Position numbers and translations under genes: made by a program. From NCBI GenBank assembly GCA_049320885.1, contig JBMORA010000001.1, forward strand, positions 178,622 to 242,621: DNA of 64,000 bases. Reading direction: 5' to 3'. The first letter of the stretch is position 1; every line of letters starts with the position of its first letter. Of this stretch, positions 1-64,000 are shown piece by piece. Source of the DNA: Thermodesulfobacteriota bacterium (GTDB lineage: Bacteria; Desulfobacterota; Desulfobacteria; Desulfobacterales; SURF-7). The notes under the pieces were generated by a model. The model searched no databases. It had not been told where the DNA came from and worked only from the letters and a program-made list of their open reading frames with translations.

Positions 1-390
1 CTGGTAAAAGATGGCAGGAGAATGCTGCTGTGCATTCTTCTGTCGTCCATCATATGGGTCATAAACGCCACCTCGTATTATCTGATGGCCCTGGGATGCC
101 CGGACCTCGGACTTTCTCCCCTTGAAATCACGGCCGTCATGCTGATTATCTGCTTTTTCATTGCCCTGCCCTCGGTTCCGGGATTCTGGGGGTTGTGGGA
201 AGCGGGAGGCGTGTTCGCCCTTTCGTTATTCTCCATACCAGCCAAGGACGCAGCCGGCTTTGCCCTTGCCAGCCATGCCGTGCAAATGTTCCCTGTCATC
301 TTCATCGGCATGGTGTCGGCCCTGGTCTATGGCATCAATATCCGGGCCATACAAGTACAGCCAGTCAGTAACGGCGCAATGGATCCATAG
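1..390 (+). CDS. Lysylphosphatidylglycerol synthase TM / flippase-like membrane protein (5' truncated)
   Basis: Frame is open from base 1; hydrophobic helices with 'ALPSVPGFWGLWEAG', the typical PsxPGxxGxxE motif. Confidence 0.7.
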   Translation: MVKDGRRMLLCILLSSIIWVINATSYYLMALGCPDLGLSPLEITAVMLIICFFIALPSVPGFWGLWEAGGVFALSLFSIPAKDAAGFALASHAVQMFPVIFIGMVSALVYGINIRAIQVQPVSNGAMDP

Positions 391-464
391 CTTTTCTCCG
401 GATATGCATTATCATACAATCGTCAGACCAATAAAATGGAAATTCATGATGAAAGGAATATGGA

Positions 465-977
465 ATGGCCGTACTTGAGATCCTAACCTATCCGGATCCA
501 TTTCTCAAAACCAGGACCCGCCCGGTCATTCAATTTGATGACAATCTCCAGGAACTTTTACGGAACATGGCCGATACCATGTACGATGCTCCGGGAGTCG
601 GGCTTGCCGCAACCCAGATCGGCTCGGATCAGAGCATCATCGTATTTGATCCGACCGCCGATAAGGAAAATCGTCCCTACCGGGTTCTGATCAACCCGAA
701 AATCATTGCCGCCGAGGGGGAAATCATCTCTGAAAACGAAGGCTGTCTGAGCGTGCCGGAATTCAGGTCCGATGTGAAACGATCCGAAAAAATGTTGGTG
801 GAAGGCCTGGATGGCTGCGGGGCGCCTGTCAAGATCGAGGCGGAGGGTCTCCTGGCCATCATTCTGCAACATGAAATCGATCATTTGAACGGGGTCTTGT
901 TCATCGACCGCATCAGCACGCTCAAACGGGAAATCTATAAACGCAAGGTCAGAAAGCAATTGAAAACCAGTGCCTGA
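465..977 (+). CDS. def: Peptide deformylase
   Basis: GVGLAATQIG, EGCLSVP and QHEIDHLNG motifs. Confidence 0.97.
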   Translation: MAVLEILTYPDPFLKTRTRPVIQFDDNLQELLRNMADTMYDAPGVGLAATQIGSDQSIIVFDPTADKENRPYRVLINPKIIAAEGEIISENEGCLSVPEFRSDVKRSEKMLVEGLDGCGAPVKIEAEGLLAIILQHEIDHLNGVLFIDRISTLKREIYKRKVRKQLKTSA

Positions 978-1938
978 TTCTTTGACCATCATATTCATGG
1001 GAACCCCGGCATTCGCCTTGCCGGCATTGACGGCGCTCCACCGGAGCCCCCACCGGATTTCCCTTGTGGTGACCCAGCCGGACCGTCCCAAAGGGCGCGG
1101 CCGGAAACCCGTCGCCCCCCCGGTTAAAGTTGCCGCGGAACTGTACGGCTATCCGGTGGTGCAACCGGAGTCCGTCAAAACGGAAGCTTTTCTCCATCAA
1201 GTGGCGGCGCTGAAGCCGGATTTTCTCTGCGTGGTTGCCTTTGGTCAGCTGTTGCCCGAAGCTCTGTTGCGGATACCTCGTTTTTCCGCCTTGAACATCC
1301 ATCCCTCCCTTTTACCCAAATATCGCGGCCCGGCCCCGATCCAGTGGGCTATCCTGAATGAAGAACCGCAAACCGGCGTCACCATCATGGCCCTTGACGC
1401 CGGAATGGATTCCGGGGACATACTGTTATCCGCGACCTATCCGATTCAAGCTGTCGATACGGCCGCCACCCTGCATGACCGTCTCTCGGAAATCGGGGCG
1501 AGCCTGCTCGTCGAGACCATCGACCGTTTTTCCAGGGGGACCATCAGGCCCATTCCCCAGGACTCCTCCCTTGCGACCTTGGCGCCGCTCTTACAAAAAT
1601 CCGACGGGATGATCGACTGGCGCCGGCCGGCCTCACAAATCCATGCCCTCGTGCGGGCAATGGACCCGTGGCCCGGCGCCTTCACTTTCTGGCAGCAATC
1701 CCGTCTGAAAATCTTCTCCGTTCAACAGGCGGAAATGAGCGAACCGGCCGCACCCGGAACGGTCATTCGCGGTTTCGCGGAAGAACTCCGGGTAGCAACG
1801 GGAGACGGCGCCATTTCCATCCTGGAAATCCAGGGTGAATCCGGGAAACGAATGCCCGTGCAGCATTTTTTACGCGGCAAAAACCTGCCGCCCGGAACAG
1901 TTTTTCAAATGGTTCTGTCCTCTGATGAAAAAAAATAA
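970..1938 (+). CDS. fmt: Methionyl-tRNA formyltransferase
   Basis: FMGTPAFA, TQPDRPKGRG, NIHPSLLPKYRGPAPIQ; follows def. Confidence 0.97.
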   Translation: MPDSLTIIFMGTPAFALPALTALHRSPHRISLVVTQPDRPKGRGRKPVAPPVKVAAELYGYPVVQPESVKTEAFLHQVAALKPDFLCVVAFGQLLPEALLRIPRFSALNIHPSLLPKYRGPAPIQWAILNEEPQTGVTIMALDAGMDSGDILLSATYPIQAVDTAATLHDRLSEIGASLLVETIDRFSRGTIRPIPQDSSLATLAPLLQKSDGMIDWRRPASQIHALVRAMDPWPGAFTFWQQSRLKIFSVQQAEMSEPAAPGTVIRGFAEELRVATGDGAISILEIQGESGKRMPVQHFLRGKNLPPGTVFQMVLSSDEKK

Positions 1939-3310
1939 CGCTTCCGGTCCGGACGATGCCCGCGGCATGGCCGTGATGATCCTCAACCTGCTGTCATCCT
2001 CCCGGACCACCCTCGATCAAGCCGTCGAGGAATACCTGACCCGGGACCGAATGCCGTCACACCGCGAACGCTCGCTGGCCATGGCCATTCTGTACGGTGT
2101 CATGCGGTGGCGCGCCAGGCTTGACCATATGATCCGCCATTTCTCCGCTACGCCGCTGAATAAAATCGATCCGGAGATTCTCAACATCCTGAGGATCAGT
2201 CTCTTTCAGCTGTTGTACCTAGACCGCGTTCCGACGTCCGCCGCCGTCAACACGGCGGTGGAACTGACCAAAAAATATGGCCGCCCTTATATCACGCGGT
2301 ACGTGAACGGCGTCCTGAGAAATGCGGCGCGGTCTTTCCAAACGGTTCCGTTTCCTTCCATCGAGGAGGACCCGATTCAAGCCCTGGCGGCTGAGTACGC
2401 ATTTCCCGCATGGCTCATGGAACGTTGGCTCCATCGATTTGGAATGGACCAAACCAGGAAGTTGTGTGAAGCCGTCAATACCATCCCCCCCATCACGATT
2501 CGGGTCAATCCATTGAAGACCTCCCGAGAAACCGTTTACGGAACCTTATCCCCCGCTGTCGAGAGCATCTCACCGACGCCGTATTCACCGGAAGGCCTCC
2601 AGCTGTCCGGACCGTCGACCGCCATTCCGGATTTCCAGGAATTCAAGGATGGGCTCTTCCAGGTTCAGGATGAAGCCTCGCAATTGGTGGCCTATCTCCT
2701 CGCCCCCCGACCCGATGAAACAGTGCTGGACGCCTGTGCCGGCCTCGGCGGGAAAACAGCCAACATTGCCCAGATGATGAACAACAGGGGCAGGCTGGTT
2801 GCCATGGATCTCAGCAGCGCCAAATTGAACCGTCTGGCAACGGAAATGAACCGCATGGGAATCTCCATGGTATATCCGGCGGCTCAGGATATACTGCTTG
2901 AATTCGGCCCGGAGGTTTTGTGCCAATATGACCGGGTTCTTCTGGATGCCCCCTGCTCCGGTTTGGGGGTCCTGCGGAGAAATCCGGATGGGAAATGGTC
3001 CGATGCCAAAAAAAAGCTGCTCCGCTTCCAGCGTAACCAGCTGGCCCTGATCAACCGTCTTGCGGCGCTGGTGAAACCCGGCGGGATCCTGGTCTATTCC
3101 GTTTGCAGTTTCGAACCGGAAGAAAATGAATTGCTGATCGAGACGTTTTTAAACCACCATCCTCAATTCTTCCTGGAAAAACCACCGGAAACGTTCCCGA
3201 ATACGGCCCTTGGATTGATCGATTCCAGGGGCTTTCTGAAAACCTATCCCCACCTTCATCATACCGATGGTTTTTTCGGCGCCCGTCTGCGCAGAAAAAC
3301 ATCCAGTTGA
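1925..3310 (+). CDS. rsmB: 16S rRNA m5C967 methyltransferase RsmB
   Basis: NusB-like N-terminal domain, VQDEASQ, LDACAGLGGKT, DAPCSGLG, YSVCS; start placed at the ATG overlapping the fmt end. Confidence 0.95.
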   Translation: MKKNNASGPDDARGMAVMILNLLSSSRTTLDQAVEEYLTRDRMPSHRERSLAMAILYGVMRWRARLDHMIRHFSATPLNKIDPEILNILRISLFQLLYLDRVPTSAAVNTAVELTKKYGRPYITRYVNGVLRNAARSFQTVPFPSIEEDPIQALAAEYAFPAWLMERWLHRFGMDQTRKLCEAVNTIPPITIRVNPLKTSRETVYGTLSPAVESISPTPYSPEGLQLSGPSTAIPDFQEFKDGLFQVQDEASQLVAYLLAPRPDETVLDACAGLGGKTANIAQMMNNRGRLVAMDLSSAKLNRLATEMNRMGISMVYPAAQDILLEFGPEVLCQYDRVLLDAPCSGLGVLRRNPDGKWSDAKKKLLRFQRNQLALINRLAALVKPGGILVYSVCSFEPEENELLIETFLNHHPQFFLEKPPETFPNTALGLIDSRGFLKTYPHLHHTDGFFGARLRRKTSS

Positions 3311-3331
3311 TGGGGTTTCAAAAAAAGAGGA

Positions 3332-3360
3332 TTGACAGGTTCCGATTTCTCCATTAAAGT
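3332..3360 (+). promoter_or_regulatory. Sigma70-type promoter of the rrf2-hmc operon
   Basis: TTGACA (3332-3337), 17-nt spacer, TAAAGT (3355-3360). Confidence 0.7.
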
Positions 3361-3366
3361 TCACCT

Positions 3367-3391
3367 TTTCTTGACCATGGTGATCAAGAAA
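3367..3391. promoter_or_regulatory. Inverted repeat, candidate operator
   Basis: TTTCTTGA-N9-TCAAGAAA at the predicted transcription start. Confidence 0.55.
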
Positions 3392-3406
3392 GGGGCTTGA
3401 CGGACA

Positions 3407-3868
3407 ATGCTGATCACACAAAAATCACAATACGCGCTGAGAGCCTTATATGAGCTGGCCAGGCGCAGGGGTGATGGCCCTGTCAAGATTTCCGAAATCG
3501 CCGGTGCCCAGAAGATACCTCATCGCTTTCTGGAGGTGATCCTGAGCCAGTTGCGACGCTCGGGCATGGTCGATTCCAAACGCGGTTATCATGGTGGTTA
3601 CGTTCTGAGCCGTGAACCGGAAAAAATTTCAGTCGGCGATGTCCTTCGATTTCTACAGCAAACCACCAGCCCGGAACAGTGCATTGCCTGCGAGACGAAA
3701 TACAATTGCCCGTTCATGGGCGATTGTGTTTTCATGCCCATGTGGAATAAAGTGCGAATGGCCATTTTCGATATCTACGACAAAACCACCATTCAAGAAC
3801 TCCTCACAACAGACAAACGAACCAAAGTTGGATCGGGAAGAATCAGGAAAAAAACAGCCGCCAAATGA
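3407..3868 (+). CDS. rrf2: Rrf2-family transcriptional regulator, probably Fe-S binding
   Basis: YALRAL...SKRGYHGGY winged HTH; Cys cluster CIACETKYNCPFMGDC. Confidence 0.92.
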   Translation: MLITQKSQYALRALYELARRRGDGPVKISEIAGAQKIPHRFLEVILSQLRRSGMVDSKRGYHGGYVLSREPEKISVGDVLRFLQQTTSPEQCIACETKYNCPFMGDCVFMPMWNKVRMAIFDIYDKTTIQELLTTDKRTKVGSGRIRKKTAAK

Positions 3869-3882
3869 ATAAGGAAGTCAAC

Positions 3883-5451
3883 ATGAAGATGGGAATAGCG
3901 CTACGATGGAAGGGAATTTTTTGTATTATAGCCCTGTTGTCTATTTCAACCATCCGGGTTTCCGGAACCGAGACCCAACAACAGGCGGATTCCGCACCCG
4001 ATCCAGCCGGTATCATCTCCATCGATGGCATGAAAATTTTCGGCGATCTGGAACGACCCCCCGTTCTGTTTCAGCATGACCGGCATACAGCCGCCGTCCA
4101 AAAACAGGGAAAGGACTGCACGGTCTGTCATCTGCAACAGGAAGGCAACCTGCTGCTGCTTTTCAAACGCGCCGAAAACAGCGCCCCCAAGGCGGTGATG
4201 AATTTGTATCATGAGAACTGCATTGCCTGCCACAAGGAAACCGATGCAGCCAAACAGCCGTCAGGACCGGTGGAATGCGGCGGCTGTCATGTGGAGAAAC
4301 CGACCGTTCAACCGGCTCAACAACCTGCGGGCATGGATAAATCCCTGCATTTCCGTCACAGCAAGGCCTTGGAAAACAAATGCGACAGCTGCCACCATGA
4401 GTACGACAGCGTGGCCAAAAAACTGATCTATGTCAAAGATGCGGAGGGTTCCTGCAGATTTTGCCATAAACAGGTCACCGAGGAAAACAGGATATCCATC
4501 TCGCTGGCCGCTCACAAGGCCTGTATCGGCTGCCATCTCAAAACCGCTTCCCGGCAGCAGAAAACCGGCCCCTTCACCTGTGCCGGTTGCCATAATGCGG
4601 AATCCCGGCGACTCGTTGAAAAAATCTCGCCGGTCCCGCGCATGGAACGCAAACAGCCGGATGTCGCGATGATCAAAACCGGAAAAGAACAAGTCGAACA
4701 TCGCATGAATTTTACCCCCTTCGACCATAAGGCCCATGAAAATTACAATGATACCTGCCGTGTCTGCCATCACGCCGGGATGCAGGCCTGCAATACCTGT
4801 CATACCATGGACGGCAAAAAGGAGGGTGCGGACATTCGCCTGGAACAGGCCATGCATCGAATCAATGCCGATCCGAGTTGCATCGGTTGCCATACCCGGC
4901 AGCAGCAAAAAAGAGAATGCGCCGGCTGCCACGCCCTGATGTCCCCGGATGGCGGCAGCTCCGATGCGACCTGCGCCAAATGCCATTCCGCAATTCCCAC
5001 GGCTGACCAACAATCCGTCACCCCGGAAGAAGAAAAAGCCGCTGCCGCGGCCCTTCTCGGCGCACGGACGTTCATTACCGGATTGCCGGAAGAAAAAGAC
5101 ATCCCGGAAAAGGTTGTCATCAAAAGAATGTCCGACAAATATGAACCGGTGGAGCTCCCCCACCGGAAAATTGTAAAGACCCTGTTTGAAGAAATCAAGG
5201 ACAACAAACTCGCCGGTTATTTCCATGCCAGACAGGAGACCATTTGTCAGGGATGCCACCATAACAGCCCGGCCTCGCTGAATCCGCCCCAATGCGTCAG
5301 CTGTCATGGGAAGCCCTTCAGCGATCCGGACGTTCTGAAGCCTGGTCTTCTGGGCGCCTACCATATTCAATGCATGGAATGTCATAAAAAAATGGAAATT
5401 GACAAACCCGCGACTTGTACCGAATGTCATAAAAAAAAGAATACGAATTGA
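3883..5451 (+). CDS. hmcA: High-molecular-weight cytochrome c (16 hemes)
   Basis: 16 CxxCH motifs counted; signal peptide; AAGGAAG RBS before ATG 3883. Confidence 0.93.
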   Translation: MKMGIALRWKGIFCIIALLSISTIRVSGTETQQQADSAPDPAGIISIDGMKIFGDLERPPVLFQHDRHTAAVQKQGKDCTVCHLQQEGNLLLLFKRAENSAPKAVMNLYHENCIACHKETDAAKQPSGPVECGGCHVEKPTVQPAQQPAGMDKSLHFRHSKALENKCDSCHHEYDSVAKKLIYVKDAEGSCRFCHKQVTEENRISISLAAHKACIGCHLKTASRQQKTGPFTCAGCHNAESRRLVEKISPVPRMERKQPDVAMIKTGKEQVEHRMNFTPFDHKAHENYNDTCRVCHHAGMQACNTCHTMDGKKEGADIRLEQAMHRINADPSCIGCHTRQQQKRECAGCHALMSPDGGSSDATCAKCHSAIPTADQQSVTPEEEKAAAAALLGARTFITGLPEEKDIPEKVVIKRMSDKYEPVELPHRKIVKTLFEEIKDNKLAGYFHARQETICQGCHHNSPASLNPPQCVSCHGKPFSDPDVLKPGLLGAYHIQCMECHKKMEIDKPATCTECHKKKNTN

Positions 5452-5512
5452 GTGCGCTTTGTCGCCATGAAACGGACCCTGTCCATTTATGAACAACGTA
5501 GAGGTAAGATAA

Positions 5513-6631
5513 ATGGCCATATCTAGACGAAAATTTTTAGGCTGGATGGGTGCAGCAGGAATCGGTTCCACTATCGGCAAATCCGCCGGGGCCGCCTCCA
5601 CGGAACATTTCACCGGCCACCCGGACAGCTTCGGCGTATTGCATGATATCACCCGTTGCGTCGGGTGTCGCAAATGCGAAGCAGCTTGCAATACCGTCAA
5701 CCAGCTGCCGGCCCCTGCAAAACCGTTTGACGACTTGACGGTGCTGGATCACAAACGCGGCACCGCCAACGACGCTTATACGGTTGTGAATCGATATGAG
5801 AATGCATCCAATCCCGCCGGCCTGCCGATTTTCAGAAAGATTCAATGCAACCACTGCCTGGAACCTGCCTGCGCTTCCGTATGTTTTGTCCGCGCTTTCC
5901 GGAAAACGGATAAAGGCCCGGTAGTATATGATGAATCGGTCTGCGTCGGTTGTCGGTATTGCATGGTCGCATGCCCGTTTGAAATTCCGACCTATGAATA
6001 CGACCAACCGCTGACCCCGCGAGTGCTGAAATGCACCCTTTGCGCGCCTCGATTGGAACAAGGGCTGTTACCGGGTTGTGTGGAGGCCTGCCCGAAAGAA
6101 GCACTTACTTTCGGAAAACGTGATGACCTGATCCAGACCGCCAGGGAGCGCATCCGCAGATATCCGGGCAGATATATGGATCATATTTACGGTGAGAGCG
6201 AGATGGGAGGAACCAGCTGGCTCTATCTATCCGGGGTTCCCTTTGCATCCATCGGAATGCGGGAGGATTTGGGAATCAAGCCCGCTCCCGAACTGACCGC
6301 CGGCGCGCTCAGCATAGTCCCCATGGTGGTTGGATTATGGCCGGTTCTGTTGACCGGGGTCTATGCCATGAGCAAGCGCAAGGAAAAAATCGCCGACGAG
6401 GAAAAATCCGCCGCCGTTCTCGCGGCCATAGAGGAAACGGAAGACAACGCCCGCGCGAATCTGGCTCAGGCATTGGAAAAAGCGAAGAAGGAAAAAGAAA
6501 AGGCCTTGGAACAGGCTGAAAAAGCCAAAGCCCAGGCCATCAAGCAAGCGTTGGAAGAAGCGGCGAAAACCCAAACCGGGAGCACTCAAGAACCTGGGTC
6601 TCAGCCGCAAGGTAAGGGGGAGGAGTCCTGA
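5513..6631 (+). CDS. hmcB: Hmc complex periplasmic Fe-S subunit
   Basis: Tat signal SRRKFLG; four 4Fe-4S Cys groups; C-terminal TM helix and charged tail. Confidence 0.92.
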
Positions 6632-7803
6632 TGTCCGGAGAACGTACTGCTGTCAGCAAATCCATTTTCACACCGTTCAATCTGATTGCCGGCGTTATCG
6701 TGCTCGTCGGGCTGTTCATCACCGTGCTGCGTTTTGTGAAGGGCCTGGGAGCGACGACCAACTTGTCGAACCATACACCCTGGGGCATATGGATCGGTTT
6801 TGACCTGCTGGTGGGCGTAGCGCTGGCAGCCGGGGGCTACGTCACATCCGCCGCCGTTTATGTGTTCGGCATGAAGCGATATCATTCAGCTGTCCGCCCG
6901 GCTGTGCTGACCGGCTTCCTCGGATACCTGTTCGTCGTCATCGCGCTGCATTATGACGTCGGCCGTCCCTGGCGTCTGCCCTACCCTTTCATCGTCGGCT
7001 GGGGCACCACATCCCTGCTGTTTGAGGTCGGTCTTTGCGTAGCCCTCTATCTCACCGTTCTTTTCCTGGAATTTACTCCCGCTCCGCTGGAATGGCTGGG
7101 ATTGAAAAAGACCCGCGACCTCGCGGTGAAACTGACCATGGTGCTGACCATTTTCGGTGTGGTTCTATCAACCCTGCATCAGTCATCCCTGGGCGCGCTT
7201 TTCCTGATTGCTCCCTCCAAGCTGCACCCCCTCTGGTATTCACCTTATCTGCCGGTTTTCTTTTTTGTTTCAAGCATTATAGCCGGCCTTTCCATGGTGA
7301 TGTTCGAGGGTTCGCTTTCCCATAAGGCGTTTCATCATAAAATGGATGAGACCCATCTGGCCGAAAGCGACCCCCTGGTGCTCGGATTCGGGAAAGCGGC
7401 CGCTCTCGTCCTTGCCGGATATTTCACCATCAAAATCGTGGGACTCACGGCCGGAAACCACTGGCATCTGCTGACAACCCCCTACGGGTACTGGTTTTTA
7501 CTTGAACTGATCGGATTTGTTGCGCTACCTTGTTTTCTGTACGCCATCGGCGCAAGGGAAAAGAATGTCAAACTCATCCGTTTCACCGCCGCATGGACAG
7601 TGGCCGGCATCGTTTTAAACCGTTTGAACGTATCGGTAATCGCATTCAATTATCATCTGCCGGCGAGCGAACGGTATGTGCCCCACTGGATGGAGATCGG
7701 CATCTCGGTTTTCATGGTGACATTGCTGATCCTTTTTTTCCGTTTCATCGTAACCCGGATGCCGATTCTGTATGAGCATCCGGATTATAAAACCGGCCAT
7801 TAG
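6631..7803 (+). CDS. hmcC: Hmc complex membrane subunit (NrfD/HybB family)
   Basis: PWGIWIGFD, DVGRPWR, LSTLHQSSLG, KLHPLW. Confidence 0.92.
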   Translation: MSGERTAVSKSIFTPFNLIAGVIVLVGLFITVLRFVKGLGATTNLSNHTPWGIWIGFDLLVGVALAAGGYVTSAAVYVFGMKRYHSAVRPAVLTGFLGYLFVVIALHYDVGRPWRLPYPFIVGWGTTSLLFEVGLCVALYLTVLFLEFTPAPLEWLGLKKTRDLAVKLTMVLTIFGVVLSTLHQSSLGALFLIAPSKLHPLWYSPYLPVFFFVSSIIAGLSMVMFEGSLSHKAFHHKMDETHLAESDPLVLGFGKAAALVLAGYFTIKIVGLTAGNHWHLLTTPYGYWFLLELIGFVALPCFLYAIGAREKNVKLIRFTAAWTVAGIVLNRLNVSVIAFNYHLPASERYVPHWMEIGISVFMVTLLILFFRFIVTRMPILYEHPDYKTGH

Positions 7804-7822
7804 CAAAGGGAAGGACCGTTAA

Positions 7823-7993
7823 ATGCATCCTGTCTTTTTTACACTGCATGATTTTTTATTGCATACGGAAAGCTTGACCTATTTGGTAATGTTGCTCTCC
7901 CTGCTGAGCTTCCTCGGTTTCTGGTTTTTTCTGACCGAACGGGACGATGAGGAGCGGGAGGAAAATCAACAAAAGCATCAGGGGCATCACTAG
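7823..7993 (+). CDS. hmcD: Hmc complex small membrane subunit (56 aa)
   Basis: Manually translated as MHPVFFTLHDFLLHTESLTYLVMLLSLLSFLGFWFFLTERDDEEREENQQKHQGHH; GGAAGGA RBS; lies between hmcC and hmcE. Confidence 0.85.
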   Translation: MHPVFFTLHDFLLHTESLTYLVMLLSLLSFLGFWFFLTERDDEEREENQQKHQGHH

Positions 7994-8028
7994 TTCCGCC
8001 ACCTGTTCGTGTAAGTGTAGGAGAAATT

Positions 8029-8706
8029 ATGTACGAGATCGTTACCGGACCACTGGCTTGGCTGTCATTTCTCATTTTTTCCATCGGGATATTGGTGCGT
8101 ATCGTCCTTTATATCAAAGGGCTTGACTGGAAGCTTGACCGTGTCACCTATTCCGTCAACACGGCTTACGGCATCAAGGGGGCTGTCCGCTCCATCCTGT
8201 TCTGGATCGTGCCCTTCGGCGCGAGAAGCTGGCGCACAAAACCTCTTTTTACCGTCATGGTTTTTACGTTTCATATCGGTTTGCTGGTCACGCCTGTTTT
8301 CCTCATCGGACATAACCTCCTGCTCCAGGAACGCTGGGGAATCACCTTATGGACCCTGAGTGAGAATACCGCCGATCTCCTTACGTTGATCGTCATTATT
8401 TCAGCTGTTTTCTTGGCCCTGCGGCGGATCGCCCTCCCCGAGGTGCGCATCCTGACCACTGCATACGATTATCTGTTGCTCCTGATAGCAGTCGCGCCAT
8501 TCATAACCGGCTTTTTGGCTCACCGCCAGGTGACGGATTACCAGTTCTGGCTTATTCTTCACATCCTGAGCGGTGAAATCTGGCTGATCGCCATTCCGTT
8601 TACCAAGCTTTCTCACATCGTCATGTTCTTTTTGTCCCGAGCCCAGATCGGCATGGATTTCGGCATCAAACGGGGGGGGATGAAAGGTCGGGGGATGGTT
8701 TGGTAG
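8029..8706 (+). CDS. hmcE: Hmc complex NarI-like cytochrome b subunit
   Basis: Multi-TM protein with His ligands (FHIG, IGH, LHIL, PFTKLSH). Confidence 0.9.
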   Translation: MYEIVTGPLAWLSFLIFSIGILVRIVLYIKGLDWKLDRVTYSVNTAYGIKGAVRSILFWIVPFGARSWRTKPLFTVMVFTFHIGLLVTPVFLIGHNLLLQERWGITLWTLSENTADLLTLIVIISAVFLALRRIALPEVRILTTAYDYLLLLIAVAPFITGFLAHRQVTDYQFWLILHILSGEIWLIAIPFTKLSHIVMFFLSRAQIGMDFGIKRGGMKGRGMVW

Positions 8707-8745
8707 GATATTGTTGGACCATTAATCTTTTCGGGAATCGACACC

Positions 8746-10134
8746 ATGGCTGAAGGAAAACTTTGCAATCGAAAACCGGTAACCACCAAGGAAGAACTCC
8801 AGGCGCTTCTGGATGATAAAAACGGCATCCAGTATTATCAGGAAATGAATCAGCTCGATGTGGACCGCGGCGCTCTCTGGGACACGATTCAGAAAACCTG
8901 CAAATCGCGGCTAAGGACATGGCTCGAAATCTGTGCCCGATGCGGACTTTGCGCCGACAGCTGTTTTTTTTACCTGGCGAACAAAAAGGACCCCAAACAA
9001 GTCCCCTCCTATAAAATCCAATCCACCCTCGGTGAAATCGTCCGACGGAAGGGCGACGTTACCAATGCTTTCATGCAGATGGTAATGGATACGGCCTGGG
9101 GAAAGTGCACCTGCTGCAACCGCTGCGCCCTTTACTGCCCATTCGGAATCGATATGGGGGTCATGTTCGGATACCTCCGCGGTCTTTGCTTTTCACAGGG
9201 ATTCGTGCCATGGGAGTTGAAAATCGGTGCCGGAATGCATCGCATTTACAAAGCACAGATGGATGTGACTTCCGAAGACTGGGTGGAAACCTGTGAATGG
9301 ATGTGTGATGAAAACCAGGAAGACTGGCCCGGTCTGGAGATCCCCGTCGACAAAGAGAATGCCGATTTTATCTACACGGTCAATGCCCGTGAACCCAAGC
9401 ATTATCCGGAGGATCTGGCGGAAGCCGCCATTTTGTTCCATATCGCCGGTGAAAACTGGACGGTGCCGAGTGAAGGATGGGAAGAAACCAGTCTGGCCAT
9501 GTTCGCCGGCGACTGGGAAGGATGCCGGCAGCAAGTAACGGCCGTCTATGATGCCATGGAGCGATTGAAACCGAAACGGATGGTCGTGACCGAATGCGGT
9601 CATGCCTATCGGGCCACGGTGATTGAAGGGCCCTATTGGGCCGGTTTGAAAAGCGGGAAAACACCGGTTGAAACGCTTCACTACGTCGAATGGGTGGCGG
9701 AAGCCTTGCGAACCGGCAAGCTGAAGATCGACCCCGCCAAAAAGATCAAGGAACCGGTGACCTATCAAGACTCGTGCAATTATATCCGCAATGCCGGGCT
9801 GAAAGATGCGGCCCGGTATATCATGAGTCAAATAGCGGAAGATTTCAGGGAAATGACTCCCAACAGGGAGCATAATTTCTGTTGCGGCGGCGGCGGCGGG
9901 ATGAACGGCCTCGGCCGCTACCGCAAGGAACGTAACATCGGTCTGAAAGTCAAGCGGGATCAAATTCTTGCCACCGGCGCCAAACTGGTCATTTCTCCCT
10001 GTCACAACTGCTGGGATGCCATCAGGGATCTGGAAGAAGTGTATGAAATCGGTATCCGCTGGTCCTTCCTCAAACCATTGTTGTTAAAAATGGTGGTCAT
10101 CCCGGATCACCTCAAGCCGGAAGAAGAAGAATAA
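8746..10134 (+). CDS. hmcF: Hmc complex HdrD/DsrK-like Fe-S oxidoreductase
   Basis: [28 protein letters not shown] and CCGGGGG (CCG domain). Confidence 0.92.
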
Positions 10135-10160
10135 TAATCCACCCACCGCGAAAGTCGCCG

Positions 10161-10194
10161 AAAGGGAGCGTCGAAAGACGTCTCCCTTTTTTTT
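10161..10194 (+). terminator. Intrinsic terminator of the hmc operon
   Basis: AAAGGGAG-CGTC-GAAA-GACG-T-CTCCCTTT followed by a T run. Confidence 0.8.
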
Positions 10195-10329
10195 CTTCCG
10201 CGCCTTGATCCGGTCCGCCCCTGCGGAAATGCGCCGAAAATGCATCGTTGAGCCGATTGACATCTGCAAGGATTCTGACTACAATCCCCACCAAAACGTG
10301 ACGCATCCGCCCCTATTACGGTTTTCATC

Positions 10330-11301
10330 ATGATCGCAAAAGTTTTCAGAATGGCGGCTTTATTCCTTGCCGTTTTCTTCGTCGCCGGGATGAGTGCCTA
10401 TTTCGCGTTGACCGCGATCATCAGGACGGAAGAAACCGTGATCGTGCCGGATCTCACCGGCAAGAGCCTGGTGCACACCCTGGAACTGATGACGAAACTG
10501 GGACTGAACACCAAGGTGAAAGGATCGGAATACAGCGGTATGACCCCGAAACATCATATCCTGTTTCAGGACCCGCTGCCGGGCAGGAAAATCAAAAAGG
10601 GACGGGATATCCGTATCATCCTCTCAAAGGGGGCCAAATCCATAAAAATGCCGAATCTGAGAGCCCTCACCGCTCAGCAGGCCCAGCTCGCCATTGAGGA
10701 AAACGATCTCATTGCCGGAACGAATGCCTTTGTCTTTTCCCCTGTCTGGGAAAAAGATCAGGTAATCGCTCATTCGCCACCGGCGGGAAACCGCATCCAT
10801 CCTGGCGACCAGGTTAATCTCCTGATCAGCATAGGGGCTCGCCCAAAATTTTATATGATGCCGGATTTGAGAGATTTATCGCTCGATGAAGCGGTGGCGC
10901 GAATTGCCAGAATCAGCATGCGCATCGGGGAAATACAATATATCTTCAAATCCGATCAGCCATTGAATACCATTGTATCCCAAGAACCGCGGACCGGACA
11001 ACGGATCCAGCAGGGAACACCGGTGGATCTCATCATAAACCGGCAGCAAACCCCTGAACCTCGTAAAATATCGAACTTGTTTTCAGGCCCGCGGTTGTTT
11101 CGATACCGGTTAGGCGAAGGATTCATGAAAAAACGTATCCGCGTCCAGGTCGAGTGCTTCGGTCTGTCCGCGGATTTCCACAATAGCCTGGTCAAACCGG
11201 GAACCGAAATATGGTCCCTGGTGCCGAGCAATACCAAAGCAACGATGTTCCTGTACAGCAATGACAAACTGGTAACAGCGGAAGTATTTGACACCTGGTG
11301 A
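10330..11301 (+). CDS. Membrane-anchored PASTA-domain protein (3 repeats, no kinase domain)
   Basis: N-terminal TM; repeats VPDLTG..QDPLPG, MPNLR..HSPPAG, MPDLR..SQEPRTG. Confidence 0.85.
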   Translation: MIAKVFRMAALFLAVFFVAGMSAYFALTAIIRTEETVIVPDLTGKSLVHTLELMTKLGLNTKVKGSEYSGMTPKHHILFQDPLPGRKIKKGRDIRIILSKGAKSIKMPNLRALTAQQAQLAIEENDLIAGTNAFVFSPVWEKDQVIAHSPPAGNRIHPGDQVNLLISIGARPKFYMMPDLRDLSLDEAVARIARISMRIGEIQYIFKSDQPLNTIVSQEPRTGQRIQQGTPVDLIINRQQTPEPRKISNLFSGPRLFRYRLGEGFMKKRIRVQVECFGLSADFHNSLVKPGTEIWSLVPSNTKATMFLYSNDKLVTAEVFDTW

Positions 11302-11343
11302 TCGAAGTGTTGTATCAACTCATATCAAAGGGGATGAAAAAAA

Positions 11344-12000
11344 ATGAAGTTAATAGCGCCATCCATTTTATCGGCCGACTTCACAAAATTGGGTGATGAA
11401 ATCAAGGCGGTTGAGGACGCGGGAGCGGACTGGATTCACATTGATGTCATGGACGGACATTTTGTACCCAATATCACCTATGGTCCGATCATTGTGGAAG
11501 CATGCCGGAGGGTCACGAACCTGCCGCTGGATGTGCATTTGATGATTGAAAAACCGGATTTGCTGATAAATGATTTCATTTCAGCCGGAGCGGACCTGGT
11601 TTCCGTGCATGTCGAAACCTGCCCCCATCTGCATCGCTCCGTTCAGCTGATCAGGAATGCCGGAGCCAAGGCCGGCGTGGCCTTGAACCCGGCCACACCG
11701 GTTGCAGCCCTGGAATTGGTTTTAGAGCATCTTGATTTTGTACTGATCATGAGCGTCAACCCGGGATTCGGGGGACAATCCTTCATCCCGGAAACATTGG
11801 GTAAGGTCCGCCAGCTCAAGGATATGATCCGGAAAAAAAACCTGAATCCCCTCATCCAGCTCGATGGCGGCGTCAACGCCCAGACAATCGAAAAGATCGC
11901 CTCCGCCGGGACGGATGTATTTGTCGCCGGTTCAGCCATCTTCGGCAGCGGCCATTATGATGAAATCATTCAGTTGTTCCGTAAAACAATAGGCCGGTGA
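11344..12000 (+). CDS. rpe: Ribulose-phosphate 3-epimerase
   Basis: IAPSILSADF, HIDVMDGHFVPN, MSVNPGFGGQ, DGGV. Confidence 0.97.
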   Translation: MKLIAPSILSADFTKLGDEIKAVEDAGADWIHIDVMDGHFVPNITYGPIIVEACRRVTNLPLDVHLMIEKPDLLINDFISAGADLVSVHVETCPHLHRSVQLIRNAGAKAGVALNPATPVAALELVLEHLDFVLIMSVNPGFGGQSFIPETLGKVRQLKDMIRKKNLNPLIQLDGGVNAQTIEKIASAGTDVFVAGSAIFGSGHYDEIIQLFRKTIGR

Positions 12001-12032
12001 CGACTCCCCCGGTACCCCAGGAGACAAACGAT

Positions 12033-12500
12033 ATGAAACAAGCAGATAGCGAAGCCTTCAGGGTGTTGGTGATTCATGGTCCCAATCTGAATATGCTCGG
12101 CAAACGGGAACCCGAAATATACGGGACCGTCACGTTGGAGGACATCAATACCGGCCTTATCCGCCAGGGGAAAAAACTCGGTTTGCTGGTGGATGCCTAT
12201 CAGTCCAACCATGAAGGCGCTATTGTCGATCGGCTCCAATCAGCCGCGGGCCGCTGCCATGGCGTTATCATCAATCCCGCCGCGTATACGCATACCAGCA
12301 TCGCCATCCGGGACGCATTGCTGCTGCTCAAGGTTCCCGTTGTGGAAATCCACCTGAGCAACATCTACAAACGGGAACCCTTTCGCCACAAGTCCATGAT
12401 TGCGGACATCGCCACCGGTCAAATAACCGGCATGGGGGTTTTGGGGTATGAGCTGGCCCTCACGGCAATCGCGCAGATGATTCACCCGTCGAAAGGTTGA
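12033..12500 (+). CDS. aroQ: Type II 3-dehydroquinate dehydratase
   Basis: HGPNLNMLGKREPEIYG, QSNHEG, NPAAYTHTS, EIHLSN; AGGAGA RBS before ATG 12033. Confidence 0.96.
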   Translation: MKQADSEAFRVLVIHGPNLNMLGKREPEIYGTVTLEDINTGLIRQGKKLGLLVDAYQSNHEGAIVDRLQSAAGRCHGVIINPAAYTHTSIAIRDALLLLKVPVVEIHLSNIYKREPFRHKSMIADIATGQITGMGVLGYELALTAIAQMIHPSKG

Positions 12501-12513
12501 TCATCTCATTTTT

Positions 12514-13986
12514 TTATTGATATTGATCCAGCACTTGGCGCAAAAAAGCCGGCAGACATTCCTGGTTTTGTCGCAGATACGGCAAGGCCTGGGTCATCAG
12601 CACTTCCTCGGGAGACAGTCGATCCCATTTCAAAAGCCGCCTGTAATCATCGTAATACAACATCGGCATATATACGTCCGATTTCCCCTGCATAATATCA
12701 TGACATAACCGGGCCATATATAAAACGGTCAGGTGCTCGAGTATTTCTTCCGGAATTTTTGACGGCGGCACAAAATCCGGATGGAATAAATATTCAACCG
12801 TTTGACAAACGCTTTCCGGCAGATCCCATTCTTGAACCAGCAGGGTTCCAATCTGGGAATGATCCAGTGTGTCGATGAAAACACCGATGCCGGGATAGTT
12901 GTTTTTCAAGAGGGCCATGACCAGTTGGCCGATATTGTATAGCAATCCGATTATTGCCACTTGAACCGGAGAACCTTTTTGGGAGGAACCGGATATGGCG
13001 AAAGCGATATACGACATGGTTACCGACTGGGCATGCAGACGTTCCAGGTCGGGCAAATCCGGCATGCTGTGACGAATTGCTTCCGCGACAAATGTCCGAT
13101 ACACTGTCTGAAAACCCATCTGCGATACGGCCGCGTTGATGTCCGGAAGCGGGTTGGGGAAAGCGAAATAGGATGAATTGATTTTTTTCATGACCTCATC
13201 CACCAACTGCTGTTCCCCCGCTGTCAATTCCGCTATCAATACATTGATATCGGGGGACATACTGGCGATATCCCCCATTTTCCCGAAAAACGAACTCACA
13301 AACAGCGGCAACCTGGGAATCTTTTGAATAACCGCCTTGACCACTTCCGATCTTTCCAAATCCGGCCGTTGTCCGGCTTTCGCCGCGAAAAGGGCATCGG
13401 CCAAGCGGGCGTTTTTCGTTTGCAGCGTTATTTTTTGGTTTTCCAGTTGACTTAATTTTAAAGCAGACAGATTGTTCAGGCGTTTGTAAAAATAGAGCTG
13501 GGTCTGCTTTTCCAGGGAATTGATCGTCTCCTTGTCCAGAGCCATCACGGAAGCAGGAGAATCCGCAACCGCCGTGTTCGTACGCTTTGAGCGCGCGAAA
13601 GCGGTTTCCCCCATCCAGGTCCCGGCGCTCAACCTGATGACCTCCTCCGAACGATCATCGCCCATTTGAATGATTTTGATTCTGCCTTCCAAAATCACGT
13701 AAATGCGTTGATCGATATCCCCTTCACGATACAGATAGTCGCCGGATTTCATCTTCAGAATATTGGCCATGCTGTAAAGTGTGTTCAGCTCTTTTTCGTC
13801 CAGCCCCTTGAAAATTGACTCGCGCTCCTGCTGCTTTGCCTCCGCTACCTTCGGGGTAGTCCCTTTTTCCACAATCCGCTTGCGGCCATCGTCCTTGGCC
13901 GGCTTTTTTTTGGGCCAACCGATCGGGCTCATCATTCCTTTTCCCTTATCCTCAAAGTAATCCGTTTCAGATATCTGCGAACTCAA
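12514..13986 (-). CDS. Cyclic-nucleotide-binding plus HDOD domain signalling protein
   Basis: cNMP fold (YREGD..YVILEGRI..GE..RTNTAVA); HDOD features (INSSYF, GLLYNIG, DHSQIG..WDLPE); start uncertain. Confidence 0.75.
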   Translation of the reverse strand: MSSQISETDYFEDKGKGMMSPIGWPKKKPAKDDGRKRIVEKGTTPKVAEAKQQERESIFKGLDEKELNTLYSMANILKMKSGDYLYREGDIDQRIYVILEGRIKIIQMGDDRSEEVIRLSAGTWMGETAFARSKRTNTAVADSPASVMALDKETINSLEKQTQLYFYKRLNNLSALKLSQLENQKITLQTKNARLADALFAAKAGQRPDLERSEVVKAVIQKIPRLPLFVSSFFGKMGDIASMSPDINVLIAELTAGEQQLVDEVMKKINSSYFAFPNPLPDINAAVSQMGFQTVYRTFVAEAIRHSMPDLPDLERLHAQSVTMSYIAFAISGSSQKGSPVQVAIIGLLYNIGQLVMALLKNNYPGIGVFIDTLDHSQIGTLLVQEWDLPESVCQTVEYLFHPDFVPPSKIPEEILEHLTVLYMARLCHDIMQGKSDVYMPMLYYDDYRRLLKWDRLSPEEVLMTQALPYLRQNQECLPAFLRQVLDQYQ

Positions 13987-14044
13987 CCATCACCGGCATC
14001 GAATCTCAATCCATATCGGCTTGATTCGGTATCATCATCCGATA

Positions 14045-16219
14045 TTACCAGCGTGCGGCAATGCTTTCGGATGAAAGCAGGATATAATCCGCTAAAACAT
14101 TTCCACTTTCCGTCAGAATCGGATCGAATGACTCCTCCTTTTCCGGTTCCTGAATTTCTTCATTTTCCTCGTCTTCTTCGGCCTCCAGTTCCTCCGTCCC
14201 CTTCAACAATGGAAGGCCTTCCGCTTTTCTACGCATATTGGTCAGTTCCAGTCGCAATACATCCGCTTTTTTTCGTTCTTCAAGCCTTTTCTTTTCCTCC
14301 AGGGAAACCTGGGTCTGGCTTCTTGCTTCCTCCAGACGCTCCACCGCGGCCATCAAATAGCCAAACCCGGCATCGGCCCGGATCCGGTCATCATGCAGTT
14401 TTTTCAAACGCCGTATTCGTTCTTCCAGGTCCGGATACGGTTGATAAGGCACCGGAGGAATGGAGGCCCATGGCAGTGCTTCTGGAAGAGCGCTTTCACC
14501 GATTTTGCTCTGGTCGTACAGGGATGGAAATTCGATATCCGGAACAATGCCCCTGTTTTGTGTACTTGCCCCGGATATCCTGTAAAACATGCCGTGGGTC
14601 AATTTCAATTGGCCCCGTTTCAGATTCTCCAGTGTTTGGACGGTGCCCTTGCCAAAAGTCCGGCTGCCGACAACGATACCCCGGTGATAGTCCTGGACGG
14701 CGCCGGCGAATATCTCGGAAGCCGAAGCGCTGATTCGGTTGGTGATCACCACCAGCGGCCCGTCGTACAATACCGCGGGATCAGGATCATTTAAAGCCCG
14801 GATTCGTCCCCGGTCGTCCTTCACCTGAACCACGGGACCGGATTCGATAAACAGACCGGTCAGCTGATTCGCCTCCTGCAACGCGCCACCGCCATTGTCC
14901 CGCAGATCAATGACGACCCCATCGATAGCTTCCTTTCGAAACTCCTCCAGGATTCGTCGCACATCCCGCGTCGTGCTGCGGAAATCCCTTTTGCCGTTTT
15001 GATAGGCTTCGAAATCAATGTAAAAGGTGGGGATATCGATGACACCGATTCGATGGGTTTTTCCCTCCCTGCCGTTCATGACCATAACTTTTTTCTTGAC
15101 AGCCTGATCTTCCAGCTTGACCGTGTTGCGGGTGATGTTGACAATTTTTGTCTGGTGCTCATCAACCGCGTCCACGGGAATAACCTCGAGCCGGACCACG
15201 GTTTCCTTGGGTCCGCGAATTAAATCCACGACATCATCCAGACGCCAGCCGACGACATCGGTCATTTCGCCGTCAAGGCCCTGGGCCACGCCGACAATGC
15301 GATCCCCGGGTTTGAGCAGACCGGATTTGTCGGCGGGTCCGGCTGCGATCAGGCGGACGATTTTTACATATTCATCGCTGTTCTGCAGGACGGCCCCGAT
15401 TCCCTCAAGGGAAAGCCGCATCATGATATTAAAGTTTTCCGTCAACTGGGGTGAAAAATACTGGGTATGGGGGTCATAACTCTGGGTATATGCATTGATG
15501 TATATTCGAAAAACATCTTCGCTGTTTCGCTGCTTTATCCGCGTCAGTTGATTCTCATACCGTTTCTTCAAGGTGCTGCGTATTTTCTCCAGAGGCTTTC
15601 CGGCAAGACGAAGATTCAATACTTCATTTTTCAAGCGTTTGCGCCACAGGTCGTTCATTTCCTGTTCATCGGCCGGCCATGGGACTTTCTCTCTTTCAAT
15701 CTCAATCCGTTCATCGATCGAAAAATCCATTGACTCCAATTCGGTGTCAATTTGCCGGAGAACGAATTCAATCCGTTCCAGCACCCGGTGCTGATAGCGG
15801 TTGAAAATCAGATAAGCCGGTTGCAAATCGCCCTCGGACAACGCGTCGTCCAGTTGAAAACGAAAAGGCTCGAACAGCTTGATATCGCTTCCAATAAAAT
15901 AAAGATGCATGCGATCGAGCTCCGTCAGGTATCGATCATAGACCTTACTCGCAAACGCATCGTTTACATCCACATCCCTGAAATATCCCTGCTGGAGATA
16001 GGTGACAACCTCGACACTGGTTTTTGCATGCTGTTCCTCGGGAGCCAGTATGCCGGTGGAACGTTCGCTGAGAAAAGCCACATCTTCCGGAAAAGCCGAC
16101 GGTTTGATCGACGAGCGCGCTTCCGTGCAGGCGATGAACAGCAGGGTGCTGCCGGCCACAACGCCGCATACCAGGCTGCCCACCAACAACTTGAGGATTA
16201 CCCGATTCCGTATTTTCAT
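14045..16219 (-). CDS. prc: Tail-specific (C-terminal processing) protease
   Basis: DPHTQY, PDZ domain (LEGIGAVL), DLRDNGGG, SASASEI, RTFGKGTVQ; GGAGA RBS before ATG 16219. Confidence 0.93.
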   Translation of the reverse strand: MKIRNRVILKLLVGSLVCGVVAGSTLLFIACTEARSSIKPSAFPEDVAFLSERSTGILAPEEQHAKTSVEVVTYLQQGYFRDVDVNDAFASKVYDRYLTELDRMHLYFIGSDIKLFEPFRFQLDDALSEGDLQPAYLIFNRYQHRVLERIEFVLRQIDTELESMDFSIDERIEIEREKVPWPADEQEMNDLWRKRLKNEVLNLRLAGKPLEKIRSTLKKRYENQLTRIKQRNSEDVFRIYINAYTQSYDPHTQYFSPQLTENFNIMMRLSLEGIGAVLQNSDEYVKIVRLIAAGPADKSGLLKPGDRIVGVAQGLDGEMTDVVGWRLDDVVDLIRGPKETVVRLEVIPVDAVDEHQTKIVNITRNTVKLEDQAVKKKVMVMNGREGKTHRIGVIDIPTFYIDFEAYQNGKRDFRSTTRDVRRILEEFRKEAIDGVVIDLRDNGGGALQEANQLTGLFIESGPVVQVKDDRGRIRALNDPDPAVLYDGPLVVITNRISASASEIFAGAVQDYHRGIVVGSRTFGKGTVQTLENLKRGQLKLTHGMFYRISGASTQNRGIVPDIEFPSLYDQSKIGESALPEALPWASIPPVPYQPYPDLEERIRRLKKLHDDRIRADAGFGYLMAAVERLEEARSQTQVSLEEKKRLEERKKADVLRLELTNMRRKAEGLPLLKGTEELEAEEDEENEEIQEPEKEESFDPILTESGNVLADYILLSSESIAARW

Positions 16220-16262
16220 GAAACATTCTCCACTATATCCGTACAATTGCCGATGCTGGTTT

Positions 16263-16715
16263 TCATATATCGGCATCGATGGCATAGGCCTCCAACTGTT
16301 CTGGAAGAACATAGCATCCCGATATCACCTTATTCCTGACTGAAATTCCAGCCTCATGAACAGACTCCGGACGACCGGAAACCAACGGATGCCACCATTC
16401 CAATTCCTTTCCCTCCGCAAGGTATCGATAGGCACAGGTGAGCGGCATCCACTGGATGCTTTCGAGATTATGCGGCGTCAACCTCAGGCACTCCGGCTCT
16501 ATCACCGATCTCGTTTCATACGATCCGCACCGGCACTCCCATGTATCCAGATGAGGGCAGGTAACACTGGTGTAAACAACCGCACCGGTATCCGGGTCTT
16601 CGATCTTTTCCAAACAGCACCGACCGCAACCGTCACACAAGGATTCCCATTCTGCATGGGTCATTTCCGAAAGCGGCTTGATTTTCCAGAAGGGCCGGTC
16701 ATCGTTATCAGTCAT
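16263..16715 (-). CDS. YcgN-family cysteine cluster protein
   Basis: EWESLCDGCGRCC...TCAYR...WHPLVSG. Confidence 0.9.
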   Translation of the reverse strand: MTDNDDRPFWKIKPLSEMTHAEWESLCDGCGRCCLEKIEDPDTGAVVYTSVTCPHLDTWECRCGSYETRSVIEPECLRLTPHNLESIQWMPLTCAYRYLAEGKELEWWHPLVSGRPESVHEAGISVRNKVISGCYVLPEQLEAYAIDADI

Positions 16716-17020
16716 GGATGCCTTCTCATTTACAGGTATTCCAATTTTTTGATGGAAAATGGAACCAGCTGGATCGATTCAGTGATAATATCATTATATC
16801 AATAGGATTACAAGACGTTCGAGCATGATGTCGTGTATTTTCCTGAAAATCCATTAAGAACCTGTTGCTTTTATACCATCAGTCTGTTTACATTGGTTAT
16901 GCTCGGTAACAGCAAACCTGTCGTTTGCACGTTCGGCGGGATTCAATGCCGGACGGAAACCGGCGCCACAACCGCCAAATTGTCACATAAAAAAGAATGT
17001 ATGGAAGGCTTTAATACAAC

Positions 17021-18040
17021 ATGTCCGACAAACCGGTCACGATCGAGTCTGTTGCCTATGAACTTCCCCCCCATCGCATCACTTCCGCATGGCTTGAAAA
17101 TCAGATCAGTGGTCTGCTGAACCGCCTGCGTATAACGCCAGGCCAAATCCTGGCACTGACCGGGATTCGTGAAAGACGCTTCTGGGACCCGCATGTCACA
17201 CCCAGCCAGGCAGCCACCATGGCTGCCCGAAAAGCAATTGAAAAAGCCGGAATTGCTTACCGGGATATCGGCGTCCTGGTCAGCACGTCTGTTTGCAAGG
17301 ATTATATCGAACCTTCCGTGGCCTGCCTGGTGCACCACAATTTGCAGCTCTCTCCCCACTGCCTGAATTTTGATATCGGCAATGCCTGCCTGGCATTCAT
17401 CAATGCCATTACCATCGTCGGCATGATGATCGAAAAAGGTCAGGTGGAATACGGCCTGATCGTCGATGGAGAAAGCTCCCGCCAGGTGGTGGAATCCACC
17501 ATACAAATCCTGAATTCGCCGGAATCCACGATGCAGAGCCTATCAGACCACTTCGCGACATTGACACTCGGCTCCGGCGCCGCGGCCATGGTTCTTTCCC
17601 ATCGCAACCGATCCCGGACAAACCATGTCATTCAACAGTCAGTGAGCCTGGCCGCCACGGAGCATGCGCATCTTTGCCGCGGCCAGCGGGACCAGATGAT
17701 CACCAATGCTTCGTCGGTAATGGTCAATGGGGTCAAATTGGCGCACGACACCTGGATGCTCGCCTCCAAACAAATCAGGAACTGGAGCGACGCAACCATC
17801 GATCATTATATACCCCACCAGGTCAGCCAGCGGAATATGGATGTCTTGAACCGGAAACTGGGCCTGACCCCTGAAAAACACTGCCTGACTTTCCCCTACC
17901 TCGGCAACATCGGACCTGCGGCGGTTCCGATCTCACTGGCCATTGCGGAAGAAGAAGGCCGTTTCAAGCCAGGTGACCATTTGGCCCTCATGGGTATCGG
18001 CAGCGGGCTGAACTGCACCATGATGAGCATCATCTGGTAA
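17021..18040 (+). CDS. oleA: FabH-like thiolase-fold enzyme, OleA type
   Basis: DYIEPSVA (catalytic Glu), FDIGNACLAF (Cys), FATLTLGSGAAA, PHQVS (His), GNIGPA. Confidence 0.75.
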   Translation: MSDKPVTIESVAYELPPHRITSAWLENQISGLLNRLRITPGQILALTGIRERRFWDPHVTPSQAATMAARKAIEKAGIAYRDIGVLVSTSVCKDYIEPSVACLVHHNLQLSPHCLNFDIGNACLAFINAITIVGMMIEKGQVEYGLIVDGESSRQVVESTIQILNSPESTMQSLSDHFATLTLGSGAAAMVLSHRNRSRTNHVIQQSVSLAATEHAHLCRGQRDQMITNASSVMVNGVKLAHDTWMLASKQIRNWSDATIDHYIPHQVSQRNMDVLNRKLGLTPEKHCLTFPYLGNIGPAAVPISLAIAEEEGRFKPGDHLALMGIGSGLNCTMMSIIW

Positions 18041-18093
18041 CAGCCGGGACTTTTTAGCCACAGGTCAAGGTTTTGGAATGATTTTCAGGCACA

Positions 18094-21000
18094 TCAATGG
18101 AACTTGCGCTTGCGATATCCAATGGAATTGGAATTCTTTCCATCCGGTTTGGCCTCACTGCATCTCGTTTCCACGGCATCATATCCGAGCAAGCCGTTGA
18201 TCGCCGCAATCATGTCCTGGTCCGCACATAACCGATAGGTTTCCGGGAACGCGATCACCGTCTCGGTTTTACCGGGCTCTTCCAGATGCAGAAATCCGCT
18301 GCACTCACCGGATTGCTGGCAGATGATTTCCTTCAATTTTTTCAAACGGTCCGCATCCGTCCTGGTTAGATCGATTCGTACGTGAACACTCCCGGTCCAG
18401 GTCTCTGCCGCGTCTTCCACGCGAACGATCATATTCACCAGAAGCTTGCTACCGTTTTCTTCTTTTTGCACTTCCCCCTGGAGCAGCACGGCCTTGTCTT
18501 CCATCAGCAAATCCGCATACGCCTCATACTCTTTTGGAAAAACAACGGCTTCAACCGCTCCGTTCATATCCTCCAGGGAGACAAAGGCCATCAAATCTCC
18601 TTTCTTCGTTCTCGTTCGTTTGATTCCCCGGATGATTCCGCCGATCCGAACCACGGATTTGTCGGCGACCTCATTGAGCGCCACGGCATCGGTATTGGCG
18701 AATTTCCGCAGCACCGGCTGGTACCGCTCCAACGGATGGCCGCTGATATAAAATCCAAGGGCCTCCTTTTCCAGATGAAGACGCTCCTTCTCATCCCATT
18801 CATCCACCATGGGAAGTGACGGCTTGTTCAATTGAATGGCGGCGCCCCCCCCCATATCAAACAACCCCATTTGGGGATCCGCTTTTTCCCTCTGCAATTT
18901 TTGCCCGTAATCCAGGGCATCCTCCAGAGCCGCCGTCATTCGGGCCCGATTTTGCCCGGTACAATCAAATGCCCCGCATTTGATCAGGCTCTCCACCACC
19001 CGTTTGTTGACTTTTCGCAGGTCGACCCGTTCACAGAAATCGAACAGATCCGTAAAAGGCCCGTTTTTTCTCTCTTCAATAATGGCATCAATTGCCGTTT
19101 CGCCGACATTCTTCACCGCCACCAGGCCGAATCGGATCTCATTCCCCATCACCGTGAAGGTCTTGTCGCTCTCGTTGATGCTCGGCGGAAGCACCTGAAT
19201 TCCATGGCTGCGGCATTCCGAGATATATTTGACGACACTTTCCGAAGACTGCATCTCGCTCGTCAGTAACGCCGCCATGAACTCAACCGGAAAATGCGTT
19301 TTGAGAAAAGCGGTCTGGTAGGCGATCAATGCATAGGCGGCGCTATGGGATTTATTGAATCCATATCCTCCAAATTTTTCCATCAAATCGAATATTTGTG
19401 ATGATTTGTCCTCCGGCAGATTTTTCCCGATGGCCCCTTTCAGAAACTTGTCCCGATTCTTGGCCATGGTCTCGGGATCCTTTTTTCCCATGGCTTTCCG
19501 CAACCCATCCGCTTCGGCCATGGAATAGTTCGCCAATTCACTGGCGATTTTCATCACCTGTTCCTGGTACAGGATCACGCCATAGGTTTCCTTCAGAATC
19601 GGCTCCAGCTCCGGCAGCAGATATACAACCGGTTTTCGGCCGTGCTTGCACTCCACGTAATCGCTCACCATGCCGCTGTCCAGAGGGCCGGGACGGTACA
19701 GTGCCACGAGGGCCGTGACATCAGCAAAATTTTCCGGCTTCAACCGCACCAGAAGTTCCTTCATCCCTGAGCTTTCCAGCTGAAAAACCCCGGTTGTGTC
19801 ACCTTTGGACAACAATCGATAGGTCTCCTGGTCGCCCAGATCCAATTCAGCCAACACCGGAGGAGTCTTGCCCTGTTTCCTGATCAGCGTCAGGGTGTCT
19901 TCGATGACGGTCAGGTTGCGCAGACCAAGGAAATCGAATTTAACCAAGCCGATTTTTTCAACCCGCTTCATGTCAAGCTGGGTGACAACCTCCCCCTTTT
20001 TCCCCCGATACAACGGGAGATACTCCACCAGCGGCTTGTCACCGATGACCACACCCGCGGCATGGGTGGACGCATGCCGGGGCAATCCTTCCAGCACTCT
20101 GCAAATCTGCATCAGATTGGCGATATCCGGACGACTGCCGGCCAGCTCTCTCAGTTTCGGCTCCTGCTCCAGGGCCTCATCCAGGCTGATATTCAAGGTA
20201 TCCGGCACCATTTTCGCGATGGCATCCACTTCCGACAAGGGGATATCCAGAGCGCGGCCGACATCCCGGATCACCGCCCGGGTTTTCAATTTTCCATACG
20301 TAATGATCTGAGCTACATAATCCCCCCCGCCATACCGCTCCACTACGTATTTGAACACTTTTTCCCGGCCGTTGATGCAGAAATCCACATCGATATCCGG
20401 CATGCTGATCCGGGCCGGATTTAAAAACCGCTCAAAGATCAGACCATGTTCAATGGGATCCAGATCGGTAATACCCAGCGAATACGCCACAATGCTGCCG
20501 GCTGCCGAGCCTCTTCCCGGTCCCACCGGCACCTTGTTTTCTTTGCCGAAACGAATGAAATCCGCCACAATCAGGAAATATCCGGTAAACCCCATGCGCT
20601 TGATCATTTCGATCTCATACTCAAGGCGCTCGTCATAGGGTTTCTGATCCAGGGAGGGCTTTTTTTCCCGCAATTTCCTCAACCGGTTGAGATATCCCTT
20701 GCGAACCTCCTGCTCGAACAATTCATCGGGGGTGTGGGTCTCATCCTTGCTGAAACGGGGAAAATGATAGGTGTTGAAATCGAATTCAACCTCACAACGG
20801 TCGGCGATTTTTACCGTATTTTCAATGGCGCCCGGATATTGCCCCAGGGTCGCCCGCATTTCCTGCCCGGACTTGAAATACAACTGGTCGGTGCTGAAAC
20901 GAAACCGGTCGGTTTCGTTTACCGTTTTCCCGGTCTGGATACAGAGGAGCACGTCATGGGCGCGGACATCCTCTTTTTTCAGATAATGGCAGTCGTTGGT

Positions 21001-21629
21001 CGCCACCATGGGGATGGAAAGCCGGCCGCTGATATCCAGCAAAGCGGCGTTCACCTGGTTCTGGACATCGATTCCATTGTGCTGCACCTCCAGGAAAAAA
21101 TTGTTCTCACCGAAAACTTCTTGATAAAACCGGGCCGCGGCTTCCGCTTCCGATATTTTCCCGGCTTTGATCAGCTGCGGTATTTCACCATGCAGGCAGG
21201 CGGACAGAGCGATCAAACCCCGGTGATGCTCCTTCAACACCGATTTATCGATTCGCGGGCGGTAGTAAAAACCATCCAGCTGTGCGATGGTCGCCAGTTT
21301 GCACAGGTTGCGATACCCCTCCATATTTTCCGCCAGAAGAACGATATGGCTGACCCCCTTGCTGTCAAAGGGGGTTTTATCCCGGAGGCTCCGCGGGGCG
21401 ATATAGCATTCACAGCCGACAATCGGTTTGATATTGGCTTTCAGCGCTTTTTCATAAAATTCCACAACACCGAACATCGTCCCGTGATCCGTTATCGCCA
21501 CGGAATTCATATGAAATTCCCTGGCCTGACCGAGAAGAGCGGAAAGACGGATGGCGCCGTCCAGCAGGCTGTACTCGGTATGAACATGCAGGTGGACGAA
21601 ATCGGGCTGTTCGGTTCCCATTTGAGACA

Positions 21630-21630
<1 letters not shown>
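18094..21630 (-). CDS. dnaE: DNA polymerase III alpha subunit
   Basis: HLHVHTEYSLLDG, GRGSAAGS, MPDIDVDF, GFNKSHS; TAATG overlap with the guaB stop. Confidence 0.98.
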
Positions 21631-23942
<2,312 letters not shown>

Positions 23943-24047
23943 CAGCGGAACAGCGCGGGATGGCGCTGGCATTCCAGCTGTTGGGATACGCGATACGACC
24001 TTTTCCCCCCGGGGTGTCCGGTTTCAGGCAAGTCCGAAAGCCGGCCT

Positions 24048-24938
24048 TCAGGGCCTCGGTTCGTACCGGTATTCGGCGGCGATGTCGGACCGTGACAGGC
24101 GGCTGAAAAGGCTGTCCAGGGAGGACTCGGTCAGGTACTGCAAAAAAGACAGGGGCTTTTCTTCCGGATACACCGTCGAAATTTTCCCCTTGATCCCGCC
24201 CAGCCTCCCGGCCCATTCAACAGCATCCTCGAAATTACCGGTGCGGTCGACCAATCCCAGCATTTTTGCTTCCTCTCCGGAGAAAATCCTGCCGTCCGCC
24301 AGTTTCCCCATTTGCAGGGGATCCATTTTTCTTCCAAGGGAAACATCCTGCACGAACTGGCGATGGATCGTATCCACAAATTTCTGAAGGATTTCTTTCT
24401 CCGGGGCCGTCATTTCGCGCAAGGGTGACCCGATATCCTTATACTCACCACTTTTGATGACAATGGGCAGCAGACCGATCTTTTGAAAAATTTCACGGAA
24501 ATTGGTGTATCCCATAATCACACCGATGCTGCCGGTTATTGTCCCGGGATTGGCGACGATGCCGTCCGATGCGGCGGCGATGTAATAACCGCCGGAAGCA
24601 GCCACGGAACCCATGGAGGCGATCACTTTCTTTTTTTCGATGGTTTTTCGAACCTCCCGGTAGATTTCCTGGGATGGTCCCACTGCCCCGCCCGGGGAAT
24701 CGATGCGCAATACGATGGCTTTGATACTCTCATCCTCACGATATTCCTTGAGCTGCCGAACCGTATCCTTGGATTCCATGATGACCCCTTCGATTTCCAC
24801 AATGCCCACCGTGTCACCGGCAAAGGATGGGGATTTTTGAACGCCGACGATCAGCATGGTCATGGTCACGAACATGCCGGAAACGATGGCCGTGAAAACC
24901 AGGATAAAAAAAAGATAGGGGTGTCTTCTTGAAAACAT
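24048..24938 (-). CDS. sppA: Signal peptide peptidase SppA (short form)
   Basis: RIDSPGG, AASGGYY, TGSIGV, SGEYKD. Confidence 0.93.
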   Translation of the reverse strand: MFSRRHPYLFFILVFTAIVSGMFVTMTMLIVGVQKSPSFAGDTVGIVEIEGVIMESKDTVRQLKEYREDESIKAIVLRIDSPGGAVGPSQEIYREVRKTIEKKKVIASMGSVAASGGYYIAAASDGIVANPGTITGSIGVIMGYTNFREIFQKIGLLPIVIKSGEYKDIGSPLREMTAPEKEILQKFVDTIHRQFVQDVSLGRKMDPLQMGKLADGRIFSGEEAKMLGLVDRTGNFEDAVEWAGRLGGIKGKISTVYPEEKPLSFLQYLTESSLDSLFSRLSRSDIAAEYRYEPRP

Positions 24939-24993
24939 AATCCGATCATGACCTCGTTTTCTATGATTTCATTCCGCTGCCGGAACACACAAC

Positions 24994-25070
24994 AAAAAAG
25001 CGCCAGCCCGGTGAATCGTTCCTGCCGGCAATGGATTGCGCGGCAGGAACGACATGCGGCTAACGCTTTT
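24994..25070 (-). terminator. Long imperfect hairpin / terminator downstream of rpsA
   Basis: TCGTTCCTGCCG...CGGCAGGAACGA core flanked by AAAAGCG/CGCTTTT; T run on the minus strand. Confidence 0.6.
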
Positions 25071-25102
25071 ATGGTTTGTTCGGACTGAAACCAGGTTTCC
25101 AG

Positions 25103-26962
25103 CTATTCCGCTTTCTCCCGATCCGCTTTTCGGCCGTCGCCGTCCGTGGCACCATTGAGTTTTTCCTGCAGGTTTTCCCGCAGAATTTCGCCAAAGGAAG
25201 ACGTCGCCGGCTTCATATTATTGACATACTCTTTCAGCGTGGTCTCGTCGTCATCCATGTCAATGCGCTTGATGGACAAGCCGATCCGGCGTTCCTCGGT
25301 GTTCACATTCATGACCTTGGCGGTCAGGGTGTCCCCCACATTGTATTGGCCCACCGGCGTCTTGATTTTCTCCTTGCTGATTTCGGAAACATGGACAAGG
25401 CCCTCAATACCCTCTTCCAGTTCAACAAAAATACCGAAATCGGTGACATTGGTAACCGTGCCGGAAATCACCTTGCCCACTTCGTATCGTTCCCGGACGG
25501 TTTTCCAGGGATCCTGCTGGAGCTGTTTGACGCCCAGTGAAAATCGTTCGCTTTCCTTATCAATATCCAGAACGATGGCTTGAACCACATCCCCTTTTTT
25601 ATATACCTCGGACGGATGCTTGATCCGCTTGGTCCATGAAATATCCGAAATGTGAACCAGACCGTCGATATCGTCATCAATGCCGATAAATAAACCGAAA
25701 TCCGTTATATTTTTGATTTTTCCCTCAATTGTCGTGCCGATCGGATACTTTTCGCTGATCACTTCCCATGGATTGGGGACAACTTGTTTCATACCAAGGG
25801 ATATTCTCCGGCTTTCCGGTTTGAGATCCAGCACGACCGCTTCCACCATCTCACCGGTGGAGACGACTTTGGAAGGATGTCGGACCTTCCTGGTCCAGGA
25901 CATCTCGGACACATGAATAAGCCCCTCGACCCCCTCTTCCAACTCGACGAAAGCGCCATAATCGGTCAGACTGACGACTTTGCCTTTCACCTTTGATCCC
26001 ACCGCATATTTTTTGGTTGCCACGGTCCAGGGATCCGGGGACAACTGTTTCATCCCCAAAGAGACTCGTTCTTTCTCCAGGTCAAATGAAAGAACCTTGA
26101 CCTTGATCTTATCTCCCACGGTGAACATTTCCGAAGGATGCTTGACCCGGCCCCAGGAAATATCGGTGATATGCAGCAGTCCGTCCACGCCGCCCAGATC
26201 CACGAAAATTCCATATTCGGTGATATTTTTCACAATGCCTTCCAGCACCTGACCTTCGGTAATGGAAGACAGCGTGGCCGATCGTTTGGACTCTCTTTCC
26301 TGCTCCAGGATGGCCCGGCGCGACAGGACGATATTGCTTCTTTTGCGATTATATTTCAGTATCTTGAATTTAAACGTCTGGCCAACCATTTCATCCAGAT
26401 TCCGAATGGGACGAAGATCCGCCTGGGACCCCGGCAGAAATGCCTGGAGACCGACATCAACGGAAAATCCGCCTTTCACCCGGCTGGTGATCACGCCTTC
26501 GATGGTGCCGTCCGTATCGTATGTTTCCCGGATGGTTTCCCAGACCTTGACTTTTTCAGCCTTTTCTTTCGAAAGTACGACCCGTTCCTCTTCTTCATCC
26601 CAGAATTCAACCATGACTTCGACCTCGTCATGGATGTTCGCATGGACGGCGCCGCTTTCATCTTTGAATTCCTGGATACGGATCTGCCCTTCCGACTTAT
26701 ATCCGATATCGACAAGGACATAATCCTTGTCGACGGCGATAATTCTACCGGTAACGACTTCTCCCTCCGCGAATCTCTTAAAACTTTCCTCGTACAGACC
26801 CATCAGCTCATCCATGCCGCCTTCCCCCTTTCGGGAGCCTTCGGCGAATCCGTCCGCAGTCGGATCATCGGTGGGTTGCGCGCTGCTGTGAAATACAGCC
26901 GCCTCCAACAGGTCATCTCCAATAACATTCTGATTTACATCGCTTTTAAAAGTGTTTTCCAT
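25103..26962 (-). CDS. rpsA: 30S ribosomal protein S1
   Basis: Six S1 repeats (e.g. GLLHITDISW, GLIHVSEMSW); follows cmk. Confidence 0.97.
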   Translation of the reverse strand: MENTFKSDVNQNVIGDDLLEAAVFHSSAQPTDDPTADGFAEGSRKGEGGMDELMGLYEESFKRFAEGEVVTGRIIAVDKDYVLVDIGYKSEGQIRIQEFKDESGAVHANIHDEVEVMVEFWDEEEERVVLSKEKAEKVKVWETIRETYDTDGTIEGVITSRVKGGFSVDVGLQAFLPGSQADLRPIRNLDEMVGQTFKFKILKYNRKRSNIVLSRRAILEQERESKRSATLSSITEGQVLEGIVKNITEYGIFVDLGGVDGLLHITDISWGRVKHPSEMFTVGDKIKVKVLSFDLEKERVSLGMKQLSPDPWTVATKKYAVGSKVKGKVVSLTDYGAFVELEEGVEGLIHVSEMSWTRKVRHPSKVVSTGEMVEAVVLDLKPESRRISLGMKQVVPNPWEVISEKYPIGTTIEGKIKNITDFGLFIGIDDDIDGLVHISDISWTKRIKHPSEVYKKGDVVQAIVLDIDKESERFSLGVKQLQQDPWKTVRERYEVGKVISGTVTNVTDFGIFVELEEGIEGLVHVSEISKEKIKTPVGQYNVGDTLTAKVMNVNTEERRIGLSIKRIDMDDDETTLKEYVNNMKPATSSFGEILRENLQEKLNGATDGDGRKADREKAE

Positions 26963-27182
26963 GAACTGTAATACCCCCTTAACCAAATTTTTATTCCGCG
27001 CCCGTGAAGAGCGCGCAATAAGTGAAAGGGCTTATACCAAACGAGCCTGGAAAACACAATGATTAATTCGTCCAACGGATGGATGAGGTCCGCAAGGACT
27101 GCGAAGGCCTATTCCGGATGATCTGGAAGGGGTTTCATGCTTGGCGCCAAAATGGTTGCAGCAAAAGTGGGGCCGGCACCAA

Positions 27183-27854
27183 TCACCGGCCATGTTTTCC
27201 ATGTATCTCCATCAGCATGCGATCCACCACTTCCGTGATGGAAAGCAATGTGGAATCAATGACAATGGCGTCCTCCGCCGGCTTCAGGGGAGCCACTGCA
27301 CGCGTGCTGTCATTTTGATCCCGGCGCATGATGTCGGCCTCGACTTCTTCCAGGCTCTGGGACGATTTTCCGGCCAGCTCACCGAATCGGCGCAATGCCC
27401 GGGTGCGAACCGACGCTTCCAAAAAAAACTTGACGTCGGCTTTGGGAAACACAACCGTGCCCATATCCCGGCCCTCGAAAACCGCTCCGCCTTCGGCCCC
27501 CAGCCTGCGTTGAAGATCGAAAAGGCATTCGCGCACCACCGGTTTGGCGGATATGGCCGACGCCAGCATGGTGATTTCAGGTGTCCGGATGCAATCGGTG
27601 ATATCCCGTTCACTGGACAGCAACCGCAAACCCTGCCCTGCGAACACCAGGCGCAGATCCACCGCCCGGCATAATTTTTCGAGGTCGGCCGGATCTTCAT
27701 GGCGGATATTTCGAAGTTTCGCCTCGTAGGCGATCCCTCGATACAAGGCACCGGTATCGACATAGGTATAGTTCAGGCGCTCCGCCAGGATACGGCTGGC
27801 CGTTGTTTTCCCGGCCCCTGCCGGACCATCGATGGTAATGATCAATTTTCGCAT
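27183..27854 (-). CDS. cmk: Cytidylate kinase
   Basis: IDGPAGAGKTT, DTGALYR, EGRDMGTVVFP. Confidence 0.97.
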   Translation of the reverse strand: MRKLIITIDGPAGAGKTTASRILAERLNYTYVDTGALYRGIAYEAKLRNIRHEDPADLEKLCRAVDLRLVFAGQGLRLLSSERDITDCIRTPEITMLASAISAKPVVRECLFDLQRRLGAEGGAVFEGRDMGTVVFPKADVKFFLEASVRTRALRRFGELAGKSSQSLEEVEADIMRRDQNDSTRAVAPLKPAEDAIVIDSTLLSITEVVDRMLMEIHGKHGR

Positions 27855-27964
27855 ATTCCGGGCTCCGAATGGGAAAGACGATTTCCAGGCTATGTGTTTT
27901 ATGATAGTATAACCGATATTCCTGAATCAGGCTATATTCCTTTTTTTCAGTATCGAGGTTCTCC

Positions 27965-29137
27965 ATGACGATTGTTCAAACCGGACTGGAACATTTTATT
28001 GATTCCCCCCCTGGTTGGATTTCAGGCAAACGCATCGGCTTGTTATGCAATCCGGCTTCCGTTGACCGCCGTTTCCGACACGCCCGGGACCTGATCGCTG
28101 AAAGATTTCCCGGCCAATTGACCGCGCTGTTTGCACCCCAACACGGTTTCTTTGCGGAAAAACAGGACAACATGGTGGAATCCGAGGATACCACCGACCC
28201 TCACTGGAACATACCGATTTTCAGCCTGTACGGGAAAACCCGCGTCCCGACAAAAAAAATGTTCGACGCCATCGATATGTTGCTGGTGGACATACAGGAT
28301 GCGGGGACCCGGGTTTATACCTTCATTTATACGCTTTCCTATTGCCTTGAAGTCGCCCGGGAGCAAGGGAAAACAGTGGTCGTGCTGGATCGACCGAATC
28401 CCCTGGGGGGCGTGGCGGTTGAAGGAAACTGTCTCCGGTCCGACTGCGCCTCCTTTGTCGGCCGCTATCCGATTCCCATGCGTCACGGCCTGACCATCGG
28501 TGAAATCGCGCAGCTGTTCAACGAACACTATGGTATCCAATGCGATCTTTCCGTTTTTCCCATGCTCGGGTGGAAACGGTCCATGCTTTTCCCTGAAACC
28601 GGACTTCCCTGGGTCCCCCCGTCGCCCAATCTCCCCACCCCTGCATCCGCCCTGGTTTATCCGGGCCAGGTCCTGTGGGAAGGCACCAATGTTTCCGAAG
28701 GGCGTGGCACGACTCAGCCCTTTGAACTCTTCGGCGCTCCGTTTATCCGTCCGGAACGGTTGGTACGGGAATTGGCGGACGAACCGCTGGAGGGGGTTGT
28801 CCTGAGGCCGGTGATCTTTGAACCCACATCCAATAAATGGAGCGGGAAAAGCTGTTTCGGCTTTCAACTGCATGTGGTCGATTCCGATGCCTACCGGCCC
28901 TATGCGACTTCCCTGAAATTGCTGAAGGCAACCATCCGGCTTCACGGGGATTCTTTTCGTTGGAAGTCTCCCCCCTATGAATATGAATTCAACCGCTGGC
29001 CCATTGATCTCATCATCGGCGACAAGGATGTCCGGCGACGGATCGAGCAAGGTGAATCAATCGAGACAATGGAAAAAGGCTGGCGGCAGGAAGTGGAATC
29101 GTTTCGGGAAATCAGCAACAGGTTCCAACTATATTGA
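27965..29137 (+). CDS. namZ: DUF1343 exo-beta-N-acetylmuramidase NamZ-like
   Basis: FAPQHG, SLYG, DIQDAGTRVYT, DRPNP, RHGLTIGE, PSPNLP, SEGRGT. Confidence 0.88.
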   Translation: MTIVQTGLEHFIDSPPGWISGKRIGLLCNPASVDRRFRHARDLIAERFPGQLTALFAPQHGFFAEKQDNMVESEDTTDPHWNIPIFSLYGKTRVPTKKMFDAIDMLLVDIQDAGTRVYTFIYTLSYCLEVAREQGKTVVVLDRPNPLGGVAVEGNCLRSDCASFVGRYPIPMRHGLTIGEIAQLFNEHYGIQCDLSVFPMLGWKRSMLFPETGLPWVPPSPNLPTPASALVYPGQVLWEGTNVSEGRGTTQPFELFGAPFIRPERLVRELADEPLEGVVLRPVIFEPTSNKWSGKSCFGFQLHVVDSDAYRPYATSLKLLKATIRLHGDSFRWKSPPYEYEFNRWPIDLIIGDKDVRRRIEQGESIETMEKGWRQEVESFREISNRFQLY

Positions 29138-29188
29138 AGCCCGTCCGGGGAATGCGTATTCCACCCGAAATCGCGACAAGAAGGATAC

Positions 29189-29229
29189 AAAAAGCAGGAA
29201 CCCCTCGGAGCCGTGACAGGGTTCCTGCT
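29189..29229 (-). terminator. Intrinsic terminator between convergent genes
   Basis: AGCAGGAACCC...GGGTTCCTGCT stem with an adjacent A run (T run on the minus strand). Confidence 0.65.
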
Positions 29230-29238
29230 GTTGGACCA

Positions 29239-29511
29239 TCAGGCTTTCTTCTTCAAACTATCGATTTCTTTTTTCAGCTCGGATATCTGCCGGTCCTTGT
29301 CATCCCCAAGCGGGGCCACCGGGTCGACTCCCTCGTCTTTTTTCCAGGTGTCTTTCAATTCGTCAAAACCAAGATACAGGGCCAGACATCCTCCCAGCAG
29401 CAGCATGGCGGGAACAACCCCGGCCAACAGCTGCAGGAATGGTTTAAACCATATCGCCATGCCGATAATTCCCAGGAGAGCTCCAACCGCGCCACCAATT
29501 AATGTTTTCAT
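29239..29511 (-). CDS. Small two-TM membrane protein, MamI-like
   Basis: Strong GGAGGA RBS; two Gly-rich TM helices and a C-terminal coiled coil. Confidence 0.8.
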   Translation of the reverse strand: MKTLIGGAVGALLGIIGMAIWFKPFLQLLAGVVPAMLLLGGCLALYLGFDELKDTWKKDEGVDPVAPLGDDKDRQISELKKEIDSLKKKA

Positions 29512-29937
29512 AAAACCGTTTCCTCCTTTGACTTGTCATAAATGATTTATTTGATGTGATCCTGAATGAATTTACAGTCACCGATCCACGGTCGGCATGG
29601 CCTGATCCGCGAGCCCTTTGCTACGCGCCGAAGACCATATTTTATAGCCGTTATTTCAAATAGATATACAACTTTTTACCGCTCAACCCAAATTTGCGCA
29701 AAAAGTAACACAACCAACCATCTAACGCAAGACCATTTTTTCAAAAGAAAATCGTTGGAATCCCACAGGGAAGGGGGTTCGTGCCCAAATTGGGAAGAAA
29801 CCTCAACAGCCAGCCGGGACTCCCGAGGGGCAACAATCATATTGCATTGCAAAGAGCCATTTGATAGTTTTACTATTTTTGGTGAATGCGGAAATGGTAC
29901 ACGGCTTGGATCCAACTCATGGACAGGGAAGACTGGA

Positions 29938-32586
29938 ATGATACATGCGCTGAAAAAGGCTTTGCGCCGGTTGAAAACCCTATTGGATAACCTGTTGAAC
30001 AAAGCACTCGATGGAACCCACGATCACTTCGCCTGTCATCTCCCGCCCAAGACCGGCTTCCTGACCAGTTTGGTGCTGCGCTTTTTCCTGTTCGGCATCG
30101 GAATAGACGAAAAAAAAGCTGCCAAACTGAAGGGCCTGGAAAAAGAAGGGGTGGTTGTCTATGTGAATAAATATAAGAGCCGTTTTGAATTTCTGCTCCA
30201 CCACACCCGCTACCAGGCCCTCGGCCTTCCTTTTCCGGAAATCGGGTTTTACTACAACTTCCCCGTATTGCTGCCCCTGACTCGTCTGCTTAGAATTTTT
30301 CTGTCATATGTGGATTATTTCTTTCGGTACTTCCATGCCCCGGATCCCTTCATCAGTGGGTTTATCCGGAATCAATTACTCGAAGGCAAGGCCGGATTCT
30401 TTTCTCTTATCGACAAAAAAGGCTTTCAAAGACGATTCATCAAGGCCAAAACCGATCCTGTGCGGTACCTGATCGAAATACAGCATACCATCGACCGGCC
30501 GGTTTTTGTCATTCCCCAATTGATTTTCTACAGCAAACGCCCCATCCGCACCTCGCCGACACTGATCGATTTCCTGTTCGGCGCGGAAGAATCACCGGGC
30601 AGGATCAGACGTCTGATCACACTGGTTCAGAAACCGAAAAAAATTTTCGTAGAGAATTCAGAGCCCGTCAACCTTAAGGAATTTCTATCGATTCCACGAT
30701 ACAGGACCATGAGTATCGACCAACAGGCCAGAACCCTGCGGGAATATTTGTTGTCCACCATCGATCGACATCGACGCAGCATCATCGGACCGGTGCTGAA
30801 ATCCCGGGTTGAATTGAAAGAAAGCGTTCTCACGAACCGGCATGTTCAGCAATTCATTCAGCAACATGCCAAGGAGGAAGCCGTTTCCATCCGGCATGTC
30901 CAAAAAAAAGCCAACGATTATATTGAAGAAATCGCCGCCAATTACAGCCAGAACTGGATTCAGGTGTTCGATCTTTCCCTGCGCCTCATCCTGCGGATGC
31001 TGTTTGACGGCATGGTGATCGACATGGAAGGGCTTGCCCGGATTAAGGAGCTGTCCACCAAAGGACCGTTGGTGCTGGTCCCATGTCATAAAAGTCATCT
31101 CGACTATCTGATTCTTTCGTTCATTTTTCATCATAACAATATGCCCTGTCCACATATCGCTGCGGGAAAAAACTTGTCATTCTGGCCCATGGGGACGATT
31201 TTCAGGGGCGGCGGTGCTTTTTTCCTGAGGCGCACATTCAAGGGCAATATGCTGTATTCCATCATTTTTTCGCGTTATATCTATAAGATATTACAAGAAG
31301 GATTCAACATCGAATTTTTTATCGAAGGAACCCGCAGCCGAACGGGAAAGCTGCTGATGCCGAAATTGGGACTTCTTTCCATTATCGTGGAGTCCTACCT
31401 GAAAGGAGCCTGTGACGATATCCTCTTCGTACCGATCTTCATCGGTTATGACCGGGTGATTGAGGAAAAATCCTACCTGCATGAGGTCGAGGGGGGCCAG
31501 AAAGAGCCCGAAAGCCTCAAACAGGTGATAAAAGCGCGGAAAACCCTGAAAAAGCGCTATGGCAAGGTATATGTCAACTTCCACGATCCCTTGTCGCTGA
31601 AAGAGTATCTGCATGACCGGGAATACACCAGCCACGAATTGTCCCGTGAAACGCAAAAGGAGATCTGCCAGGATCTCGGTTTCCGGTTCGTCAACGGCAT
31701 CAACCATGTTGCCGTTGTGACGCCCTACGGCGTTGTCGCGAGCGCCATTCTGAACATTTCCAAAAAAAGAGTGCCGTACGAAACCATCGAAGCGTATTTG
31801 ACCGTATACATGGACTACCTGATTTCCATCAAGGCGAAGCGGAGCGACAGTCTCTTATCCCATGACCATCAAAAAACATTTAACTCCGTGTTATCCGTTT
31901 TCGTCCAGCGCAAATTCATCGAGCAGGCCATCTCCAATGAGGAGGAAAGATTACCGAGCAAAAGGCGGCTTTATAAAGTCAATGAAAGCCGGCGCCCCGG
32001 CCTGGATTACTATAAAAACAACTGCATCAACTTTTTTGTTCCGGCCGCGTTTACCGCGGTGGCTGTTCTGGAAACCGACGCCTTCCAGTTTTCCTCCTCC
32101 GACCTGATAACGACCTATCATTTTCTTCGGGAATTGTTCATCAACGAATTTGCGTTTGATGTGGACAAAACACCGACCGTCCATATCCGGAAAACGCTCA
32201 AGGCCTTTATCGACATCGGGATGCTGGTGCCGCATCCGACGCTTCCGGAAACCTATACCCTGACCAGCGCGGGCCTGAAAAAAATAAAATTTTTCGCTGC
32301 TTTTCTGAAGACCTATCTCGAATCATACCTGGTCGTTCTTCATTTTTTTATCCGATATCCGGCACAAATCATCGAGGGAAAAGACCGCATCAAAAAAATT
32401 CAGTCCATCGGCAATCGGATGTACAATCGAAAAGAAATTGAGCATGTCGAAGCGCTTTCGAAAATCAGCTATCTGAATGCGGACAAACATTTCATGGACC
32501 TTGGACTCGACAAGGAAAGCGAAAAGGAAACAGTTGAATCGTTTGTTGAAAAAATTCAGCATTATCTGAATGTGCTCCAGCCATGA
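29938..32586 (+). CDS. plsB: Glycerol-3-phosphate O-acyltransferase (long PlsB type)
   Basis: PCHKSHLDY (HX4D), GAFFLRR, FIEGTRSRTG; start set at MIHALKK. Confidence 0.88.
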   Translation: MIHALKKALRRLKTLLDNLLNKALDGTHDHFACHLPPKTGFLTSLVLRFFLFGIGIDEKKAAKLKGLEKEGVVVYVNKYKSRFEFLLHHTRYQALGLPFPEIGFYYNFPVLLPLTRLLRIFLSYVDYFFRYFHAPDPFISGFIRNQLLEGKAGFFSLIDKKGFQRRFIKAKTDPVRYLIEIQHTIDRPVFVIPQLIFYSKRPIRTSPTLIDFLFGAEESPGRIRRLITLVQKPKKIFVENSEPVNLKEFLSIPRYRTMSIDQQARTLREYLLSTIDRHRRSIIGPVLKSRVELKESVLTNRHVQQFIQQHAKEEAVSIRHVQKKANDYIEEIAANYSQNWIQVFDLSLRLILRMLFDGMVIDMEGLARIKELSTKGPLVLVPCHKSHLDYLILSFIFHHNNMPCPHIAAGKNLSFWPMGTIFRGGGAFFLRRTFKGNMLYSIIFSRYIYKILQEGFNIEFFIEGTRSRTGKLLMPKLGLLSIIVESYLKGACDDILFVPIFIGYDRVIEEKSYLHEVEGGQKEPESLKQVIKARKTLKKRYGKVYVNFHDPLSLKEYLHDREYTSHELSRETQKEICQDLGFRFVNGINHVAVVTPYGVVASAILNISKKRVPYETIEAYLTVYMDYLISIKAKRSDSLLSHDHQKTFNSVLSVFVQRKFIEQAISNEEERLPSKRRLYKVNESRRPGLDYYKNNCINFFVPAAFTAVAVLETDAFQFSSSDLITTYHFLRELFINEFAFDVDKTPTVHIRKTLKAFIDIGMLVPHPTLPETYTLTSAGLKKIKFFAAFLKTYLESYLVVLHFFIRYPAQIIEGKDRIKKIQSIGNRMYNRKEIEHVEALSKISYLNADKHFMDLGLDKESEKETVESFVEKIQHYLNVLQP

Positions 32587-32690
32587 ACGGATGCAGACCG
32601 GCCATCGGGTTCGACACATACCTGCATTCCGACCGCTGGAAAGTGGCAACGGAATAACCGCGTACTCTCAATTCATATGATCGGGTCACC

Positions 32691-34385
32691 ATGAAGGCAT
32701 TACTCTTGGCAGCCGGCTTCGGAACGCGTCTGCTGCCTTACACCAGCCATACCCCCAAGCCGCTTTTCCCCATCGCGGGAAGGCCCCTGATGGATCATAT
32801 CATCCGGCAATTGGAGGCCGCCGGTTGTCATGCGATCCTCATCAACACCCATCATTTGCACCAGCGGGTGGAAGAATTTGTATCGCGGCAGGCTTACCGG
32901 ATACCCGTTTTCACCCGTTTTGAACCCGAAATACTCGGGACCGGAGGGGCCATAAAAAATGCGGCGGATTTTTGGGACAGCGATCCTTTTCTGGTGGTCA
33001 ACAGCGACATTGTTACCGACATCGACTTCCGGGAGGTGTATGAGTTTCATTGCCGCCATCCACATCCGGTAACCATGGTGCTCCATGATTATCGGGAATT
33101 CAATCAGGTCTCCATGAATCCGGATGGGATGGTCGTTGCCTTCCATGAAAAAGCCGGAGAATCGGATACCGGACCTTCTACACGACTGGCGTTTACCGGC
33201 ATCCAGGTAATCGATCCGGAAATTCTGGAATACATACCGGAAAAAACATTCCGCAACAGCATCGATGTTTACCGGCAGGTCATTCAGAATGGCCGCGGCG
33301 TGAAGGCCTGTGTAGTAAAAAACCATCATTGGTGCGATATCGGCACGGTGGAATCGTACAGACGAATCGTTTACGAAGCCATGGCTCCGGAGGCCTTTGA
33401 CCAAGCATTCGGTCAACGACCACCCACGCCGATTCAGCGCTCGCGACTCAAGGGCGACGGCTCCGACAGGGCCTGGTACCGTCTTGCGAGCGACGGACGG
33501 TCCCTGGTGATGGTCGATCATGGAATCCGGACCTCCCAAACCGTCTGTGAAGTCGATTCGTTTATCGCCATCGGTCGCCACCTCTCCAGGAAAGGCGTTC
33601 CAGTCCCCCGAATTCACCTGGCCGATGCCTTCTCCGGGCTCGTCTTCCTGGAGGATTTGGGAGATATCCATCTTCAGCAGGTGGTCCTGTCGGCCGAACC
33701 GGAAGACGTGAAACAATATTACCGCCGGATTATTGATCTTCTGTTTCACATGGCAACCAATGCCGCCGAGGATTTCGACCCGAGCCAAACCTATCAGACA
33801 CCTGCGTACACTCGGGAACTGATTCTCTCCCGGGAATGCGGATATTTTCTGGAAGCTTTTGTAGGCGGGTACCTGGGGCTGACGGTGTCTTTTAACGACA
33901 TGGCCCCGGACTGTGAGAGACTGGTCGAGGAGGTCATGAAACACGCCGTTACCGGATTCATGCACCGGGACTTCCAATCACGAAATATCATGGTGAACGG
34001 GGGACGAATCTTTTTCATCGATTTTCAGGGAGGGCGGCTGGGGCCCGTTCAATACGACCTGGCCTCCCTGTTGCTGGATCCGTATGTCGCCCTGCCGTTT
34101 GGGCTCCAGTTGGAACTGCTGGAATACGCCGTTGAAAAAGCCGTGGCCTTGAAGCTATCCGCCGCGGAAAGTTTCCGCTATGGTTTCCGGGCTTGCGCCC
34201 TGACCCGTAATCTCCAGATCCTTGGCGCCTATGGTTTTCTGAGCCGGGTCAAGGGGAAGACCGATTTTGAGCAATTTATCCCGCAGGCCCTGAAAAGCCT
34301 GCACCACAATCTGAACATGCCGTACCCACCGGATTATCCGGCGATCCGATCCATCGTCAATCGAATCAGAAAGGAACTGCCATGA
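32691..34385 (+). CDS. Fusion of a MurU-like nucleotidyltransferase and an AmgK-like sugar kinase
   Basis: N-terminal LAAGFGTRL..PKPL, LGTGG, WCDIGT; C-terminal GDGSDR, EDLGD, HRDFQSRNIM, IDFQG. Confidence 0.82.
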   Translation: MKALLLAAGFGTRLLPYTSHTPKPLFPIAGRPLMDHIIRQLEAAGCHAILINTHHLHQRVEEFVSRQAYRIPVFTRFEPEILGTGGAIKNAADFWDSDPFLVVNSDIVTDIDFREVYEFHCRHPHPVTMVLHDYREFNQVSMNPDGMVVAFHEKAGESDTGPSTRLAFTGIQVIDPEILEYIPEKTFRNSIDVYRQVIQNGRGVKACVVKNHHWCDIGTVESYRRIVYEAMAPEAFDQAFGQRPPTPIQRSRLKGDGSDRAWYRLASDGRSLVMVDHGIRTSQTVCEVDSFIAIGRHLSRKGVPVPRIHLADAFSGLVFLEDLGDIHLQQVVLSAEPEDVKQYYRRIIDLLFHMATNAAEDFDPSQTYQTPAYTRELILSRECGYFLEAFVGGYLGLTVSFNDMAPDCERLVEEVMKHAVTGFMHRDFQSRNIMVNGGRIFFIDFQGGRLGPVQYDLASLLLDPYVALPFGLQLELLEYAVEKAVALKLSAAESFRYGFRACALTRNLQILGAYGFLSRVKGKTDFEQFIPQALKSLHHNLNMPYPPDYPAIRSIVNRIRKELP

Positions 34386-35221
34386 AGGAACCCATTCGCA
34401 TTATGATAAACGGAATCCCGGGGAATGTCGCGGTCAATCTCGCCAGGCATGCCCTGGCGGACAACCGCTTTCTGGTGATACCCTGGTCGTTGACCGGACC
34501 CGAAATCGAAGCCGACCGGCACGAAATCGATGCCTTCGTTTGTCATCTGATCAGGCCCGCTGAACGGGATGAACGCATCCAGGAAATCCGGAAACAATAC
34601 GAGCGTTTTATCTCGATAGATTATACCCATCCTTCAGCGATAAACGCCAATGCGGAATTTTACTGCCGCTATCACCTCCCCTTTGTCATGGGAACCACCG
34701 GCGGCAACCGGCAGCTTCTCCTTCAGACCGTTCAGCAATCCGGTATTCCGGCGGTGATCGCCCCCAATATGGCCAAACAGATCGTCGGCTTCCAGGCCAT
34801 GATGGCCTATGCGGCCGAAACATTTCCAGGCCTTTTCAAGGGGTATTCCTTGGAAATCCGGGAAAGCCACCAGCAGGGCAAAGCCGACACCAGCGGCACG
34901 GCCAAAGCAATGGTGGAGTATTTCAACAAACTGGGAGTCCCTTTCTCCGCCGACGACATTCTCATGGAGCGGGACCCGGTCAAACAGGCCAGGGACTGGG
35001 GAATACCGGAAGCATATCTAAGCGGACACGGATGGCACACCTATACACTTGTCTCGGCCGATAAAAACGCGACATTCACATTTACCCATAACATCAACGG
35101 CCGGGATATATATGTGGACGGCACCCTCGATGCAGTCGTTTTTCTCCACCGACAGATGGAAACGGGAATTGCCGGAAAGGTCTTTTCCATGATCGATGTC
35201 ATGCGGGGTTTTCCGGCGTGA
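34382..35221 (+). CDS. dapB: Dihydrodipicolinate (HTPA) reductase, plant-like type
   Basis: DYTHP, FVMGTTG, ESHQQGKADTSGTAK, GHGWHTY, HNINGR. Confidence 0.88.
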   Translation: MKEPIRIMINGIPGNVAVNLARHALADNRFLVIPWSLTGPEIEADRHEIDAFVCHLIRPAERDERIQEIRKQYERFISIDYTHPSAINANAEFYCRYHLPFVMGTTGGNRQLLLQTVQQSGIPAVIAPNMAKQIVGFQAMMAYAAETFPGLFKGYSLEIRESHQQGKADTSGTAKAMVEYFNKLGVPFSADDILMERDPVKQARDWGIPEAYLSGHGWHTYTLVSADKNATFTFTHNINGRDIYVDGTLDAVVFLHRQMETGIAGKVFSMIDVMRGFPA

Positions 35222-35249
35222 ATGCGCGGATACCATGTCCGGAATCCTG

Positions 35250-37403
35250 TCACGACAACGGAAGGGTGATCAGGAATTCCGCCCCCTTGCCCGGCTGACT
35301 GGAGCACTCGATCCGGCCGTTGAGTTTCTGGGTAACAAGATTATAGACGACATGCATGCCCAGGCCGCTCCCGCCCTGACCGCGCTTGGTGGTGAAAAAA
35401 GGTTCGAATATCTTTTCCAGAACCTGCGGCTTCATGCCCTTGCCGTCATCACGGTAATGGAACAGCAATGTATCCGTATTCCGGCTGACCGTTATCCGGA
35501 TCTCCCCCTTGCGGTCCTCTTCAAAAGCATGAACCAGGGAATTCATGACCAGATTGGTGATGATCTGGGAGAAAGCTCCGGGATGGGTGTTGATTTCGAG
35601 GTCCTCCGGGCAATCCACCTGAATGGAATGCCCGCTGCGCTTGTATTTCGGTCGCAGGCTGTTCAGAACCTCCATTAAATACCCCTTTAAATTGATCCGT
35701 CGTTTTTCACCACCGGATTGATCCACCGCCACCTGTTTGAAACTGTTCAGCAGCTCGGCCGCTCGCTGCAGGTTGGTCAGGATGAGCGTCGAGGCTTCCA
35801 GAGCGATGCGGGCATATTTTTTCATTTCCGCTGTCTCCGGTTCCACTGCCTCCGGCTGCCGGAGATAGGCCTCGGTGGTATCCTTTAAAAAAGAGGCGGA
35901 CATAACCCCGACGCCTAAAGGCGTGCTGATCTCATGCGCCACGCCTGCCACCAGATCTCCGAGAGCGGCCATCCTTTCCGACCGCAGCAGGTGGGCCTCC
36001 GCCTGCTTCCGTTCGGTTATGTCCCGCAGAATGCCGCGGAAACCGACCGGATTCCCGGCGGCATCCCTGATCAGCGTAACCGAAGTTTCAATCCAGCACA
36101 TCCCGCTGTCTTTTCGAATCAGACGCCAATCGAAAGCCTTGGTGGGAATGCCCGTGCGGTAAACGGTATTGAAAATATGAAACACTTTTTTGGCATTTTC
36201 CGCATCCATGAAACGCCGGTTGTTCATCCCGATCAGCTCTTCCTCTCCATACCCCAGTATCCGGCACATGGAGGCATTGACGACCGTAAGATTACCCGCC
36301 AGGTCCACTTCAAAATAGCCGTCTTCTATATCTGCCAGAATTTCACGATACTTTTCCTCGCTTTTCCGTAATGCGGCCTTGGTCTGATGCAGAGAAACGA
36401 TTTTTTTGCGATATTGTTCGTTGAGTTCCTGCAGTTTTTTCCTGGCCGCCGCCTCTTCTCTTCGCAGTTTTTCGGCTTCAAAATACCGCCGGTCGGCCAG
36501 CTCGATCTGCCGTTCAAACAGGGAGCGTCTCTCCCTGGCCATGGGGCTGAAATCGCGAATCATCATCATCCATCTGGCTGGCAGGGACATCTCTCTCCAG
36601 TTCAGGCAGATACGCCCATAGGGCGCATCAAAGATGTCTCCTTTTTTCAGCAGGCAGGAACCGTTCTCGATGACATCCTCGGTGATCACCGTGGCATTGT
36701 ATGGAGGATCGGTTGAATAGCCTTCGTCGAACACGGGTTTTGGGTGGAGTGACTTTTCCTGCAATTGGACCCGTTTGCCGACGATCCGGCCACGGATGTA
36801 TACGAGTGAATCACATTCCGTATAATTCAACCGGTGGACGCCGTATAATTTCTCGCAGATGTTTTTCAGCAAAGCCTGGTCATACAAGATTCTGGTCCGG
36901 GCAGGTTGATGGTGATACACCGCCGGCAAGGCGGAGAGGAGTCCGGCGGCCCATCGAGTGAAAATTCCCATGGATTGGTTCGCCACGGGGGGGTCCAGCT
37001 TGATGATGAAATCCGCCGACTCCCGCCTCAGCTGCAATAGACGGATGGAGGAAAAATTATTGAAACGCTGAATGTGTCGATGAGAAAAAATGAAACTCAT
37101 CCGGATTCCAAACAGGGACACAATGGATCGGAAAAGCCCGGCTGTAACTCCGGTTCCGATTTGGGCACCGATTTTCTCCCAGTCATCCAATGTCAGAAAC
37201 GGATAGGCCCGGCTGCAGTTCTGAAGGATGGTTAAAAAATCCGGCAGGGGGATCCAATTATGCGGTTTGGAGATGAAATCCCTGTCGGTCTGAACATCCC
37301 GCAGGAGCTCCTCTTTTTCAACTCCCAATCTGGAAAAATAATCCAACAGTTGGATCGGCGAAATACAGCGAACACGATACGAATCAATATCTGTCCAACT
37401 CAT
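35250..37403 (-). CDS. PAS-domain sensor histidine kinase with an unassigned N-terminal domain
   Basis: PAS/PAC; H-box AHEISTPLG; NLVMN, DDGKG, FFTTK..GSGLG; start set at MSWTD. Confidence 0.85.
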   Translation of the reverse strand: MSWTDIDSYRVRCISPIQLLDYFSRLGVEKEELLRDVQTDRDFISKPHNWIPLPDFLTILQNCSRAYPFLTLDDWEKIGAQIGTGVTAGLFRSIVSLFGIRMSFIFSHRHIQRFNNFSSIRLLQLRRESADFIIKLDPPVANQSMGIFTRWAAGLLSALPAVYHHQPARTRILYDQALLKNICEKLYGVHRLNYTECDSLVYIRGRIVGKRVQLQEKSLHPKPVFDEGYSTDPPYNATVITEDVIENGSCLLKKGDIFDAPYGRICLNWREMSLPARWMMMIRDFSPMARERRSLFERQIELADRRYFEAEKLRREEAAARKKLQELNEQYRKKIVSLHQTKAALRKSEEKYREILADIEDGYFEVDLAGNLTVVNASMCRILGYGEEELIGMNNRRFMDAENAKKVFHIFNTVYRTGIPTKAFDWRLIRKDSGMCWIETSVTLIRDAAGNPVGFRGILRDITERKQAEAHLLRSERMAALGDLVAGVAHEISTPLGVGVMSASFLKDTTEAYLRQPEAVEPETAEMKKYARIALEASTLILTNLQRAAELLNSFKQVAVDQSGGEKRRINLKGYLMEVLNSLRPKYKRSGHSIQVDCPEDLEINTHPGAFSQIITNLVMNSLVHAFEEDRKGEIRITVSRNTDTLLFHYRDDGKGMKPQVLEKIFEPFFTTKRGQGGSGLGMHVVYNLVTQKLNGRIECSSQPGKGAEFLITLPLS

Positions 37404-37518
37404 GGCGATCCAAGTCCATTGGAGGTTGCTGGAATGGTTTGCAAGCAGAAGAGTTGAATGACTGTCGTTATGTAGCCTGTTAGCCCAAATCGGTTTAAAT
37501 TGCAATATCCTTGGTGGG

Positions 37519-39411
37519 CTATGATGGACAGGAATGCAGGGCTGGCAGGCTGTTTCTCGGCAATCGAATATGGAATCGAGACCCTTTGCCGGGCGTCGAC
37601 TGGACCTCAATATCGCCACCGTGTTCCTGGACGATTTTTTTGGTCAACAGTAAGCCCAGCCCGGTTCCGTCCAGCCCCTTGGTGGTAAAAAAAGTCGAAA
37701 AGAGTCTATTCCGGGTTTCCTCATCCATTCCGCAGCCGTCATCCGCGACGATATAGTGGATGACGGCTTTTTCCTCAAAGGCACGCAACCGCACGAACGA
37801 ACCAACCGTGGTTGAATCCTGCCGGCAGGCGTCAATCGCATTCCCCACCAGATTGGTCAGGCATTCATGCATGGCCTCCGGGTCAATTGCCGCCGGCTCC
37901 GGGAACTCCTGCAACTCCATTTCCAGCCGAATCCCGTATGTATCAGCCCTGGAGGCGTACATTTCCATGACTTCCCTTGCGATATCGGCGGGATTGACAA
38001 GTTTGGGATGTATTTTGCGGCCCTTTGAAAAATTCAGAAACGCCTTAACGAATGTCGACATCCGTTCGATGTTGCGATCCAGCATCGTCATGCCGTTTTC
38101 CAGGCGGTCGATATCGGCTTTTTGAACACCGCTTCTCAGCATGTACATGCCGCCCTCGAGGGCGGCGATGAGATTTTTAACCCCATGGGCCAAGCCGGCA
38201 ACCGTTTGACCTACAGCTGCCAGGCGCTCCGCTTCCAGTTTCTCGTTCTGTAATTTTTTTATCTCACGCAAATCCTGTATGGAAAACGCCATCCCCAGGG
38301 AGTTGCCGTCCATCAACAATTGATTCCCCACCAAACGGACAGGCACTTTCTCTCCGGATGAACTCGTGATGGTGGTTTCCGGTATGGAAACATGCTGATG
38401 GCCTTCCGTGACCTGCCGGCAGAATCCATTCGGCAGCAAATCAGCCAGGGTTTCATGGGTCAGCTCCCGCGCTCCCAGATCGCCGATGATCTTGCGGGCC
38501 GCAGGATTGATAACGGTGATGCGGCCTGTGGCATCCAGGGCCAGGATGCCATCCATTGAAGTCGAAACGATCGTCTCCAGGAAGGAATGGGCGAATTTCA
38601 ACCCGTCCCGCAACTGAATCGTCTGGGTTACATCCACGGCCATCTCCATGACGGTATCAACATCGCCTTCCAAAACCGTCAACGGAACCGTAATCACGTG
38701 CAGATGGATCGTCCGGTCGTCTTTTGTCCGCCACACATGATGACCTGTATGGAGCTGGCCGTCCTCGAAGGTTTTTCGGGCCGTGCACTCCGAGCAGGTA
38801 TGATCGGAACCTTTCAGGCCGCTGAAACAGTAGCTGCCTTCCACATCTCCCAGCATCTGTTTTGTCCGGGCATTGGCCTTGACGATACGAAAGTCCCTGT
38901 CGATCAGCACAATCTGACAGGGAACCTGATCAAACAACAACTGGTATTCCCGCCGCATCTGTTCCAGTTCGGTGACATCGATACACATTTCCACCAAAAA
39001 CGGAATATCGCCGTCCGTATCGATGATCGGCAGGGTCTGCTTGATATACCGCGTCAATCTGCCGTCTCTGTTATAGCCAATCTCCTGACTGATTCGGGCC
39101 CTGCCGTCTTGAAATGCTTTCGCGCCTTTACAGTCGGGACACAGGGTCCCCCTGTTTTTATACACGGCAAAACATTTTTTCTGACGCCAAGGCCCGAACA
39201 TCTGTTCAAAACCCTTGTTGGCATGAATCAGATTGAAAGCCTGGTCGATGACCGCGATGGCCATGGGGACGGCATCAAACAGCTGGTCACGAATCCACGC
39301 GGAAATTTGGGGTGGTGGCTGGATCAAAATCAGTCGTCTTTCCTGAACGGTATTCGAATCATGCTTGCATGTTTCCGTAGCATGGTACCGGCATCCGGTC
39401 TTGGGATGCAA
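37519..39411 (-). CDS. Multi-PAS soluble histidine kinase
   Basis: Three PAS domains; H-box AHGVKN; NLVGNA, DDGCG, FFTTKG..GTGLG; true start may be TTG 39327. Confidence 0.87.
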   Translation of the reverse strand: MHPKTGCRYHATETCKHDSNTVQERRLILIQPPPQISAWIRDQLFDAVPMAIAVIDQAFNLIHANKGFEQMFGPWRQKKCFAVYKNRGTLCPDCKGAKAFQDGRARISQEIGYNRDGRLTRYIKQTLPIIDTDGDIPFLVEMCIDVTELEQMRREYQLLFDQVPCQIVLIDRDFRIVKANARTKQMLGDVEGSYCFSGLKGSDHTCSECTARKTFEDGQLHTGHHVWRTKDDRTIHLHVITVPLTVLEGDVDTVMEMAVDVTQTIQLRDGLKFAHSFLETIVSTSMDGILALDATGRITVINPAARKIIGDLGARELTHETLADLLPNGFCRQVTEGHQHVSIPETTITSSSGEKVPVRLVGNQLLMDGNSLGMAFSIQDLREIKKLQNEKLEAERLAAVGQTVAGLAHGVKNLIAALEGGMYMLRSGVQKADIDRLENGMTMLDRNIERMSTFVKAFLNFSKGRKIHPKLVNPADIAREVMEMYASRADTYGIRLEMELQEFPEPAAIDPEAMHECLTNLVGNAIDACRQDSTTVGSFVRLRAFEEKAVIHYIVADDGCGMDEETRNRLFSTFFTTKGLDGTGLGLLLTKKIVQEHGGDIEVQSTPGKGSRFHIRLPRNSLPALHSCPS

Positions 39412-39600
39412 AATTTTTCTTTACAAAATGCGCCCCAACCATTTATTATACCATTTTAATATAGATTAAATTTATATATATAAATAATAAAATTTATTTT
39501 CAACCCAAAACATTATTTTCAAATCGGTTTTTTCCGAAAGCCGATTGGCGCAATCGGAAAGGCCGCAACAGAACAGGCATCGCCCGACAGGAGGAAGTAA

Positions 39601-40851
39601 ATGAAAAAAATCTTGGTCTTAGGTTCCGGTGCAGGCGGAACCATGGTAGCCACCAAATTGCGCAGGGAACTGAGCCCCTTGGAGTGGCAAATCACCATCA
39701 TCGACAATGACGACATCCACCATTACCAGCCCGGCTGGCTGTTCATTCCCTTTGGTATATATACCGCCGAGGATTGCATGAAACCCAAACGGGATTTTAT
39801 ACCCAAAGGGGTCAACTTCGTTCTGGATGAAGTGGTGGCAGTGGATCCGGATGCCCGCAAGGTCGAATGCAAAAAAGGCACCTATGAGTATGATTGGCTG
39901 GTCATTGCCACCGGCTGCCGGATCGCCCCGGAGGAGATTGACGGGCTCGAAGACTGGAAACCGGATTCCAAACGCCGGGAGCACACGTTTTTCACTCTCG
40001 AAAGCGCCATGGCGCTGTATCGGAAAATGAAATATTTTAAATCCGGACGGCTGGTGTTCAATATCGCCGAAATGCCCCACAAATGTCCGGTGGTGCCCAT
40101 GGAATTCATTTTCATGGCCGATTGGTTCTTTGCCAAAAACGGGGTCAGAAACAATATTGAAATCGAATTCGTAACCCCCAACACCGGAATTTTCACCAAA
40201 CCCATTGCCACAAAAGTATTAAGCGTCGCCGCCGAGGAGAAAGGCATCCGGGTTACGCCCAATTTCGACCTGGCCTCGGTGGATCCGGAGCAAGGAATTT
40301 TGCAGTCCGCCAAAGGGGAAACTGTTCCATATGATCTGCTGGTTTCCACCATGCCGAATCTGGGCGCGGAATATGTCGATAATTCGGGCCTGGGTGACGG
40401 CATGGGATATGTCATGACGAATCATCACACCCTCAAGGCTGAAAAATACGACAATATTTATGTCGTCGGCGACGCCACCAATGTCCCCACCTCCAAAGCC
40501 GGTTCGGTGGCCCATTATGAAGCCGAAATCGTAGTGGAGAATCTGATTCTGGAAATCGATGGCCAGGAACCGAAGCCGGCCTTTGACGGCCATTCGACCT
40601 GCTTCATCGTTTCCGGCTATGACAAGGCATATCTTTTTGATTTTAATTATAAAACAGAACCGCTACCCGGCAAATTCCCCTTCCCCGGGGTTGGTCCTTT
40701 CGATTTGGTCGGGGAAAGCTATATCAATTATTGGGGTAAGATGATGTTTAAATGGGTTTATTGGAATTTGCTGCTGACCGGGCAGGATCTGCCGCTGGAG
40801 CCTCAAATGAACATGGCCGGCAAGAATTGGCCGCGAATCGATAGCGAATAG
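39601..40851 (+). CDS. sqr: Sulfide:quinone oxidoreductase-family flavoprotein (type III-like)
   Basis: GSGAGG, HHYQPG, KCPVVPMEF, VGDAT, SKAGSVAH, STCFI; AGGAGG RBS. Confidence 0.83.
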   Translation: MKKILVLGSGAGGTMVATKLRRELSPLEWQITIIDNDDIHHYQPGWLFIPFGIYTAEDCMKPKRDFIPKGVNFVLDEVVAVDPDARKVECKKGTYEYDWLVIATGCRIAPEEIDGLEDWKPDSKRREHTFFTLESAMALYRKMKYFKSGRLVFNIAEMPHKCPVVPMEFIFMADWFFAKNGVRNNIEIEFVTPNTGIFTKPIATKVLSVAAEEKGIRVTPNFDLASVDPEQGILQSAKGETVPYDLLVSTMPNLGAEYVDNSGLGDGMGYVMTNHHTLKAEKYDNIYVVGDATNVPTSKAGSVAHYEAEIVVENLILEIDGQEPKPAFDGHSTCFIVSGYDKAYLFDFNYKTEPLPGKFPFPGVGPFDLVGESYINYWGKMMFKWVYWNLLLTGQDLPLEPQMNMAGKNWPRIDSE

Positions 40852-40860
40852 GGGGCCCGC

Positions 40861-41544
40861 ATGACCAATGAAGAATTGATCCTTCAAAAATTGGAATACA
40901 TCGAGTCGCACATCATTCCGGTTGCCAAGTTCGGTCACAGTATCCGGGAATTGAAGGATGACCTGATCCCCCTGGGCAATACGGCCGTCCAACTGGTGAC
41001 CAAGGAATTGCAGGAGGTGGAAGCGGGTTTTGAACTTGATGATTTTTTTTTGCTGATCAAGCAGGCCATGCGCAGCACCCGGGATTTGATCTTCCTGTTG
41101 CGCCAGATGACCAGCATGATCGAGTTTGTCCGCGATCTGGAACCGTTGCTGAAATCCGCCATCCCCCAGCTCATTCATTATCTGGATGAACTGGAGCAAC
41201 GCGGCGTCTTCCGGATTCTCCGCTCCATGCTGGATGTCCGTGCCAAAGTGGCGTCGGCATATGATTCCGAGGATATCGACCAGATCGGCGATGTCGCCGT
41301 GTCTCTGCTGGGCCTCACAAAACAATTATCCGACCCCCGGGCCATGGATTTTCTGGAAAAAATGGCGGCATTGCCGGGAAAAATCGATCTCTCCGGCAGT
41401 AAAAAAACCGGTCTGATGGGCATGGTGTCGGCCGGTTTCCGCCAGGACATCCAGGAAGGTCTCGGGGTTCTGCTGGAAATCACCAAGGCGCTGAGCAGCC
41501 TCAAGGACAAAACCGCGGATTCGACCGCTGCTTCGGACAAATGA
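40861..41544 (+). CDS. DUF1641-type protein
   Basis: Helical protein ending GLMGMV..RQDIQEGLGVLLEITKAL; directly after sqr. Confidence 0.75.
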   Translation: MTNEELILQKLEYIESHIIPVAKFGHSIRELKDDLIPLGNTAVQLVTKELQEVEAGFELDDFFLLIKQAMRSTRDLIFLLRQMTSMIEFVRDLEPLLKSAIPQLIHYLDELEQRGVFRILRSMLDVRAKVASAYDSEDIDQIGDVAVSLLGLTKQLSDPRAMDFLEKMAALPGKIDLSGSKKTGLMGMVSAGFRQDIQEGLGVLLEITKALSSLKDKTADSTAASDK

Positions 41545-41649
41545 TGGCGCTGCCCGCGGCCCCGGTGGCTCTTTAATCAAACCATTCCCCGCCGGCGGGG
41601 CGATTTCCCGCCCGGCGGGCAGAAACCGGTGATACGAAAGCTCGCAATA

Positions 41650-41665
41650 TGGATGGCAGTTTGCA
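41650..41665 (+). promoter_or_regulatory. Candidate sigma54 (-24/-12) promoter
   Basis: TGG-ATGGCAGT-TTGCA has GG-N10-GC spacing and lies 48 nt before the response regulator ATG. Confidence 0.35.
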
Positions 41666-41713
41666 TGGATAGACGATTTTGCCGAAACCCTGCTGAAACA
41701 AAGGAGTCGATCA

Positions 41714-42238
41714 ATGGCCTACGCCTCGGAAAAAAAAATTTTAGTGGTGGATGATGAACCGGATGTTCGTAATTTCCTGGCGACCTGTATAGAAGATGCC
41801 GGTTTTCACGTGGAAACGGCTTCCAACGGGGAGGAGGCATTGGAAAAAATAGAATCGGATCCGCCGGATTTAATGACGCTGGACATGGTCATGCCGAGAA
41901 AATCCGGTATCCAGGTCATGCGGACCCTGCGACAACATTCCAAATGCAAGAATCTTCCGGTTATCGTCATCACGGCCCATGCCCATGACGAGTTCGGCAG
42001 CGAGGACCTGAAAAGCTTCAATGCATTTGTCTCGGGACATCGCCCCCGGTACCTCCTGGAAAAACCCGTGTCACCGCAGAAGCTGGTAAAGGCCATCTGT
42101 GAAATACTGTCCGTGGAGGCCGCTGACGATACGGCACCTGTCCCCTCGGACCAGGAAACCATCGTCCGTCTGGTGAAAAGCAGCGACCAGGAGACCAGGA
42201 AAAAGATCATCGCGATGCTGTCGAATCAATCGCTGTAA
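41714..42238 (+). CDS. Response regulator (receiver domain with short C-terminal tail)
   Basis: ILVVDDE, LDMVMP, VITAH, EKP. Confidence 0.9.
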   Translation: MAYASEKKILVVDDEPDVRNFLATCIEDAGFHVETASNGEEALEKIESDPPDLMTLDMVMPRKSGIQVMRTLRQHSKCKNLPVIVITAHAHDEFGSEDLKSFNAFVSGHRPRYLLEKPVSPQKLVKAICEILSVEAADDTAPVPSDQETIVRLVKSSDQETRKKIIAMLSNQSL

Positions 42239-42678
42239 CGGCTGCGCCGGCGGTTCTTGCGGATCATGGAAGCGCATTCATCGTCCAGCAAATCAGCCAC
42301 GGTGATGCCGTCCAGCTTCTCATAGAGGGCGTCCGTGGCGGCTTTCCAGGCAAGGCGGGCCCTGCAGGAATCCGCCATGCCGCATGATTCGGGTGAGCCG
42401 ATGCACTCCACCAGGTCGGTCTGGCCTTCAAACAACCGGACGATGTCGCCCAGAGTGATCAAGGCCGGGTCTTTTGCAATGATATGACCACCCTTCGGAC
42501 CCCGGACACTGGTGATCAATCCGGCGGCTTTCAGCGAACGGATCAGTTGTTCCATATATTTGACGGGGATGCCCTGCTGCTTGGATATGGCGCTCACCTG
42601 AACCGGGTCGCTGTTCCAATTCCGAGCCAACTCGAGCAGGATCCGGGTGCCGTAACGGCTTCTGGTGGATAATTTCAT
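42226..42678 (-). CDS. Rrf2-family regulator (IscR/CymR-like)
   Basis: MKLSTRSRYGTR, SVRGPKGGH, three Cys (C-x6-C-x5-C). Confidence 0.9.
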   Translation of the reverse strand: MKLSTRSRYGTRILLELARNWNSDPVQVSAISKQQGIPVKYMEQLIRSLKAAGLITSVRGPKGGHIIAKDPALITLGDIVRLFEGQTDLVECIGSPESCGMADSCRARLAWKAATDALYEKLDGITVADLLDDECASMIRKNRRRSRYSD

Positions 42679-42722
42679 CGCCTATGGGTACCTGTATGCA
42701 TTACCGCGGTTATGGCAACCGC

Positions 42723-47647
<4,925 letters not shown>

Positions 47648-47662
47648 TCACGTCACATCAAC

Positions 47663-47690
47663 TGTATTGCTTCAGGTGTATTGCTTCAGG
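47663..47690. repeat. 14-bp tandem direct duplication
   Basis: TGTATTGCTTCAGG occurs twice in tandem across the kdnA stop codon. Confidence 0.9.
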
Positions 47691-48865
47691 ATGGTGCTCA
47701 TCGAAGCAATTCTTTTTTCAATATCCGCCTCCTTCCAGGACAGCTTGATCTGCATACAGATGGTTCTGCCGATAAGGCCGTCGGAGCGGGGGCAGGAGAG
47801 CTTGCCGTAATCCGGACGATTCTCAAAAAGCTCAATGGGCAGCCTGGCGGCCGCGGACATGTTTTTCAAATGCTGCCACTGGCGGATATAATGCCAATTG
47901 TTATCGTACCAATAAAAACATCCGTCCACTCCCGCCCTGGCCAGTTCGGCGGCCGTCTGCCGGGCCCTGTTTTCATCCGGCAGCAGGAAGGCGAGAAATG
48001 TCGCCGAGTCTCCCCGGGCATCCGGTATCTGCCGGAATTCTATTCCACGGATTGCCGACAACCGGTCCTTGATCATCCGCTTATGGGTCTGCTGGGTGCC
48101 GATGATCCGGTCCAGTTTTCTCAATTGCGCCACCCCCACGGCGGCATTCAGTTCGCTGATGCGATAATTGAGCCCCAGAATCGCATGCCCCTCTTTTCCC
48201 CGGTCGGAGCCTCGATGGTCATGACCATGATCGGCATAGGCATCCGCCCTGGCGTACAAATCGGCGTCATCGGTCACCACCGCCCCGCCTTCACCGCAGG
48301 TAATGGTTTTGACGTAGTCGAAGGAATAGCATCCCATCTGCCCGAAGGTACCCAATGCTTTTCCGTTGTACGCGGCGCCCAGCGACTGACAGGCATCTTC
48401 TATCAGCAGCAATCCCTTCCGTTCGCAAAAGGCTTTTATTTCATCGATCCGCGCCATGGATCCGCACATGTGCACCGGTAATACCGCCTTGGTGCGTGAA
48501 GAAAGGGCCGATTCCAGCCCGGCCGGGTCCAGACACAAGGTTTCATCGATTTCGGAAAAGACCGGAACGGCTCCAGCCATGAGAACCGCCTCAATGGTCG
48601 CAATGAAGGTAAAGGGCGGCACGATCACTTCGTCGCCGGCCCCCACGCTGCAGGAAGCCAGGGCAATGGAAAGAGCCGCCGTGCCGCTGGAGCAGAGATG
48701 GCCATGGGCTGTCTTGAGCCGCCGGCACAGCTCCTGTTCGAAGGTCAGCGCTTTATAATGCCCCTTCCGCGCCTGATCGAACCCGTAACGAAATAGGACT
48801 CCCGTATCGAGGACATCCTGGACTTCTTTCCGCTCTTCTTCTCCAAATAATTCAAACCCCGGCAT
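47672..48865 (-). CDS. kdnA: 8-amino-3,8-dideoxy-manno-octulosonate transaminase KdnA (DegT family)
   Basis: MPGFELFG, SSGTAAL, EDACQ, SFDYVKTITCGEGG, DHGHDH, GCFYWYDNNWHY. Confidence 0.84.
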   Translation of the reverse strand: MPGFELFGEEERKEVQDVLDTGVLFRYGFDQARKGHYKALTFEQELCRRLKTAHGHLCSSGTAALSIALASCSVGAGDEVIVPPFTFIATIEAVLMAGAVPVFSEIDETLCLDPAGLESALSSRTKAVLPVHMCGSMARIDEIKAFCERKGLLLIEDACQSLGAAYNGKALGTFGQMGCYSFDYVKTITCGEGGAVVTDDADLYARADAYADHGHDHRGSDRGKEGHAILGLNYRISELNAAVGVAQLRKLDRIIGTQQTHKRMIKDRLSAIRGIEFRQIPDARGDSATFLAFLLPDENRARQTAAELARAGVDGCFYWYDNNWHYIRQWQHLKNMSAAARLPIELFENRPDYGKLSCPRSDGLIGRTICMQIKLSWKEADIEKRIASMSTILKQYT

Positions 48866-50324
48866 ATGCTGGTCTCCTCACCGGTCGTGTCTGACCGAGT
48901 TCTTGTTTTTTCTGTTTTTCATTCCGCTTTTCATCGATGGCCTTGGCTTCTTCCATGCGTTCGAAATGCCTGCCGAAATACTGCTGCATGGCCAGCCGCG
49001 CATAATAAGCCGCCCTGGTGCCGATAAATTTCTCATGGGCCACCATGGCCGCCACGGCCATCTTGTGTTCCCCGCTCTCATCCGTGGCAAACCCCACAAA
49101 CCAATCGTACCGCAGATTCGCCACCTCCCGGCTGCCCATGGAACCGGTTTTCCCGCCGATTTTCAGGCGGGACAACACCCGATCCCTGCCGGCGCCCTGG
49201 AAAGCCCGTTTGCTGGTGCCGTCCTGAACCGTCGCCAGCATCATGGTGTTGATGGATGACGCCGCATCGGAAGTGATCACCTGTCGGATGGTTTTGGGAC
49301 GGCTGTGATAGTGGATATTGCCGTTCTCATCGGTAATGGTATCGATGATCGTGGGTTCGATGAAATCCCCTTTGTTCAGGATGGTGGCGCTCATCAAGGC
49401 TCCGTGAAGCGGCGAGAGGGTTGTCTCGCGGTTGAACCCGCTGGCGATTTCCGCCAGTTCATAGGTGTCCTGGGACAAGGTCATCGTCCGGCTCTGGGAG
49501 AGAGGCAATTCAAAATTGATATTCCGGTTGAACCCAAAAGCTTCCGCATATTGCTCCAACAGATCCGGCCCCAAGTGCTTGGCCCCGATTTTCCCGAAAA
49601 TCGGATTGACGGACATGGCGAAAGATTCCTTCAGACTCATCCAGATGGTATACCGGTTCACTTGGTCCTTGAGCTGCGATCGATACAGGGTGTATTTCCC
49701 GCCGTTCAGGGCGAATTTGGAAGAGGGCTGGAAGCCGCATTTTTCAATTCCGGCCGCAGCCGTGACGATCTTGAACACGCTGGCCGCCGGGTAGGCGGCT
49801 TCGATACAGGGGTTGCCGTCCTTCCTGGTGCGATCGAATCCCGTCATGGCCAGCACCCTGCCGGTGGTCGGTTCAATGGCGACGATACCGATATAGCGGG
49901 TGTGATTCCGGTTCATCTTGTCCAGCAAAAAGGTTTGCAGCGGCAGATCGAGGCTGGTCTCCACCTTATAACATCGGCCATCCAGCTGGACATCCAATGA
50001 ATCATTCCTCAGATTACAAAAATTCCCCTGATCCAGAATGGAACGAACCTCATTTTTGCGCATCAGCTTCGGCTTCTCCACTTCCGATATTTCCGAAATC
50101 GCCGCCGTCGCCTGCTCCTCTCCATAGGACACCAATTGTTGAAAGGCCGTCCTGCTCAAACCGACCGGAAAATTGTACCCAACCAGAAAAACGATGACAA
50201 TGATGGTGGAACAGGTCAGAAGCCTCAGTTTCAGCTTGTGAAAGGCAGCCTCGCGTTTCAACCTGGACTGGTACCTCTGCCAATTGGCCTGGTCTCCGCT
50301 GAACTTGTAGAAAGAATTCTGCAT
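48852..50324 (-). CDS. Penicillin-binding protein, transpeptidase domain (PbpA-like)
   Basis: N-terminal TM; SxxK (SVFK), SxN (SVN) and KTG motifs. Confidence 0.85.
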   Translation of the reverse strand: MQNSFYKFSGDQANWQRYQSRLKREAAFHKLKLRLLTCSTIIVIVFLVGYNFPVGLSRTAFQQLVSYGEEQATAAISEISEVEKPKLMRKNEVRSILDQGNFCNLRNDSLDVQLDGRCYKVETSLDLPLQTFLLDKMNRNHTRYIGIVAIEPTTGRVLAMTGFDRTRKDGNPCIEAAYPAASVFKIVTAAAGIEKCGFQPSSKFALNGGKYTLYRSQLKDQVNRYTIWMSLKESFAMSVNPIFGKIGAKHLGPDLLEQYAEAFGFNRNINFELPLSQSRTMTLSQDTYELAEIASGFNRETTLSPLHGALMSATILNKGDFIEPTIIDTITDENGNIHYHSRPKTIRQVITSDAASSINTMMLATVQDGTSKRAFQGAGRDRVLSRLKIGGKTGSMGSREVANLRYDWFVGFATDESGEHKMAVAAMVAHEKFIGTRAAYYARLAMQQYFGRHFERMEEAKAIDEKRNEKQKKQELGQTRPVRRPAYAGV

Positions 50325-50424
50325 GGATGTCTTCCCGATTTTTATACGTTCTTAATGAATAGGGCTTCCGTGGCGCCGTATGATTTCATCTACCATGTTT
50401 CCCCGCCAAAAAGCGGTCGCGGTG

Positions 50425-52347
50425 TCAGGAGAGCGGCGTTCCGCTTTCAACCTTACCGTCAATAACCACAAGTCTGGGACCGCTTCCGTCATTGGCTGCA
50501 AGCAGCATGCCCATGGACAAGACGCCCATGAGTTTCACCGGTTTTAAATTGGCAACCAGAACGACCTGTTTGCCGATAATCTCATCCGGCCGGTAGACCT
50601 CGGCAATCCCGGCCACAACCGTACGTTTTTCACCGATGTCGATTTCAAGCTTCAACAGCTTTTTGGCTCTGGGAATGGGCTCCGCGGACAGAATCGTGCC
50701 GATCCGCAGATCGACCTGTTTCAGGGCATCGATGCTTATCTCCGGCTTCAGTTCATGCAGCGGCCCTTTTTCACCGGCAGCTTCTTTTTCCGGCAATTGA
50801 TCGTTTTTCAGATCGATCCTTGGAAACAGCATGATGCCTTTCGGTAACGCGGCGCCGGATGCCAGAATACCCCATTGCCGCAACCTGTCCAGATTATAAA
50901 AAGCCTGTTCCGGGTCCTGACCCAGGTGAAGTTGCATGGTCTTGGCCGTATCCGGCATCACGGGATATAGCATACCCGACACCACCCGGAGCCCTTCCAG
51001 CAGATTGTAGATGACGGCTTGGAGTTGTTTCCAGCTGGTTTTTTTCTTCGCCAGTTCCCAGGGAGCGGTCACGTCGATATATTTGTTCATCTGGCTGATC
51101 AGCTCCCAGACAGCCATCAAGGCCTTGTGAAAAGCAAATGCGTCCATGGCCGTTTCGAAATCATCCACCGCCCTGCGGGCATCCTCGTCCAGACCGAAAT
51201 GGAAGGTGCTCTCGGCTTCCTTGTCCACAGCCGGTACCTGACCGTTGAAATATTTATGCGTCATGGCGATAACACGGGAGAAAAGATTCCCCAGGTCATT
51301 GGCCAAATCCGAATTGATTCGATGCACCAAAGCGGTTTCCGAAAAACCGGAATCCAGGCCGAACACCATATCCCTCATGAGGAAATAGCGAAACGCATCC
51401 AACCCGTAAATCGCTTTCATGCTCAACGGGTCCACGACATTGCCGATACTTTTGGACATCTTGCTCTCATCCACATTCCAATAGCCATGGACATTTAAAT
51501 GCCGGTAAACCGGAATTCCGGCGGCTTTCAGAATAATCGGCCAGTAAATTCCATGTGGTTTGAGGATGTCTTTCGCCACGATGTGCTGGGCCACGGGCCA
51601 GTACTTCCGGAACGCTTCTCCATCCGGGTACCCCAATGCGGAAATATAATTGAGCAATGCATCAAACCATACATATGTGACGTAGTTATCGTCGAAGGGT
51701 AAGGTGATACCCCATTTCAAGCGTGATTTCGGCCGTGAAATGCAGAGATCCTCCAGGGGTTCCCGTAAAAAGGCCAGAACCTCGTTGCGATAGCGTTCCG
51801 GACGGATAAAATCCGGATGGGTTTGGATATGCTGAATCAGCCAATCCTGGTATTTGCTCATCCGGAAAAAATAATTCGCCTCCTTGATCAGCTGGGGTTC
51901 CGTGTCATGGTCCGGGCATTTTCCGTTCACCAGCTCCCGTTCCAAATAAAATCGCTCGCATCCGAAGCAATACATCCCCTCGTATTCGCTGAAATAGATA
52001 TCACCGCATTCATAAATCCGCTGCAGAATCGAAGTGACCAGGGCGACATGCTCCTTATCCGTGGTGCGGATGAAATGATTGTACCGAATGTTCATTTCAG
52101 GCCACAACTCTTTAAAAAGCCGGCTGATCCTGTCCACATAGACCCGGGGACTGAGGTTCTCCTTCTCGGCGGCCGCAACGATTTTATCCCCGTGTTCATC
52201 CGTTCCGGTCAGAAAAAAACAATCCGCCTCGCGCATTCCATGGAACCGGTTGATGACGTCCGCGGCAATCGTTGTGTAGGCATGCCCCAAATGCGGTCGC
52301 GCATTCACATAGTATATCGGCGTCGTTATATAGAAGGAACCTGTCAT
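50425..52347 (-). CDS. metG: Methionyl-tRNA synthetase
   Basis: YITTPIYYVN, HLGH, KMSKS, C-terminal tRNA-binding domain. Confidence 0.97.
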   Translation of the reverse strand: MTGSFYITTPIYYVNARPHLGHAYTTIAADVINRFHGMREADCFFLTGTDEHGDKIVAAAEKENLSPRVYVDRISRLFKELWPEMNIRYNHFIRTTDKEHVALVTSILQRIYECGDIYFSEYEGMYCFGCERFYLERELVNGKCPDHDTEPQLIKEANYFFRMSKYQDWLIQHIQTHPDFIRPERYRNEVLAFLREPLEDLCISRPKSRLKWGITLPFDDNYVTYVWFDALLNYISALGYPDGEAFRKYWPVAQHIVAKDILKPHGIYWPIILKAAGIPVYRHLNVHGYWNVDESKMSKSIGNVVDPLSMKAIYGLDAFRYFLMRDMVFGLDSGFSETALVHRINSDLANDLGNLFSRVIAMTHKYFNGQVPAVDKEAESTFHFGLDEDARRAVDDFETAMDAFAFHKALMAVWELISQMNKYIDVTAPWELAKKKTSWKQLQAVIYNLLEGLRVVSGMLYPVMPDTAKTMQLHLGQDPEQAFYNLDRLRQWGILASGAALPKGIMLFPRIDLKNDQLPEKEAAGEKGPLHELKPEISIDALKQVDLRIGTILSAEPIPRAKKLLKLEIDIGEKRTVVAGIAEVYRPDEIIGKQVVLVANLKPVKLMGVLSMGMLLAANDGSGPRLVVIDGKVESGTPLS

Positions 52348-53159
52348 ATGCTCTCCTGTTCTCCCGTGTTTTTGATCGCCTCGATATCGATTTCCGTTTC
52401 GACGCCGTCTTCAAATTGAATCACGACGCGGTTGCAGATCACGTTCTGCCGGACGATCTTTCCCGATCGTCCGCTCACCGTTACCGGTTTGCCGATTTTC
52501 GGCGCTTTTTGGCGGAGATCGACATAAGTGTCGTTTTCAAACGTCAGACAACACATCAGCCGTCCACACTGGCCGGATATTTTCGTCGGATTCAACGAGA
52601 GTCCCTGGTCTTTGGCCATCCGTATGGAAACAGGCTCAAACTTGGACAGGAATGTCGAGCAACAAAGCTGCCGCCCGCATCTTCCGATGCCACCGCACAT
52701 TTTGGCCTGATTGCGGATGCCTACCTGGCGCATCTCAATACGGGTTCGAAACTCCTTCACCAATATTTTGACCAGCTGCCGGAAATCAACCCGGCCCTCG
52801 GCCGTAAAAAAAAAGGTCAGTTTATTCGCGTCAAAGGTGCTTTCCACCGCGAACAGATTCATTTCCAGTCTCAATAATTTGATCTGTTCCTGACAAAAAT
52901 CGTTCGCCTGTTTTTCCAGAGCGAGATTGCTCTCCTGTTGCGCGAAATCGTTTTCCGTCGCCAGCCGGCAGATTTTTTTCAGCGGGGTGGCAAGGCTCTC
53001 TTCCTCCACTTGAACCGGCAGGGAAGCAACCGTGCCGAACCCGAGCCCGTGTTCTGTTTCCACAATCACGGTATCACCGATATTCAACACGAACGCGCCG
53101 GCGTCGAAGTCGTATATTTTGCCGGCAGCCTTGAATCTCACTCCAACTACTTTTTTCAT
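52344..53159 (-). CDS. PSP1/RicT (YaaT)-family Fe-S protein
   Basis: GRVDFRQLV, RIEMRQVG, GRCGRQLCC, SGQCGRLMCCL. Confidence 0.92.
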   Translation of the reverse strand: MKKVVGVRFKAAGKIYDFDAGAFVLNIGDTVIVETEHGLGFGTVASLPVQVEEESLATPLKKICRLATENDFAQQESNLALEKQANDFCQEQIKLLRLEMNLFAVESTFDANKLTFFFTAEGRVDFRQLVKILVKEFRTRIEMRQVGIRNQAKMCGGIGRCGRQLCCSTFLSKFEPVSIRMAKDQGLSLNPTKISGQCGRLMCCLTFENDTYVDLRQKAPKIGKPVTVSGRSGKIVRQNVICNRVVIQFEDGVETEIDIEAIKNTGEQESI

Positions 53160-53162
53160 TGA

Positions 53163-54248
53163 CTATCCGCCCGCCATTTCCAGAATCAGCATATCCATCA
53201 CCAAACGCGCATTGGCATTGGCCTGGAGCCTTCTTTGCGCCATCCCGACAGCTTCGACAATCCGGTGCAGAGTCGCCGGGCGCCATCTATGACTGATATC
53301 CGCAATCAAATTGGTCATATCGGTATTGATGATCTTGTCCGGCGCATCCGTGAAGATCAGCAAATCCCGAAACCAGGTTTGACAAATGTCCAACACATCG
53401 GGCAGCCTTTCCTTGAGGCTGCAGAGTGTTTCCGCAAAATAAAGACGCTGACTGACCGAATGATCCGAAAGCGCTGAGATTTCCCGAAGAAGACGTTTCC
53501 GGAAAGCGCCCCACTCCGTCTCGCATATCTTCCGCGCCGTTGTCCAACTTCCGCCGGCCATCCGTGCCATGATTCCGGCTTGTTCCTGATCCAAACCGTA
53601 GGTTTCAACCAGCAATGGTTGAAGGCGTTGAGCCGGAATCGGATGAAATCTGACTTGTTGACACCGTGAAACAATGGTCGGCAACAGATCGGAGGCCTGC
53701 AGGGCCGTTAAAATGAAAATGGTCCCCACGGGCGGTTCCTCCAGAATTTTCAGCAAGGCGTTCCCCGCCTCGGCATTCAACCTGTCGGCATCGGATACGA
53801 TCACCGTGCGAACTTCGGCCTCATAGGGTTTCATGGCCAGACAGCGGCAAAGCTCACGAATCTGAGCTATTTTGATGACCCGGGCGGATGGTTTTACATA
53901 AATGATATCAGGATGTTGCCCCGAAAGTATCTTGCGGCATGGCCTGCATGTGCCACAGGGGATGTCCATTGGCGCGTCACAATCGACTCTTTCGGGGAAA
54001 ACCCCCGCCCCGGGTTCGGTCATTTCCGCCCTGTGAAGACAGTTACATGCCATGGCATAGGCCATGGCCGCATCCCGCTTGCCAACTCCTTCCATGCCGG
54101 TAAATAAAAACCCATGGGGAATGGACTGGTTTTGCAGCGTGGCGAATAAAAACCGTGCGACCTTTTCTTGGTAAATCAATATACGGGCTGCAGGCAGTTT
54201 TCGAAAGTCGAGCAACGTCTCGGAACCGGATGCGTGTTTAGTAATCAA
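53163..54248 (-). CDS. holB: DNA polymerase III delta' subunit
   Basis: FLFTG..GK, CGTCRPC, HPD, NALLKILEEPP, TIVSRC; start uncertain. Confidence 0.92.
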   Translation of the reverse strand: MITKHASGSETLLDFRKLPAARILIYQEKVARFLFATLQNQSIPHGFLFTGMEGVGKRDAAMAYAMACNCLHRAEMTEPGAGVFPERVDCDAPMDIPCGTCRPCRKILSGQHPDIIYVKPSARVIKIAQIRELCRCLAMKPYEAEVRTVIVSDADRLNAEAGNALLKILEEPPVGTIFILTALQASDLLPTIVSRCQQVRFHPIPAQRLQPLLVETYGLDQEQAGIMARMAGGSWTTARKICETEWGAFRKRLLREISALSDHSVSQRLYFAETLCSLKERLPDVLDICQTWFRDLLIFTDAPDKIINTDMTNLIADISHRWRPATLHRIVEAVGMAQRRLQANANARLVMDMLILEMAGG

Positions 54249-54513
54249 CCCGCTCTTTTAGTTCTTTGCCGCATTTAAAAAACGGTAATTTCTTCGGTTT
54301 GATGGTGACCTTTTCGCCTGTTTTCGGGTTTCTGCCCGTATAACTTTTATAATTTTTGACAAAAAAGCTGCATAACCCGCGGATTTCAACCCGTTCCCCC
54401 TTGGCCATCGCATCGGCCATGGAATCAAAAAATATCTGGATTACCTTGGCGGCATCTGATTTGGAAATATTCGCTTCGTTTTTTAATGCGGAAATCAACT
54501 CCAATTTATTCAT
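54238..54513 (-). CDS. ihfB: Integration host factor beta / HU-family DNA-binding protein
   Basis: MNKLELI, GERVEIRG, GRNPKTG, PFFKCGKELKERVD; AGGAGG RBS. Confidence 0.85.
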   Translation of the reverse strand: MNKLELISALKNEANISKSDAAKVIQIFFDSMADAMAKGERVEIRGLCSFFVKNYKSYTGRNPKTGEKVTIKPKKLPFFKCGKELKERVDY

Positions 54514-54629
54514 ACATCCTCCTTGAATTATAGGAATCATCGAGATCAGCGATCAGATCTGCCTTACAGGAACACGGTACAGCGCATTCATCCGCACAAT
54601 AAAATATAAGTCGGTAAAAAGTCAAGCAG

Positions 54630-55184
54630 TTATGAAAATATTTCCGGAAGATGCTCCACATCCTCCTCGCTCACGTTCACGGCGGCGAACTGCCCCAAGG
54701 CCTCAATGTTCACAATAACCCGGCCTTGACCCCGATATTGAATAAAATAGCCGATTACGCCGGCAAACGGGCCGGATATGACCATGATTCTGTCACCTTT
54801 CTTGAACCGGCTTCCGGTGATGACCGGATCATCTCCCTTGACCATGATTTTCAGGGAACCGATGGTTTCATCGGATACCGCTATGGGACCGCTGCGGCTG
54901 CCCACCAGCCTGACCACCCCGGCGGTCTTGACGATTTCCAGATATTCATGGGGATGAAGGTCGGTCTTTACGAACACATACCCCGGGAAAAGCGGGACAT
55001 GAATCATTAATTTCCGGTCCTGGCGCCTGCTTCTAACCCGTATTTTCGGAAGAAACACCTCCAGGGATTTTTTTTGAAGGCCGTCGTTGACGACATTTTC
55101 AAAGCGGCTCCGGGTATGCAGCACATACCAATGCCGAACCAGTTGCCCGTCGATCTTGTTTTCCGGCGCTCCGTTCATGTGCAC
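54630..55184 (-). CDS. NusG-paralog antiterminator (RfaH/UpxY/LoaP-like)
   Basis: WYVLHT, PLFPGYVFV (NGN domain), KOW motif GDRIMVISGPFAG. Confidence 0.88.
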   Translation of the reverse strand: MHMNGAPENKIDGQLVRHWYVLHTRSRFENVVNDGLQKKSLEVFLPKIRVRSRRQDRKLMIHVPLFPGYVFVKTDLHPHEYLEIVKTAGVVRLVGSRSGPIAVSDETIGSLKIMVKGDDPVITGSRFKKGDRIMVISGPFAGVIGYFIQYRGQGRVIVNIEALGQFAAVNVSEEDVEHLPEIFS

Positions 55185-55199
55185 AAGGTTTCCTCACCT

Positions 55200-57479
55200 C
55201 TAATAGGGGGCCGCAATCGACGTCCCGGCCTGCCCCAGGCCGTACAGCTCGATCATGACCCGGTATATCGCGTCGTCCTCCCTTCGCATGCCGGACACAT
55301 CAAGCCCCCAGCACTGGGTCGTATAACGCAAACCGATGCCGGTTTCAATATTTTTACCGTCCTTCAAATTCCGTTCATATTTCCCATAAGTAGAAAAACG
55401 ATCCGTCAGGATGAAATCCGCCATCATCAGGATGGATTTCGATATTTCCTCCGCCTGACGGAACTCCGCATAAATACGGTGGCCGCTCTCGGCCGTCAGC
55501 ATGACCGTCTCGCTGTGGGAATCAAAGCGCCGGGTGTATGGATCCCATCCAAGATCGACCCGCAAACCGAAAGCGGGCACGGGCTGCAACTCCAGGGTTC
55601 CCGTCACGGCCGAAAAGGGCTCGGGCTCCTCGGCGTCGCGGGCCTCGTTGATATCATAGGACTGGGATAACCGAAAATAGCAGAATTGAGAATAGGCGAA
55701 GTTCCGGGGCACCCCGGCGACCGAAGCTTCGTGGTCCGGCCGCTGCGCCGGTTCGAACGGCTTGCGGGATGTCACCATATTGGTGATGGCATACGTTATC
55801 CGGTTCTGCTTCTCGATCCGGTCAAAGGCGTCGAACTGGGGGTAGCGGCTTTGATCCTCTTCCGGAATGTAATCGTATACGATCTGCGGCCGGATGGAAT
55901 GCTTCAACCGGTCCAGGCCCCATTGGTTCATGGTAAAAATACGATAGACTTCCGTGGACAAGTCCAGTTTCAAATCATAGAGCTGTCGATGGAAGGAGGA
56001 GCGGGTCGAATCGGCGCCCTCCTCCCAGGCGTTCACCTGCCACACGGTTTCCCGCAAACCGACGGATGGCTCGAACGAAACATAATTCCGATAGGAAAGC
56101 GGCGCGTAAACTCGCGGATACATCTCCGCCCGCTGCCCCCGATCGCTGTCCTTGCTGTAAAAATAGATATATTCGGAAGAAAGATCCCAAAACAACGGAT
56201 TTGCCCCGGGCATTTGATGCTTCAGACCGGAAAACCGAAGATGGGGCAGTTCCTGCATGGTGTCGTCGGTCTGTTCCCAGCGTCTTTTCACCACATCGTC
56301 TTTCCACAGCAGATCCGCATCGAAACTGTATAGCGTCCAGGTTTTGTTCACGTTCAGCTGGTTTTTCCGCGTTGTCTGGTTGTACTCATCCAAACCCCTG
56401 CCATAGGTGCCGACAAAATATTCCTGGGTCGCCCGAAACCCGTTGTATCCGTCTTCGAATTCCAGCAGATAGTCCTGATCACTGACCAGGTCCAGGTCCA
56501 GCTTGGCTTTCACACCGTGGCCGAAATCCTGATCATGTTTCATGCGGAACCAGTAGCGGTCTGAATTCGTCCTCAGGTACGCGTCTTCCGTATATCCCCA
56601 GTCCTCGCTGGTTTCGCCGGAACCGTCGTCCACCTTTCTGTCCCGCAGCAGATCGAGCATCACGGCGCCCTTCGTTTCCTCACTGAAGACATACCGGTAT
56701 TCACTTCCGATCCGGTTCCCTCGCTCGGACATGGCGTTGACATACAGGGTGGCGTCCATATTGTCATCAATGGCCCAGAAAAAAGGCTGATTGACATCAA
56801 GCCCCTTGCGATCCGCATAGCGGATTTCCGGAATGAGCAAGCCGGTCTGGCGTTTGGTCTTGGCCGGGAAAGGCAAGATCGGCGAGTAGAACAGCGGTAT
56901 TTGCCGGCCCCATAAAGCCGCCTCATGCGCAATGCCGTATCCTTCAACGGTCACTTCCATGTCCGAACACGTCATTTTCCAGTCCGGATCATCGCCGTCA
57001 CAGGTCGTAACCGTTGCTTTCCTGGCCGTATACGTCGCCGGACCGGTTTTATTGATTTCATCCGCCCGGATATGAAAATTCGTCACCGTTGAATCGATTC
57101 CGCCTTGATAAATGGTCCCGATCTCTTTTTCCAGATCGAGTTCGACACGGTCGGCCGTCACCGTATCACCATCCATTTTCGCGGTCACATGACCGCTGGC
57201 GAAAACCCGCCTTAAGGCCCTGTCATACCGGACATAATCCGCCGTCAATTGCTGCCGCGACCCGTGGATGCTTACATTGCCACTGGCGGTATATTCATCC
57301 TTCCCCTGGTCATAACTCATTTCATCCGCTAAAATGCGCCATGAGCCTGTCTCCGGCTCTTGGCCAAAGGAAGCCCATTCCGTCAAACACACCATCAGGA
57401 CAGTCGACAGAATCAATCGGCTCAACCGGAACATCCAACGGGAGGCCGTCCGCCGAAATCGCTTCGGCTTCCGTTTCAC
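55200..57479 (-). CDS. lptD: LPS-assembly protein LptD
   Basis: OstA-like N-terminus (ADEMSYD, TTCD..PDW), RQTGLLIP, PFFWAI, beta-barrel; start uncertain (57434-57569). Confidence 0.88.
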   Translation of the reverse strand: MKRKPKRFRRTASRWMFRLSRLILSTVLMVCLTEWASFGQEPETGSWRILADEMSYDQGKDEYTASGNVSIHGSRQQLTADYVRYDRALRRVFASGHVTAKMDGDTVTADRVELDLEKEIGTIYQGGIDSTVTNFHIRADEINKTGPATYTARKATVTTCDGDDPDWKMTCSDMEVTVEGYGIAHEAALWGRQIPLFYSPILPFPAKTKRQTGLLIPEIRYADRKGLDVNQPFFWAIDDNMDATLYVNAMSERGNRIGSEYRYVFSEETKGAVMLDLLRDRKVDDGSGETSEDWGYTEDAYLRTNSDRYWFRMKHDQDFGHGVKAKLDLDLVSDQDYLLEFEDGYNGFRATQEYFVGTYGRGLDEYNQTTRKNQLNVNKTWTLYSFDADLLWKDDVVKRRWEQTDDTMQELPHLRFSGLKHQMPGANPLFWDLSSEYIYFYSKDSDRGQRAEMYPRVYAPLSYRNYVSFEPSVGLRETVWQVNAWEEGADSTRSSFHRQLYDLKLDLSTEVYRIFTMNQWGLDRLKHSIRPQIVYDYIPEEDQSRYPQFDAFDRIEKQNRITYAITNMVTSRKPFEPAQRPDHEASVAGVPRNFAYSQFCYFRLSQSYDINEARDAEEPEPFSAVTGTLELQPVPAFGLRVDLGWDPYTRRFDSHSETVMLTAESGHRIYAEFRQAEEISKSILMMADFILTDRFSTYGKYERNLKDGKNIETGIGLRYTTQCWGLDVSGMRREDDAIYRVMIELYGLGQAGTSIAAPY

Positions 57480-57650
57480 AACAACATCCCATCCACCGCT
57501 GCCGGCGGACGATTTTTCTGTGACAAACGCTGGCATGACCCCCTGTGTTGAATCCGCGTTCAATCCCATTCAACCCATTGATACGGCATACCATCCCATC
57601 AGTCTGAAAGCGATTGGGAAGGCGCACGACCGTCGTTTACCGGATATCTC

Positions 57651-57679
57651 TTGAAGCCTTTAAAATTTTTCAGTATAAA
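57651..57679 (+). promoter_or_regulatory. Sigma70-type promoter for surE-tmk-cysM/cysS
   Basis: TTGAAG, 17-nt spacer, TATAAA. Confidence 0.55.
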
Positions 57680-57786
57680 ACGGACCTGATGAGAAAAGTC
57701 AATATGTAGTTGCCGATCCGCGCGTTTCCGGCGGCCCGGCGAACCGGCGGACAAACGCCAGCCGAACCAAGGAAATATACCAGCCG

Positions 57787-58542
57787 ATGAGCATTCTCGT
57801 TACCAATGACGACGGAATTTTCGCCAAGGGTCTCTGGGCGCTGCAGGAAGCCCTGATGGATATCTGCCGGGTAACGGTAATCGCCCCGGACCGGGAACGC
57901 AGCGCCGTGGGCCACGGCATCACCCTGCATGAGCCCATCCGGGCCGACAGGATCCGCTTGAACGACAGGCATTGGGGCTATGCGGTCAGCGGCACACCGG
58001 CGGATTGTATCAAACTCGGGCTGCTGGAACTGCTGGAGGAAAAACCGGCCATTGTGGTATCCGGAATCAATCCCGGCGCCAATCTCGGTGTCAACGTCAA
58101 CTACTCGGGGACCGTCGCGGCCGCGAAGGAAGCCGCCTTGTATGGTATCCCGGCAATGGCCGTATCGATATCCAATTCCAAGCCGAATTATTATGAAGAG
58201 GTCGCCGGATTTGCCAAACGCCTGGCGGAAACAATCCTGCGGAACGGACTGCCGGTTGGGACCTTTCTGAACGTCAATTGCCCGGACATGCCCGTCAAGG
58301 ACACATCCGGTGTGCGGGTAAGCCGCCAGAACACCCGATTTTTTCAGGAGCGCATTGAAAAAAAAATGGACCCGCGCAACCGGCCCTATTACTGGCAGGG
58401 CTGCGACGGCAAACCGGACTTATCGGACCCGGACATAGACAGCGATGCGCTCTGCGGCAATTATATCTCCATCACGCCGATCAAATGCGACATGACCGAC
58501 TATGACATGCTCGAAAACCTGAGGGGATGGAAGATCGATTGA
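57787..58542 (+). CDS. surE: 5'/3'-nucleotidase SurE
   Basis: ILVTNDDG, GTPADC, SGINPGANLG, YSGTVAAA. Confidence 0.96.
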   Translation: MSILVTNDDGIFAKGLWALQEALMDICRVTVIAPDRERSAVGHGITLHEPIRADRIRLNDRHWGYAVSGTPADCIKLGLLELLEEKPAIVVSGINPGANLGVNVNYSGTVAAAKEAALYGIPAMAVSISNSKPNYYEEVAGFAKRLAETILRNGLPVGTFLNVNCPDMPVKDTSGVRVSRQNTRFFQERIEKKMDPRNRPYYWQGCDGKPDLSDPDIDSDALCGNYISITPIKCDMTDYDMLENLRGWKID

Positions 58543-58543
58543 C

Positions 58544-59188
58544 ATGCTGATCACACTGGAAGGAATAGAAGGCTCCGGCAAAAGTACCCAGGTGCGACAC
58601 CTGGTTGATTTTATGCGGGAGATGGGCTATGAGTGTCTGGTCACCAGAGAGCCCGGCGGAACCAGGCTCGGGCAAAAAATCCGTACGATTTTATTGGATC
58701 CGGCAAATACCGATGTGGAGCCGCTGGCGGAGCTGCTGTTGTATGCCGCCGACCGCGCCCAGCATATCCAACAGATCATATCTCCGGCCTTGGCCAAAGG
58801 GATGACGGTCATATGCGACCGTTTCTGTGATGCGACCACCGTCTACCAGGGGTATGCCCGGGGTCTGGACCTAGGAACCATCGACCAGCTGCATCGGATC
58901 GTGCTGAATGGTCTCATCCCAGACCTGACATTGCTGTTCGATCTGCCGGTGGAGATAGGTCTGTCGCGGGCGTTTTCCGCCGTCGGCAGTGGTGACCGCA
59001 GGGAGTCCGAAACCCGGTTCGAACAGGAAGCCCTCGCCTTTCATGAACGGGTGCGGAACGGCTATCTGAGCCTTGCCCGGCTGAACCCGGAACGGTTCCG
59101 GATTCTGAATGCCGCCAGGGCGGAAACCGACGTCCGACATCAAATGATCCATGTCGTCCGGCAGCATGCGGGACGAGCATCCGGATGA
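58544..59188 (+). CDS. tmk: Thymidylate kinase
   Basis: LEGIEGSGKSTQ, TREPGGT, DRAQH, CDRF, YQGYARG. Confidence 0.96.
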   Translation: MLITLEGIEGSGKSTQVRHLVDFMREMGYECLVTREPGGTRLGQKIRTILLDPANTDVEPLAELLLYAADRAQHIQQIISPALAKGMTVICDRFCDATTVYQGYARGLDLGTIDQLHRIVLNGLIPDLTLLFDLPVEIGLSRAFSAVGSGDRRESETRFEQEALAFHERVRNGYLSLARLNPERFRILNAARAETDVRHQMIHVVRQHAGRASG

Positions 59189-59225
59189 TATCAATTGCTA
59201 CTGATATGACAGTCAGGAAACCGTG

Positions 59226-61502
59226 ATGAGTTTTTCGATTCTGGACACGATCGGCCGGACACCGCTGATCGAAATCAAACGTTTGAACCCCAACCCGAAG
59301 GTTCGGATTCTGGCCAAGCTGGAGTATGTCAACCCCGGCGGTTCCATCAAGGATCGGGCCGCGCTTTACATGATCAACGCAGGAGAAGCCTCCGGCGAAC
59401 TCACCCCTGACAAAACGGTTCTCGAAGCCACCAGCGGCAATACCGGCATCGGTCTCGCCCTGGTCTGCGCGGTCAAAGGCTACCGGCTGTTGCTGGCCAT
59501 GTCCGAAGCCGTCAGCCAGGAACGGCAAAAAATATTGAAGGCCAGGGGAGCGGACATCCTCCTGACACCGGGCCATCTGGGCACCGACGGCGCCATTGAG
59601 GAGGTGTACCGTCTGGCGCGGGAAAACCCCAAGGCCTATTTCATGACGGACCAATTCAACAATCCGGCCAACTGGCAGGCGCATTACGAAGGCACGGGGC
59701 CGGAAATCTGGGAGCAGACCAACGGCACCATCACCACCCTGGTGGCCACCATGGGAACCACCGGAACCCTCATGGGACTTTCCCGCCGCTTGAAGGAATA
59801 TAACCCGGATATCACCATCGTCGGTGTGGAGCCGTATCTGGGGCATAAACTTCAGGGCCTCAAAAATATGAAGGAAGCCTACCGTCCTGGAATTTTTGAA
59901 AAAAAACGACTCGACAAGAATCCGCATATCGATGATGAGGAAGCCTTTGAGATGACCCGGAGGCTGGCCAGGGAGGAAGGCCTTTTCGTGGGCATGAGCA
60001 GTGGAGCCGCCATGGTGCTGGCGGCCAAGGAAGCCGAGGCCATGACGGAAGGGACCATCGTCGTCATGTTTCCGGACAGCGGGGAACGCTATTTGAGCAC
60101 TTCGCTTTTCACCGTGCGGGAACAAGTGGAATTGACCTTGTTCAACACCATGACCCGCACCAAGGAAATCTTCGTTCCGGCCATACCGGGCAAGGTCTCC
60201 ATGTACACCTGCGGTCCCACGGCCCACGCCCCGATTCATATCGGCGAATGCCGCCGTTTCGTTTTTTCCGACCTTCTATCCCGCTATCTGGATTTTCGGG
60301 GTTACGAAGTGCGGCACATCATGAACATCACCGATCTGGACGATAAAACCATCCAGGGATCCGAAAAAGCCGGCGAGGGGCTCACCGATTTCACGGAAAA
60401 ACACATCCGCCGGTTTGACCAGGATCTGGCCGAGCTGAATGTCAAGCCAGCGGATGAATATCCCAGGGCCAGTCGTCATCTGGAAGATATGGTGGCCCTG
60501 GCCGGGAAGCTGGTTGAAAAGGGATATGCGTATGAAAAACTGCGTTCCCTGTATTTCAATATTTCCCGTTATTCGGATTACGGACGCTTGTCGCACATCG
60601 ATATTAATAAGGTGAGACTGGGCGCGACGGTGGATCTGGATGAATATGAAAAAGACAACCCCAGGGATTTCACGCTGTTCAAACGATCCAAGCTTTCGGA
60701 GCTGAAACGCGGTATCTACGTGAAATCGGACTGGGGAAACGTCCGACCCTCCTGGCATATCCAATGCGCGGCCATGTCCATGAAATACCTTGGGGAAAGC
60801 TTCGACATCCATACCAGCGCCCAGGAACTCATTTTCCCCCATCATGAAAACGTGCTGGCCACCGCCAGGGCTGTCACCGGGAAGCCCCTGGCCCGTTATT
60901 GGATCCACAGCGAGAGAATCCTGGTGGACGGTAAGAAGGTGGATGAAAAAGGGACTCGCCCGACACTGGACAATATCCGTCAGATGGGCTATACCGGCCG
61001 GGAAATCCGGTACTGGCTGCTTTCCAGCCACTACCGCAAACCCCTGATCTTCTCTCTCGACCGGCTGGAGGGCGCCCGGCAGGCGTTGAAACGTCTCGAC
61101 ACCTGCGTGCGGCGGCTGTTTGCGGTGCAGGCGGGAAAGTCCGTGACCGAATTGGATCAGCTGCGCTATGATATCAAACAGGGATTTGTCAGCGCCATGG
61201 ATGACGATCTGAACACCTCGGCGGCGCTGGCGGCTCTTTTTAAAAATATACGCAAAATCAATTTATTGCTGCAGAACGGTCACATCAACGCCCCCGATGC
61301 GGAAAAAATCATCGAAACATTTCGCGGCATCGACGAGGTACTGAAAATTTTCGATTTCAGCAACATGTATGCGGATTCGGAAATTCAGCGGATGCTCCAG
61401 GCCAGGGACAAAGCCCGCCTGGAAAAAAACTGGCAACTGGCCGATAAAATCCGCCAATCCCTGATCGAACACGGCATTGCCGTGCACGACACCAAAAGCT
61501 GA
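59226..61502 (+). CDS. Cysteine synthase (CysM/K) fused to a degenerate cysteinyl-tRNA synthetase
   Basis: NPGGSIKDR, EATSGNTG, GTTGT, DSGERYLS, then YTCGPT, NITDLDDK, WHIQC, FPHHEN and the anticodon domain, all in one frame. Confidence 0.92.
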   Translation: MSFSILDTIGRTPLIEIKRLNPNPKVRILAKLEYVNPGGSIKDRAALYMINAGEASGELTPDKTVLEATSGNTGIGLALVCAVKGYRLLLAMSEAVSQERQKILKARGADILLTPGHLGTDGAIEEVYRLARENPKAYFMTDQFNNPANWQAHYEGTGPEIWEQTNGTITTLVATMGTTGTLMGLSRRLKEYNPDITIVGVEPYLGHKLQGLKNMKEAYRPGIFEKKRLDKNPHIDDEEAFEMTRRLAREEGLFVGMSSGAAMVLAAKEAEAMTEGTIVVMFPDSGERYLSTSLFTVREQVELTLFNTMTRTKEIFVPAIPGKVSMYTCGPTAHAPIHIGECRRFVFSDLLSRYLDFRGYEVRHIMNITDLDDKTIQGSEKAGEGLTDFTEKHIRRFDQDLAELNVKPADEYPRASRHLEDMVALAGKLVEKGYAYEKLRSLYFNISRYSDYGRLSHIDINKVRLGATVDLDEYEKDNPRDFTLFKRSKLSELKRGIYVKSDWGNVRPSWHIQCAAMSMKYLGESFDIHTSAQELIFPHHENVLATARAVTGKPLARYWIHSERILVDGKKVDEKGTRPTLDNIRQMGYTGREIRYWLLSSHYRKPLIFSLDRLEGARQALKRLDTCVRRLFAVQAGKSVTELDQLRYDIKQGFVSAMDDDLNTSAALAALFKNIRKINLLLQNGHINAPDAEKIIETFRGIDEVLKIFDFSNMYADSEIQRMLQARDKARLEKNWQLADKIRQSLIEHGIAVHDTKS

Positions 61503-61538
61503 AATGACGTCCGGACGGTTTTTCAACAAAAGGTTTCC

Positions 61539-62516
61539 ATGACACCGGTTTACTTCCCGTTTACAGCCATTTCGCCGGAAAAGGCAGCCCTGCTCGCTTC
61601 CTGTTTTGACCGGATCGCCGTATATCGACCCGCGACCCCGAAGGACGGGGAAAACAACCCCGCGGGCGTTGAGATCCGGGTTCCCATCCATCAAGACGAG
61701 GAACGTTTCGAGAACTTGTATAAATCCTTCCGGGAATGGGGGCTTCTCCATCGGCCGGAAGATTTTTCCATTTTAAAACCCATGCACCAGGACACCGTCC
61801 GTTTGATCAATGAGGAAACGGTTTCGCAAATCCGAAGTTCCCTGGGGCAGCATGGGCAGTCGGAAGCAAACGAGAAAGAGGATGTCCTGCTCCAGGCCCG
61901 GGTTTTTCTTCAGCTCGCCCGGGAATTCGACCGGCAGCAGGAAGAAATCGGCAAAGGAATGCAAACCGCGGAATGGTTGGAACGGAAGATGGTGTGTGGT
62001 CTTCTGGGCAATGCGGCCCCCGAATCCGCCGCCGCCGGTTCCGCCGCCTGCGATCCGGGCGCTTATATGACCAGGCAGCGTCTGGCCGCCTGGTCATGCC
62101 TGCTGAACAGGGATACCCGCAATCCGGTCCTGTTCCTTACCGACAGCCGTGCGGTTCTGGATTATCTGCTTGAAAACGCATCGGCGATGAAACCCGTGGC
62201 CACGGTGTCCATAAAGCCGCCGGAAGCGGAGCCAACCCAGCCGGAATGTCATCAGCGCCAAGCAATCCGGGAGATCCTGCAGCGCTTCCTGAATACACCG
62301 TCCGATGCACCCGTGGAGGAGGTTTCCCTGCCGACTTCGATGCCGCAGGACGAAGAATGGATCAAGATGGAATTGTTTCGGATCGCCGGAACCGACCCAC
62401 AGCATTTTTTCAAGCAGTTCACCGGCCCGTATGCGGTGGAAGAAACGCCCTCTGAAAACCCGCAACCCTTTTCCGCCACCCTGATCGGTTTCATTACCAT
62501 GGAACGGGCGTTTTGA
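61539..62516 (+). CDS. Hypothetical protein
   Basis: 325-aa ORF filling the gap after the CysM-CysRS gene; no motif recognised. Confidence 0.7.
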   Translation: MTPVYFPFTAISPEKAALLASCFDRIAVYRPATPKDGENNPAGVEIRVPIHQDEERFENLYKSFREWGLLHRPEDFSILKPMHQDTVRLINEETVSQIRSSLGQHGQSEANEKEDVLLQARVFLQLAREFDRQQEEIGKGMQTAEWLERKMVCGLLGNAAPESAAAGSAACDPGAYMTRQRLAAWSCLLNRDTRNPVLFLTDSRAVLDYLLENASAMKPVATVSIKPPEAEPTQPECHQRQAIREILQRFLNTPSDAPVEEVSLPTSMPQDEEWIKMELFRIAGTDPQHFFKQFTGPYAVEETPSENPQPFSATLIGFITMERAF

Positions 62517-62713
62517 TGCCGCCTGCCCGCTCGCCGAAACCGGTCGGGTTTGTCCGGGAAGGAACTCCGAATTACCGGTTGACCTGGTAAAAAAGAAAGA
62601 AGAGGCTTGACTCGCTCCCTCAATTATATTAAGCAAATTTTTCCGACTGTTTTCACACATGGGCGGTGATGCCCGTTTTTACACAATTGAATTCTTTTAA
62701 AGGAGGCTTATCA

Positions 62714-62902
62714 ATGGCTTTTAATCCAGTTGTTGACGCAGACAAATGTCAGGGTTGTGAGGAATGTGTCGATGTTTGCCCTGTGGAAGTATTCGAAATG
62801 CAGGACGGGAAATCCGTGCCAGTGAATGCAGATGAATGCCTTGGCTGCGAAAGCTGCGTGGAAGTATGTGAAGAAGATGCGATCACAGTGGAGGAATCAT
62901 AA
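62714..62902 (+). CDS. 2x[4Fe-4S] ferredoxin
   Basis: CQGCEECVDVCP and CLGCESCVEVC; AGGAGG RBS. Confidence 0.93.
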   Translation: MAFNPVVDADKCQGCEECVDVCPVEVFEMQDGKSVPVNADECLGCESCVEVCEEDAITVEES

Positions 62903-63001
62903 ACCCTTCGCTTTAACAATCAGTCTTTACGCATGAATCCGCCGTTACCGGAATTCTTCGGGGCGGTTCGGCATAACCACAAGACCGATTGGCGGAATTT
63001 C

Positions 63002-63046
63002 CAAGCCCCCGGCATATCGATATGCATATCCGGGGGCTTGCATTTT
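63002..63046 (+). terminator. Hairpin / terminator after the ferredoxin gene
   Basis: CAAGCCCCCGG...CCGGGGGCTTG followed by CATTTT. Confidence 0.6.
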
Positions 63047-63096
63047 CCTGCCGTCCTCCGGTTGTTTCCATCCACCACCGGGTGGTTCCTGGGAAA

Positions 63097-64000
63097 ATGA
63101 AATCATCCCGCTTTCCCCATGTTCCTGCTTATCCCCGCTTCGCCATGGTCCGGCAGCGTCTGCATGCCGCCGCCGTGAAGGATATCGCCGCATCCGTCCG
63201 GCATGCCGTGGCCGGTTTTGCGGAAACAACCCGGATTGCGCCGGGAGGCTCGGTGGCGGTCGCCGTCGGCAGCCGGGGAATCCATGGCATCGACCAGGTC
63301 GTCCGGCATTGCATCCGCGCCTTGATCCGGAGCGGGCTTGCGCCGTATATCGTCCCGGCCATGGGAAGTCATGGCGGGGCAACTCCCCAAGGCCAGGCGG
63401 CCGTGCTGGAGAAATACGGAATAACCGAGGCGGCCATGGGGGTTCCCATCCGCCCGGAGATGGAAACCGTGGCGGTCCATGACCTTGACGGCCTGCCGCT
63501 CCATGTGGCCCGGACCGCCATGGAAGCCGACCACCTGGTTATGATCAACCGCATCAAGCCCCATACCAAATTCACGGCCCCCATTGAAAGCGGGCTCTGC
63601 AAAATGCTGACCGTCGGGCTCGGCAAGGTTGAAGGCGCGGCGGCATTTCATCGTCATGCGGTGAAACACGGTTTCCGGATCATCGAGACAGCCGCCCGGC
63701 GGTTGCTGAAACAATCGAATCTGCTTTTCGGCTTGGCGCTGCTGGAAGACGGCTACGGCCGGCTGGCCCATGTGGAGGCCCTGCCGCCGTCCATCCTGGT
63801 GGAACGGGAAAGGGAACTCCTGCAAAAAGCCTATTCCTGGATGGGGAAAATCCCCTTCGACCCCGTCGACATCCTGGTCATCGATTATATCGGCAAGGAC
63901 ATCAGCGGCATCGGCATGGATTCCAACGTCACCGGCCGGCACCGGGACATCACCGGCGATTTTTTCAGCCCGCCCCATCCCGGCAGAATCTTCGTCCGGG
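63097..64000 (+). CDS. LarA-like (lactate racemase N-domain / DUF2088-DUF362-type) protein, 3' truncated
   Basis: Manually translated: VAVAVGSRGI, IVPAMGSHGGAT, NRIKPHT, ESGLCKM..GLGK, GKDISGIGMDSNVTGR; absent from the ORF track because there is no stop in the window. Confidence 0.78.
   Translation, partial: MKSSRFPHVPAYPRFAMVRQRLHAAAVKDIAASVRHAVAGFAETTRIAPGGSVAVAVGSRGIHGIDQVVRHCIRALIRSGLAPYIVPAMGSHGGATPQGQAAVLEKYGITEAAMGVPIRPEMETVAVHDLDGLPLHVARTAMEADHLVMINRIKPHTKFTAPIESGLCKMLTVGLGKVEGAAAFHRHAVKHGFRIIETAARRLLKQSNLLFGLALLEDGYGRLAHVEALPPSILVERERELLQKAYSWMGKIPFDPVDILVIDYIGKDISGIGMDSNVTGRHRDITGDFFSPPHPGRIFVR

Follow-up and report, generated by a model that had tools for sequence, protein, structure and literature searches.

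Synthetase paralogs that do not charge tRNA and instead regulate amino-acid supply are few, and the examples known to us are HisZ and the HisRS-like domain of GCN2. HisZ, a paralog of HisRS, is the regulatory subunit of the ATP phosphoribosyltransferase HisG. In the cysteinyl-tRNA synthetase (CysRS) family, MshC (the Cys:GlcN-Ins ligase) is a paralog that does not charge tRNA and is believed to adenylate cysteine, according to the accessible part of PMC2922099. A further member, CysRS* of Desulfobacterales, has no anticodon-binding domain; it is reportedly active and lies beside selC* tRNA-Cys and selB* (Mukai et al. 2017, as summarised in the available part of PMC7609411). CARS-type synthesis of cysteine persulfide needs the lysines K73, K76, K266 and K269 (Akaike 2017). 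No description of a fusion between CysM and a CysRS-like protein was found in the literature, and none appears in the accessible parts of PMC2922099 and PMC5388404.

The stretch of Thermodesulfobacteriota DNA analysed here, 64,000 nucleotides long and referred to below as the window, carries such a fusion. Table 1 presents an overview of the gene and its surroundings. A CysM/CysK-type PLP cysteine synthase is joined in frame to a full-length CysRS-like body, as the first-pass annotation had proposed from the reading frame, and Pfam, NCBIfam and alignments bear out both halves. The open reading frame spans 59223..61502 on the + strand and encodes 759 aa from a GTG codon; the ATG at 59226 is its second codon, and the database protein of 758 aa matches this ATG start. 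Against NCBIfam, the protein scores 359.7 bits for cysKM (TIGR01136, cut-off 344.15) and 368.3 bits for cysS (TIGR00435, cut-off 340), the latter despite the loss of its ATP motifs. It is because the TIGR00435 score exceeds its cut-off that the database names the protein 'cysteine--tRNA ligase' (EC 6.1.1.16).

Table 1. Features of the fusion gene and its neighbours, in window coordinates.
Feature	Position	Strand	Evidence or remark
surE, upstream	57787-58542	+	
tmk, upstream	58544-59188	+	ends 34 nt before the GTG at 59223
Fusion gene, CysM-type cysteine synthase and CysRS-like module	59226-61502	+	758 aa from ATG
PLP-dependent cysteine synthase domain, residues 7-297	59241-60113	+	PALP 7-285 (243 bits); TIGR01136 359.7 bits
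Short interdomain linker, residues about 298-303	60114-60131	+	pLDDT <50 at 298-300; CysRS alignment begins at residue 304
CysRS-like Rossmann fold, CP domain and former KMSKS loop, residues 304-618	60132-61076	+	tRNA-synt_1e 318-618 (272 bits); alignment to 1li5, 8qhp, 3tqo
Cys equivalent to E. coli Zn ligand C28	60210-60212	+	alignment; C in 185/186 orthologs
Former HIGH motif, H-I-G-E-C-R	60237-60254 (HIGE 60237-60248)	+	alignment to 1li5 and own canonical CysRS
CP-domain insert K-L-R, fusion-specific, conserved	60537-60545	+	at least 97% conserved in fusions; gap in 81/82 canonical sequences
Second CP-domain insert, L-K-R-G-I	60702-60716	+	fusion-specific
VRPSWHIQC: G201V, G204S, E208Q; W205 and Zn ligand C209 kept	60741-60767	+	alignment, ortholog counts
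DIHTSAQEL in place of DIHGGGxDL	60804-60830	+	alignment, ortholog counts
HHENV: Zn ligand H234 kept, E238 to V	60840-60854	+	alignment, ortholog counts
Former KMSKS loop, K-V-D-E-K	60936-60950	+	alignment, ortholog counts
DALR_2 helical domain, including MDDDLNT	61185-61352	+	Pfam DALR_2 655-710 (42.8 bits)
C-terminal anticodon-binding domain	61377-61496	+	CysS_C 719-758 (26.4 bits); readers at 61416-61454
Conserved orphan gene, 325 aa	61539-62516	+	36 nt downstream of fusion

The synthase half resembles the O-acetylserine (O-phosphoserine) sulfhydrylases of the CysM/CysK type. Its motifs SIKDR, TSGNTG (59430-59447) and GTTGT (59754-59768) are intact, as first noticed, and the PLP lysine K43 is encoded at 59349-59351. 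Across 186 unique fusion orthologs, the set on which the ortholog counts rest, the PLP lysine, the Asn loop and the phosphate loop are invariant, with K43, S71 and N73 each present in 186/186. This half is 43-44% identical to E. coli CysM (2BHS), its predicted model superposes on that structure with a TM score of 0.94, and its dN/dS is 0.03-0.045. Unlike CysM and CysK, the fusion bears a 460-residue C-terminal CysRS-like extension, and it scores below the equivalog cut-offs of CysM (TIGR01138, 350.6 against 394.2; NF008735, 335.9 against 413) and of CysK. In the sample of the order, stand-alone CysM-type genes occur in 6 of 11 genomes without the fusion versus none of the 110 that carry it. 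On this evidence the CysM half is the core activity of the fusion.

Turning to the CysRS-like half, alignment to E. coli CysRS (1li5) and to the canonical CysRS of the same genome places HIGE at HIGH, KVDEK at KMSKS, VRPSWH at GRPGWH and DIHTSAQEL at DIHGGGxDL. These changes, together with HHENV, had been read from the sequence at the outset and are all present. In E. coli numbering they amount to H40 to E, K269 to E, G225-G227 to T-S-A and D229 to E. Neither the histidine or asparagine that cysteine--tRNA ligases carry at the fourth position of HIGH nor the second lysine of KMSKS is found in the fusion. MetG, encoded in the same window (50425..52347, minus strand), keeps HLGH and KMSKS, again as the first reading had it. 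Among the 186 orthologs, the fourth HIGH position is E in 167 and Q in 11 and is never H or N, the next residue is C in 161, the K269 position includes E (127), R (16) and D (10) among its states, and the G204S position (S510) is S in 185. Positions that are invariant in canonical CysRS are lost mainly from the second half of the Rossmann fold (19/30 kept) and the KMSKS loop (5/10 kept); the remaining regions keep 20/22, 15/19, 3/3 and 5/5. The pattern of substitution is far beyond chance, to judge from the recurrence of the same changes throughout the 186 orthologs, and the degeneration proposed as the main point of the locus is thus conserved and targeted. An inability to adenylate cysteine, suspected from the start, finds support in H40E, K269E, the replacement of G225-G227 and the absence of H or N at the fourth HIGH position, and the CysRS-like module very probably cannot activate cysteine with ATP.

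The cell has another enzyme for that purpose. A search for a second cysS, suggested with the first reading, recovered a canonical gene with HIGH and KMSKS at 571.6 bits on another contig (C29), and the fusion is not the only CysRS of this genome. Of 121 genomes sampled from the order, 110 carry the fusion and 11 do not, and in the phylum it occurs in 122 of 301. At least 104 of these 110 have a separate, higher-scoring cysS as well, and so do all ten hand-picked genomes across the phylum, five of which are closed. No other cysS was found in three fusion-bearing genomes, G001, G065 and G095 (91-94% complete, 6-8% contaminated), and in G030 the only additional cysS lacks the anticodon-binding domain (ABD); these cases may reflect assembly gaps. 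For one genome pair, dN/dS of the CysRS-like part is 0.087 and 0.084 versus 0.145 for the real cysS, and amino-acid identity is 86% versus 79%. Strain-specific decay, which had been named as an outcome that would undo the proposal, is contradicted by the conservation across orthologs and by a dN/dS below that of the real cysS. Both indicate that the CysRS-like part is a functional module under strong purifying selection.

The Zn ligands C28, C209 and H234 and the pocket residue W205 are retained, in agreement with the first-pass annotation. Among the orthologs C28 is kept in 185/186, C209 in 165/186, H234 in 186/186, W205 in 182/186 and T68 in 176/186. The replacement of E238 by V, also claimed, holds for the HHENV of this protein but not as a family trait, with E in 153, K in 12, V in 9 and I in 8 of the 186. 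Beyond this clade, the CysRS part erodes progressively across the phylum: the Rossmann pocket of some lineages is heavily degraded, the Zn/Cys pocket is gone from several that still carry the fusion, and the PLP site and four anticodon readers are essentially always kept. A role in sensing cysteine is therefore not family-wide, since the Zn/Cys pocket varies within the clade and is absent from other lineages.

By comparison, the anticodon-binding region is intact, as had been stated. The C-terminal motif R..AR..KNW..AD.IR is kept, and R732, W737, D741 and R744 correspond to E. coli R427, W432, D436 and R439, the residues that set anticodon specificity in E. coli CysRS according to the accessible part of PMC13449415. 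They are conserved in 186, 180, 186 and 186 of the 186 orthologs, respectively, and persist even in the most degenerate forms of the phylum, in which C28 and C209 are missing. The predicted model of the fusion superposes on tRNA-bound CysRS (1u0b) with a TM score of 0.84. Since the pocket is dispensable and the anticodon readers are effectively invariant across the phylum, tRNA-Cys is favoured over free cysteine as the family-wide ligand. It could also be that residues of the anticodon domain owe their conservation to structure instead.

Set against the described systems, the module is closest to canonical CysRS (E. coli CysS, 1LI5 and 1U0B; closest solved structure, 8QHP; TIGR00435). It has the same four domains, 34-38% identity and model TM scores of 0.84-0.92, and it shares the Zn ligands C28, C209 and H234, W205, T68 and the anticodon readers. 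It differs in HxGE, KVDE, the altered GGG loop and GRPGWH, the fused synthase and the presence of a real cysS elsewhere, and in a quick tree the fusion type of this genome groups by itself (support 100), apart from the canonical CysRS clade. MshC is likewise a CysRS paralog, but the ATP motifs are lost in the fusion, which scores 183.5 against an MshC profile (TIGR03447) cut-off of 485.1. CysRS* is also a second CysRS-family gene of the same bacterial group; the fusion, in contrast, keeps the anticodon domain, has lost the ATP motifs and follows tmk. The selC*/selB* locus of this genome lies about 75 kb from the fusion and has no cysS*, nor does the genome encode one elsewhere. A CysM-CysRS fusion of the same domain order and 45% identity occurs in a Nanoarchaeota MAG (P0125), but HIGN, GRPGWH and KMSK are all present in it, and in the tree it falls within canonical CysRS; it is probably of independent origin and possibly bifunctional. 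The likeness to HisZ and the HisRS-like domain of GCN2 is one of logic, namely a synthetase paralog that does not charge tRNA and is coupled to the biosynthesis of its own amino acid or to its control. As with HisZ, the paralog has no catalytic motifs and is physically joined to a biosynthetic enzyme of its amino acid; it differs in being class I rather than class II and covalently fused, and it has an anticodon domain, which HisZ is not known to have. The analogy drawn at the outset appears reasonable on these terms.

The reading preferred here, to which we assign a probability of roughly one half, is that the protein is the CysM-type cysteine synthase of the cell with a C-terminal CysRS-derived module that does not activate cysteine with ATP and would serve as a built-in sensor. 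The module would probably dock tRNA-Cys through the four readers of its GCA anticodon without charging it, and in this clade the Zn/Cys pocket may additionally hold cysteine or the cysteinyl end of charged tRNA-Cys. Docking would then make the activity of the fused enzyme depend on the state of tRNA-Cys and the cysteine pool, with a logic like that of HisZ on HisG or of the HisRS-like domain of GCN2. A more specific form of this reading, offered tentatively, is that the charging state of tRNA-Cys would turn cysteine synthesis on or off at the level of the protein, with the anticodon domain reading the anticodon and the Zn pocket telling charged from uncharged tRNA. Two other routes had been suggested for the module. 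A tRNA-linked sulfur route of the SepRS/SepCysS type is disfavoured by the absence of both genes from the genome, where the best matches reach 26.4 bits (cut-off 380.65) and 25.7 bits (cut-off 365.25). A CARS-type persulfide route is disfavoured by the loss of two of the four needed lysines: K73 and K266 remain, K76 varies (Q here) and K269 is E.

The fusion lies in a partly conserved neighbourhood, with tmk directly upstream in 68 of 80 loci. The downstream orphan is syntenic with the fusion in 53 of the 80 (60 of which have enough flank), adjoins it in two different gene orders and accompanies it in 64 of 66 cases at the level of the phylum. In 7 of 11 genomes without the fusion it is still part of the tmk operon, it is missing from 5 genomes that carry the fusion, and in two genomes it adjoins a DinG-type helicase. 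Because of its presence without the fusion and its absence beside it, the orphan is regarded as independent of the fusion; its standing as a dedicated partner has been downgraded, and it is a possible candidate partner only. It has no Pfam or NCBIfam match, and its confident predicted model returned no Foldseek match at E <= 0.001 and none usable in Atlas; with VIA wide, the best Z was 4.7 and covered one helix only. A divergent HolB was considered and rejected, holB being located elsewhere in the genome. At the locus itself, Rfam gave no credible element, and promoter and terminator scans were at chance level.

Several rival explanations share parts of this evidence. Foremost among them, though improbable, is a pure end-product sensor of the HisZ kind, in which the Zn pocket would bind free L-cysteine and inhibit the fused synthase allosterically, leaving the tRNA-binding parts as a leftover scaffold. 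CysM-type enzymes are not known to be under control through the CysE complex, and the synthase half is CysM-like by score; C28, W205, H234 and T68 are kept in this clade, and HisZ itself is a precedent. The pocket, however, is missing from several lineages that keep the fusion, and within the clade E238 and C209 vary while the anticodon readers do not. HisZ is not known to have an anticodon-binding domain, yet this domain is the best-kept part of the module here. Slightly less probable again is tRNA-dependent chemistry, in which the CysRS-like body would bring tRNA-Cys into place for the PLP domain to act on a group that the tRNA bears, either the aminoacyl moiety or a nucleobase or thiol serving as nucleophile on the aminoacrylate intermediate. 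The conserved anticodon readers, the very short linker and the fusion-specific basic inserts in the CP domain are in keeping with this idea, and macromolecules such as CysO of M. tuberculosis can serve CysM-type enzymes as sulfur donors. Against it, the TSGNTG loop, which binds the free carboxylate of the substrate, is invariant, SepRS and SepCysS are absent, and in some lineages the Rossmann pocket has suffered heavy erosion; the distribution complementary to stand-alone CysM suggests an ordinary CysM role.

It is also unlikely that the dead CysRS body acts as a scaffold that recruits the synthase into a complex for cysteine channelling, for instance with the real CysRS or the orphan. The structure 8qhp, which is the best solved relative, carries the title of a CysRS homodimer, and the two gene orders and phylum-level co-occurrence of the orphan would suit this role, but its independence in the fusion-less and orphan-less genomes described above speaks against it. 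A working but unusual cysteine--tRNA ligase, as annotated, is very improbable. The score above the TIGR00435 cut-off, the fold, Cys pocket and tRNA readers, and the three incomplete genomes with no other cysS could all be cited for it; opposed to these are the acidic residues at H40 and K269, the filled-in GGG loop and the canonical cysS that co-occurs in 5/5 closed genomes examined and in the large majority of the order sample.

If the reading of the module as a sensor is true, it would extend the list to class I, with a module that is covalently attached to the enzyme producing its amino acid and that occurs in a large share of sulfate-reducer-type bacteria. Should the more tentative switch by charging state prove correct, the fusion would stand as the protein equivalent of the T-box riboswitch and, in bacteria, as the equivalent of GCN2; nearly all Desulfobacterales and many Thermodesulfobacteriota would have it. 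The natural series of CysRS bodies, ranging from almost intact to wholly eroded and all with their anticodon readers, is well suited to tests of why a synthetase scaffold is retained. Several hundred species have the gene under the label 'cysteine--tRNA ligase' or, where the lineage is degenerate, 'cysteine synthase'; the product is probably not a ligase and not just a synthase either, and such labels can mislead the inference of pathways and essential genes.

The fusion gene joins an N-terminal CysM-type cysteine synthase to a C-terminal module that resembles cysteinyl-tRNA synthetase (CysRS) without its ATP motifs. Scored against NCBIfam, the protein passes both the cysKM profile (359.7; cut-off 344) and the cysS profile (368.3; cut-off 340). 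Its motifs were read by alignment to E. coli CysRS (1li5), whose numbering is used throughout, and to the canonical CysRS of its own genome. Both alignments, and the coordinates, agree with the first-pass annotation that HIGH has become HIGE, KMSKS has become KVDEK, GRPGWH has become VRPSWH and DIHGGGxDL has become DIHTSAQEL. They also bear out the claimed retention of C28, W205, C209 and H234, to which T68 can be added, and the MetG encoded in the same window does carry HLGH and KMSKS as the proposed contrast. The reported replacement of E238 by V is true of the window (HHENE to HHENV) but does not extend to the family; V is a minority state found in just 9 of 186 orthologs, while 153 have E.

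Features of the fusion gene and of the surrounding window
Feature	Position	Strand	Remarks
metG	50425-52347	-	Housekeeping run
PSP1-like gene	52344-53159	-	From sequence reading
holB	53163-54248	-	Housekeeping run
lptD-like gene	55200-57569		Between the metG-holB run and the surE-tmk-fusion operon
Fusion open frame	59223..61502	+	759 aa from GTG; ATG at 59226 gives the 758-aa protein on record
PLP-dependent domain	residues 7-285	+	Pfam
CysRS catalytic domain	residues 318-618	+	Pfam
DALR_2	residues 655-710	+	Pfam
CysRS anticodon-binding domain	residues 719-758	+	Pfam
Orphan gene	61539..62516	+	325 aa
LarA-like nickel-pincer-cofactor isomerase	62989-63999	+	Runs off the window end; NF052515 352 bits, under the cut-off of 400

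The fusion is a paralog and not the CysRS of the cell. A second, canonical cysS was sought and found on another contig of the 98%-complete assembly (571.6 bits), with HIGH, GRPGWH, DIHGGG, HHENE and KMSKS all in place, and a stand-alone cysK is also encoded. Across the order, a separate and higher-scoring cysS is present in at least 104 of the 110 fusion-bearing genomes, a count that leaves aside the ambiguous G116 and G038, and the two genes occur together in all ten genomes hand-picked across the phylum, five of them closed. The fusion was the sole CysRS-type gene seen in G001, G065 and G095, which are 91-94% complete and 6-8% contaminated, and in G030 it is accompanied by a CysRS without the anticodon-binding domain (ABD). 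That protein (locus L023, G030:C79) and another from G026 (L022, G026:C35) are about 400 aa long, keep HIGN or HVGN together with KMSKS, have D at the C209 position and RHHDY instead of HHEN, and nest inside canonical CysRS in a quick tree. They are probably of the CysRS* type known from Desulfobacterales, which passages of a review (PMC7609411) describe as lacking the anticodon domain and active by report; the fusion is not of this type. No ABD-less CysRS was found in the window's own genome. Beyond the window, some 75 kb downstream from the fusion gene, lies a selC*-type tRNA-Cys(UCA) gene (G000:C1:315730-315821; L016:4731-4822). The tRNA has A1:U72, an acceptor stem of 8 bp, U73 as discriminator, a long variable arm, and a T stem of 4 bp that contains a bulge. 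A selB-like gene (286.6 bits) comes next and then a double-cubane reductase gene, with no cysS* at the site. According to the same review, an ordinary CysRS should not read A1:U72.

The degeneration of the CysRS-like module is both conserved and targeted. The ortholog set comprises 186 unique proteins of 61-100% identity, deduplicated from 120 database proteins and 75 full-length locus proteins. Alignment for consistent loss of HIGH and KMSKS gave E at the fourth HIGH position in 167 of them (Q 11, D 3, K 3, V 1, L 1) and H or N in none, while the K269 position holds E in 127 and R in 16. S takes the place of G204 in 185 and Q that of E208 in 178. When positions invariant among 82 canonical CysRS were compared with 120 fusions, the main losses fell in two regions, the second Rossmann half with 19 of 30 retained and the KMSKS loop with 5 of 10, as against 20 of 22 kept in the first Rossmann half, 15 of 19 in the CP domain, 3 of 3 in DALR and 5 of 5 in the C-terminal domain; relative to canonical CysRS, the CP domain also carries extra basic inserts that are conserved. 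Comparison with each of the two closest orthologs put dN/dS at 0.031 and 0.045 in the synthase part, and at 0.087 and 0.084 in the CysRS-like part. The true cysS, in the same pair of genomes, gives 0.145 and a protein identity of 79%, versus 86% for the CysRS-like half. A quick maximum-likelihood search, rooted by midpoint only, unites the window-type fusions (support 100) outside a clade made up of canonical CysRS (support 99). A few frames contain stops: two TGA and two TAA in the synthase half of the fusion at G095:C8:525413-526291, one TGA at G132:C1:2737672-2739059 (L113/L114), where the CysRS-like half is split, and an in-frame TGA in a cysS-like match at G038:C50:69477-70463. Pseudogenes, recoding or errors of assembly may explain them.

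In the order, a query spanning the domain junction detects the fusion in 110 of 121 sampled genomes (82 of 92 genera). In the phylum sample it occurs in 122 of 301 genomes, where it is nearly all-or-none by family and where carriers include closed genomes of 1.5-1.8 Mb. Species-representative genomes contain 486 relatives, of which the closest with a name is that of Desulfosudis oleivorans (85% identity). Scored with the cysS model, the CysRS-like half declines continuously from 457 to 126 bits across phylum genomes, passing through HLG[LV] with KMSRS, HIGE with KVDEK (the window's own state) and states in which C28 and C209 are also gone, as in Desulfovibrio ferrophilus, whose gene is annotated 'cysteine synthase'. 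In every motif class the PLP lysine and SGNTG loop are present, and so is the C-terminal R..AR...[WF]..[AS]D..R. Its residues, aligned to R427, W432, D436 and R439, are found in 186, 180, 186 and 186 of the 186 orthologs, comparable to the invariance of the PLP lysine. In passages of a 2026 paper (PMC13449415), these four are targets for altering the anticodon specificity of E. coli CysRS, and Arg427 hydrogen-bonds G34. What stays constant across the family is thus the active site of the synthase together with the residues that read the anticodon; the Zn/Cys pocket does not.

The core activity of the fusion lies in its synthase half. Searching the order with this domain alone, at a threshold set to exclude CysK, recovered stand-alone CysM-type genes (302-349 aa, 50-56% identity) in 6 of the 11 genomes without the fusion and in none of the 110 that have it; second matches in G077 (C38 and C44) and G105 (C18 and C20) are two fusion copies per genome. 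The only cysteine synthases of the window's genome are CysK and the fusion. Its best match to the serine acetyltransferase CysE (G000:C60:27811-28305) scores 172.6 bits, under the cut-off of 210.65. An AlphaFold2 model built from 43 sequences (mean pLDDT 86.8, pTM 0.71) superposes its N-terminal part on CysM 2bhs (TM 0.94) and its C-terminal part on CysRS 8qhp (TM 0.92) and tRNA-bound 1u0b (TM 0.84 over 466 columns). Low-confidence regions are the linker (298-300), a CP loop (467-476) and the former KMSKS loop. Among the matches listed for this model, no solved chain spans both halves.

Together surE, tmk, the fusion and the orphan form a housekeeping cluster, opposite a holB/PSP1-like/metG run (50425-54248, minus strand). 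In 80 related loci, tmk is directly upstream of the fusion in 68 and the orphan directly downstream in 53, with sufficient flank in 60 of the 80. The stop of the fusion and the start of the orphan often touch or overlap, and in one family the orphan lies immediately upstream of the fusion with an 11-nt overlap. Where source records name it, it is a 'hypothetical protein', and neither it nor 10 distant homologs match Pfam or NCBIfam. Its model is a confident fold (pLDDT 83, pTM 0.83) for which structure comparison gave no convincing relative; the family shares an N-terminal M-x-P-x-Y-F-P-F-T and invariant P7, F23, W67, L124, D131, R181 and W185. At phylum level the orphan occurs in 66 of 301 genomes, 64 of them with the fusion, and within the order in 112 of 121 (105 genomes have both genes, 5 the fusion alone, 7 the orphan alone and 4 neither). 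Since genomes without the fusion keep the order surE, tmk, orphan, this cross-table makes the orphan an independent member of the tmk operon. That it is functionally linked with the fusion is possible.

What, then, does the module do? That the ligase is still active is one reading, and the protein does pass the CysRS profile score; it nevertheless fails the defining catalytic features, and aminoacylation is very unlikely because the ATP site is lost and a real CysRS is present in the cell. By profile scoring the fusion is not MshC either. A CysM-CysRS fusion of 768 aa from a Nanoarchaeota MAG (P0125) carries canonical HIGN, GRPGWH and KMSK; judging by its placement within canonical CysRS in the quick tree, it probably arose independently, and it may be bifunctional. 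Chemistry on a tRNA-borne group is another rival, and the first-pass annotation had suggested tRNA-linked or persulfide sulfur routes. A tRNA-dependent phosphoserine route is excluded because SepRS and SepCysS are both absent from the genome, and CARS-type persulfide activity is disfavoured, as two of the four lysines it requires (passages of PMC5660078) are not retained. A pure cysteine sensor and a scaffold are the remaining rivals. A full-text literature search, with passages of two synthetase-paralog papers, returned no published description of this fusion.

The best-supported reading is that the CysRS-like module still binds tRNA-Cys and couples this to the fused CysM-type enzyme. The closest likeness, in logic, is to HisZ or the HisRS-like domain of GCN2. 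CysM-type enzymes are not known to be controlled by the CysE complex. The module would dock tRNA-Cys; in the window clade its ligands would further include Zn and cysteine, or else the cysteinyl end of the charged tRNA, with ligand binding coupled to the synthase.
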